From: Octopus vulgaris
Taxonomy: Eukaryota
Direction: 5' to 3'
Assembly: GCA_951406725.2 (NCBI GenBank)
Contig: OX597834.1
Span: 38,626,001 to 38,690,000 of the forward strand
Length of the DNA: 64,000 nucleotides
Positions 1 to 64,000 of this stretch are shown here, piece by piece. Position 1 is the first letter of the stretch, and each line of letters opens with the position of its first letter. The position numbers and the translations under genes were made by a program. Under the pieces are notes generated by a model. The model did no database searches, was not told the origin of the DNA, and saw only the letters and a list, made by a program, of their open reading frames with translations.

Positions 1-230
1 AGCTTGTGGATTCGTTAAAGCTTCGGAGAAAATGAGCTGCGATAGTTCTTTACGATCTGATTTCAAATTCCGTCGAAGCCAATTTTGTCGTTCGTTTCTC
101 CAAGGCCGATAAAGTACTGTATTCGATGGTATAACTCATCCACTTCTGTCAAAAGTGGTGGCAAGGTGCCTAAATCATGTATGAGAAACCATTATTTACT
201 AGCAACAAACAATAAGCTTTCTTTAAGCTT

Positions 231-409
<179 letters not shown>

Positions 410-420
<11 letters not shown>

Positions 421-538
421 TGTGTTTGTCGCTCCAACATCGCTTGACAACCGATGCTGGTGTGTTTACGTCCCCGTAACTTAGCAGTTCGGCAAAAGAG
501 ACCAATAGAATAAGTACTCGGCTTACAAAGAATAAGTG
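410..538 (+). mobile_element. SINE family B, 3' part
   Basis: gcttgacaaccgatgctggtgtgtttacgtccccgtaacttagcagttcggcaaaagagacc matches the copy at 36427-36822. Confidence 0.8.
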
Positions 539-769
539 ACGGACCAATTTCGAGGCTGGAGCAACATGGAACAGGCGAAACTACTCGAACGCAGAGAATG
601 TAAATGCTGCTAAGTATTTTGCAGTTCGCAACCGTAATTTGAATTAACAATATTGGAAAGTATTAGAATAGTTTCAAGTTTTGGCAGAAGGCCAGTAATT
701 TGGGGTGAGGGGTGAGGAGATCACATCAACCCAAATACTTAAGTGATGTTTATTATATCGAGCTCGAAA

Positions 770-1052
770 GTACTTATTCTATCGGTATCTTTTGTCGAAC
801 CGCTAAGTTACAGGAACGTAAACACACCATTATCGGTTGTCAAGCGATGTTGGGAGACAAATAGACACATACATATATGCACACACATACATATATATAT
901 ATATAAACATATATACGACGGGTTTCTTTTCAGTTTCCGTCTACCAAATCCACTCACAAGGCTTTGGTCGGCCCAAAGCTATAATAGAAGACACTTACCC
1001 AAGGTGCCACGCAGTGGAACTGAACCTGGAACCATGTGGTTGGTAAACAAGC
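770..1052 (-). mobile_element. SINE family B, partial, with internal microsatellite
   Basis: tttcagtttccgtctaccaaatccactcacaaggctttggtcggccc shared with 55270-55325. Confidence 0.85.
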
Positions 1053-1247
1053 TGGTTCCGCATGTAATGAGAAACCAGACTATCATACTCCCAATTTCAG
1101 ACAATACTATCCGAAGACAGTCAGATATATTCATTAAAGTTAATGAGGTCAGTATTTATAAATTATTTGTGCTATATTCCAATATTACGGTATTACAATC
1201 ACATATTGAAAATAGATTTTTTTTTTTTTTTAAATAATCATATTAAG

Positions 1248-1465
1248 GGCGGTGAGCTGGCAGAATTGTTAGCACGCTGGACAAAATGCTTACCGACATT
1301 TTGCCCGTCTTTACGTTCTGAGTTCAAATTCTGCTGAGGTCGACTTTGCCTTTCATCCTTTCGGGGATCGATAAAATAAGTACTAGTGAAACGCTGGCGT
1401 CGATCTAATCGTCTTCTCCCCTTCCCCGAAATTGCTGGCGTTGTGCCCAAATTAGAAACCAATAA
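1248..1465 (+). mobile_element. tRNA-derived SINE family A
   Basis: ggcggtgagctggcagaa...gttctgagttcaaattc...gtcgactttgcctttcatcctttcgggg; Pol III box A/B-like motifs; many copies in the window. Confidence 0.85.
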
Positions 1466-1728
1466 TTGTATAAAATGTACATATACATACACAAATGTAT
1501 ACATACGCATACACATGTATGTTTACATACATATCTACGTGTGTGTATATGCATGTATATATCTGTGACCTTTATGTATAATGTATGAATATCTGTGTGA
1601 TGTATGTGTGTGTATGTATATGTGTGTGATGCATGCATATATATATATATATATCTTCTTTCCTGAGCGTCCAATACTTTATTTGTTCCTCCTCGCGTTG
1701 TTGTCTTTTTGTTTTCTTGTTTGGATTA

Positions 1729-1775
<47 letters not shown>

Positions 1776-1778
<3 letters not shown>

Positions 1779-1991
1779 CTGGAACTCTTCTTTTCACTAC
1801 ATAACGAAGACATGACACGATGTAGGTAAAGAAATTTGAGAAATTTGAAAAGTATACACGAAACCGGTTATTTCTCCAAAAACTATGTTACTATACACAA
1901 AATTTTATAACATTTTTCTAACATAACGACTTAAATATATTCTTTAACCTTATAACACATGCCTTCTGTAGTTTTTTCACTCTTTTCTATT
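1776..1991 (+). mobile_element. (TA)n-embedded non-coding element carrying a hammerhead motif (Penelope pLTR/retrozyme-like)
   Basis: Flanked by (TA)n on both sides; contains the HHR at 1838-1876. Confidence 0.55.
1838..1876 (+). ncRNA. Minimal type I hammerhead ribozyme, U3-A8 core variant
   Basis: GAGAAAT-TTGAAAA-GT(ATAC)AC-GAAA-CCGG-TT-ATTTCTC: 7-bp stem I, 2-bp stem II, palindromic stem III (ACCGGT), GUU site. Confidence 0.7.
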
Positions 1992-2570
1992 ATATATATA
2001 TATATATATATATGTATGAATGAATGTTTGTATGTGTATGTGAGTGTGTATGTATGTATGTATGTATGTAGTTAAGTAGGTGCCTATATATATGTACATA
2101 TTTAGGCATGTATGTGGAAAAAAGGCGTGTCAGAGAGTTTTGGTGTAAAAGTGAAAGGAAATATGTAAGAGGAAAGAGACAGAAATGGAAAACAGAGAGA
2201 AAGAAGGAAAGAGAGAGAGAGAGAGGGGGGAAGTGAGAGAAAGAGGTTGGAGTAAAGGGAAAAGAGTATTCAGATATGCTGAGGGCGAAAGAGACATGCG
2301 GAATGAAATCCATACCGTATAATATGTCTTATGTGGAATTCATCGTTCCAACAACGGGCACAAGGTCTGAAGGTTTCGTGTGTTGGGGGTGGGTCGTCGA
2401 TTAGGTCGCCCGCTGTGCTCCACTCGAACTTATTTCATCGACCTTGAAAGGTTGAGAGACATAGTAGACTTTGGGCGGAATTATTTGGAATTAGAACGCG
2501 AAGATGGGAGGAGGAGGGGGTAAGAATGGTAGAATGGGATGAATTGAGTGATGGAGACAGAGGCACATGT

Positions 2571-2657
<87 letters not shown>

Positions 2658-2673
2658 TAGATACAAACAGATA

Positions 2674-3075
2674 TCTTTATATATAAAAGTGAGGTTGTGT
2701 GCTGTCTGTCTCCTACGATTTAGATTCCTAACTACTCCCACATTTTGCGATGCAGTTTAACCAAAACCGGGTATCTTATAGTCGTGATTCATATCGAGCC
2801 CTTCTGGGTATTAGCGCGCGTCTACGATGAGTCTACGATTTTTAAAAAAAATTACCATAATTTTTTTTCCATTTTAATGCATTTTTTCGCTGTTATATAA
2901 GGGAAGTAACTCTCTAAAAATGTCTACGATGAGTCAACGATTTTAAAAAAAAATTACCATCATTTTTTTCCCATTTTTAATGCATTTATTTGCTATTTTT
3001 TGGCTATAACTCTCTAAAAATGCTTATATAGTTATCTCCCTTAGAAACCCGAGCAACGCCGGGCGATACTGCTAG
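2674..3075 (+). mobile_element. Non-autonomous Helitron
   Basis: 5' A|TC, subterminal hairpin cccgagcaacgccggg, 3' CTAG|T; internal ~100-bp duplication starting gtctacgatgagtc. Confidence 0.75.
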
Positions 3076-3173
3076 TATTATTTAAATCAGTTTAATTAGG
3101 CTCCAAAATTTCGCTAGCTTCTTTACAGAAACCTAGTTCGTTCAAACTTAGGTAACCGAGCATATATGTATAT

Positions 3174-3224
<51 letters not shown>

Positions 3225-3254
3225 TATATATATATATATACATACATAAAGTAA

Positions 3255-3532
3255 AGGGTACAGATACCCTTCGGTTATGAATGACCATGAGATGATGCAC
3301 CTGGGAAGATCCCTTCCAAGGCACAGTTCCAGCAGTCGCCCATGTATACGAGCCTCCCCCTCTCTGAATCACCGATGTCAATCAAGAGGAAAGCAAAGAG
3401 CAATACAGCTTGGAACCAGTGAACTGAAGCAACGTGAAATAAGTGTCTTGCTCAAGACCCGGTCCGTAAATAGAACTAACGACCTCATGATTGTGTGGCC
3501 GACACTATAACCTCTGAGTCATGCGCCTTCAC
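3255..3532 (-). mobile_element. tRNA-derived SINE family D, decayed
   Basis: gcaacgtgaaataagtgtcttgctcaaga and gcgccttcac shared with 9240-9599. Confidence 0.7.
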
Positions 3533-3681
3533 TTTTAGTATATATATTAAAAGGGTGAGAGCGATGCTAGATGGGTCGAAATGATTGTAGGGATGAATAA
3601 AGATTCTCGTATCTTCCATCTTCCATCTTTCATTAACCAAAGATATATATATATGTGTGTGTGTGTGTGCGCGCGTGTGTG

Positions 3682-3734
<53 letters not shown>

Positions 3735-4032
3735 TTTTACTTTAAAGAGTAAAAGAAAAAAGTATATATATATATATATATATACACACACTTATATATA
3801 CATATTTATATATGTAGATATATATGTGTAAATATATAAATATGTATGTGTGCGTGTGCGTGTATGTGTGTGCGTATGTGGGAAAGAGCATGTTGAGGAT
3901 ATATGGGTGAGAGTGATATATGTAATAAAAGAAGGATTGCATAAAAGGGTGGAGAAAGTGATAGGCAGAAAGTTCAGGAGGATACAAGGAGAAAGGGAGA
4001 GGAATATGGAATGGGACAAAGATGAGGGTCTG

Positions 4033-4071
<39 letters not shown>

Positions 4072-4349
4072 GTCTATCTGTCTGTCTGTCTGTCTGTCCA
4101 TCCGTCCGTCTGTCTGATTTTCTGTCTGTCTGTCTGTATATCTGTCTATCTATCTATCCATCTATCTGTCTGTCCATCCGTCCGTCTGTCTGATTGTCTG
4201 TCTGTCTGTATATCTGTCTGTCTGTCTATCTATCTATCTGTCTGTCTGTCTATCCGTGTGTGGTGGGGGCGGGAGATTTTGCCTGAAGATATAGATTTAA
4301 ACGTATACCTATCACCATATGTATTTGTTGTGAATTATATAGAAATATA

Positions 4350-4419
<70 letters not shown>

Positions 4420-4436
4420 TACGCATACATACTTAC

Positions 4437-4472
<36 letters not shown>

Positions 4473-4479
4473 CCACGGA

Positions 4480-4532
4480 TGTTACGTTCCACAACCCCCA
4501 CGATAAGTGAACCGCGATAGGTGAACCACGTA
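4480..4532 (-). mobile_element. Fragment of a pogo/Tigger-like MITE
   Basis: Reverse complement of ttcacctatcgcg...ggaacgtaac at 36857-36887. Confidence 0.45.
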
Positions 4533-4539
4533 ATGCCTA

Positions 4540-4717
4540 GGGATTGCTGTGTGTATATTCGAAACGCGGAGTAGACAAAACTGATGAAGGGATTGTTCTT
4601 TATGTTGCCTGTCTCGTTTCTCATTTTGTCCACGTTTTTTTTTTTACGTCCTACACCCATATATGCATGTATATATACATATATATGTAGGTATGTACAT
4701 GTATGTGTGTATATATG

Positions 4718-4764
<47 letters not shown>

Positions 4765-4802
4765 TTATATGATCGAACGCCACGCATTCATTTCCAAGTA
4801 AG

Positions 4803-4803
<1 letters not shown>
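4540..4803 (+). mobile_element. (TA)n-associated repeat with a GAAA...CTGATGA motif, homologous to 51440-51736
   Basis: Shared gacaa..ctga(t/a)gaaggg and attatatgat(c/t)gaacgccacgcat...ttccaagta. Confidence 0.55.
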
Positions 4804-4855
<52 letters not shown>

Positions 4856-4958
4856 GTTCAGTAAAAATTTAGATTCAGTTGAATATGGTACTTAAGTTAA
4901 AGGCACCAGAATTTGGTCTGGTATTATCCATATAATTCAAAATGGGGTGATTATTTTG

Positions 4959-5036
<78 letters not shown>

Positions 5037-5293
5037 GTGTTTGAAGGCATATAAGACGTACATTTTCCTCCTAAAAATATCTCCCCCCGGGTCGCATATG
5101 TGCGTCTCATAAGAGGTGCGTCCCATAAGCTTCAATGTATTGGAAACTTTTTTCTTAAATATGTTTTGTCGAAACTGGAGAGCGTCGAAAATGTCTGTGC
5201 GCCATTCACGCCTTCGGATGCTGTATATATATATATATATATATACTCTTTTACTTGTTTCAGTCATTTGACTGCGGCCATGCTGGAGCACCG

Positions 5294-5347
<54 letters not shown>

Positions 5348-5377
5348 GAAATATTACATATATACATCACACACACA

Positions 5378-5442
<65 letters not shown>

Positions 5443-5575
5443 TCATAAATATATATGTGTATATGTGTGTACATATCTATGTATGAGTAAGTTGTGTATG
5501 TCTATCTATCCCTCTGCCTTTTCTGTCTATATAGAAAAATACACGCACATGCATATAAACACACACGCACGCACA

Positions 5576-5674
<99 letters not shown>

Positions 5675-5702
5675 GTGTATACACACACACACATATATAT
5701 AT

Positions 5703-5795
<93 letters not shown>

Positions 5796-5800
5796 CAGAG

Positions 5801-5851
<51 letters not shown>

Positions 5852-6488
5852 TACATTCATACAATATATTCGAGCAGCTGTGTAAGTGTATGCATATGTT
5901 TGTGTGCGTGTTTTTTGCGTGCGTGCTCGTGTGTGTGCGTGCAATGATGCACGCGCGTGTGTGTGGTGCCATCATTATCTGAGTATGCGAAGATGGTTGG
6001 CTGTTTGGTGATTGGAGAGTTGGGAGAGAAGTGAGCGGAAAGGGTGAGCAACCAAGAAGAGATTGAGAGAGAGAGGGAGAAGAGGATAGGCCTGAGATCT
6101 TATAGTATTGTGTAAGAGGGAGGAGGAGGAAGGGGGAAGAGGCGTGCTAGAGTAAGAGCAGTAGGAGGAGGAGGAGAAAGTGGGAAGAGGTATTGGTTTG
6201 GTTATTGATTAGTACTCAATTCACTTTGATACACGTGCTGACTGAATCTTTGTCACAAATGTATATTAACCGCCCAGGTACCCTAACCTCGGTACACTTA
6301 TTTCGGTACACTTACCTGGATACTCCCTGCACCGACAACAACAACAACAACAACGATAGCAGCAACAACATCATACCACATTTCTGTAACAACCCTAACA
6401 ATAACGACAACTACTCCAGACAACAATAGTCATTACAACAACAACAGGCACCAACAGTCACAAGAACAAACATAACAACAGCAACAGT

Positions 6489-6680
6489 GGAGGCGTAGTG
6501 GCCCAGTGGTTAGGGAAGCGGACTCACTGTCGTAAGAACGCGGTTTCGATTCCCAGACCGGGTATTGTGAGTGTTTATTGAGCAAAAACACCTAAGCTCC
6601 ATGAGGCCCCGACGGGAGAGGGGGTGAACCCCGCTGTACTCTTTCACCAGAACTTTCACTCTTTCTTCCTACTTCTGCCA
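6489..6680 (+). mobile_element. tRNA-derived SINE family C
   Basis: gtggcccagtggttaggg (box A), ggtttcgattcc (box B); body matches the reverse complement of 45850-45937. Confidence 0.75.
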
Positions 6681-6874
6681 CAAAGCAGAGGAACCATGGT
6701 GTAACCCACTATGGTGTGGTAAACTTTCAGACCCTAGTCTAGATTGCAAATCCTCTGTATCCCAGGATGATTCAGCTCTCCACCCGTTAAAAGCCACCGT
6801 TTACGGAATGAGGATAACAACGGAGCTTTCGCGCCCGTGCAACCGCCAGTCTATCGCGTGTGATGGGTGGATCT

Positions 6875-7210
6875 TATGTTCTGAGTTCAAATTCCGCCGA
6901 GGTCGAGTTTACTTTTCATCCTTTCAGGGTCAATAAATTAAGTACCCATGAAACACTGGGGTCGATGTAATCGACTAGTCCCCTCCCCACAAAGTTTTAG
7001 GCCTTGTGCCTATAGTAGAAAGGATTATTATTATTATTATTATTATTAGCATACTGGACGAAATGCGTAGCGGTATCTCGTCCGTCGCTGCGTTCTGAGT
7101 TCAAATTGCCTGTCATCTTTTCGGGGTCAATTAATTAATTAAGTAGCAGTTGAACACAGAGGTCGATGTAATCGACACATGCCCACCTCCCCCAAGCAGC
7201 CCTTGTGGAA
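6875..7210 (+). mobile_element. Two partial SINE family A copies separated by (ATT)n
   Basis: gttctgagttcaaatt...tcatc(c)tttc.gggtcaat occurs twice. Confidence 0.75.
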
Positions 7211-7225
7211 AAAAATAGAAATAGA

Positions 7226-7283
<58 letters not shown>

Positions 7284-7366
7284 GAAAATGATAATAATAA
7301 TGATTATCATCATCATCATCATTATTATTATTATGTTTATTATTATTATTATTGTTATTATTATCA

Positions 7367-8135
7367 TATGTTTGGCTTCTGCTTTGTATTTGTACAAGTC
7401 TCGCCTAGAGACCTCAAGAGACAGCAGGTTAGAAGTTCAAGTTGGTGTTATGACTAGGGTGCCATGTGCTTGGTCTTGCGCAGAGTATTGTTCGAGAGAA
7501 TGTCTGTCAAAACAAATAAATAAGAAGTTTGTTTTAAAAGTGATTTGATTATATTATGATAGTCTGATGTTAAGATGACAGTAGAAGGTGTTTGCTGTTA
7601 TGTTCATTTAAAAGTATTTTGAGAATGTTTACGGATTAAAACATTTTTGGGATTACATAGATAATATTTTACGTAGGATATGGGCAGTGCGCATGAACAC
7701 GAGCTTCTGAATCTCTTCCATTTTGGGATTTCCTGGTATCTGTGCTAGGTAGCAATTAGCCCCTTTTGCTATCATTCCTAGGGCACTTATAACAACAGGT
7801 ATTGCTTTAATCTTCAGGTTCCACATTTTGCCAATTTCTATTTCCAGATCTTTATATTTGCTCAGTTTTTGGTAGGTCTTGACAGATACACTTATGTCGA
7901 TTGGGACAGTCATATCGATGAGGAGGCATGATTTTTGTCTGAAGTCTTTCAATATAATAATGCCTAGCCTATTCGCTTCTATCTTTCTGTCAGTTTGAAC
8001 GGTAAAGTTCCAAAGGAGTGAAATGTGGTCATTTTAAAGTAATGGCGGTGTTCCCACCAGTTTTTATCATGGGGCAACTCCAAGTTTTTGCAAATCACTC
8101 AGTGAATATACTGTGCTGATCTATCATGCCTGTAT
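7367..8135 (-). mobile_element. R4/Dong-like non-LTR retrotransposon 3' fragment (restriction-like endonuclease), decayed
   Basis: Translates RHDR...LLIDMTVP..KLSKYKDLEIEIGKMWNL..IPVVISALG; 3' end abuts (TAA)n. Confidence 0.8.
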
Positions 8136-8172
8136 CGTCCCCTATATATCGGCCCTAGTAGGTAATAAATGA

Positions 8173-8229
<57 letters not shown>

Positions 8230-8302
8230 GACAATAATAATAATAGTAACAATAATGATAACAACGACAATAATAATGATGATAATAATAATAATAATAA
8301 TA

Positions 8303-8334
<32 letters not shown>

Positions 8335-8414
8335 AATAATAATAATAATAATAATGGTAATAATAATAATAATGATAATAATAATAATAGTGGTTATTAT
8401 TATCATTACTATTA

Positions 8415-8448
<34 letters not shown>

Positions 8449-9239
8449 CGGTATTTATTTTGGCTCTCAAGTTCGTTTTTCATTTATCCTTTTCGGGGTC
8501 CATAAGTAAGGCATCTTTTCAAAAGTGCGGATAGCTACAAGCATTCGAATTGTCCTAGTGGTGTTAGTTCCAGTCCTTAGCATGCTGGGATCATCTTGCT
8601 CTGAAAACGGGCTTTCTTGAGCTGATCCTCAGTAATAAGTATAACAACCTTACTGTTAGAAGCAACAGTTTAGATGTATCTCTGTACAAACAAACGGAAC
8701 TTCACCTCGAATAGATGATCGCCAGAAAAGAACGAAAAATATGTTACGTTTTTTGTTGTTGGTTTTTTTTCTAGTATTTTTATTGCTCTCACTAATCCAG
8801 CTTTGTTTTTATAAAGTTTTGATAGACATACATCACGGAAAAGACACGTCATTTTGGACCGTAACAGGTGACAATGTGTTGCCCTAGATTTGGTCTTATG
8901 CCCTTTGTTCTTGTTAGCACCTGGTGAAACTACCAATCAGAAACTACCTGCGAATCGGCTGGTTGAGCTATGCCAGTCTTTGTTTTTAGTTCACTCGTTG
9001 CTACAGAGGTTTCCGGATTCGTTGTTGTTGTTGTTTCTGCAGCTGTACTTTGTTGTTGTTGTTGTTACTCGTTTTGTTTTTGTTGATGTATGAAAGGCTG
9101 GAACAGTTGTGTTACAGAGTCTGTATGCGCGATGTATGAAACTGTTTATGGATATAGGATGAAAAGCGTAGGTGAGCGGATGGATTCCTGCACCACACCT
9201 TCTCAGAAAGTGTTCTTATTGTATATAGGCAACGATATA

Positions 9240-9599
9240 TGACTACAATTAACAGTGAGTGTGACCCCCTTCGGTCAGACACTGACCATGGGTTTGCACC
9301 TAGAGAGTTACCCTCTAAGGCACAAGTCTTGGCAAGGTTGTTTTATGGAAGACCAGCAGTCGCCCATGCATACCGGCCTCCCCTCTCCACGCCACCAGTG
9401 TTATCCAAGGGAAAGACAAAGGTCGATACAGCTTGGCACCAGTGACGTCGCAACTCATTTCTACAGCTGAGTGAACTGGAGCAACGTGAAATAAAGTGTC
9501 TTGCTCAAGAACACAACACGCAGCCCGGTACAGGATTCGAGCTCACAAGCTCCCGATCGTAAGCTCGACGCTCTAACCACTGAGCCACGCGCCTTCACA
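9240..9599 (-). mobile_element. tRNA-derived SINE family D, near full length
   Basis: Minus-strand head gtggctcagtggttagagcg...gagctcgaatcc, then gtgttgtgttcttgagcaagacac core. Confidence 0.8.
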
Positions 9600-9679
9600 C
9601 AATTAACAGTATGAGATGGTGAAAGTATACAGTATACGCTTATAATTGTACATACATACAACTGTATGTGCATAGGACT

Positions 9680-10236
9680 GTGTTTACTTGGCAAGTTGTG
9701 AAATTTGCGATTTTGTGATCCCGTGTATGCTGTGGTGTGCGATTTTGTCATGGATAGAAAATTGGAACAAAGAACCAACGTGAAATTCTACGCTAAACTT
9801 GGAAATTCTGCTACACAAAGACATTGAGCATACTTCGGAAAGTTTACGGTGACGAGGCAATGGGTCGTATGCGATATTTCAAAAGCAGAAGAATGTCCCT
9901 CGAAGACAATAGGCGATCTGGAAGACCTACCACGAGAGCCACCCCACAGAAATCTGGAGAAAATTCGTCAGCTGGTGCATGAGGATCGCTGGAGGACAAC
10001 CAACGACATTGCGGATGTTGTTGATCTGTCGTATGGGTCCGTGTCGGCAATCCTAACGTCTGAGCTGAATATGCGGTGTGTCTCTGCCAAGTTTGTTCCC
10101 CGCCTGGGGAACACTGGGACCGGTGTATTGTTGCGCAAGATGACTATTTCGAAGGGGATGATATTAAAACTTAGGTAAATAAGCTTTTTTTCTTTATTAA
10201 ATTTAACTAGTCCGGGGCCTTTTGATACTACCTCAT
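9680..10236 (+). mobile_element. Internally deleted mariner element
   Basis: LEQRTNVKFYAKLGNSAT...DRWRTTNDIADVVDLSYGSVSAILTSELNMRCVSAKFVPRL joined directly to C-terminal WDRCIVAQDDYFEGD*; ends at TA. Confidence 0.85.
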
Positions 10237-10267
10237 ATATATATATATATATATATATATTCTACAT

Positions 10268-10345
<78 letters not shown>

Positions 10346-10499
10346 GTGTATGTATGTATATATACATACATATATATATATATATACATATAAATATATG
10401 TGTGTGTACATAAATATAAATATACATATATATATACTTATAAATAAATATAAACATATATATATTACTTAGATGTACATGTGTATATTATATAGGTAC

Positions 10500-10538
<39 letters not shown>

Positions 10539-10612
10539 TATATATATATATATATATAGACGCACACACACATACACACACCCAAATACCTCCACATACA
10601 TACATACATACA

Positions 10613-10645
<33 letters not shown>

Positions 10646-11086
10646 GCATGACGTAGTAATCGATAAAATGTATTCCACAGTACTTGATGACAAACTCCAC
10701 CGCCACTACCGACCGCAATAACAATACAACAACAACAACAACAACAACAGGAGAAAGAACATCAGTAACGCCAATAACAACAACAACAACGACACCAACA
10801 ACAACAAAAGCAACAACAACAACAGTGACAACAACCGAGGACAAGGTGACATGCACTCGTTGATATTTACTTCCTCCCAAGTTGAACCTCAATATTTATC
10901 TCTCTTGCTCTCCCTTTCATCCTTGTTTTTCTTACTTTCTCTCTTTCTCACATCCTTCTCTCTCTCTCTCTCTCTCGTATTTCTCCATCTCTCTCTCTCT
11001 CTCACTATTGTCCACCCCCCTCCACTCTATCATCTCTCATCTCTGCCCTTCCTTCCTTTCTTTCTCTGTTACATCCTCTTCCACCA

Positions 11087-11134
<48 letters not shown>

Positions 11135-11203
11135 CGTCTCTTTCTCTCGCTTATTCACACCCATTGACAGCCACACATACACACACACATCACACACACA
11201 CTC

Positions 11204-11236
<33 letters not shown>

Positions 11237-11346
11237 ACACAGAAACACACACACACATAGACACAATTATATGGACGTTTATATATAGTAAGAGATAAAT
11301 GCATATGATTCTATATCTGTATATATATATATATAAAGATGTGTGA

Positions 11347-11694
<348 letters not shown>

Positions 11695-11697
11695 GTA

Positions 11698-11740
<43 letters not shown>

Positions 11741-11848
11741 GCATACATACATACATACATATATACCTATATATATATATACATATATATGTATATACGC
11801 ACACATAGAAACACACACCTCACACACACACACATATATATGGATATG

Positions 11849-11935
<87 letters not shown>

Positions 11936-12640
11936 ATATGTGTATGTATATACATGTATGTATGTATGCATATATGGCTACACAGGTCACGTGAGGTATT
12001 TGAGGACATATATCTTTCTTTTGAGATTATTCTATAAACCCGCCTTCAGCCTCGATGAGTGGTTCAACGCGAGAGCAATACTCTATTGTGTAACATAAAT
12101 AACTGAAATTGTTTTAAAACAGCGAATGGTGGACGCGCTGCTCTTTGCCATAAAGGGACTACAGATGCTCTAGTACAACGCAGTCCCCTCGAAAATTTAA
12201 GGCACACTTGCAGACCGTATGGGGACAGAAGTGTGCAGTACGCAATCGTTTGAACCGTCTGTTGAGCCTCTGCTCAGCAGCTGGTTTCTTGGCTCTCATG
12301 AGGAATTCTGCTATTATTGTGCTTAGATGTATTTTTTCATTATTAGCGACGGAAGGGTTATTACTTCAACATTAACGGTCTGTACACATACTCAGTGGCC
12401 TAACTAATGTGAGAGCAAGGGAAGCGTTCGCTCCTCCACCGTGTACATTTTTTTTTTTTCAGAATTGGCGCCTTTTAGATAATATATAATCAATGAGTTA
12501 AAAATTGTTTGATATGTGTCACGGCGCCTTTTTTTTCATGTGCTTCATTCCTGAACATATTTCATGAACAGAACCTCGCTATAGGTGTTGACATGGCTGT
12601 GTGACAAGAAATTTACTTCCCAACTACACACACACACACA

Positions 12641-12705
<65 letters not shown>

Positions 12706-12710
12706 AATCA

Positions 12711-12787
<77 letters not shown>

Positions 12788-12874
12788 AGCCCTTCTCCCT
12801 CTCTCTCTCATTCTGTATATTAACAAGCAAATCACCAAAACAGTCAAAATCTGTCACCACTATCGCCTCAACAT

Positions 12875-14280
12875 TTTTGCTCAATGCACAAGGCATTAAC
12901 CCTTCCACCAATGCCCAGAAATAGAAGATCCAATTTATTGAGGACTGGGTTAATGACCATCCGCACTATATCTCTTTTTTCGTCCAGACACAGAGACCCA
13001 TCTCAATAACCTCCACTTGGAAGCTGAGGTGAGAGTTAAGAATTTTACAGATCCGTGCAGATCGTGTCGGCAGAAGAAAGAGTGGGACCACCATTTTCGT
13101 GCACGATTCTCTTTCGGTTGAAGCAGTGGACGTATTTACTAACGGCTACTGTGAAGCAGCTTCTGTGTTTAGTAAAACCAACAATTTGAGAGTAGTTGGT
13201 CTCTATTGACCATCCCTAACTCCTTTTCTCAGGCAAAGTCAGTGGTGGTGGCCCACAAGGCACCGTCTTGGGCCCGCTCCTCTTCATTATTTACTTCAAC
13301 GACATAGTAAGATGTCATCAAATATTCTACATTGAAAATCTTTGCAGATGATTCCAAACCCCAGAAAGCCATAAACGGCATGAGAGACCGAACGTGCCTT
13401 CAGTCAGATATGTTTGCTATTGTCCAATGGTCGGAAAAAGACAATATGATTTTTAAATGAAGATAAGTTTGATCTACTTTGGGAAAGAGGAAACTGAAAT
13501 TACCATATGCTCTTTCCTCGGGCGACTTCCTAGTGTCATCCAACAGCACTAGAGATCTTGGAGTAGTTGTTGATAACAAATCTAAGCTGGAGCTCCCACG
13601 TAAACAGGAAGGTTGACTTTGCCTGCAAGATGTGCTCCTGGATTCTGAGAACTTTCCGGTCTAGAGATGCCTACACCATCATCCTTCTCTACTCTACTTT
13701 TGCCCAACCCCACCTTGAGTACTATTGCCCACTATACCCCCCCCCCCATACGAAGCAACTCATTATGAAAGTAGAAGTACTCCAGAGGTCCATAACAAGA
13801 AATATAGACGGCACGAGAGGCATTGATTATTGGATTCGACTAAAAAAACTCAATCTCAACTCTCTCCAACGCCGCCGGGAGCGCTACATCATTTGAGTTA
13901 TGTGAAAAATATTCCATCAATATTGCACAAATGATGTTGGCATCAATTTTAAAATCCATCCAAGACTTGGCCCCCGTGCAATCCGCCCACAAACTCGGTA
14001 CATATAACAACATTACGCCATAATTACTTTACCTCAACCGGTCCAGCTCTCTTTAATACCAAAATACGTCAAAACGGAAACGGTTCCCATAAATTTCAAA
14101 TGTTCACTGGACAAATTTCTTCAAAAAATTCCAGACCAACCTCTTACACCCGGATATGTCTCCATCAATAAGAACTCTTTGTCGGCTTTGGTGCCACGTG
14201 TATGACTAAAAGACCTCACCAGGTGGTGCTGTTGAGTTAGACATGGCCTGGGCCTATACTGGCCGAAAACTATCAAAGTT
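12875..14280 (+). mobile_element. Internally deleted CR1/L2-like LINE (AP endonuclease N-terminus fused to RT C-terminus), pseudogenised
   Basis: ETHL and RADR..RRKSGTTIFV (endonuclease); PQGTVLGPLLFIIYFND, FADD (13341-13352), LYSTFAQPHLEYYCP, RLKKLNLNSLQRRR; stops and frameshifts. Confidence 0.9.
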
Positions 14281-14464
14281 ATTATATATATATGTATGTA
14301 TGTGTGTGTGTATTAAGTAAATTTCTTATCACGGCCATTCCCAGGCCTGCAGTGAGATCCTGTTTACCAAACAACAGGACCTCGCTGTATACAGAAGTTT
14401 GAGGTCAAGGAGTTGATAACATTGTGTGTGTGTGTGTGTGTGTATGTGTGTGTGTGTGTGAACG

Positions 14465-14668
14465 AATGTGTTTTTGTGTCTGTGTCTCCCACTTACAGCT
14501 TGACAACCGACGTTGTTGTGTTTATGTCTCCATGACCAAGCGGTTCGGCAAAACAACCCGTTAAGTGCTAGGGTTTAAAACAAAGTACCGGGGTTGATTC
14601 GTACGACTAAAAATTTCCAAAGTGGTGCTCCAGCATGGCTGCAGTCTAATGACTGAAACAAGTAAAAT
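14465..14668 (+). mobile_element. SINE family B, 3' part
   Basis: ggtgctccagcatggctgcagtctaatgactgaaacaagtaaaa tail. Confidence 0.75.
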
Positions 14669-14869
14669 ATACAAGATATATCCTATGTTTTTCATAGCTT
14701 ACAGGTAGCGTTAAATCCTGGAGGCATCTTCTAAGTGGACGTCTATTAATATGATGCTGATATATTCGATCATTAATAAGTTGAACGTTCGATTTTGTTT
14801 GCTTTTTTGTAGTTTTGTTATTCTTGTGTGCGTTTAACATATAATGACATAATTTGTTAATGTCGTTCT

Positions 14870-15125
14870 TTGATCCCAGATCAATACTGAACGAATAATA
14901 AATGGCAGACTTATGATCAAAGGTTTTCCAGACATGATAACAGCGTTGCGTTAGGGGTTTTTCCCCCTCCTTATTTTATTATTTATTATGCTTTTTATGG
15001 CCAGAATATATCCAGTACTAAATTTTCTAACAGTAGCACTGAAAAGAGAATGTAGCGTGTGATTTGTCGGTGATTTGGTTGCCATTTTTAGCAGGCTGAG
15101 TGGACCACACGAAAGCTCCCTGGGC
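14870..15125 (-). mobile_element. Decayed SINE-like family E (also near 24035-24250, 35985-36210, 41890-41940)
   Basis: Recurrent gatcaaagg..ttccag.catga and gatttgg.tgc.attt.tagcag motifs. Confidence 0.5.
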
Positions 15126-15736
15126 TCAAGTGACATGAAGGAAAGGAATTCGTTTCAATCAAGAATCGAAACCGTTTTGGTCGTTGTAATTTTATCTCTG
15201 TTCCTTCATTGCCAGCCATATTTATTCCTGTATGTATGAAGCTTGAGAATTTCCTTTTTCAAGAAAGAAGATATGAGTGAGGTTATGGCCTTGATGCCTT
15301 TCCTGATCGTCAATAGCACCACAAGATAAACGAAATGACTCAACCTGAACCGGAAATGGACGTTTGCATTTGGTAAGTGAGGATTCAGGACCATTTCCCT
15401 TTATTTCAGACTCAGTAAACAACATGACATTATTGTGGCGCAGCGTGAATAATTGGTCAACGTATCATTGTACATTACATGAGTCACATGTCCACTAAAA
15501 TGCCACTGGCTGTGCACCAAAGAACTGACCAATGCAACCATACAACATCAACTCTGTACACAAACCACAAGTTTTTTTTTTAGTTTAATTGTAGTTCTGA
15601 CCATGCTGGAGCATCAACACAATTCCCCGCACTCCTTGACACTGAGTTGGTTCTATCCAGTTATTGTTGTGTTTAAATGTGTTTTATTTGTTCTCTGTTA
15701 GAATGTTAATATTTGTATGACTGACAGATGAGGTAA

Positions 15737-16172
15737 GGGCGTGGCTGTGTGGTAAGAAGCTTGCTTCCCAACCATATGGTTACGAGTTCCGTACCTCTGT
15801 GTGGCACCTTGGATGTCTTCTACTATAGTCTCGGTCCCATCAGAGCATTGTGAGTGGAAACTGGAAGAATTCCGTCATATATATGTATATCTATACATTT
15901 GTGTGTATGCGTGTGTGAGAAAGAGAGAGAGAGACTTTGTGTGTGTGTGTGTGTCTTTGTATATGTGTTCGTGCGCTACCACCTTTTCACGTCCGGTATT
16001 AGTTTGTTTACGTCCCCGTAAATTAGCGGTTCGGCAAAAGACTGATAGAATAAGTACCAGACTTTTAAAACAAGTGCTGAGGTCAATTTGTTCGACTAAA
16101 ACCTTTTAAGGCAGTGCTCCAGCATGGCCACAGACAAATGACTCAAACAAGCTAAAGATAAACGATAAAAGT
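15737..16172 (+). mobile_element. SINE family B, near full length
   Basis: Head ggcgtggctgtgtggtaagaagcttgc, internal (TG)n, tail gtgctccagcatggcc. Confidence 0.8.
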
Positions 16173-16577
16173 AGTCATAATCAGAGACAAGTAAAGGCGC
16201 CGAACTAAATGTCTTCCACTACATAGTTACAACCCTTTACTTTCTCAATTCAAATCTCAACGGGATCAAATTTACTTTTCATTCCTCCAGGGTCGATAAC
16301 AAAAAATAACAAAAATATATAACAAAAATATATAATCATATATAACAAAAATACCAATCATATCTAGTCTAGTTTAGTGTTGGTCTGGTCTTGTCATGTG
16401 AACCTTCTCCAGAACATTCTTAATAACCCGGGAACGCTCGTTCTGGGACTTCGGCTACCGTCACTGGACTTGGGAAGAATACTGGAATGGTTTTCTGTTG
16501 CCTTTCCAGTGCTTAACTTCTCTAGGCAGATGGGATTTGAACTCCGAAGGTAGAGAGACAGAAGACATGTTGTAAAG

Positions 16578-16786
16578 CAAAATGGGACAAGAACGCAAAG
16601 CAATCAGACAGTCATGTGATACAAGAAAGGGACAACAAAACATCCAGATAATCTGGAACTCGACTAAGGAAAGAAAACTCCGAATGACCTGTCCTTGTTT
16701 TCTTTGTATCGTCTGTCTGGATATTTTGTTGCCCCTTTCTTGTATCACATGACTATCTGGATGTTTTGCGTTCTTGTCCCATTTTG
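16578..16786. repeat. Fold-back element with ~70-bp inverted arms next to (TA)n
   Basis: caaaatgggacaagaacgcaaa...aacatccaga versus tctggatattttg...gcgttcttgtcccattttg. Confidence 0.85.
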
Positions 16787-16788
16787 TA

Positions 16789-16825
<37 letters not shown>

Positions 16826-16995
16826 CAAAGTAAGCAACAAGAATATCTTCGATAATTTGGTACGATCGTTTCACGCTACATCATTTTATTAAACATTGTA
16901 AGTATTACATCAGTTTTAAAATGTTGACCAATCATCAATCATTCATAGATGTTTTCCATCAATACTTATACTTATTTCCATATATATATATATAT

Positions 16996-17379
16996 ATAAC
17001 ATAAGGGACTAAAGCCATCTGAATATGGCTAGGGACAGGGCAGGGTGGTGGGGGTGTTACTGTTGCATTTAGCCCAGGCGAACATCGACGTCACCAGAAA
17101 GGCTCGACACCGTCACGGTCCCTTAACCTGCAAAGGAGGTAATTCCCCGATGAAGCGGAAACCACACACGGACCATGGTTTCAAGGTGTGAAACCATGGT
17201 CCGTATGTGGTTTCCGCTTCATCGGGGAATTACCTCCCTTTGCAGGTTAAGGGCACCGTGACGGTGTCGAGCCTTTCTGGTGACGTCGATGTTCGCCTGG
17301 GGCTAAATGCAACAGTAACACCCCCACCACCCTGCCCTGTCCCTAGCCATATTCAGATGGCTTTAGTCCCTTATGTTAT
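16996..17379. repeat. Near-perfect ~384-bp palindrome (~190-bp arms, 5-nt loop)
   Basis: ataacataagggactaaagcc...ggaccatggtttca-aggtg-tgaaaccatggtcc...ggctttagtcccttatgttat. Confidence 0.95.
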
Positions 17380-17470
17380 CGAGCAGTTACTGTCTATATC
17401 CCTTTTAGAGAATTATTATTGCTATATATATATATATAGCGACATACGTACACTTAAGTCTCATACATAC

Positions 17471-17501
<31 letters not shown>

Positions 17502-17987
17502 TATATAATATATCTGTGAGAAACGACATAATTGTTATAAAGCTCCATATAACAGTGAGAAATTAGACACAGTTGTAATACACCTTCGATATATCGGTGA
17601 GAACTGGGATGTTATATAAGATGATATATTCGTGTACGGGATTGACCTATTGCGGACGTAACCGGTTGAAGATTTCTCATCGGAGATATTAGAGCGAAAG
17701 CGATGAAGGTCCTTTTTTTTTCTTTTTCTTTTTTTTTTTGTCTTTTTCAGAAATGTCAACATGTATTATTGCCAGAAACGCCAGATTGTTTCACGTAACA
17801 TTTGCTGACCGTTAAAGACCAGATCGTTGTAAAACTGTTCACACCTGATCTTTACCACTCGACGTGAATCATGTCAGCTGAGAACGGCTTCTTGAGGTTG
17901 AAGTTATTTTAGAAAGTGTAGCGAGGTTCATTCAACATCCACTATTTTAAATATGTCTGTGCATGCGTGTGTATGCACACACATTTA

Positions 17988-18074
<87 letters not shown>

Positions 18075-18142
18075 CATCATTATTATTATTATTATTATTA
18101 TCATTATTATTATTATTATCATCATTATTATTATTATTATTA

Positions 18143-18188
<46 letters not shown>

Positions 18189-18190
18189 CA

Positions 18191-18275
<85 letters not shown>

Positions 18276-18286
18276 CATCATTATTA

Positions 18287-18353
<67 letters not shown>

Positions 18354-18403
18354 CATCATCATTATTATTATTATTATTATTATTATCATTATTATTATTA
18401 TCA

Positions 18404-18470
<67 letters not shown>

Positions 18471-18553
18471 CATTATTATTATTATTATTATTATTAGTAG
18501 TATTATTATTATTATTATTATTATTGTTATTGTTATTATTATTATCATTATTA

Positions 18554-18606
<53 letters not shown>
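17988..18606. repeat. ~620-bp (ATT)n/(ATC) microsatellite
   Basis: Direct tandem repeat. Confidence 0.97.
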
Positions 18607-18608
<2 letters not shown>

Positions 18609-18836
18609 GGCGGCGAGCTGGCAGAAACGTTAGCACGCCGGGCGAAATGCTTAGCGGTATTTCGTCTGCCGTTACGTTCTGAGTTCAAATTCTGCCGAGG
18701 TCGAATTTGCCTTTCATCCTTTCGGGGTCGATAAATAAAGTACCAGTTACGCACTGGAGTCGATGTCATCGACTTAATCCCTTTGTCTGTCTTTGTTTGT
18801 CCCCTCTATGTTTAGCCCCTTGTGGGCAATAAATAA
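18609..18836 (+). mobile_element. SINE family A, well-preserved full-length copy in (ATT)n
   Basis: ggcggcgagctggcagaaacgttagcacgccgggcgaa..., very close to the reverse complement of 57646-57873. Confidence 0.9.
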
Positions 18837-18856
18837 ATTATTATTATTATTATTAT

Positions 18857-19382
18857 TGAGTGAGAGAGCAGTTCATGCCATCAAAGTGACACTGGGGTAA
18901 AATATACGAAGCCCAATATACTCATCATGACTACCCGTCTGATAAGGGTACACCACGCACATGCATCACAACCATATGTGCGCGACATGGTGATCTCATA
19001 TCAAGATAAACAGCACATGACCTTGCAGGTGGGGCCCAGTTAAAATTTTCTCCAGGTTGAGTAGCCCATCCCGCTCAAAAGGTCCCTGAATAAGTGTTGT
19101 TTAAGGATGTTGAAAGAACCACCCATGTTTCCTGAGGTGAATTATTCAAACCCCAAAGAATCCCTCTCAACACATGGCTATGATGCTCCCCCACTACTTC
19201 TGCTCGTGATCAGAGATGCTCAACTGGTTGTGGTCAAACAAATGCCAGCAAATCTGTGGTATTGAGCAGAATATTTGCTGTAGGCCATCTTTTATACCAA
19301 GACAAAACAATGTACATGATAACACTACCAATCAGTTAAGATCAGAAGCCACGAGAGCCACTGCCTGGTGGTGCATCAGGGA

Positions 19383-19386
<4 letters not shown>
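18857..19386 (-). mobile_element. Non-coding insert within (ATT)n, probably a retroposon 3' region
   Basis: ~530 bp of complex sequence bounded on both sides by pure (ATT)n; strand is inferred. Confidence 0.45.
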
Positions 19387-19454
<68 letters not shown>

Positions 19455-19654
19455 GTGGGCTATTCGCAATTTAGAAACGATAGGCAACAAGCACAGTTCT
19501 CACTAAAGTGACGGAGGATGCTAGTAAGCACCAGCACTTTTTTAGCGGCTGTGAAGGAAGACTACTTCACTTGTCAGCCGTTAGAAAAGGGCTCTTACGT
19601 GACTTAAAGTTGATTTGGCTCTTATTTCTAGCAATGCTGTGCATACTTGCATCC

Positions 19655-19905
19655 TCCGTCACTTGTGAGTGAATTTGGTAGAGGGAAACTGAAAGAAGCT
19701 CGTCGTGCATATATATGTGTGTGTGCGTGCGTATTTGTGTGCTTACATCTGTGTTTGTTTCCCTTACTATCGCTTGACAACCGATGCTGGTGTGTTTATA
19801 TCCCCGTAACTTTGCAGCTCTGCAAAAGAGAGCGATAGAATAAGTACTAGGCTTACAAAGAATAAGTCTTGGGGTTAATTTGTTCGATTAAAACCCCTTA
19901 AGGTG
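19655..19905 (+). mobile_element. SINE family B, partial
   Basis: ggaaactgaaagaagc...gcttgacaaccgatgctggtgtg...aataagtactaggcttacaaagaataagtc. Confidence 0.8.
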
Positions 19906-19923
19906 ATTCATACATACACACAT

Positions 19924-19961
<38 letters not shown>

Positions 19962-20340
19962 AATAAATAAATTAATTAATTAATAAATAAAATAATATAT
20001 AAATACAGACAAAATATACATACAGATATATATATATATATTTGTATATATATATAAAATTTATAAGTTTAAATTATCTAAAGGTATCTTTCATGCATTT
20101 CTTGTTTCACTGGACTGTCATCATCCTGGGGCACCGTCTTAAAGCGCTTAGTTGAATAAAGCGATCGCAGCATATACGTATTTTGTTGTCATCTGTTTGA
20201 TTTGCCTAATAGTGGTTTTATCTCTAATTTAATATAATATATATATATATACATATACATAAGATGGATAGGTAGAAGATACATGTCCAAGGTGCCGCAC
20301 ACTGGGACCGAACCGAGAACCGCAAGACAGACAGACAGAC

Positions 20341-20390
<50 letters not shown>

Positions 20391-21263
20391 ATAGATAGAC
20401 AGATAGATAGATAGATTGATAGACAGACAGACAAACAGACAGGTATCTTTCATGCATTACTTGTTTCACTGGACTGCCGCCATCCTGGGGCACCGTCTTA
20501 AAGCGCTTAGTTGAATAAATTTACGCAGCATTTACGTATTTTGTTGTCATCTTGGTTCTCATTCTGTCGGTCTCATTTACGTATTTTGTTGTCATCTTGG
20601 TTCTCATTCTGCCGAATCGTGACGGGATTCAACACATTTTCCGTCTACCAAATTCATAGAGAAGACATTCGTCTGCTCGGGACCATAGTAGAAGATACAT
20701 GTCCAAGGTGCCGCACACTGGGACCGAACCGAGAACCGCAAGACTGCTAACAAAGCTTCTTAACCATATAAAACGTGCATGCAAATGTACAAGTGGTTGA
20801 TTCCGTGCGGTCAATACTGGAATATCATTAAGCATAGGTTTGCTGAATCCTGCCTAACCTGGGGTTAAACGGCGACAGCGACATTCAATGAAATAAAAAT
20901 TTGATGGCCAGTGTACAGACACGACCTGGCTGAACATCAAAGATACATGATACATCGGAACCTCTCTGCACTCACAAGCATTAACAGTGCAGTGCGGTGC
21001 AGCGCAGTGCAATGCAGTGCAGAACTGAATGTATGAGGCAGTGCAAGTTAAGTGCACCAGTTGACATACGATTGATGCTCGGTGTACACGTTAAGTTATT
21101 GATTCCTCTAATGTGCATCGGCTTTATACACCCAATCACGTGCTCGTACAAATATATATATATACACATTATAGGCAAACACAGTGAGGAATATTACGGG
21201 GATAGGAACACATGTGTGGAGGGAGAGAAAACGACACACACACCCTGTCAGAGACAGAGGCAT

Positions 21264-21312
<49 letters not shown>

Positions 21313-21336
21313 GTGTGTGTGTGTATGTGTGTATAA

Positions 21337-21372
<36 letters not shown>

Positions 21373-21469
21373 ATGTGTGTATAAATATATATATATATTT
21401 ATTTATTGCGCAGTATATATATATACTCACACACATATATATATATACACAGTCGAAGAAAAGACATAT

Positions 21470-21975
21470 ACATACGTACATTCATGCATACATACATACA
21501 TGCAGTGCAGTGCAGCGCGGTGCACATACATACATACATACATACATCATACATACATACATACATACATACATACATACATACATACACGCATACACAC
21601 ATACATGCATACATACATACATACATACATACATAAATACATACATCATACATACATACATACATACATACATGCACGCATACACACATACATGCATACA
21701 TACATACATACATACATACATAAATACATGCACGCATACACACATATATGCATACATACATACATACATAAATACATACATACATACATACATACATAAA
21801 TACATACATACATACATACATAAATACATGCACGCATGCACACATACATGCACACATACATACATACATACATACATACATACATACATACATACATAAA
21901 TACATACATACATAAATACATGCACGCATACACACATATATGTATACATACATACATACATATGCATACATACAT
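21470..21975. repeat. (TACA)n compound microsatellite
   Basis: Direct tandem repeat. Confidence 0.95.
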
Positions 21976-22054
21976 ACAGTATAAAGACACAAACACACAG
22001 ATAAGCAGAGACATGCATTCACACTTCGTGCTCGTATGCATACGGATACACACA

Positions 22055-22095
<41 letters not shown>

Positions 22096-22920
22096 GCGCA
22101 CACACACACACATACACACACATGTACAACAAAATAAACGCAGGCAAGGAAATAAAAGTAAAAGCAGTCACTCGCTGTTCAATTTTGGTAGAGTCACATT
22201 TACAATATACATTAATCAACCATATGCACTATACATCTACTATGCGTCTTTTAATCAGATGAAATTAGTAATGTGTATGTATGTATGCTTCTATGTATGC
22301 ATGTATGTATGTACGTATGTATGCATGCATATATGTATATATATATGTATATATAAACCAGCTTTGGTTTACTTATATCGGTCTCTTTGTCCTTTCCGTT
22401 AATCGTTGTACAAGTCCACCACGATTTGAGCTTTCATTTCTAACGTTCACAATCCTACTTTTCGTGGTAAATCATTTGTTTTCTCTCACTGTGACACACT
22501 CTCTCTTCCTCTCTTTCTCCCTCTCTCTCTCTCTCACTGATATCCACCACTCCTTCTTGTCAGCCTTTTGCCCAGCGAACGTTGCTCTGACCAACACGTG
22601 TCCAATATTTCTCTCTGTTCAGGTGGTCTACTGAAACAAAAGTCGAAAGACACCGTTTCTACTCGGTATCCTTTGTTCTTGCTTTTTGTTTCAGTCTTTT
22701 GTTCCTATTTTCTTTGTTTTCAGGCGTCAGATTTGCTTTGTGTGAACCCTGACAGTCGAAAATACCAACTTATTTCCAGACGAAAAAATATTAACTTCTC
22801 CCAGGCGCCGAAATCATAATGATTCTTTCTGGTAAAACATTGGCTGATGAAAGGTATTTATCCACGACAGGCTTTTGGCCTTTTCCTTAATTGTCATACA
22901 CGTCTTTCGTCATTATTTTG

Positions 22921-22956
<36 letters not shown>

Positions 22957-24520
22957 CAAACATGCAAATCGCGCATATACGAACGATAGCAATGAAACTA
23001 TGAAACTTCAGTTTCTTATCAAGTCTAACATGCCAGATGTCTCTCAATTTCTCTCTCTCTCTCTCTCTCTCTTTTCTCTCTCTCTCTCTCTCTCTCTCTA
23101 CCTTTCTATCTCTCCTTCTGCCTCTCTCCCTCTTCCCTCCCTCGACACATTGTATGTATGTGTTTTCTTTGATATTTTCTGCAACAAAGCCTTTCCCAGT
23201 GACTCACACGTTACTTCTTTACTTTAATCGTTTGCATTGTCGGCAACGTGAAGCTAGGAGTTATTATTCAAGAAACTTCAACTTTATATATTTTTTTATT
23301 GCCCACAGGGAGCTAAACAAAGAGGGGACAAACAAAGACAGACAAAGGGATTAAGTCGATTAAAGATACCGATGGAATAAGTACCAGAATGGAAATAAAT
23401 TAATTATTGTCTCGATTAGTTAGACTAAAACTCTTCAAGACGATGCTCCAGCATGAGCGCACTCTAATGACTGAAACAAGAAAAAGATAGTAAATATCTA
23501 TTCGGCGGTGGGTCAGCCTGATCGGTGATGGGTCGGCACAACCTGTTGCGACCTCTTGCTCGCCGTGCTTGACATTCTGGTTTCAAATCTCACTGAAGTA
23601 AACAATACCCGTGGTCCTTCCTGCATTGATGAAATAATGTACCAGTCATTAACGGAGGTCTATACTGCTACCATTCATCATGGGTGGCCACGTAATCATA
23701 ACAGAAGACGAGAATATGCACGAGAGATAAGGGAAGTGGTGAGAGTATATATATAGAGAGAGAGGAAGTGGGTGAAATATAAGATGGCGTGTTATTGTGT
23801 TGCTGCCATTACGGTTGTTGTCTTTGATCTTGTGACTGTTATTGTTGTTGTTGTTGTTGTTGTTGTTGCAGCTGTTGTTGATGTTCTTGTTGCTCCCGCT
23901 TAAGTTGTTATTGCTACTGCTGTTGTTGTTGTTGTTGTTCTCATTGATGATTTTATTGGTTTTGCTGTTGTTTTTGTTGTTGTTGTTGTTAATGTAAATA
24001 ATGTTGATATTGTTCTTGGTACCAGTATTGTTTTTTTAGCCCCTGGCAAACCTTATCGAACAAAGTTCAGATCAAAGACATTCCAACCATAGACAACCTC
24101 CCCTCCCACCACCACCACCACCTTACTTCTGTTCCAGACAGGGTATCTATGGATCACGTTATTCAATAGACCACCCCCTTTTTTTTTTAGTCAATCGTCT
24201 GAAGAATATTTGGCTGCTATCTCTAGCAGCTTGCTGTTTGTGATATACAGCGAGTGAGTACAGAAAGTGACTCAGTATGTAATTAGAGAAGTCGTGTCAG
24301 CGTGACCCTGATTGGGTGTCAGCGAAATATGGATGGGGATCTTGGGACTTTTTTCTAAACATACTCACGCATTCACACGCACGCACACACACACATGTAC
24401 ATGCATGCACGCACACACAAACATTGATGGTCACACATACACAAATACTCATACACACACATTACATCGACACATTCACTCACATACAGACACATACACA
24501 TCAACACAGAGACATAAACG

Positions 24521-24695
24521 CATACACACACACACATACAGAAAATGATATAGTCTCACACATACACACACACACATACAGAAAATGATATAGTCTCACA
24601 CATACACACACACACATACAGAAAATGATATAGTCTCACACATACACACACACACATACAGAAAATGATATAGTCTCACACATACACACACACAC
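24521..24695. repeat. 40-bp minisatellite, ~4.4 identical copies
   Basis: Unit catacacacacacacatacagaaaatgatatagtctcaca. Confidence 0.95.
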
Positions 24696-24701
24696 ACTCT
24701 T

Positions 24702-24735
<34 letters not shown>

Positions 24736-24830
24736 CTTTTTCTCTCTCTCTTTCTCTCTCTCTTCCATCTTTCTCTTTCTCTCTCTCTCTCTAAACATTA
24801 CAATACACAGACTGTTACGCGGACAACCTC

Positions 24831-24899
<69 letters not shown>

Positions 24900-24985
24900 C
24901 GCATACATGCACATAGACAAACGCACACTTACGCATGCTCATAGCATACACATTACATATTACTTGTCTATACACAGATTCCCAT

Positions 24986-25058
<73 letters not shown>

Positions 25059-25299
25059 AACAAACAAACACTTCACATCATACGTACTGCATCTTGAAAA
25101 ACGCGCCTGTATCTATAGAAACAGATGCACGCGTTTATAGACTGAGCCACGTGCAGGCACACTATCCAGCGATGTATACATTCACGTAACACACGCAGCG
25201 CCACCTATATACACACTGCCGGAGTTAGACGGACGTGCTTCTACGCACCAACTTTATTATCAACGTCATCAAAGAATATTGCCTTGGGAATGTGTTCTT

Positions 25300-25468
25300 T
25301 TTATCATCATTATCACAATAAAACAACACTATCATTGTCAGCATCATCATCGTCGTCATCGTTACCATCATCATCTTCATCATCATCATCATCAACATCA
25401 TCATCATCACCACCATCATCATCATTATCGTCACCATCGTCATCATCATCACTATCATCCTCTTCTTC

Positions 25469-25502
<34 letters not shown>

Positions 25503-25961
25503 CCACCACCGACACCACCAACAACAACAGCAACAACCCCATCAGCATCATTATCATTATTATCGTCACCACCACTACCGCCGCCGCCGCCGCCACAACC
25601 ACCATCATCGCCACCACCACCACCATTACCATCATCATGATTAGCATCACCATCACTACCATCACCATCATCATCGTCACCATCGTCACCATCATCATCA
25701 CCGACACCACCAACAACAACGACAGCAACAACACCATCAGCATCATTATCATTATCATTATCATCATCACCACCACCGCCGCTGCCGCCTCCACATCCAG
25801 GAGCATCTCCACCATCACTACCACCACGACCACCATCGTCTTTACAATCCTCATCGTGATCAGGATCAACATTACAACCGCCATTATCATCATCATCATC
25901 ATGCGCATCATCACTACTATCGCCATTATTGTCATCGTCACCACCGTGCGTGCACGCACCG

Positions 25962-25992
<31 letters not shown>

Positions 25993-27132
25993 TATTATCA
26001 TCATCATCGTCGACGTCGTCGTCGTCGTCATCAGTATCACTGTCACCACCAACACCACAATCATCATCATCACCATCATAACATCACTTTCGCCAATTCT
26101 TTTGTCACCGCCATCACCAACACTGCAACTACCAGCGCCACCACCGCCAACACCACCACCGCCATACCACAACCATCATCAACGTCACCTACACCACCAC
26201 CACCACCACCACCACCATCGCCACTACTACTACTATCAACACCACCGCCAACTCCAACAACAACCACCACCACCACCGCCGCCATACCATAACCATCATC
26301 AACGTCACCTACACCACCACCACCACCATCGCCACTACTACTATCAACACCACCGCTACCTCCAACAACAACCACCACCACCGCCGCCAGTATCACCATC
26401 ACCACTACTACTACTATCAACACCACCGCTACCTCCAACCACCACCACCACCATCACTGCTGCCGACATGATTATTGTTCAACTCCACCAGTCTACATCC
26501 GCCACATTGTACGTTCTAATTCTCCCATTTTCTATTCTTGGAATATATTTGGTCTGGAATCTTGTTTTAGAATTGCTAAATCGTTGCTCTTGCTTTCTGA
26601 TCGAGTCATTTTAACACATACACACATTGTTACCAGGATAATGGTTCCAGCAAATATATTACTTCGTCAATTTCAAGCAAATCACGTCTTGTTTGTTCTA
26701 CTCCGAGGCTTTATTGAGTAAGGCGTGACGTCATAGGTCATACATTGTATTCCAGATTCGTAGAGTAAGTTCGAGTGTGAGTTGCCAACAGATGGCTTAT
26801 CTCGGTTGGCCAATTAACGTTCTTGCAGCTTCGTTCTTGTGCGCAGGAAGCGAGAAATAACCCAGAAGACAGAGGGCTTTCACTGCCAACAGATAGGTCA
26901 GCGGATCGAACCGTGTGGGTGACACTGGTTGCTTCTTCCTCGCCACTACTAGCACCACCACCTCCACCACTATCATCATCATCATCTCATCATCATCATC
27001 ATCATCGTCGTCATCATCATCATCATTAGCATCATCATCATCATTATCGTCATCATCATTAGCATCATCATCATCATCATCATCATCATCATAATTATCG
27101 TCATCATCATTAGCATCATCATCATCATCATT

Positions 27133-27178
<46 letters not shown>

Positions 27179-27350
27179 ACATCATCATCATCATCATCAT
27201 CATTATCGTCATCATCATTAGCATCATCATCATTATCATCGTCGTCGTCGTCGTCATCAACATCATCATCATCATCATCATCATCATCGTCATCATTACG
27301 TCCATCGATATCGACGTTACCATCGTCGTTGTCGTCACCGCCTTCGCCAT
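25300..27350. repeat. (CAT)/(CAC) trinucleotide low-complexity fields, with a unique spacer at ~26470-26940
   Basis: Degenerate trinucleotide arrays; ~120-bp duplication at ~26150-26400. Confidence 0.85.
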
Positions 27351-28503
27351 CAGCAGCAAGACCGTCTTCGCTGTTTCCCTCCCAGCGTCAGGTGGAGACA
27401 AACAATTTCTGCAGGCAGAAGACACGCAAAATCTGACAGGTGATTACTTAATTAGCAGGGCGGAGTTCAAACCACCTGTGACCCTGTTCAATCGTTACAT
27501 TGTATGTACACACACACACACATACGTATATATGTTTATACACACAGATATGCATGTATACATATATATATATATATTATATTATGCATGTATATATATT
27601 ACACACACACATATACATGTGATTGCATATATATATATATATATGCATGTATATATGTGTGTATGTGTGTGTAAATGTGGATACATATATGTGTGCGTAG
27701 ATGTACTTTAGCATTTAATCATTGGCATACACATGTAGGTAAGTACGTATGCATATGTATATGTATATTTATATATATATACACCCAATTATATTATAAA
27801 TACATATATGCACCTACAGAAATGTATACATACATACGTACACACACACATACATATATACATATACATACATAAAGTACAGGTGAGTACTCTGTAGGAG
27901 GTTCTATTTAAATAGACATGCTTCCTTCTTCCTTTTTCTTCTTCTTCCTCTTCTTTTATGCGTTTCATATCCGCCGGTGTTTTTGTGTCGACGCACATTA
28001 TATCTTGTAAGTAAAACCACCAGTTTTGATCTTACCGTCTTTCATCGAATGCCAATCCACGAAGAACGATGGAGGAACTTGTAGGAAACTAGCTGCCTGG
28101 TTGGCCGATCTGTTGGCTGGTTGCGTGGTTGAGAAACGACAAGTGCACCCCTAGAGGGCGCTATGATATTTTGCACTAATTGACATATTTATTTCCTTCT
28201 ATTCAATCTCCTCGTTGCCCTTACCCGATCGTTCCGGTCTATTCTTCGCTGTATACTAACTCTCCTTCCGAAATTTTTCTCTCTTATTTTTTTTTCCCTT
28301 CCTTGTTTCTTTTTTCTTTTGTTTTTAGTTCATTTTTTCTTTTTCTTTTTTTTTCATTTTTTGTTTATATATTTATTAGTTTTATTTATTCGTTCATACA
28401 TTTTTTTTTTTTTTTTTTTTAAGACAACACAAATTACCTTTCGGAAAGGAATTGGGGAAAAATAAATAAATACTTAAATATAAAAGAAACATATTGAAAA
28501 GAA

Positions 28504-28539
<36 letters not shown>

Positions 28540-28846
28540 AGGGAAAGTGGGGGAAAGAAAAGGTTTTGGAAAAGAAAGAGGAAAGGCAGAGAGAAAGGGC
28601 GAAAGGTATAACTGTACAAGAAATGACAAACAAAAAAAAAAAAATAAAAAATAAATAATTGAAATAACAAACAGAACGAAAATAAAAACAACAATGGCGA
28701 CGAGAAAAACAAGGAAAAGTAAACTAAAATAGTGAATCGATAATGAAGATAATAAACTTCATAAGATATTGGTGTGTCTGCACTTGGCGACACTGCTAGA
28801 CTTTATAATGTTACCGGCGTTCGCTTTTACCTCGGTGCGTTTTCGC

Positions 28847-28895
<49 letters not shown>

Positions 28896-29498
28896 TCTCT
28901 TTCTCTCCCCCTCTCTTATTCATAATCTTTCCTCTTAACTTTCACTTTCACTTTCGCTATGACATTTTATATTTTCATTTTCGGCTTTTCCTTTTTTTTC
29001 CTCTTGTATGTTTAGCACTTGTTAGCTTGCCCTTTTTTTTTTTTCTTTTTTTCTTCTCTCTGTATATTTACTTCCACCGCTCGCTGAACTATGGATGACT
29101 ATAACTACTGCACTGACATCAATGACACCTCTTCCCACTCTCTTGCAACCACTTCCAATTCTTCCATAACTTTCAGCCTCTTTCCCATTACATTATGCAT
29201 CGATACGCATTTTCCATGCATATATTCTTGCGTAAACACGTTGATTAAACCTTCTCCCCTCCAAAAACAAACTTTAATTATGTGTATATACATATGACAT
29301 ATGCACACCAGTATATACACACACACATACATACATATACATGCACATATATACATACACATATATACACATATACATACATATATATAGATACACGCAC
29401 ACATACATACATACATACATATATGTATATATATATATATATGAAAAAACAAGTCAAAATAGAATATATATATATATATATATATATACATACATACA

Positions 29499-29532
<34 letters not shown>

Positions 29533-30103
29533 CACTCATGCATATATACAAACATATATATATATATATACATATACATACATATATACACCCCATACAT
29601 GCGCACGCTCTGTGTGTGTGTGTGCGTATGCAAATATATAATATGAAATATAAACATACTTGAACGAAATGACACGTGGAAATACAGATATCAGAATAAA
29701 TAAATACATAAATGTTCCATTGTGTTGTTCCTCTCGATATGAATCATGATTCTTGGAGCTGTAAGCAAATGAAATCATGCAGCCGTACCTCGGTGTCTTC
29801 GACGAGCAATAGAAAGGCTAGTTAGATAAAATCACTGATTTTTTACACGCTGCTATACCACAAAGTGGCACCAGGGTATATAATCTATCGAAATGTTAAA
29901 TGTTTTTTTTTAGAAATACAAAACAAAAACAGCATATCTACATGTAAAAGTTTGTGGTAAAGAAATTGAGAGGTTATAAAGAGGCATGTATAGCAAAGAT
30001 AGGCAAACATGATTCCAAATATAACGAGAATATTTCTTCGTGTAAAGCTTTAGTAAAGTTTGCTATTAAAAAGTGAATAAATACAATTTCTACGTCTCAA
30101 ATA

Positions 30104-30650
30104 TAATCAATATCTATGAAGCTGAAATGCGAAAAGTTTGTTTGTTTCATTTTGGGATTGGTACGGGTTAAGGGGCACTAGATGGGATCGGATTGGCTCC
30201 AAAATTTACAGAGACATGTAAAAAGAGGTAAGGAAGTGAGTGGACTAGGTTAGAAACCCCTATCCCAAAAGCTGTGGTTACTAGGGCAACAAAACCCACA
30301 CTTTGACAAATGTTTGTCGTTTCTCGCTTTCGGATATCACCCTCTCTTCCTCGATCTCTCTCTTTCCTCCCTTCCCTCCATATTCTCTCTATAACGACGT
30401 TTGACAGCTTCGCCGTCTTTCTGTCACTATTTCCCCCACCACCAATCTCACTGTACGTCTGTCTGTATCTGTAGAGAGAAAGCGTTGACAGTCACAAAAG
30501 TTTAAATATCCCGCTAATCTTAATATATTATCGTCATCAACCCCAAGACATTAGTGACGGTAATCAATATCTATAAAGCTGAAATGCGAAAAAGTTGTTT
30601 GATTTCTTGGTTATTTGTTTCATTTTAGGATGGGAACGGTTTAAGGGGCA
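30104..30650 (+). repeat. Direct repeat pair (~75-90 bp) bounding a possible Helitron-like remnant
   Basis: taatcaatatctat(g/a)aagctgaaatgcgaaaa...ttaaggggca at ~30104 and ~30562. Confidence 0.55.
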
Positions 30651-31752
30651 GTTTCTCATTTTTACGTATTTTTGCCATTTATTTTTTATTGTTTACTGGT
30701 TTCATTTTTTCTGAAAGAAATTTACAGCTGCGTGTAGCCCGTGTTTAGAGCTTTCATTTACATGGTCAATCGTCGAAAAATTCCCAAAATTAGTACTAAA
30801 TTTAACAAAGAAATCCTTTTTCTCCTTATTTTTAATCGATTGAATAGTGGCACGTACAAAAGGCCAGTGTGCTTTCCGTTGTCACTGCCTGATATTTATG
30901 ATTGATCTTTCAAGATATTTTGTTTCTGATCTTACTCAAGATCTTTTGTTTTTTTATAAATGGGAAAGAGATAGATAGGGAGTAAGAGAAAGCGAGGTAG
31001 AGTCCGAGAGAAAAGAAGAGTAAGAGAGTGGGAAAGTGAGAGAGAAATGAGAGAGAAATAAAGAGGGAGAACGTGGCGATAAGAAACAGAAAGTAACAAC
31101 CACACACTAACCCGCGCGTAGAGCAGGTCACCTTAACCAAAGAGACTGATAGAATAAGTACAAGGCGTTTTAAAAAAATAAATACTGGGATCGACTCATT
31201 TGGCGAAAATTTCTTCAAGACAATGCCCCAGCTTGGCCGCAGTCCAATGACTGAAACAGATAAAGCATATAGGCGTTTTTTAAAAACTAAATTAACATAT
31301 CATTAAAAATTACTTTTAAGTGGGCAGTTATAAATCGCAGTTCTTTAAATGAATTTATATGCTTCCATTTCCGAAATTCTCAGTTTCTCTTTTTTTTTTA
31401 TCTTTCTAGGTTAAAAACCATTAGCCTGGTACAAACTACCTGATTTAAAAGGAAATTTATCGTATACGCCGAGTCCTTCGCTCCCAAGCTCACATGAACG
31501 GTATTCGCTTTATTTTACATTTTTATTTTAAGAACAAGATTTTTTTTCAATAAAATCTTTATGAATGTGTTTGAAGACGGTGGTGATTTTAGCAGTGTTA
31601 ATGGCATCGTCAAAGATAGATTTGGTGATAAATGGTTAATAATGGAATATATCAGTCGGAAAAAAGTTAGTATTTGCTTCTATTCTGGATAAAATTAAAT
31701 CAATCAATTACGAAGATTATATAGTTTCGTAAGAGTGGAGATAATAACAGAA

Positions 31753-31970
31753 GGCGAGGCGCTGGCAGAATTGTTAGCAAACTGGGAGCAATGCTTAGCG
31801 GCATTTCGACCGTCTTTACGTTTTGAGTCCAAATTCCGCCGAGGTTGACTTTGCCTTTCATCCTTTCGGCGTTGATAAAATAAGTATCAGTTGGACAGTA
31901 TAGTCGAGGTGATCGATTTGTCCTCTTCGCCGAAATTGCTCACCTTGTGCCGAAATTTGAAACTAATATT
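31753..31970 (+). mobile_element. SINE family A
   Basis: gctggcagaattgttagc...aaattccgccgaggttgactttgcctttcatcc. Confidence 0.8.
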
Positions 31971-33212
31971 GGCCTAATTGTAGAACTAATTGTAGATTTG
32001 CTACTTCAAAGGGTTGTTTTATAAAGATGTATGAATTATATCTGTGTTCCTGGTGAGTTGGTTGCAATACATTTTACAGATGAGCTGACTGTATTTTAAA
32101 TAGATAAGTAGATTTTACCTTGTTTTGTATTTTGAGATCGACATTGAAATAAAAATGTGGTGAGATTGTTTGTCCAATTGATAAACGGTTTTCGACTAAA
32201 CGGATTTCATAAAAATATAATCGCTACTCTTTATCTTGTTCATGTCTCTACAGACGTCTTTTTACAAAGTATTTTCGCTGTTTTTTCTTAAGGGATTAGC
32301 CATTTTAAAAAGGTGGGAGAATAATGTTGGGAAGGGTCACTTAATAGTTTTTAGCCCATGAGTATTTCAAACAAAAATAACTTCCATCTGATCCGTTTAA
32401 TAACATTTACTGCTTTCTTTACATTTCTGATGAGATTTTCGTTGCGGAATTGGGATATTCTTTGGCAGGGAAGGTATATATGAATGGATTATATCTTGTT
32501 TGGTTTCAGTGTATATCAAAAGAGATCAACTATTCAAAGGAGCTTGTATATCAATGCTAGCGTTGTTAATGAGTGAATGGTAACAACCGCATTCTCATGA
32601 AAGAAATCAACTCATAATTGCTTTATGAAAAGACGTTGATTGCGACTTCATATTTCACCAGTCTTGAGGCTTGTACAAACAACGAATTAAGAGGCAGAAT
32701 TTGTTGGCGATTTCATGGATGATACGTGGGTGGGATGAGGATATTGTTAATAAGGCACGGTGGTAGTTAGACAATTGAGTGTTTTTATATGGTAGAAGTA
32801 TTTGAAATGTAGTCTTTGAAATGGATGGATTAGAAGTGAATGTATGAAGAGATGCTACATAAAAAAGATTACACACATAATCACGCGCACACAACAAATA
32901 TACACATGCATATATATGAGTATATATAAATTTCTAGTGTAGTATTCATAGAATCGTGTGGCTATTACAGAAAGCTCCTCTAGCAGACTCGGCTAGCAAA
33001 CCACATAATAATCCAAAACGGAGGAATGAAGTGTAGAGCGCTATGCAGCTGTAAACTCGGAGATCCAATCGATGAGATTATTTCATGAGGAGTATTATAA
33101 ACCATAAAAAGTCAGAGGGTATGAGAGATGAAAATATTTATTTCACCACTTGTCATTCTTAGGATTACGGTCGGTTCGCAACCAACGTCATGTAAAAAAT
33201 AATAATTATTGT

Positions 33213-33522
<310 letters not shown>

Positions 33523-33535
33523 GTAGGTACGTAGG

Positions 33536-33603
<68 letters not shown>

Positions 33604-34072
33604 TAGATAGATAGATAGATATGCATTCAAAGGGGCAGAGAGTGCTAAAAAAAACGCTATTGTATGTAGATAAACCGAACCAAAAAAAATAGTTCACGGT
33701 GTAAATATAGTAAGAGAAATGTATCGTCAGAGAACATCGTGTTTCTGTAAACTCAGCGACATTAATAAGAAAACTTAGCAACCGAATGAATCGACAGGAA
33801 TTTAAATGAAGCTCGATCAAATCCTTCCGAGATTAAATACACTCGTGACGATCAAGTCACGATACGACAAAATTCCGTGAAATTCCGTCGCAATTCAGAT
33901 CAGCCAAACTCAAGGACGTTATCTTAAACACACATGCGCGCGCACACACACACACACACGCACGCACACTACACATACGCGCGCGCTCGCCCGCGAGTGC
34001 AGTTATTTGTATATATCTGTACTTCTGCATATATATATATGTGTGTGTGTGTGTATCGTATCTATCTATCTA

Positions 34073-34124
<52 letters not shown>

Positions 34125-34258
34125 AGTCTGACCCTCATCCTCTCTCTTTCTCCTCTCTCTCTCTCTCTGTATATATATATATATATATATATGTATACAC
34201 ACACACACACACGCGCTCGCCCGCGAGTGCAGTTATTTGTATATATCTGTACTTCTGC

Positions 34259-34302
<44 letters not shown>

Positions 34303-34324
34303 ATCGTATCTATCTATCTATCTA

Positions 34325-34380
<56 letters not shown>

Positions 34381-34778
34381 TATACTATACATTCAAACAT
34401 ATAAAGGATGGCTATAATAGGACATCCGACTCACTAGAAAGAGCAGCCAAACTCCAAACCACTAATAGTTGTAATTCTGAAAGGAAAGAGAAATAAAAAC
34501 GTTTACCCTTTCCTTTCTGGACTATGCATAGTTTCGGCAATCTTTTGTAAATAAATTAAATTAAATTAAATTTATTTACCACTGGCGTTTTACAACTATT
34601 AGTGGTTTGGAGTTTAGCTGCTCTTTCTAGTGAGTTGGATGTTCTATTATAGCCATCACTTATATGTTTGAATGTATATTATATAGTCTTTTGACTATTT
34701 TTTTCTTTTTCACTTGACCGCTGGTAGCGGAGAATTTTTCTAGAATTTTTTGCTACCCTAAAATTTATTAATTAATAT
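34381..34778. mobile_element. Fold-back (TA)n insert with ~93-bp inverted arms and a hammerhead 3' half
   Basis: Arms 34381-34473 and ~34590-34684; minus-strand GAAA-CTATGCATAG-TC at 34535-34520. Confidence 0.75.
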
Positions 34779-34926
34779 ACACATATATATATGTGTGTGT
34801 GCATGTGAGTCCGACCCTCATTCTCTCTCTTTCTCCTCTCTCTCCCTCTCTCTCAGTATATATATATATGTATACACACACACACACACACACTAATAAA
34901 CACATATGTAGATATGAGTGTGTGAA

Positions 34927-34971
<45 letters not shown>

Positions 34972-34974
34972 CAG

Positions 34975-35432
34975 TTCATATCATGTTCAATGATGACTTA
35001 CGTTCGAAAGGTACCCAAGACTTGTTCGTCGAAAATGTGCTTTGTTTCAACAAGACAATGCAAAGCCACATACCGTCAGAAAGAACAACAACGAGATTGA
35101 AGAATTGGACGGTATGGAAGTTCTGCGACATCCAGCCTATAGTCCAGACGTTGCTCCATCTGAATACCGTCTCTTCCGACCAATGCAGCACTTTATGAAA
35201 GGTCGCCGATTTGAGTCATTCGATGAGGTTGAAGAAACCTGTCAAGAATTTTTCGATTCAAAGCCGAAGGATTGGTACTTTGACCAAACCCAAAGGCTTG
35301 CAGATCGTTGGCAGAAGATCATGGAAAATGATGGTCTTTATTTTGGAGAATAATTGTTGTTGGTTTTGAATAAATTCTTGCATAAAAAATCATTATTTTA
35401 ACACGGCCCACGAACTTTTCCTCCAATTAGTA
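34975..35432 (+). mobile_element. Mariner transposase C-terminal fragment with right TIR
   Basis: QQDNAKPH...HPAYSPDVAPSEYRLF...RWQKIMENDGLYF*. Confidence 0.9.
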
Positions 35433-36285
35433 TTAGATCTACTATTTGAAGTAATAAGCGCCCACAAAACTGTTACGCTTACACGCAGCAGACGCCCTTG
35501 TGTACTTCTGCCAGCCACTATTATCAGTCCTCTAACCACTCATTTGCTCATTCACAAACACCCTACATATATATTTCCAGTCTGTCTGTATCTGTCGGTC
35601 ACTGTTAGATTATACCTCACTGATGAAGTTAAATAAGCCAGAAACGTAACCGGAATTATCCCCTATACAGGTGCAAAACAGGCTCCCTTTCCACCATACA
35701 CCGCATTTAATTAACTTTTATGAATTGAAATTGATTAGTCATTTAGATAATGACCACTAATATCGTTAATTGTATTATTTTAATTAATCAGCATTTCTTG
35801 AATTATTACATCAATTATGCTGGCACTCACTTCCTTAAGTAAACAGACCACGTGATTACACTGACGGATGAGATAACAAAGACCACGTGACTATATCATG
35901 AAAGTACTATAGAAAGTGACGATGTGATTAGAGAAATTAATTAGACCACGTGATTAAAGGTTGTTGTTGTTGTTGTTTGTTAATTCACCATGGCTCGTCA
36001 GTTGAAATGCGAGCATTTTGAATTCCAGTGTAGACGGAATCTCCAGCCGTGACTATTCCGTCTTTTTACTTTTTACTTTTGTTTTTGTTTTGTTTTGCAA
36101 GTATTGTGCATCAGAGACCACACAATTCAATGAGCATTCCACCCAGTTACCATGGTAGGCTCTGATTTTAGAGAGATTTAACTGTTATTTCCAATAGCCA
36201 CACGGTTGATAGAATAGTCGGCGACTGGGAACATAGAGAGGTGATGTTTTCTGTATGTCTCTGTGCAGCCATTATATTTTAGCGT

Positions 36286-36887
36286 GCAGTAATGCCTCGC
36301 TATATCGCGGTTCACCCATCATCGCGGTTTATTATTTAAGCTTACGTCGATTTCTCTGCGGCGTTGTTTTGCATTTATAACAAAATAAATATATACAAAT
36401 TATAAAAAATGTAAAAATATATATATGCTAGAGTGGCTGTGTGGTAAGTAGCTTGCTAACCAACCACATGGTTCCGGGTTCAGTCCCACTACGTCGCATC
36501 TTGGGCAAGTGTCTTCTGGTATAGCCCCGGGCCGACCAATGCCTTGTGAGTGGATTTGGTAGACGGAAACTGAAAGAAGCCTGTCGTATATATGTATATA
36601 TATATATATGTGTGTGTGTGTCTGTGTTTGTCCCCCTAGCATTGCATGACAACCGATGCTGGTGTGTTTACGTCCCCGTCACTTAGCGGTTCGGCAAAAG
36701 AGACCGATAGAATAAGTACTGGGCTTACAAAGAATAACTCCCGGGGTCGATTTGCTCGACTAAAGGCGGTGCTCCAGCATGGCCGCAGTCAAATGTCTGA
36801 AACAAGTAAAAGAGTAAAGAGTATACAGTACAGTACTGTTTCTACTTCGCAAATTTTCACCTATCGCGTGGGATTTTGGAACGTAAC
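36286..36887 (+). mobile_element. pogo/Tigger-like MITE interrupted by a SINE B
   Basis: cagtaatgcctcgctatatcgcggttcacc left end; resumes after 36822 with ttcacctatcgcg. Confidence 0.5.
36427..36822 (+). mobile_element. SINE family B, full length with internal (TA)n(TG)n
   Basis: Head gtggctgtgtggtaag...ggttcagtccc; tail ggcggtgctccagcatggccgcagtcaaatg.ctgaaacaagtaaaagag. Confidence 0.9.
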
Positions 36888-37387
36888 AAAATTCCTGGTT
36901 TTGGGTAAAAGAAAATACACGGAAATCAGTTAATTATGATTATTATTCAACGTATTCCCCTCTCAGATGCACATGCACATTGCAGCAGTCCTTCAGTTTT
37001 TTTAAGCCTGTAAAAGAACTTGAAAGGTCGGGCCTCCATCCAGGCCTTTCGCAATACCTTTAAAGCCTTTTGAGCCCCACACCACCTTGTGCGTGTGTGT
37101 GTGTGTGTGTGTTTGTGTGTGCATCTACGCATATATATTGCAAATATATGTATGTATGTACGTATGTATTGCACTCACACACACACACGGGAATATTGAA
37201 AAGTTCCTGGCTTTGGGTTAAAGAAAATATAGGAGGATCAGTTAATTATGATTTTATCCGGCATACACCCTCTCAGATTCGCACACTTATTGCAGCGGTC
37301 CTTCAGTTTTCTAAGCCCTGTAAAAGTGCTCGGAAGGTTGAACCTCCAACCAGGCCCTTCGCCACAACCTTATGTACCCCCGTCGTA
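36888..37387 (-). mobile_element. Two short mariner-derived 3'-end copies (36888-37065, 37186-37387)
   Basis: Mutually homologous (aaa.ttcctgg.tttggg..aaagaaaata, gtccttcagtttt); the minus strand ends like a transposase C-terminus. Confidence 0.6.
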
Positions 37388-38005
37388 TACATAACCAAGT
37401 ATTTTCTCAGTTTTGGGCTCTACCATATCTATTCTCTGCAACCGGCACAAGAGTGACAATTTTGATTACAATAACAACAACAATAACAACAACAGTAACG
37501 ACGACGAAAATGACGACAGTAATGTAGGGACAATACGATGGAGACTGCGTGAAGCCGAGCAAAGTGATACAAAATGAACAAGTGTAAGACATGTTGAATG
37601 ATTTTAGGAATTTCTTTCACTTTTGACTTATTCCGTGGCATATATCCGTGCGAGCGCGTGTCTCCACGTATGTATGTATATGTATATCTATATAAACACA
37701 CATATATATGCATATGTATATACATACATATATATAATGCATACATATACATATTCATATACGCCAATACTTGTATGTGTGTACGGGTATATATATATAT
37801 ACACACACACACTCACACACACATATATATACATACATATTTTTATACACGCATATATATACATATATATTTTTATACACACATGCACTCACACATATAC
37901 ATATATATGCATTATACATACTCACAAATACGTACACGCAGACATACGCACACATACACACACATATACATGCACACATACACACACACAAACACACACA
38001 TACAT

Positions 38006-38037
<32 letters not shown>

Positions 38038-39149
38038 CACACACGCTCACACACATACATACACTACGTACATACCTATACACAGGGGAGGTTTGTCGTG
38101 GTATTTCTATTTTCTATTTAAGGATTCGTTCTAAGAGTTTAAATCGTGTGTTTGTGTGTGTGTGCGTGTGTGTGTGTGCGTGTACGTGTGTGTGCCTGTT
38201 TTTATTTCTGTGTCTACGTCTACGTATGTGTGTGTGTACGTGTGTGTGTGTGTCTGTCTCGTTACGTTGCATGTGTGTGTAGAACTATCTACGTTATCGT
38301 CGTGTCTTGATAATGTCTTCTAATTGCCTTTATTTTATCGGTTTTGTTCGTGAAGCTAACTTCTTTCTCTCATATATATCCTTCCGTTTCCACAGTGGGG
38401 TTTCTCACTCAATTTGCTCTCACTATGAAATGTTCACGGCACGAATCGCGTGCAAAATATTTTGCCGAAATATTTTGCACTCTACGAATTCCATGTTTTC
38501 TAACTATAGTCTATCACATAAGCTCCTTTTTCGCTTTCGTTCTTCTTTTCTTTTCTCTTTTTGTTTTTGTGCTTTTGTATTTCATTCATTATTTATTTAC
38601 TGTTGTTTATGTATGTATATATATTTATTTATTTACTTATCTTTCATTCTTCTTCGTCGTATGTGTGTTACGGAAGTGGCGCGAGTTTTGTTCTGTCATT
38701 CAAAAATTATCAGCTGAATGAAGGAACAAACAAATTGAATGCAAATAGCAACAAGAACGTCAACTACAACAACAACAACAGTGTGTGTATGTATGCGTGC
38801 ATGCATGTATATACAACGTGATTGAATGTATGTATATACCAGTATATTCATATATATATATATATATACACACACATATACAATCAAAATAAACAACAGG
38901 ATATCAAGTAGCAATGCAGTACGAAAGTTTCAAGCGACTCCATGTAATTGAACAATGCAATCATTATATCAATTTAAATGCAATGCCATCTTCAGCTGCA
39001 CAAATGAATGAATGGAATTTTAACAAATAGGACAGATTAACATCATTTTTTCTAAATATTTTAACAGTGCAAGAAGATAGAAGAAATTCATGTTCTTATT
39101 ATTGTAGCTAAGAGTAGACTCCAGCTTCTAAGAATCGCATGAAGCATAG

Positions 39150-39280
<131 letters not shown>

Positions 39281-40249
39281 ACATGCTGGAGCACCGCCTT
39301 TAGTCAAACAAATTGACCTCAGGACTTATTCTTTGTAAGCTTGTACTTATTCTATCGGTCTATATACATATGTATATATGCATACATACATTAACAAAAT
39401 AAACTTTTACAAAGAAAAAGAAAGTTTGTGAAAAATCCTTTAAAAACGTAAAATCGTTTAGAGTAACTTTATTATCATCGTTATTATTATTATTATGGAA
39501 AATTTCCCCTGGATATCTGCTGTATTTACACGTTATCTACTGGGCGCCACCCAGTCCCCTGGGGCAGATAACGGAGATTATGTTCTTAATACATCGGATG
39601 ACTACAGAATGTCGAAGAACGCCAGGATTCGATAATTTTCCTTTTCAAAACAACCACGTGTACACGAATGCCCAATGAAAATACCACAAAATTGTAAATG
39701 TAACTTAATACAGTATTAGTGTTATTTTCTGTATTTATTTTGGGCATGGTTGTTTTTTTGGCTCCTGGTATCGTATCTGTGAATTTTTCTGTTTGTCTTT
39801 ATCATCCTGTATGCGCCTAAAACTGGTCCTCTGTCGGTTACGACGACGAGTGTTCCAGTTGATCCGATTAACGGAACAGCCTTCTCGTGAAATTAACCTG
39901 CAAGTGACTAAGCTCTCCACAGACACGTGTACTCTTAACGTAGTTCTCAGGGAGATTCAGTGTGTCCCTCTGATTACAGATACTGCAGGGGTTCCTATCT
40001 TCCATATTTTGGCAATACCCATGCCTAGGTCATTCAACTTCTCTGTTTAATTGAGTTCTTTGACTGTGACATTTTCCTCCTTCGGGGCTGCCATATCAAT
40101 TAGGAGAGAAGTTTCATCTATATGGTTGTTTTTGTTTGTTTTGTTTTGTTATATCTTTGCGATTTTTAGTATTCATCTTTAATATTCCCGTTTGTGAGAG
40201 CAGTCGGGTTTATTTCAGATATTCTCATTTTAAAAATCATCTCTGGCTA

Positions 40250-40434
40250 AACACCAGGACTTACAAACACATATAACATACAGAAAATTGCACTACTAGG
40301 CACTGCACACATCCTACGCAGAACACTTTCCATACAATAACCATCAGAGCATCACAACAAATCACAGCACATACCCAAGGCACACAGAGCTGCACTCGGT
40401 AGTGAAGTGAAAGCACGCTATAAAAATAAAACTA

Positions 40435-40440
<6 letters not shown>
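40250..40440 (+). mobile_element. R4/Dong-like LINE 3' end followed by (AAT)n
   Basis: IQKIALLGTAHILRRTLSIQ* plus 3' UTR, nearly identical to the reverse complement of 47127-47305. Confidence 0.85.
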
Positions 40441-40472
<32 letters not shown>

Positions 40473-40534
40473 TGATGATGATAATGATAATAAAAATAAT
40501 AATAATAATAATAATGATCATGATAATAATAATG

Positions 40535-40599
<65 letters not shown>

Positions 40600-40615
40600 A
40601 ATAATGATGATGATG

Positions 40616-40655
<40 letters not shown>

Positions 40656-42019
40656 TGATGATGATGATGATAACTGAGTTATCTTTCTCCAGTGATTTAC
40701 TGCTGGGTGGGTGGGGGATATCTCAATGAAAGATTACAAAAACAGTGGCGGTGAGATTTACAACGTGAATGGAGAACAAAAAATAAATATATGACATTAT
40801 CCGTTTGCAGGGGACAACCAGCTTGATCAATCACCACCGCGAAATATAAGCGAATTTCCTGTCTTTCGTTTCCAGTGAAACTGTCCATAACATCTACAAT
40901 GAAAGTCCTTGAAATGGCTTTGCTTAGTTTTTCTTTATTGATACCTTAAATATCTCCCGTAACATTGTCATTCATTCTGCTACTAATCCTCTACAGAAAG
41001 CCATGATTGATGCTTCATTGTTTGCATTATCTGACTTCAAGAGAGCCGTGAGTACCTGGCAACGATACAAAGGTCAGAAAGAATGATTCCCAGAACATTG
41101 TCGTTTACGCCCACCGCTAATCCTCCATAGAATTGAAGGATTGACGTTTCACCGACCGCATTATCTGCCTGGTAGAGAATTGTGAACACTGGGACGACAT
41201 TAGAAATGCCTGATGCCCTTTCTTTGATCTACACTTGAGCCATGGTAGGATCTCTCTCGAAAGTCCCTGACAAAAGTTAACTACACCTATTCACTGACAA
41301 AGTTGTTGCAGCCTAAATGTACCCTGAACATCATCAGCCACGGATCTCGAGCCCTTAGCATAGAGTGTGTTGGTATGAGAAGGATCTTTCTGAGCTGTGG
41401 AAATGGAACATGTTTTTTTAAGCAAGAAGCGAAAGACGGGTTGCATAAACCGATAAGATGAGACTGAAAGTAAGACATGTTGGTCAGCGGGTAATATATC
41501 ACGAAGGCGACATAGTTGTGCGCCACCAATAAATGACATATCGAATACAGCTTCTTCTTAGCTCGTTTGTATGTAAGACTGGCTAACCTACTCGTAATCC
41601 TCTAGCTCTTACAACCCTGGAGGCCTTCAACATCGAAGACAATGCATTCACCTTCTTGTGACCGAGACTCGGTCTATGGATCCTATCTAACTTAACTCTG
41701 CAGATCACGGACCAGTAATTTATTTCTCGAATGGTCCGCCAGAGTGAAAGTCAGATATCCTAACACACACACACACAAACACACTCCTCCCTCTCTCTAT
41801 CTCTCATTCTCTCTATCTTTTTCCTCTCTCCTCTTCCTCCCCCCCTCTCTCTCTCTCTATCTTTTCAAAACGGCAAGATATAATTTGAAGGTGATTTGGC
41901 AGCTATTTCTAGTAAACGGGTCGACCACATTGGGGTTCCTCGAGGATAGAATACAATATTTCTCTTCTTACTGACAATGCGCAAGAATAAACAATAGCCA
42001 AATACAAACGCATACCCCT

Positions 42020-42059
<40 letters not shown>

Positions 42060-42344
42060 ACACACGAACACACACACATACACACACACACACACACACG
42101 AACACATATAAACACAAACATAGATGGTGATTATGTAACACACACATACGCATATATTCTATAGACTATAAGCTCTGGTATAAAACGCACCGGAAGTGGC
42201 CTGGGCATATCACTGATGACGTCACAGAGGGCGATGAGTAGAATAACAAACCAAATATTTGACTGATCGAATGATTCATTGAGCAATTGATGAATAATTA
42301 ATTAATTTGTTAACTAGTTGACTAATTATTGTTTTCAATTTAGA

Positions 42345-42630
42345 GGTGAAGCGGTTAGGGTGTTGCAGTCACGATCGCTATATCGTGGGTTCGATTCGCG
42401 GACTGGACTTTGTGTTGTGTTCTTGTGCAAAACACTTCATTTCCCGTTGCCTCAGTCCACTCAGCTGTAAATAGGTCACCCTATTTACGTACTAGCTTTT
42501 TGATCGGGTTGGAGAGTGTTGGCTTCCCCGCCTAACCAGTGGGGTGGCACCATTCGGAAGCTAAAACGATGCAAAGCATATTGTGACGAGCGATGTGTAA
42601 CAAAACCGGATAATCTGGTTGATCACGTCA
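42345..42630 (+). mobile_element. tRNA-derived SINE, D-type head/core with C-type tail
   Basis: gggttcgattc...tgtgttgtgttcttgtgcaaaacac; tail gctaaaacgatgc...ttgtgacgagcgatgtgtaaca resembles the reverse complement of 45700-45790. Confidence 0.6.
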
Positions 42631-43158
42631 CGTAATTTTGAGGGGGAGGGCGTTAGTTGATATCAAACATCCCAGTATTAAGCCGGAATGTTGAAAGCAA
42701 AAGCTGACATTGGCAGGATTTGAACTCAGATTGTAAAGAACAGGAAGAAGCAACGAAAGGCATTTTCCCGACGCCCAAGCGATTCTGCTACCTCACCGAA
42801 GCCACTAGTTGACGAGTAATAAATCCATTCTACGTCAGGCTCAGGAGCTGAAATTTGGGGAGAGGGAGATAAGTGGATTGTATCGACCCCACCTCCTTCC
42901 CTAGTTTTCAACTGGTACTTATTTTTCAAACCCTGAAAGGAATGAAAGGCAAAGGTCTTAGCTTAGACTTTTTTTGGAGGGGGGCAACCAGATCACTGCC
43001 CGAAACTGTAAAGACATCTGGTAACTTGACTGACGAAAGAAGGCCACGAATGACCCGTCTTTTTTTCCTGCCCTCTAATTGTTGCTTTTCCTGTCCGTCT
43101 TTGTATCATCTATCTGTCCGGGTGTTTTATTGTCGCCTATTGCGTATTTGTTCCATTT

Positions 43159-43265
<107 letters not shown>

Positions 43266-43496
43266 TTTAATCTATAATCGTTAGTACCAGAAAATATAGT
43301 TGTCGGACTAACGATTATGGAATAAATGCTTATGCACTCTGAGAGTTATCTTTTTGTTCTTTGTTCTGTGGCACGACATGACTTCCTAGAACTTGTCACC
43401 CTTCCTCGAACATTTGTGCGTGTGCGTGTGTATATATATATATATGTACAGCTGTTTCAACACATTATTTCGCATAAAGTAGCTTGCAAGACGATT

Positions 43497-43528
<32 letters not shown>

Positions 43529-43547
43529 GTATGTATGTATGTATCTA

Positions 43548-43578
<31 letters not shown>

Positions 43579-43688
43579 GTGAATTTATGTGTGTATGTAT
43601 ATAGATATATGTATGTATATATATGTGTGTGTATGTATATAATGTATATGTATATATATACATATGCATATATATATATACATACACA

Positions 43689-43754
<66 letters not shown>

Positions 43755-43835
43755 CATACATACACATACATATATATATATACATACATATATAAGTGTG
43801 TTACTGTCTGGGAGATATTTATGGTAGCAGAATGG

Positions 43836-43907
43836 TATTTTAACTGCTATCTAAAATCGGTGCGTGGCGAAGCAATTAGCTGACCCCTGATTATAATTAT
43901 GCTTACA

Positions 43908-43957
<50 letters not shown>

Positions 43958-44034
43958 TGTAATTATAAGCATAATTATAATCAGGGGTCAGCTAATTGCT
44001 TCGCCACGCACCGATTTTAGATAGCAGTTAAAAT
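43836..44034. repeat. ~75-bp inverted repeat whose loop is a (TA)n tract
   Basis: tattttaactgctatctaaaatcggtgcgtggcgaagc...cagaa (TA)n ttctg...gcttcgccacgcaccgattttagatagcagttaaaata. Confidence 0.9.
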
Positions 44035-44601
44035 ATTACAGACATATATACATATATACATATACATGCATACATACATTTATGCGTATATATAAATGTA
44101 TATATTCTTGTCCCTATTCCATTGTTCAGAATGTTCAGACCCAGATGCCCTTCCAATGCTAAGTTCGTAAAGACAGCTGAAACCAACAACTCTAAACTGT
44201 GAACCTTCACACAGATGCACCATCTGGAAGCTCTTTCACGTACTCATTGCCAAAACCCCGAAACACGGCTTCACTCTACCCTCACACACACACGTTTTGT
44301 CGTACAACCCCCTCCTTCTATAGGTGCTCACCCCTTACTCAATGCAGCCCCACACACTTACACGTTGACAACAACATAAATATTGCAGTCTACACTGATT
44401 AACTTGGCTCCTAGTGAGTGCATTCCTTCCATTTTGGAATTAATGCCTAAATGGATCGATGAAGAAACAGTGGTGGTGGTGATGGTGGTGGTGGTGGTGG
44501 TGGTGGTGGTGGTGGTGGTGGTGGTGGTGGTGGTAGTAGAAGCACCATACACACATATATGTCTGTATGTATGCATAGGTGTTTGTGTGTGTGCGTGTAA
44601 A

Positions 44602-44660
<59 letters not shown>

Positions 44661-44989
44661 GTATATATGTAAAGATATATATATATATATGTATATGTAT
44701 GTATTATCAACCGATATATATGTATATATCATTATCATCATCCGTTGTCCATATATGCATGTGTGTGTGTATGCGTGTGAGTGTGTGTGTTATAAACATT
44801 TATATATATATTCAAATATATATATACACACACCCATGTATAATTGTATGCAGTTACATATATATAGTTATATGCATAGCTACATACACATATACATGCA
44901 TACATACATACAAACATGCATAGATACACACATACGTACATACATACATATACATGCATGCACATATACATACATATACTTCCATGCAT

Positions 44990-45362
44990 GCATACGTACG
45001 TACATACATACATACATACATACATACATACATACATACATACATACATACATACATACATGCATACATACATACATACATACATACATACATACATACA
45101 TACATACATACATACATACATACATACATACATACATACATACATACATACATACACACATACATACATACATACATACATACATACATACATGCATGCA
45201 TGCACATACATACATACATACATACATACATACATACATACATACATACATACATACATACATACATACATGCATACATACATGCATACATACATACATA
45301 CATACATACATACATACATACATACATACATACATACATACATACATACATACATACATACA
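44990..45362. repeat. (TACA)n microsatellite
   Basis: Direct tandem repeat. Confidence 0.95.
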
Positions 45363-45593
45363 AGTATGCATACATATTTAAAACCTCATATAAAAGTTGT
45401 TTGAACATCCATGCATTGCCACGGAGTCATGCATAGGTAGGTTAGCAAGTGTATGTACCTACCTTATATATTTGTGTGTGTATGTATATGTGTGTGTGTG
45501 TGTGTGTGCGTGTGCTTGTGTGTGTATGTAAACACTACATGCATACCTAAATATATATGCAGACAAATATTTATACATATAGACAAACATACA

Positions 45594-45645
<52 letters not shown>

Positions 45646-45679
45646 TATATTATATATATACATACACATATATATATAT

Positions 45680-45937
45680 CACCGTGACCACCGTGATCGA
45701 CCAGGCTATCAGATGTTGCTACACATCGCTGGTCACAATGCGTTTCGCATTGTTTTAGCCTTCAAATGATGCCACCCCGCTGGTTAAGCGAGCATGCCAA
45801 GAGAAGAAAGTTGTGGCGAAAGAATACAGCAGGGATCGCTATCACTCCCTGTCGGAGCCTCGTGGGGCCTTTAGGTGTTTTCGCTCAATAAACACTCACA
45901 ATGCCTGGTCTGGGAATCGAAACCACGATCCTACGGC
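45680..45937 (-). mobile_element. SINE family C
   Basis: ctcaataaacactcacaa...ggtctgggaatcgaaacc is the reverse complement of 6541-6590. Confidence 0.75.
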
Positions 45938-45992
45938 ACATACATATATATGTATATATGCATATGTGTTTGTGTGAACATATATATATATA

Positions 45993-46561
45993 TACTAACA
46001 ATATAGGATGAAGTCCCTTTCTTTACAGAAAAGGATTCCATCAGAAAGCGTGGCAGTATATTAAAAAAAACCTTTACGGTTGAAGTATAAACATCTTATA
46101 ATTAAGGGCTAAAGAAGGTTATTCTAAAGCCAATACACTGTTTTGTCCACTTATAATCCACTTGTTACAGGAAAATTGAACTGAAAGCGGGCAACTAACC
46201 TTTAGAAAATTTAAATTTCGTTATCTCTATATTGAATCAATTTCGGAATTAATCCCTATAAAGGATACATTCTTCTTCAGTAGAGCTTACGAGGGAACAT
46301 AAATGAAATACTCACATTTGATCATGGAAAAAGTAGAAGCTAAAAACACAACTACATTTAAGTACATCATTTATATCTAAAAATAAAAACTCCTTGGTTA
46401 GTCTCAGAACAACGTGTTGACCTTTCGCCGCTACATATTGTAATGGTTACCGGTCCCCTTGTAACAAGCAGTGAGTTTACTACTAACAATATAGGATGAA
46501 GTCCCTTTGTCTACAGAAAGGATTCCATCAGAAAGCGTGGCAGTATATTAAAAAACCTTTA
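45993..46561 (-). mobile_element. Hammerhead-containing element, 488-bp unit plus ~82-bp terminal direct repeat, ending at (TA)n
   Basis: tactaacaatataggatgaagtcccttt...aaaccttta at 45993-46076 and 46481-46561; HHR between them. Confidence 0.75.
46225..46285 (-). ncRNA. Type I hammerhead ribozyme motif
   Basis: CTCTA-CTGAAGA-A.GAAT..ATCC/GGAT..ATTC.C-GAAA-TTG(ATT)CAA-TA-TAGAG: 5-bp stem I, long stem II, palindromic stem III, AUA site. Confidence 0.7.
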
Positions 46562-46571
46562 ATTGACGATC

Positions 46572-46631
46572 CATAGCCAGAATTCATCGATCATAGCCAG
46601 AATTCATCGATCATAGCCAGAATTCATCGAT
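46572..46631. repeat. 20-bp tandem repeat x3
   Basis: catagccagaattcatcgat x3; a single related copy lies at 52948-52976. Confidence 0.9.
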
Positions 46632-47074
46632 ATTTTTCTATATTCCAAATACTCTTTGTATTGAGTCCTTTACTCTAATTCTGGGCATGCTCGTCCCGCA
46701 ACTACAAGAATATACGCGTTACGGAATAAACACATTTTTGAAAATCTTCTCATAACGTTAAGTTTCGTAACCCTAAGCTGATTTTATTTCATTGGGTTTC
46801 CTGTAATAAATAATGAGATCAGATTTGACGGAATTTCTCGATAAAAGAGAAGCGAAAAGCAACAACAGCGACATAAAGCAATGCAATACGACCTCTTTTA
46901 TGCGTGAAAATAAAACAATTTCTTAATAAACACAGAAAAATATGAATCCATGAAAAACCATTTGAAAAGAAATACTTTGAGGAATAAACAAGAATCGATA
47001 AAATTCAGTACCAGTGATATAATCGACTAGTCCCCGCCCCTCAAATTTGAGGCCGTTGGGCCCCAGTATAAAGG

Positions 47075-47126
<52 letters not shown>

Positions 47127-47128
<2 letters not shown>

Positions 47129-47752
47129 TTTATAGCGTGCTTTCACTTCACTACCGAGCACAGCTCTGTATGCCTTGGGTATGTGCTGTGATTTGTTGTG
47201 ATGCTCTGATGGTTATTGTATGGAAAGTGTTCTGCGTAGGATGTGTGCAGTGCCTAGTAGTGCAATTTTCTGTATGTTATATGTGTTTGTAAGTCCTGGT
47301 GTTTTTGTTATGTATTTGTCTGAATATTTTTTTATCATGCCTAATGCACGTACTATGATAGGAATTGTTTCTGTTTTCAGATTCCACATTCTAGTTATCT
47401 CTATTTCCAGGTCTTTGTATTTTGAGAGTTTCTCCATTTCTTTTAGAGACACGTTGTCATCTGCCGGTACTGATACATCAATTAGAAAGCATTTTTTTCT
47501 TCATGATTTCTGACAACTATATCTGGTCTGTTGGCCTTAATTTCTCTATCTGTGTGTATCGGCATATCCCAGAGTATGGTTGCTTTGTCGTTTTCTGTGA
47601 CCTTTTCTGGTGTGTGCCTATACCATCTTTTTTCTGTTGTTATTCCATAATGTTGGCATAGCTTCCAATGTATGTAGGTTCCAACTCTGTCATGTCTGTG
47701 AATATATTCCTTCTTAGCCAAGACTGGGCAGCTAGAGATAATATGATTTATT
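47127..47752 (-). mobile_element. R4/Dong-like LINE 3' fragment within (TAA)n
   Basis: HIISSCPVLAKKEYIHRHD...ILWDMPIHTDREIKANRPDIVV...KLSKYKDLEIEITRMW; zinc-knuckle tail and PD-(D/E)xK nuclease motifs. Confidence 0.9.
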
Positions 47753-47809
<57 letters not shown>

Positions 47810-47817
47810 GTAGTATT

Positions 47818-47855
<38 letters not shown>

Positions 47856-47915
47856 CATTATTATTGTTGTTATTATTATTATTATAATTATTATTATTAT
47901 TAATTATTATTATTG

Positions 47916-48234
<319 letters not shown>

Positions 48235-48235
48235 G

Positions 48236-48270
<35 letters not shown>

Positions 48271-48278
48271 CATTATTA

Positions 48279-48335
<57 letters not shown>

Positions 48336-48845
48336 ATTTATTTAGTGTTATTAGCGGTCAGCATACAAACAAACTTCCTTTTTAGAAGTATCTAGATGCA
48401 ACAACTCCGCAGACTCAAAGCGGAAAAATAAGTAATCCTATCTACTACTGGGAGAAGAATAATTGAAAATGGCTTTCTCTCCCATCTCTCTCCTCCTCTC
48501 TCTTTCACTCACTCTCTCCGCTCTCAGGTGCTAATACCGTTAATCAATTTGTTAAACCAGACAGAAATCTATTATTAATGGGAAGACAATTCATTCATCT
48601 TTTGTATATGTCCGACCTTTACGTCATATGCGGCAGATGATAAACATCTTGAAATATTGCTACAGATATCTCGCTGATTTAATAGAAAGAACTGATCGGA
48701 TTAGATAACTGTACCAAGGTAACCTTGTATCGAAGGAAATTAATTAAGAAGACAAATATCATCTTCGATAAAGAAACAGATTTAAGAGAATTAGACCAAA
48801 CTCTGACTTATAAATCAGTTAACTAGACAAATCATACTTGTTAAT

Positions 48846-49036
48846 TGATTGTAGGGTCACCGTATTTCATTATGTAACCATAGTAAAGATTTTAATATGC
48901 AGCCATGTAAAGTGATAACTTTAAAATGTGACTAAATCGCGCTGCTAACACAGACAGGTCACATTTTTGACTTATAAGACTTTAATATGCCTAATAGTAT
49001 ATTATGGTTGCATAACGAAATGTGGTGTCCCAATCA
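48846..49036. mobile_element. Decayed MITE with ~30-bp TIRs
   Basis: gggtcaccgtatttcattatgtaaccatag versus ttatggttgcataacgaaatgtggtgtccc. Confidence 0.6.
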
Positions 49037-49093
49037 CTAGTTAATATGTACATACCAATTGCCAGAAATGTGTTCGTGGATGGTTAATGGATT

Positions 49094-49149
49094 GGATGTG
49101 GTGCTGATGAAAGAGCAAGAACTCTCGAAATATGTATATACACCCATTT
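49094..49149 (+). ncRNA. Type I hammerhead ribozyme motif
   Basis: ATG(T)GGTG-CTGATGA-A.AGAG(CAAGAA)CTCT.C-GAAA-TAT(GT)ATA-TA-CACCCAT; AUA site after 49140. Confidence 0.6.
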
Positions 49150-49579
49150 ACCTATTTTTGTATCTTCGATCGCATTGTTTACATAGACATGTTCGGATAT
49201 GAAACATCGTAACTTTCAATGCTGGCTCTAATTATTATAGAAAATCTTTAGAGACAGCTTTAGAAAGTGAAATCATACTAAATGATCGAAATCCATTCCA
49301 ACAGTGACTCTCTTTCTTTTAGACAGTTTAACTTTGATTACATTGTTCTATGACCTATTTGAAGGCATCCGAGTGTAATTTGAACAATATTTTAGCAACA
49401 CTTTGTAGCGGTTCGGTGGGCACGCAGATGCTCCGTAATGGTGAGTGACCAGCATCTGTACCTATGTAAAAGACAGAGAGAGAGGAGGAGAAAACAGTTA
49501 AATAGAAAAGAAAGCATCCAAAGTCCTCATGCCTTTCACATAACTTTTTTTGTTATTTAAAGGAAGCAAACGAAAGGGA

Positions 49580-49614
<35 letters not shown>

Positions 49615-51734
49615 AATGAATAAATAAATAACAAGTAAATCGCATTGCCGGTTTGACCTAAGAATGGAATCCAGGTGGAGCTGTCAGTTTGGCCTTCAGC
49701 AAACCACTTTCCCCGCTGGACCAGTGTTGATCACATTAACATTCTAAACTACTCCAGCATCCATTCACGTCATCAGGTGATCAGTGATGCAGATAAGTCT
49801 TATATCCAGTTTACTTACAGCCGTTTACAGCTCTTTTCAACAAGTGTAAAGATTAATTTCTCTTAAACGGCCGCCTTTTTATTCCAAATATCTTGTCCTA
49901 CATTAAATGTCACAATCCAATGGAGGAAATTAATATAATATTTTTGCCTTCACTAGTACAGATGACGTCATCAAAACATTATTAAATGTCATCTAATGAA
50001 CCGAAGAAAAACCGTTTTCAATTTCTTTCTTTCATTCCTTCTTTTCTTATTCCCTCTACTTTTTCTCTCTCATTCATCATTTTAGTTTTCCCACCTCCTC
50101 CTCTCACCCTCCTCTTTCTCCTCCTTTCCTCCTTCTCCTTCTGCCCTCTTCTTCTACTTCTTCGTTTTCTTCTTTCTTCAAGGGAGAAGTGACGAAGATG
50201 ATGTTGATACGATCATGTTGATACGATCATGATGATCGTTATCTTCGTCATCATCGTCTTTGTTGTCATCATCATCATCATCAACAACGGTACCATAAAA
50301 TCACTACCACTGCTTCTACTACCACCACCACCACCACTACCACCACCACCATCACTAAAGCACCTCTACCACCACCACCACCACCACCGCCGCCGCCGCC
50401 GCCCCTATGACTACCACCTTGTGCAAATGTTGCTTACCATAAAACCGAGTTGAATAATACCCTCTGAGGGAAATGTGCAAACAAAAAACTGTACGGAAGT
50501 CTTCCAGAAGGAGAGGGAGTTCCTTTTCTTGGATCGTGATTATAATTTATCTATTGGTTTAACACCGCTACTTGGTCCATGGTGAAGGGGTCCCTTTAGT
50601 ATAGACTACATTGTTTCTCCTTTCGAGCCAGGTCTTCGAATACGAGCAACTCTATAAGAATATACTCCTCCCTTCTCCCACCAGTTTCGGAAACTCATAA
50701 GATGTCCATGAGCACTACTCTTTATCGTTTGGTTAGATAATCAAAAAATGGCAAAAATTATCAGATGTTAGGTGTGTATGTATGAGTGTTAAGGAAAAGA
50801 GAAACAGAGGTGAGGAGAAGCAACAATAAACTTGAATAAGGCCATTACGTTCAAAATATTAGGCCATATAATGTGAACTGTCTCCAACTATGTCGTTTAT
50901 TGACCAATGATTTCCAACCGAACACTCTTTTACTAAATTTGTTTATATTTAATTGCTTTCGATACCTTCTTACCTGGACTTTCATTTCGTCTGCTGGGAA
51001 TAAAACAGTTGTCTGGGCAATCGATAACCCGGTATTCATATAACCTATATCAACCCCGTCGAAGCTAAACTCGAATAAACATAGTCGTAAGTTTTCAGAT
51101 TTATAATCTAATAATGATGACGGTGCGTTATTGTGTGTCTGTCTATGTGTGTATGTGTTTGTGTGTGTGTGTCTGTCTATGTGTGTGTGTACGTGTGTGT
51201 ATGTGTGTACGTGTGTGTGTGTGCTTATACCTGTCTCCTCTCATAGCTCGTCCTCCTAGCGTTCATAATAATTTTTCTATCGTCTTGGCATAACAACCCT
51301 CACCGTTTGTTTTTACTGTTTCTGTTCTCACTGTCTTGTTCTTGTTACCACTTTCACCCTCCGCAAAAAAAAATAAATCCCAAATTTTATTTAATTTGCT
51401 TTGCGGAAAGGACTGTTTCAACGAAGTCACGTATCGTCCTTACTTTCTAACGCGTAGATAAAATGGGGACAACTGAAGAAGGGGAATGTTCTCTGTTTGT
51501 TTTTTCGTTGTTCGAAAAAAAAGTTCGTTTTCTATGTTTTTGTTTTTATGTTTTCGCTTCTCATTGTGTTCAACGTTTTTTTTATGTCTTGTACTCATAT
51601 ATGCATGTATATACACATATACATATATATATATATGTAGGTATGTACATATATGTATGTATATATGCATCTATTTATATATTACTTATATTATTATATG
51701 ATTGAACGCCACGCATCCTTTTCCAAGTAGGTTT

Positions 51735-51808
<74 letters not shown>

Positions 51809-51968
51809 AATATAAGAGAGTGGTCACTATATTGATCACTCTAGCACCAGTTAATCCAAAAGGTTTCAACCACGAAAATACATGTTTCCCATGAAAGCCA
51901 GCACTAGGCCACTTGGTGTGGAATAAATATACTATTAAATTAGTATCTAATTCTCTCACCCTTATTAA

Positions 51969-52088
<120 letters not shown>

Positions 52089-53179
52089 AGAGAGAAAGAC
52101 CGACAGACAGACACACACACATACATACAAATACACACACAGACACACACACACACATATATATATATCATTATTATATTATCATTATATTATATTATGT
52201 TTCATTATATTGTGTCGTAATTGCAATACGTAGGGTGGTTGGGGATGCTTTGGCATTGGTCAAGCTGTGGTAACTCTTGTGGTACTTCTTTTCTTATTGC
52301 TGTCGATAAGATTATCACCATACTTATATTAGTTTTAAATTTTGGCTGAAGACCAGCAATTTCGAGTGAGAATCTAAGTCGATTACGTCGAGCCCCAACG
52401 CTCAACTGGATCAACTTATTTTTCGAAAAGCAAAGTTGAACCGGCGGCACATAAACTTTAAATGCAAAGTCGGAAGAAATGCCTCGGAACATTTTGTCCG
52501 GCGCGGTAACGATTCTACCAATTCATTGCCTTAATCGCCATGCTCATATTAAAAACGTTTAGCGACGGATATGTGCCTCATTGTTATTCCAGAGACTTAA
52601 TATGGATTCAGATATGATTAAGACACCACAGATTCGATCTGTGACATCAAACGTATACAGGAGAAGAGCATGGATCCCATTTTATCAAGATTTTTGTTTG
52701 ACAGGGCTGGTTGTTTCAGTATGGAAGCTCACCCACCATATCAAGTTTCAAATGCATTGAGTTTGCTACGGCATTCGTCTTAAAGCAATTATTCCCGGAG
52801 CAATTCATGCTGAATTAGTTCTCACTAAGCGCTCCCAACCAAAAACCTAAAATAGAGATTTCATGACGTCACAAACAAGATAGCCTTATACCTTTGAATA
52901 CTGGGGCTGTTATTTGATGAAATGTTTTATCAGTGAATAGAAGTGGTTGACGATCCATAGCCAGAAATCATCGATCAAATAATGAAACGTAAAGTCTGCA
53001 AAGAGCGGGGTTGTTGCAGCTCTGCAGAGTTGACCATCCAGAGGAACTTAGCCGCTTTCACAAACCAGGCTTCTCACCTGTGAAGGGTCATCCCTCCCAA
53101 CATGCGATGCATATATACAGAGCGGCCCAAAAGTAGGTTTACAGTTATTCAACCATCTCTTTCGCATTCATGTATTAAC

Positions 53180-53552
53180 AGTTTAGATATTACAACAATC
53201 GAAAGCAACAACAGTCCCCGAAATGAAGGGCACTGCTCAGTATCAAAGGCCCCATCTTCATCGAAGATACGAACCCAATATTGTAACAGCTTGGTATTCA
53301 AGGGACCACAATTTTTTGATTCCCTACCACAGAACATCAGGGATCTGCGAGGTGTGGACAAGGAGGTCTTCCAAAACGTCTAGACAGTTTTTTTAAAATC
53401 TTCAATGCCGGAGGCAGGAGGCACAAAGAAGAGTGACAACCTCGAACTCGCTACTTCACCAGAAGCAATACTGGGAAACTCACCAGAAGCAGTAAAGGCG
53501 GTGCACCAGCATGGCCTCAGCCTCTGGCTGAAACCCGTAAAAGGTAAAAGTT
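53180..53552 (+). mobile_element. CR1/L2-like LINE 3' end
   Basis: IRTQYCNSLVFKGPQFFDSLPQNIRDL; tail aaggcggtgcaccagcatggcc...gctgaaac. Confidence 0.7.
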
Positions 53553-53555
53553 ATA

Positions 53556-53648
<93 letters not shown>

Positions 53649-53652
<4 letters not shown>

Positions 53653-53883
53653 AAATAAGTCAAAATAGAAAATGCTAAAATAATTTTATATAGAACATTT
53701 CAGTACCGGTTTCAGTCATTTTGAGACCTTTTCAACTGTAACGATTAAATAATTAAGTTTAGAAAAATTAAAAGAAAAGTTTTTTTAAAGGAATATTTGT
53801 ATAGTGTTCAAATATAAGTGGCATTTTCCTTGTTTCTGCCTTTCTCTGTCTCTCTTGTTTACACTTGTGTGTTCGAGGTCGTT
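53649..53883 (-). mobile_element. (TA)n-embedded hammerhead-bearing element
   Basis: TA repeats on both sides; the same terminus (gaaaaaa.aagtcaaaatagaa) occurs as a stub at 29441-29464. Confidence 0.6.
53696..53743 (-). ncRNA. Minimal type I hammerhead ribozyme, U3-A8 core variant
   Basis: cgttaCAG-TTGAAAA-GGTC(TCAAAAT)GACT-GAAA-CCGG-TA-CTGaaatg; GUA site. Confidence 0.65.
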
Positions 53884-54249
53884 ATATATATAATACACGT
53901 CGTTGATCGGATAATTACATTTACTGTTTCTCGAAAGCCACATTCAAAGTATTATGTATATAATTTACTCCTCCTGTATGTGTGTATTTTATAAGAGAAG
54001 GATATGTAATAACTGAAGTAGAAACAAGATCAATTTCATACATGACCTTCTGTTTGTTTATTATATGACAACAGTAAATTAGTTGTATGTTTTATTTTAT
54101 TTAGTAATACAGTAACGGCAATTATACAACACATACATACAACTGCTTACAATAATAGAGATTACTGTATAATTTCTCCTATGTTCATAATTTTTGGTTT
54201 ACGATATTGAAAAAAATATGCCAGCAAAGAAAAGATGTAAGCTCTCCAG

Positions 54250-54486
54250 AAACTGGTATAACTGGTATGCGAGGAACGAATACGGTGTCACCTTTACTAC
54301 AACCAGTGAGAATATTTATCTCAATGCAGTTCCTCATAGGTTTGTGCACAAATACTGTTGAACCATTGCATAACTTTTGTTGAGAAAAATTAGGCAATAG
54401 CATAATAGCAGATATGGAAAATGCTTCCCTTAAACCATTTACTTTCATTTTAGTGGACAAACAAACGGACAAAATCTCCCTTATAT

Positions 54487-54492
<6 letters not shown>
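54250..54492 (-). mobile_element. Helitron derivative carrying a PIF1-like helicase fragment
   Basis: IMLLPNFSQQKLCNGS...ILTGCSKGDTVFVPRIPVIP resembles the RepHel motif MLLRN..LCNGT..ILTG..G..VFIPRI. Confidence 0.8.
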
Positions 54493-54532
<40 letters not shown>

Positions 54533-54674
54533 TATATATTACATATTATATATATATATATATATATTATATATATGATGATGGCTTCATTTTTAGAGAT
54601 GATAGCCGTCCAATCAACACATACCCCACACCCCATCATACAGTACAATCACTCTGTTGATGAGCCCTTAGATG

Positions 54675-54705
<31 letters not shown>

Positions 54706-54760
54706 CATCTTATATATATATATATACATACATTTATATATGCTATATATAAATATATAT

Positions 54761-54833
<73 letters not shown>

Positions 54834-54978
54834 GATACAATAGAAATATGTTACAAAAAGAAAATAGAAATTGCACGAGGTAATGTGAGGGAAAAGTAAG
54901 AAAAATCAACGAAAATGCACATTATATTATATATATATAATATATATATATACATATATATATATATTATATATATAT

Positions 54979-55191
54979 ACTCTTTTACTCTTTTATTTGT
55001 TTCAGTCATTTGACTGCGGCCATGCTGGAGCACCGCCTTTAATCGAGCAACTCGACCCCGGGACTTATTCTTTGTAAACCCAGTACTTATTCTATCGGTC
55101 TCTTTTTGCCGAACCGCTAAGTGACGGGGACATAAACACACCAGCATCAGTTGTCAAGCAATGCTAGGGGGACAAACACAGACACACAAGT

Positions 55192-55265
<74 letters not shown>

Positions 55266-55426
55266 GACGGGCTTCTTTCAGTTTCCGTCTACCAAATCCA
55301 CTCACAAGGCTTTGGTCGGCCCGAGGCTATAGTAGAAGACACTTGCCCAAGGTGCCACGCAGTGGGACTGAACCCAGAACCATATGGTTGGTAAACAAGC
55401 TACTTACCACACAGCCACTCCTGCGC
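54979..55426 (-). mobile_element. SINE family B, full length with long internal (TA)n
   Basis: Close reverse complement of 36427-36822. Confidence 0.9.
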
Positions 55427-55427
55427 G

Positions 55428-55545
<118 letters not shown>

Positions 55546-55805
55546 CGGACAGACAGCGGATGGATGGATATGTGACTCTACGATGTATGTTTAGGTGTGT
55601 ATATACCTTATGAGTCAAACACTTGACATGATAGTATTTTTCAGAAATAATGTGAAGGTCAGTTGAAAGGTCAGTGAGATGATGACGTCAATAGGTCAAA
55701 TATTTTCATCTTCAAATAAACAAACTATTAAATGTTATAATCATTGCAATACAGACGACTTAAAGCCTACTTGGAAAAACGGAACTAAATTTATCTATCT
55801 ATCAT

Positions 55806-55872
<67 letters not shown>

Positions 55873-55885
55873 GAACGTCTGTCTG

Positions 55886-55939
<54 letters not shown>

Positions 55940-56049
55940 AATCGATCTATCTATCTATCTGTATTGTATGCGTTGGTTTACAGGGGGTAAAGGAGGGAAA
56001 GTATTGAATACTGTAGAAGAGTGCCACAATTTATTTCGTCTGTCCCCAG

Positions 56050-56490
56050 ACGTGGCTGTGTGGTAAGAAGTTCTCTTCTTAACCACACATGGTTCCATGG
56101 TTCACAAGAACAGATACGAACGCAGACAAAAGACAATACAAACGTAGACAGCAAAATGGAAAAATATACCCCAAGAAAGAACACTGAATATACAACACAA
56201 ACAACACACAGCAAGGACAAAGAGAAAAAAATAAAATAACTGTTTAAAATTTTTTTTATAAAAATGTTCAATGACGTTATCTGGAGTGTGGGGTTCGAGT
56301 TGACGTCGTTCCACCTTTTCATTTATCATTACCATTCTTTCGTTTCGATTTTATTTTTCCCCACTTTTGAGTTTTGTCTGTTCTTGTGCTGTCTCTTCTG
56401 TGTTCGATCCTGTGGTTAATCAAGGAATAGCAGTCCCAAACCATCTGCGAAGATTTTGTAGACGGAAGCCGAATAAAAAAATCTTTCGAA
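56050..56490 (+). mobile_element. SINE B head interrupted by a ~300-bp insert with weak inverted ends
   Basis: Head cgtggctgtgtggtaagaag; cacaagaacaga...tctgttcttgtg; SINE resumes near tttgtagacggaa. Confidence 0.45.
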
Positions 56491-56517
56491 TATTCATACA
56501 CACACACATCATATACA

Positions 56518-56591
<74 letters not shown>

Positions 56592-56592
<1 letters not shown>

Positions 56593-56742
56593 TAATTTAG
56601 AGATAGTATACCCCTACTTCTCACCAAATAAAAATAATTTTTATTTTTATTTTATATACCTACTGTTTTATTCCTTTTAGTAAAATAAAAATAGAATTAT
56701 TTTTATTTGGTGAGAAGTAGGGGTATACTATCTCTAAATTAA
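56592..56742. repeat. Fold-back element with ~62-bp arms next to (TA)n
   Basis: ttaatttagagatagtatacccctacttctcaccaaata... versus ...tatttggtgagaagtaggggtatactatctctaaattaa. Confidence 0.9.
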
Positions 56743-56805
56743 AATATAGTTCTTCATTGAGAATAATTTGAACCTCTGTTATGCCGGAATTGTTATATTT
56801 AAATA

Positions 56806-56836
<31 letters not shown>

Positions 56837-56904
56837 ATATATATATATATTATCATCATCATAAAAAAAGGCTCCATCTTTGGGGTGTAGTTAACGCAGA
56901 AAAA

Positions 56905-57465
56905 AGAAAATTAAAAGAATATGTCTCGGAGGTGACTCCTTATTCTGGGTCATATTTAAATTTTTTTACTGAATTTGCAACATGGTCTGGCGAAAAACGT
57001 ATTTTGCGGTTTTGTTACCAACTTCATGACATAATGGAATATAGAGGAAAAAAAGGGAGTAAGTAGGGCAAATAGCTTCATTTTTATTTATCATTTGTAC
57101 CATAAGCTTTTATATTTCTTTCGCTTGTTCTATGTCCCCATATGTGTTGTATTATCCCCTTCATGTTCGATCCACGGGATCATAATAAAGAAATAATTTT
57201 TACCAACTTCATTAGTTGTAGCATTTGCTGTTGTTCTTGTTCTTTGAGTTGTTTTTGCAACTCAACTAAACTCTCTAACAAGTTTTCCATAATTTTACGG
57301 ATTTTTCGTAAAATATTTGCCACACAAATGTTTGTTACTCCTCTGTCAAGGTTTTAACTTCACGTGAAAAATGTTTCGACGTCAAACCGCGTGAATTTTT
57401 TCAGCGTTGTCCGCTTGAATTGTTTTTTATCCTCGTCGCCACTGTATGTTATTTTCGGCACTGTA
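56905..57465 (-). mobile_element. Ty3/Gypsy remnant: LTR end, PBS and gag N-terminus
   Basis: ...ACA-G-TGGCGACGAGGAT (57441-57429); ATG at 57290 MENLLESLVELQKQLKEQEQQQMLQL; then FSPDHVANSVKKFKYDPE*GVT. Confidence 0.7.
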
Positions 57466-57469
57466 ATTT

Positions 57470-57873
57470 ATTCCTTTATTGCCCACAAGGGACCAAACAC
57501 AGAGGGGACAAACAAGGGGATTAAGTCGATTATATCGACCCAAGTGATTTACTGGTACTTATTTAATCGACCCCGAAATGATGAAAGGCAAAGTCGACCT
57601 CGGTGGAATTTGAACTCAGAACGTAACGGCAGACGAAATACCTATTTCTTTATTACCCACAAGGGGCTAAACATAGAGGGGACAAACAAGGACAGACAGA
57701 CGGATTAAGTCGATTACCTCGACCCCAGTGCGTAACTGGTACTTAATTTATCGACCCCGAAAGGATGAAAGGCGAAGTTGACCTCGGCGGAATTTGAACT
57801 CAGAACGTAAAGACAGACGAAATACCGCTAAGCACTTCGCCCGGCGTGCTAACGTTTCTGCCAGCTCGCCGCC
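57470..57873 (-). mobile_element. Tandem SINE family A (one full copy, one partial)
   Basis: gatgaaaggc.aagt.gacctcgg.ggaatttgaactcagaacgtaa occurs twice. Confidence 0.9.
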
Positions 57874-58301
57874 TTAAAATGATGTGTTGTATCTGGCTGA
57901 GATTGAACCCTCTATCACTTTTATCATTGGCTATAAACACCCTTACCCACAAGGCCAACAAGACAGCAACAATTTTCGGCATTGTAATGTTCTTGTCACC
58001 GTTATTATGTTGTGGCGGTATTCCGCGTCTTATTGTGTTTGACTCGTCTGTTGTGCTATTGCTGATCGCTCCGCAAGGCAATGACTTTGGATCTTCTACC
58101 TTGACGGTAACTCGAACTCGTATATGTCACGTACCTGACGCTGACTCCAACTCGTAAAACCGACTCTGCTACTACTGACTGACCGACTGCTCTTTCTTTT
58201 TTTTTTGCCTTCCCGTAACTTAGCAGTCCAACAAACGTGATCCCTAAAATAAGTACCAGATGTTAAGAAGTAAGTGCTGGGGTCCATTTTCTACGATTCA
58301 A

Positions 58302-58626
58302 GGATCTTTTCCTTTTGAACGACAGTTTTCAACACAATTTCTAGTTAACTAAACACTGTTAAATTTCGTATACTGGTAGAATGTGTCAAAATAAAACTTT
58401 TTTTCTTTTGGCTTTCTTGAGAAAATTGTAATTTGTAAGTTTAACGTAGTTTAATTTTTCGAATTTTAACCAATCGATGGCCTCTATTTAGCTAAAATCA
58501 ATTTTCTCAAGAAAGCCAAAAGAAAAAAATGTTTTATTTTGACACATTCTACCAGTATACGAAGTTTAAAAGTGTTTAGTTAACTAAAAATTGTGTTGAA
58601 AACTGCCGTTCAAAAGGAAAAGATCC
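58302..58626. mobile_element. MITE with ~125-bp TIRs and an 8-bp TSD, inserted in a SINE B
   Basis: cgattcaa|GGATCTTTTCCTTTTGAACG...CGTTCAAAAGGAAAAGATCC|cgattcaa. Confidence 0.9.
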
Positions 58627-59603
58627 CGATTCAACTCTTCAAGGCGGTGCCCCAGCATGGCTGCAGTCCAATGACTGAAACAAGTAAAAGATGGAAGAAA
58701 GGGTTATGTATGTGTGTGCGTGTGTGTATGTAATGTCTGTATGTGTGTGTGTGTATGTATGTATGTATTTGTGTGTGTGTGTATGCATATATGTGTTTGT
58801 AGTGGTTCGGTGCAGTGTAGGTCGTGGAAGTCATATACAAGCAATCAAATGATTGAATATAATAAAAAACAAATAAAGAGAAGCCTTGTGACTTATTTGA
58901 AATTTCATCCTGTGATTATGTTTCTGTCGCAACTGATCTGTGTTAATACCAGTTCATATCGTCAGGTGAGAGCCAGGATCGTGAGACATCTCTGTTGCTC
59001 TCAGTGACTGAAGATGTACATCCACAACTCTTAACTCTCTCCTGTTATTCAGTATTCTTATGAGCTAATTCTACCCAATTCCGGTTCTGTGTTGGTTGCT
59101 CCCTCAGCTTTAAATAATTTTATGGGATAATTCTATTCAATTCCCGATCCCTAATGGTTGGCCCTTCATCTGGAGTGTCACATGCTGTGACACCTTCTCC
59201 AGTGGAAACTTGATGTGTTCAGCTACCAGCCCAGGCTCCTCTGCGCGTCAGGCCGAGAAGGGCAAACTATCAATGTATCGGCCGCTCTTTGGCAGGTTTG
59301 TGGTCGAGCCTGTAGGAGTGGAGACCTCCAGCTTTCTCAGCAACCCCCCCACCTCAGCGGGACCACATCCTTGCTCGCCGTTATCGGGGTGGAGATGGTA
59401 ATCTGCACGTATGAATCCCGTGAGCCTGAGTGGCCGTACCAGCGATTCTTTCTCACCAGCCTCCGGGGTAACACCTTTTCCGTTTTGTTCTTAGGGCCAT
59501 GAGCTGGACTGACAAGCCTCTTCAGATATTTCTTAGCTGTGAGGAAGAGGAAGGATATGACGGCTCAGACAGGACCCTTAATCAAAATCAGAAAACCACT
59601 TCA

Positions 59604-59820
59604 TTAACCCTTTAACATTCAAATTATTCTGTCAAATGAAATACTTTTCCATTCACATTGTCTTTAATTAATCACATAACATCTCATAGCTTCGAAATTC
59701 TCATGATGTGACTATGCTTTCAGAATGACATTGTCGGGTAGGTATAAGAGGCTGGATCTGGTTGGTTTGAATATAAAACAGCATATTTGGGCTGGATATG
59801 GCCGGATTAAACGCAAAAAA
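59604..59820 (+). mobile_element. piggyBac-like MITE, decayed right end
   Basis: TTAA|CCCTTTA left end; right terminus only weakly recognisable. Confidence 0.4.
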
Positions 59821-60049
59821 AAAAGAAGGAAATCATTATGAGACAATGAACAGAACGACCCCAGCTCGTATCGAATGACTTTATGTCTGCCTTTTACATT
59901 ACTGATTCAACTCAAACCCCCCACAAACACTACCCCCGGATGCTTCGCCAAAATTATCGCAGTTAGATGTTTGTAGCTTTTTCTTTCTCATGGTATTTGG
60001 TTGGGTTGTTTTGTAGAAGTCTTCTGTTTTAATCTTGTTTGTCGTTCTC

Positions 60050-60180
60050 TGGAGATGGTGGTAGAGATGGTGGTGGTTGTAATGGGAATGGTTGTGGTGG
60101 TGGCGGTGATGGTGATGGTGGTTGCTGTGTTGATGTTTATTATGTCGTCGGTGGTTTTCAACGTGATGATAATAATGGTG

Positions 60181-60212
<32 letters not shown>

Positions 60213-60690
60213 GATGGTAGTAGTAACCGTGGGGGTAGAGTTCGTAATAGTATTAGTGACAGTATTTACGATCGTAGTGGCGGCGGTGGTGGTGGTGGTG
60301 GTGGTAAATGTGACGGTATTCAAAATGCTGGTTATGACAATGATAATGATGGTGAGATTAATGATGAGCGTGATGATTGTGATGACGATGATGATGATGA
60401 TGATGATGATGACGATGATGATGACGATGATGATGATGACGATGATGATGATGAGGACGGTGATGATTGTGATGATGATGATGATGACGATGATGATGTT
60501 GATGATGATAATGATGATTGTGATTGTGATGATGGTGATGATGATGATGATGATGAGGATAATGATGATGATGATGATGATTGTGATGATGATGGTGATG
60601 ATGATGATGACGATGATGATGACAAGGATGGCGAGGGTGGGACTGATAACAAGTAATGTTATAACAGTGATGTAGAAAAATGATGGTGGT
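60050..60690. repeat. (GGT)/(GAT)n low-complexity field
   Basis: Degenerate trinucleotide arrays. Confidence 0.9.
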
Positions 60691-61008
60691 GTCGATGGGG
60701 GGGGACGACAGGGTGCGTTGCCGGTATCGGCGGCGGCGGCGGCGGCGATTACAAAGATGGCGTTCGTAGGTGGCGGTTGTTGTTATTTCTTCGTTGTTAT
60801 TTCATTCTTCAAAAACAGTGGAAAGAAAAATGATTATCTTTTGTATGGAAAGAAATATTTTAACAACCTGATTCCATCGATTTATAATGTGCTAAATTGG
60901 TGGTGAGCAATTGATAATTAGATAGGTAAGAACAGACACACACACACACATATATGCATATATATATATGCACATATATATATGCATATATATATATATT
61001 TGTGTGTG

Positions 61009-61042
<34 letters not shown>

Positions 61043-61164
61043 TGTATGTATGTGTGAATGTGTATCCAGATTTATCTTTAAAAATCCGAACAAATAAACA
61101 TACAAATTGATAATTATGTAGATATATGCAACCAGAATATTAATTTTTGCTGTTATATATTATA

Positions 61165-61317
<153 letters not shown>

Positions 61318-61341
61318 GTATATATATGTATATATATATAT

Positions 61342-61413
<72 letters not shown>

Positions 61414-61551
61414 GTATGCATCTATATATATATATATGTATATGTATGTGTGTATAAGGAGTGCGTCAGTGCATATATGCACCGATTGTGCTGGGCGTAA
61501 AAAGGTGTGTGTGTATCTGTGTGTGTGTGTGTGTGTATGTATGTGTGTGTA

Positions 61552-61589
<38 letters not shown>

Positions 61590-61864
61590 CGTGTGTGTCA
61601 CCAAAATTCATAAAAATCACAACAACCTATGAGGCAGCCATATTAATTTTGATAACACGAAAATTGGAAGAAAAAAAAAAATGAATATTTTCCGATGTTT
61701 TCTTTTCGTTTTGCTTTTTGTTATATTCTTTTATTTTTACTTGTTTTTTTTTTTCTTCTTTTTATTACGTATTTCTTCCTTTTTCCTTTAGAAATTCTTC
61801 ATATCTCTTGTAACAATCTTCTTTTGTTATTGTAGTTGATGTTGCTTCACTTGTTGTTGCTGTC

Positions 61865-62492
61865 GTAGAAGTAGTAGTAGTCGTAGTAGTAGTAGTAGTA
61901 GTAGTAATTGTGGTGGTGGTGGTGTTAGTAGTAGTAGTAAATAATAGTGGTAGTAGTAATGGTGGTGGTGATGACGGTAGTTGTAGTAGTAGTAGTAGTA
62001 ATTGTGGTGGTGGTGGTGGTGTTAGTAGTAGTAGTAGTAATAATAGTGGTAGTAGTAATGGTGGTGGTGATGACGGTAGTTGTAGTAGTAGTAGTAGTAG
62101 TAGTAGTAGTAATTGTGGTGGTGGTGGTGGTAGTAGTAGTAGTAGTAAATAATAGTGGTAGTAGTAATGGTGGTGGTGATGACGGTAGTTGTAGTAGTAG
62201 TTGTAGTATTAGTAATTGTGGTGGTGGTTATGGTGGTGGTTGTGGTGGTAGTGTTAGTAGTTCTAATGATAGTGGTAGTAGTAATGGTAGTAGTGGTAGT
62301 GATGATGACGGCAGTTGTTGTAGCAGTAGTAATATTAGTGGTGGTAGTGGTGGTGAGTGGCGGTAGTGTTAGTAGTTCTAATGATAGTGGTAGTAGTAAT
62401 GGTGGTAGTGGTAGTGATGATGACGGCAGTTGTTGTAGCAGTAGTAGTAGTAGTAATATTGGTGGTGGTGATGATAGTAGTAGTGGTGGTGA

Positions 62493-62532
<40 letters not shown>

Positions 62533-62600
62533 GGTGGTAGTAGTAGTAGTAGTAGTAGTTGTTGTTATTCTTATCATTGTTGTTGTTGTTGTTGTTAACA
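61865..62600. repeat. (GTA)/(GGT) array with ~100-bp higher-order units
   Basis: aataatagtggtagtagtaatggtggtggtgatgacggtagttgtagt recurs at ~61940, 62039 and 62148. Confidence 0.85.
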
Positions 62601-62747
62601 AGCCAATAACGGCGTTTACACTGGTTTACACAGTTCCCTGTGGAACCAAGCAGTTCCTGAGATGCTAAAACACGGTAAACAGCAACAACAATAGCATCAG
62701 CCGCAACAACAACAACAACAACTCAGTCGATACCAACAACAACAGCA

Positions 62748-62796
<49 letters not shown>

Positions 62797-63119
62797 ATAC
62801 AGATTCGTCTGAGAATTCTTGTCTTGCATCCATGTTGTGGAAGATGAAAGGAATATTTTCAGTAAATTTATCTGGTTTAGATAAACAGAGAAATTACTTT
62901 GAGAGCAGGTACAGCTAACAACAACAACAACAACAACAGCAGCAGCACCAGCAGTAGCAGCAACAACAACAACAAAAATATCAATGACAGGAACGACAAC
63001 AATAAAAACAAAAACGGTAACAACACTAACAACAGCAATAATAAACAACAACAAATGCAATAGTTACGTTTACAATAATAACCACAACAGCAATAACAAT
63101 GATAATAATCCTTTCTGCT

Positions 63120-63335
63120 TCGGGCAGAAGACCGGGAATTTCGGGTTGGTGGGGGTAGTGGGGGTTAAGTCGGTTACATCGACCCCAGTGGGTAACTGGT
63201 ACTTACGTTATCGACCCCGAAAGGATGAAAGGCAAAGTCGACCTCAGCGGAATTTGAACTCAGAACGTAAAGAGACGGACATAAATGCCGCTAAACGGTT
63301 TTGTCTCTTGCGTGGTAACGATTCTGCAGGGCCAG
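63120..63335 (-). mobile_element. SINE family A
   Basis: tcgaccccgaaaggatgaaaggcaaagtcgacctcagcggaatttgaactcagaacg. Confidence 0.8.
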
Positions 63336-63391
63336 CAATTTCGGAGGAACGGGGTAAGTCTTTATAACAACAACAAAAAGAAAGAGGATAG

Positions 63392-63464
<73 letters not shown>

Positions 63465-63706
63465 GAAGAAGAAGAAGAGGAAACGGAGGATTATGATAAT
63501 GATGAAGAGGAAAAGAGGAAGCGGAGGATAATGATGATGATGATGATGATGATGATGCCCATCCTCCACGTGCTACTGATCGAAAATCTGGATGCAGATG
63601 AACAAACGGGATGCAAATAATAAAACAAGCACATTGTGAGTTAGTCATGCAGCAGAAACATATGTCGGACAGAGATTTAGATTAAATATGTCGTAAAATT
63701 ACTGCA

Positions 63707-63747
<41 letters not shown>

Positions 63748-63750
<3 letters not shown>

Positions 63751-64000
63751 AGTCATCCCATAAGTTCTCTCCGAATTTTGAATAACGAAAACAAGCGATC
63801 AAATGTTATATTTAATTGGAATTTAATCATCAATGTACTTTCCCTGATTATCTATGACTTCCTTCCATTTATTTACAAGCTTTTTAATCCCATCAATGTA
63901 AAACTCTTTTGGTTTCAAAGCGAAGAGCTCTGAATTGTCAGTTTCGACCTCATCTTATCTTGTGAAAGTTATGTCCCCCAAATGATTCTGTAACCTACGA
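63748..64000 (-). mobile_element. Mariner transposase C-terminal fragment with TIR at (TA)n; runs off the window
   Basis: LQNHLGD...KPKEFYIDGIKKLVNKWKEVIDNQGKYIDD*. Confidence 0.85.

What the first reader, a model, noticed from the sequence alone, without database searches (positions are those of the whole stretch)
53696..53743. Second U3-A8 hammerhead with different stems but the same core and ACCGGU
Seen on the minus strand: CAG-UUGAAAA-GGUC/GACU-GAAA-CCGG-UA-CUG. Stems I and II share no sequence with the 1838 copy, yet the core and stem III are identical, which is the pattern expected from structural selection. The downstream AT-rich tails are loosely alike and both end in (TA)n.
Basis: partly seen in the sequence, partly recalled or inferred. 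Interest (0 to 1): 0.7.

Follow-up and report, generated by a model that had tools for sequence, protein, structure and literature searches.

The report
Hammerhead ribozyme of a Penelope retrotransposon
This is the broken-off tail of a very common Penelope-type jumping gene carrying an already described variant of a self-cutting RNA motif; elsewhere in the genome the splicing RNA U6 is joined exactly at the predicted cut site of this and related motifs, which likely records that these minimal ribozymes do cut in living cells.

Summary
The motif is real: a minimal type I hammerhead (U3-A8 core, palindromic ACCGGU helix III) on the minus strand, predicted cut 53704/53703. It is not a lone host element. 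It lies in the 235-nt 3' end of a 5'-truncated Penelope-like retrotransposon (RT, Cys linker, GIY-YIG; Neptune/Nematis type) inserted in (TA)n, with about 2,000 copies. The 1838 motif belongs to a second, homologous family (56% protein identity). The core pattern occurs 7,902 times against 25 for the control, and stem I covaries across families. U3-A8 and palindromic helix III in Penelope elements are in print (PMC4209133), so this is a new member of a known kind. The best extra evidence is indirect. In an unbiased U6 survey, 6 of 6 chimeras whose partner I could assign to a hammerhead family join U6 (five U) at the predicted cut, as RtcB ligation to a 5'-OH end would give. About 99% of copies run through the uncut site and end 55-100 nt beyond it, so cutting is probably occasional and not needed for copying. 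The scan noted such U6 joins earlier on other DNA of this genome. Cleavage was not tested at the bench.

The parts
53649..53883 (-). 5'-truncated 3' end (pseudo-LTR part) of a Penelope-like element, here called family A
   Evidence: 43 matches at 95-100% identity among 40 scored of 2,221 candidates; longer copies run upstream into a GIY-YIG endonuclease and RT
53696..53743 (-). Minimal type I hammerhead motif, whole
   Evidence: sequence, descriptor and shuffles, fold
53736..53743 (-). Stem I 5' arm CGUU-A-CAG
   Evidence: pairs covary across families
53729..53735 (-). Core strand UUGAAAA (U3-A8 in place of C3-G8)
   Evidence: variant described in PMC4209133
53714..53728 (-). Helix II GGUC/GACU with 7-nt loop; the 10.1-11.1 pair is G.U in this copy
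   Evidence: 24 of 94 family A contexts have GACU, 63 have GACC
53705..53713 (-). GAAA core strand plus palindromic helix III ACCGGU (53710-53705); cannot close as a hairpin, predicted to pair with a second copy
   Evidence: self-duplex -8.3 kcal/mol; dimer model from PMC4209133
53703..53704 (-). Predicted cleavage site GUA/CUG
   Evidence: hammerhead numbering; U6 joined at this family position in L215 and L227
53641..53703 (-). Tail downstream of the cut, ending in CAUAUAUAU, the shorter of the family's two 3' ends
   Evidence: 59 of 94 family A tails end here, 30 about 34 nt further on
53563..53648 (.). (TA)n target microsatellite; a short (TA)n also abuts the 5' end at about 53884-53894
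   Evidence: same flanks in other copies
1776..1993 (+). 5'-truncated 3' end of a second Penelope-like family (family D), in (TA)n
   Evidence: 43 matches among 40 scored of 1,719 candidates; GIY-YIG and RT upstream in longer copies
1838..1876 (+). Family D hammerhead; helix II of only 2 pairs; predicted cut 1869/1870
   Evidence: U6 joined at this family position in L265

Best explanation
The stretch is the hammerhead-bearing 3' end of a truncated Penelope-like retrotransposon copy inserted in a (TA)n microsatellite, and its motif is a minimal U3-A8 hammerhead that likely cuts only as a pair and only in a minority of transcripts. SHOWN: full-length family A elements carry ORF1, then an overlapping RT / CX4CXXC linker / GIY-YIG frame, a microsatellite-rich 3' UTR, the hammerhead and a tail. 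In tandem insertions the same segment also sits just upstream of ORF1, so one transcript can hold two motifs about 4.4 kb apart. Copies end at two UA-rich sites 55-64 and 92-100 nt past the predicted cut. INFERRED: (1) the endonuclease nicks (TA)n and reverse transcription starts internally at one of the two UA tracts of an uncut read-through RNA, probably helped by pairing with the target; early stop gives short copies like this one. (2) Two motifs pair through ACCGGU, possibly helped by the element's protein, and cut after GUA. The downstream piece has a 5'-OH end about 125 nt before the ORF1 start, and an RtcB-type ligase sometimes joins it to U6. (3) This particular copy is a passive fossil that could cut only if transcribed and paired with another copy.
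For: Element identity: GIY-YIG 26.2 bits, above cutoff; RVT_1 34.2 bits, above cutoff; GLKF, DKG, YLDD, CX4CXXC read in the translation. Motif abundance: 7,902 against 25. Link to EN/RT: 16 of 78 core-picked contexts have same-strand EN/RT within 1.5 kb upstream, 1 of 78 downstream. Covariation; with six distinct stem I types 17 of 18 pairs form, 1 of 720 permutations. Uncut template: 1,966 copies hold the intact cut junction against 24 non-collinear starts at the cut; two 3' ends, as for the anole element in PMC11167929. Cutting in vivo: of 148 U6 3'-end matches 100 were listed and 20 non-SINE, non-U6 partners were fetched. Five of these (L259, L260, L265, L269, L273) plus L227 from the same list could be assigned to U3-A8 families, and 6 of 6 join at the predicted cut. 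A seventh (L215) came from the cut-site query. All seven have exactly five T, the length of mature U6 with a 2',3'-cyclic phosphate (PMC6789731).
Against: No cleavage assay. Minimal metazoan Penelope hammerheads showed none (monomer) or low (dimer) activity in vitro (PMC4209133), and no RNA-seq reads began or ended at the cut in the anole element (PMC11167929). The two-strand minimum-energy fold of this motif pairs the palindrome but is not a clean double hammerhead. Most listed U6 partners look by eye like SINE 5' ends with 3 to 9 or more T, so U6 joins also arise at ends that no hammerhead made; a template switch could replace ligation. Plain 5' ends are only modestly enriched at the cut (22 against 9 events at one control site). 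Helix II is weak in some families: 1-2 pairs in C/D, U.U at the first pair in K. Family K showed no EN/RT match within 1.5 kb upstream. L265 has a 2-nt ambiguity, and the L273 parent is a single degenerate copy.
Confidence: 0.72

Rival explanations
1. Same element, but the motif is a conserved protein-binding or pausing structure, or a transcription start, and does not cut; U6 joins and 5' ends fall there because reverse transcriptase stalls or switches template at the three-way junction.
For: About 99% of copies pass through the site uncut. Activity of such motifs in vitro is low. Cleavage was not needed for insertion by the anole element. One insertion (L224/L225) lacks the junction from U3 to the cut, as a polymerase jump would give.
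Against: U6 joins fall on the scissile bond in 4 sequence-distinct families, each with exactly five T. All catalytic positions and the compensated 3-8 pair are kept. A stall would be expected at the base of stem I, not at N17.
Confidence: 0.17
2. The hammerhead cuts efficiently and the RNA is re-ligated into a circle or multimer, which is the normal template; copies look uncut because the bond was remade.
For: U6 chimeras imply that ligatable ends exist at the cut. The model was proposed in PMC4209133. L223 has one extra base exactly at the cut.
Against: An uncut linear read-through RNA explains the same copies more simply, and was the dominant substrate in vitro for the anole element. I have no circular-RNA evidence.
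Confidence: 0.08
3. A host-exapted ribozyme under selection at this locus, like the amniote HH9/HH10 motifs.
For: The best Rfam hit is Hammerhead_HH9, below threshold.
Against: The copy is 97-98% identical to many dispersed copies over its whole 234 nt, lies between (TA)n, and carries the G.U variant at 10.1-11.1 that 24 of 94 copies share.
Confidence: 0.02
4. Chance match in AT-rich DNA.
For: The fold is no more stable than shuffles.
Against: 0 of 200 shuffles; 7,902 against 25 genome-wide; covariation.
Confidence: 0.01

Closest known systems
Minimal type I hammerheads of metazoan Penelope-like elements (Cervera and de la Pena 2014, PMC4209133; parts 1-2 of 4 read, supplements not read)
   Same: Type I topology in the pseudo-LTR; U3-A8 core (reported in Schistosoma mansoni Cercyon, about 1,300 hits); small palindromic helix III (reported in Drosophila, rotifer, shrimp and mosquito elements); mostly solo copies from truncated elements; many sequence families with covariation.
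   Different: Helix II is short here (4 pairs in A, 1-2 in C/D, against 7-8 in the schistosome motifs) and families A-D have no extra base between 9 and 10.1. U3-A8 is far commoner than C3-G8 in front of GAAACCGGU (7,902 against 179). The parts I read give no in vivo footprint of cutting.
Neptune/Nematis-type EN+ Penelope-like elements (Craig et al. 2021, PMC8557442; passages read)
   Same: RT followed by a CX2-5CXXC linker and C-terminal GIY-YIG; GxKF and DKG motifs; (TA)n targets; partial tandems, inverted truncated copies, optional 30-40 bp tail; hammerhead near the 3' end; ORF1 separable by a frameshift (figure legend).
   Different: Neptune versus Nematis was not resolved (no reference sequences in hand). 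No stable structure is predicted after the slippery site in family A (-1.8 kcal/mol; pseudoknots not modelled).
Poseidon element of Anolis carolinensis (Frangieh et al. 2024, PMC11167929; parts 1-2 of 4 read)
   Same: Two internal reverse-transcription start sites that define the optional tail; uncut RNA as template; AT-rich target.
   Different: There the core is C3-G8, the cut lies inside the ORF and the start sites are AC-rich and not homologous to the target. Here the cut is about 125 nt before ORF1 and both ends are UA tracts that match the (TA)n target.
U6/LINE-1 chimeric pseudogenes made by RtcB ligation (Moldovan et al. 2019, PMC6789731; abstract, start of introduction and first part of discussion read)
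   Same: U6 3' end joined to a 5'-shortened retroelement RNA and retrotransposed; needs a cyclic phosphate on U6 and a 5'-OH on the partner.
   Different: In LINE-1 the 5'-OH comes from an unknown nuclease at variable sites; here the join is at one fixed base, the predicted ribozyme cut.
Animal non-LTR retrozymes (Li, Clavereau and Pollet, bioRxiv 10.64898/2026.07.22.740005, part 1 of 5 read; PMC7229834, search listing only)
   Same: Type I hammerhead; a 359/360-nt tandem repeat in this genome has the same ACCGGU helix III with a C3-G8 core.
   Different: The finding is the end of a protein-coding element, not a short non-coding tandem unit.

Membership tests
Type I hammerhead ribozyme | Core YUGANRA ... 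GAAA ... UH with a Watson-Crick 3-8 pair | tested here: met
   UUGAAAA, GAAA, UA; U3-A8
Type I hammerhead ribozyme | Helices I and II supported by covariation | tested here: met
   Stem I 51 of 60 against 28.1; stem II 38 of 60 against 27.3; clusters are related, so not a true probability
Type I hammerhead ribozyme | Helix III stable in the monomer | tested here: not met
   ACCGGU cannot close a hairpin beyond one pair; self-duplex only. Expected for the dimer-type subclass.
Type I hammerhead ribozyme | Score above an Rfam hammerhead gathering threshold | tested here: not met
   HH9 17.8 bits against 52
Type I hammerhead ribozyme | Self-cleavage after N17 giving cyclic phosphate and 5'-OH | not testable with these tools
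   Indirect only: U6 joins at the predicted bond
Minimal Penelope-element hammerhead (PMC4209133) | Located in the pseudo-LTR of a Penelope-like element | tested here: met
   Same segment upstream of ORF1 and downstream of RT-EN in L091, L093, L099, L104
Minimal Penelope-element hammerhead (PMC4209133) | Palindromic helix III / loop 3 | tested here: met
   ACCGGU
Minimal Penelope-element hammerhead (PMC4209133) | G10.1-C11.1 pair and an extra base between 9 and 10.1 | tested here: inconclusive
   G-C in 63 of 94 family A contexts but G.U in this copy; no extra base in the 4-pair reading, though GGUC can also be read as G plus a 3-pair stem
EN+ Penelope-like element, Neptune/Nematis type | RT followed by C-terminal GIY-YIG endonuclease | tested here: met
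   RVT_1 and GIY-YIG in one 784-codon frame; EN above cutoff in L005
EN+ Penelope-like element, Neptune/Nematis type | CX2-5CXXC linker, GxKF and DKG motifs | tested here: met
   Read in the translation; motif definitions from PMC8557442
EN+ Penelope-like element, Neptune/Nematis type | Pseudo-LTR tandems, inverted truncated copies, optional 30-40 bp tail, (TA)n targets | tested here: met
EN+ Penelope-like element, Neptune/Nematis type | RT phylogeny placing it in Neptune or in Nematis | not tested
   No reference sequences were fetched
EN+ Penelope-like element, Neptune/Nematis type | Spliceosomal intron in the pseudo-LTR (some Penelope elements) | tested here: inconclusive
   Splice-like signals seen by eye; no spliced genomic copy and no splice joint in contigs
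Non-LTR retrozyme | Short non-coding tandem monomers | tested here: not met
   Longer copies continue into EN and RT

The most novel reading that the evidence does not exclude
The minimal U3-A8 hammerheads of these Neptune/Nematis-type elements, including ones with only 1-2 pairs in helix II, really cut in the germline. The cut sets a fixed 5'-OH end just ahead of ORF1, an RtcB-type ligase joins it to U6 (and perhaps to the element's own upstream cut end), and the U6 pseudogene joins in the genome are a readable fossil record of ribozyme cleavage sites. That record could map cut sites in any animal genome and bear on whether Penelope hammerheads work in vivo.
Probability: 0.55. Interest if true: 0.62.

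Novelty: new member of a known kind. Interest (0 to 1): 0.36.

Why it matters
The motif itself is ordinary: U3-A8 minimal hammerheads in Penelope elements were described in 2014. What they do is still open. They barely cut in vitro, and cut ends were not seen in RNA-seq of the one element studied biochemically. The U6 joins at the exact predicted bond in four sequence-distinct families give a genome-encoded sign that cutting happens in vivo, while the copy structure shows that most templates are uncut. This makes the question testable with a short RNA. Searches that require CUGANGA miss nearly all of these motifs in this genome (179 against 7,902 for the N7 = A form alone). I found no paper holding 'Penelope', 'hammerhead', 'U6 snRNA' and 'chimera' together, and 'U3-A8' with hammerhead and cleavage only in PMC4209133. 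The library omits most subscription journals, and unread supplements of PMC4209133 and PMC8557442 may list these families.

Tried and rejected
Whole-window Rfam scan: swamped by microsatellite matches to miRNA models, no hammerhead among the 150 listed of 475. RNA evidence: no RNA holder listed on record; runs guessed to be RNA hold both families as contigs, which cannot show ends, strand or level, so I use them neither for nor against. Intron idea: families A/B have a pyrimidine tract plus YAG directly before U3, and families C/D have a donor-like site before and an acceptor-like site after the motif. No spliced genomic copy of family D was found (0 matches), the one family A hit with a changed upstream was a 2-base deletion by eye, and no GT..AG joint appeared in contigs; left unsupported. 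Folding energy as evidence: z-scores near zero. Two-strand folding did not give a clean double hammerhead. PDB sequence search of the RT-EN frame: 0 hits. No RT/EN remnant in the window itself (tblastn). Enrichment of plain 5' ends at the cut: 24 of 41 matches non-collinear at the cut against 12 of 15 at one control site 7 nt upstream, 22 against 9 after merging paired hits by eye; preliminary counts gave p 0.008 (22 v 7) and 0.064 (17 v 7), the final counts were not tested, and the genome-wide count of the cut anchor was not obtained, so I treat this as weak. Dropped rows: L195 and L202 before the covariation count (degenerate family D copies caught by an upstream look-alike). Of the 20 fetched U6 partners 15 could not be assigned to a hammerhead family; three (L262, L268, L274) look like Penelope tails of unknown families. 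About 79 listed U6 matches were judged by eye (mostly SINE-like, some U6 arrays or U6-U6) and not fetched, and 48 were not listed. A look-up of earlier findings by sequence gave nothing.

Full report
Observation. The motif is present as written. The core is UUGAAAA ... GAAA ... UA, helix II is GGUC/GACU, and helix III is the palindrome ACCGGU. A relaxed type I descriptor finds only this motif and the one at 1845 in the window; 0 of 200 shuffles give a hit with a palindromic 4-nt insert. The fold is no more stable than shuffles (z -0.78) and Rfam gives only a sub-threshold HH9 match.

What it belongs to. The window is G000:C21:38626001-38690000 of a 2.8-Gb genome. The species is not given; size and microsatellite content suggest a cephalopod (my inference, untested). 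The 234 nt from 53883 to 53650 are a dispersed repeat: 2,221 candidates, 40 scored, 95-100% identity. Copies share 3' ends in (TA)n, have variable 5' ends, and some carry inverted pieces. Longer copies run upstream through a CTT/CAT-rich UTR into a GIY-YIG endonuclease with a CX4CXXC linker. A protein search gave 150 scored of 20,069 candidates. Twenty loci with long frames show RT and EN in one frame (784 codons in 15 of them) and, where intact, an upstream ORF1. Fifteen of these frames are 98.0-100% identical in DNA (median 99.2%), so the family spread recently. In L091, L093, L099 and L104 the hammerhead segment lies both before ORF1 and after EN, about 4.4 kb apart; inverted truncated copies flank several others. 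This is the layout of EN+ Penelope-like elements of the Neptune/Nematis type (PMC8557442, passages). The 1776-1993 segment is the end of a second family whose EN is 50% and RT region 56% identical to family A. The shared core is therefore inherited, and the weak likeness of the tails (54 of 5,000 shuffles) fits common descent.

Is the structure selected? The pattern TTGAAAA-N6-20-GAAACCGGTH occurs 7,902 times against 25 for the reversed control. The N7 = C/G/U form occurs 3,881 times against 41, partly at the same loci, and the C3-G8 form 179 times against 31, many of them a 359/360-nt tandem repeat. Stem I was not part of these patterns, so its pairing is a fair test. In 73 contexts (L195 and L202 dropped) grouped into 20 clusters, 51 of 60 inner pairs form against 28.1 in permutations (0 of 20,000), with G-C/U-A, A-U/U-A/C-G and C-G/A-U/U-A swaps. 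Helix II forms 38 of 60 against 27.3 (6 of 20,000). Clusters are related, so these are not probabilities; six distinct stem I types give 17 of 18 pairs, 1 of 720 permutations. Sixteen of 78 contexts have same-strand EN/RT within 1.5 kb upstream against 1 of 78 downstream. Families A/B and C/D account for these, and family K has none.

How copies are made. Of 94 family A tails, 59 end about 56-67 nt past the predicted cut (at CAUAUAUAU), 30 end at about 95-101 (at UUAUACAUAU), 1 ends elsewhere and 4 run on into ORF1 (the positions include bases shared with the target). The window copy has the short end. Two ends about 34 nt apart match the optional tail and the two internal start sites of the anole Poseidon element (PMC11167929). 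Since 1,966 copies hold the intact cut junction, the template is normally uncut or re-joined. Both ends here are UA tracts matching the (TA)n target, so I infer priming helped by pairing; the anole start sites were not homologous to the target.

Does it cut? I looked for copies that begin at the predicted bond. At the cut 24 of 41 matches were non-collinear, against 12 of 15 at a control site 7 nt upstream, or 22 against 9 after merging paired hits; the anchors matched 60 and 67 of 82 held copies. This is a weak enrichment. Two of the cut-site loci begin with the 3' part of U6 snRNA (Rfam U6 above the gathering score). I then surveyed U6 3' ends without reference to the ribozyme: 148 matches, 100 listed, 20 non-SINE partners fetched. 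Six partners in that list could be assigned to U3-A8 families: L227 (A), L259 and L260 (A/B-like), L265 (D, the family of the 1838 motif), L269 (K) and L273 (a family seen in L015). All 6 join at the predicted cut, and no fetched partner matched these elements at another position. With L215, all seven have exactly five T. Mature U6 ends in five U with a cyclic phosphate, and RtcB joins that end to a 5'-OH (PMC6789731), which is the end a hammerhead leaves (established knowledge). Limits: L265 is ambiguous by 2 nt, the L273 parent is one degenerate copy, most listed U6 partners look like SINE 5' ends with variable T runs (by eye), and a template switch could make the same join. Either route still needs an RNA whose 5' end lies at the scissile bond.

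Mechanism. Shown: element anatomy, copy ends, covariation, U6 joins. Inferred: pairing of two motifs through ACCGGU (self-duplex -8.3 kcal/mol, but no clean double hammerhead in the two-strand fold), possibly protein-assisted as in the anole element; occasional cutting that frees unit-length RNA with a 5'-OH about 125 nt before ORF1; ligation to U6. This copy is most likely a passive fossil. I put 0.95 on the identity of the element and 0.72 on the whole account, including occasional cutting in vivo.

Comparison and verdict. U3-A8 cores, palindromic helix III, the dimer model and solo copies from truncated elements are all in PMC4209133. The finding is a new member of that kind. The U6 footprint is not in the papers my searches returned, but the scan reported it earlier on other DNA of this genome (e1-8797406, e1-8799442); my calls extend it to both families in this window. 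Supplements of the cited papers were not read and may list these families. Interest 0.36.

Noticed in passing
L093:3165-3207 and L087:4337-4370 (families A and D): ORF1 and the RT-EN frame overlap at the same slippery heptamer U UUU UUA, with RT-EN in the -1 frame. 16 of 18 family A copies have six T and 2 have seven, which fuses the frames. Likely a programmed -1 frameshift; no stable downstream hairpin in family A. A frameshifted ORF1 is mentioned for some Penelope types in PMC8557442.
   Followed up: partly
window 53736-53780 (minus) and families A/B: A pyrimidine-rich tract ending in YAG abuts U3 of the core; the AG is kept while the third stem I pair varies. It resembles the intron end at helix I in Drosophila virilis Penelope. 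No splicing evidence found.
   Followed up: partly
window 1827-1970 (plus), families C/D: Donor-like AG/GUAAAG just before the hammerhead and branch-point/acceptor-like signals after it, which would put the motif inside a 144-nt intron. No spliced copy or joint found.
   Followed up: partly
L144-L170: 359/360-nt tandem, partly inverted repeats with a canonical C3-G8 hammerhead and the same ACCGGU helix III (retrozyme-like); L203 is a U3-A8 relative.
   Followed up: no
L191-L210 and related (family K): Abundant U3-A8 family with U.U at the first helix II pair, two 3' ends in (TA)n, and no EN/RT match within 1.5 kb upstream in the copies held; its autonomous partner is unknown.
   Followed up: partly
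one search list: Most listed U6 3' ends are followed within a few bases by SINE-like 5' ends, and two by another U6 5' end; judged by eye.
   Followed up: no
L262, L268, L274: U6 (five T) joined to AT-rich tails of unassigned families (L262 and L268 end in (TA)n; L262 is an inverted pair); these may mark cut sites of further hammerhead families.
   Followed up: no
L224/L225: An inverted pair in which both arms lack the hammerhead from U4 to the cut, joining the two arms of stem I; the deletion must predate or accompany insertion.
   Followed up: no
L231/L232 and L211: A tRNA-like SINE fragment and an ORF1 fragment are each joined at the family A cut site.
   Followed up: no
L243/L244, L250/L251: Fold-back insertions that turn at the ACCGGT palindrome.
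   Followed up: no
L082:4933 (minus): Another hammerhead-like string with UUGAUGA core and a non-palindromic helix III, possibly a decayed copy of a further family.
   Followed up: no
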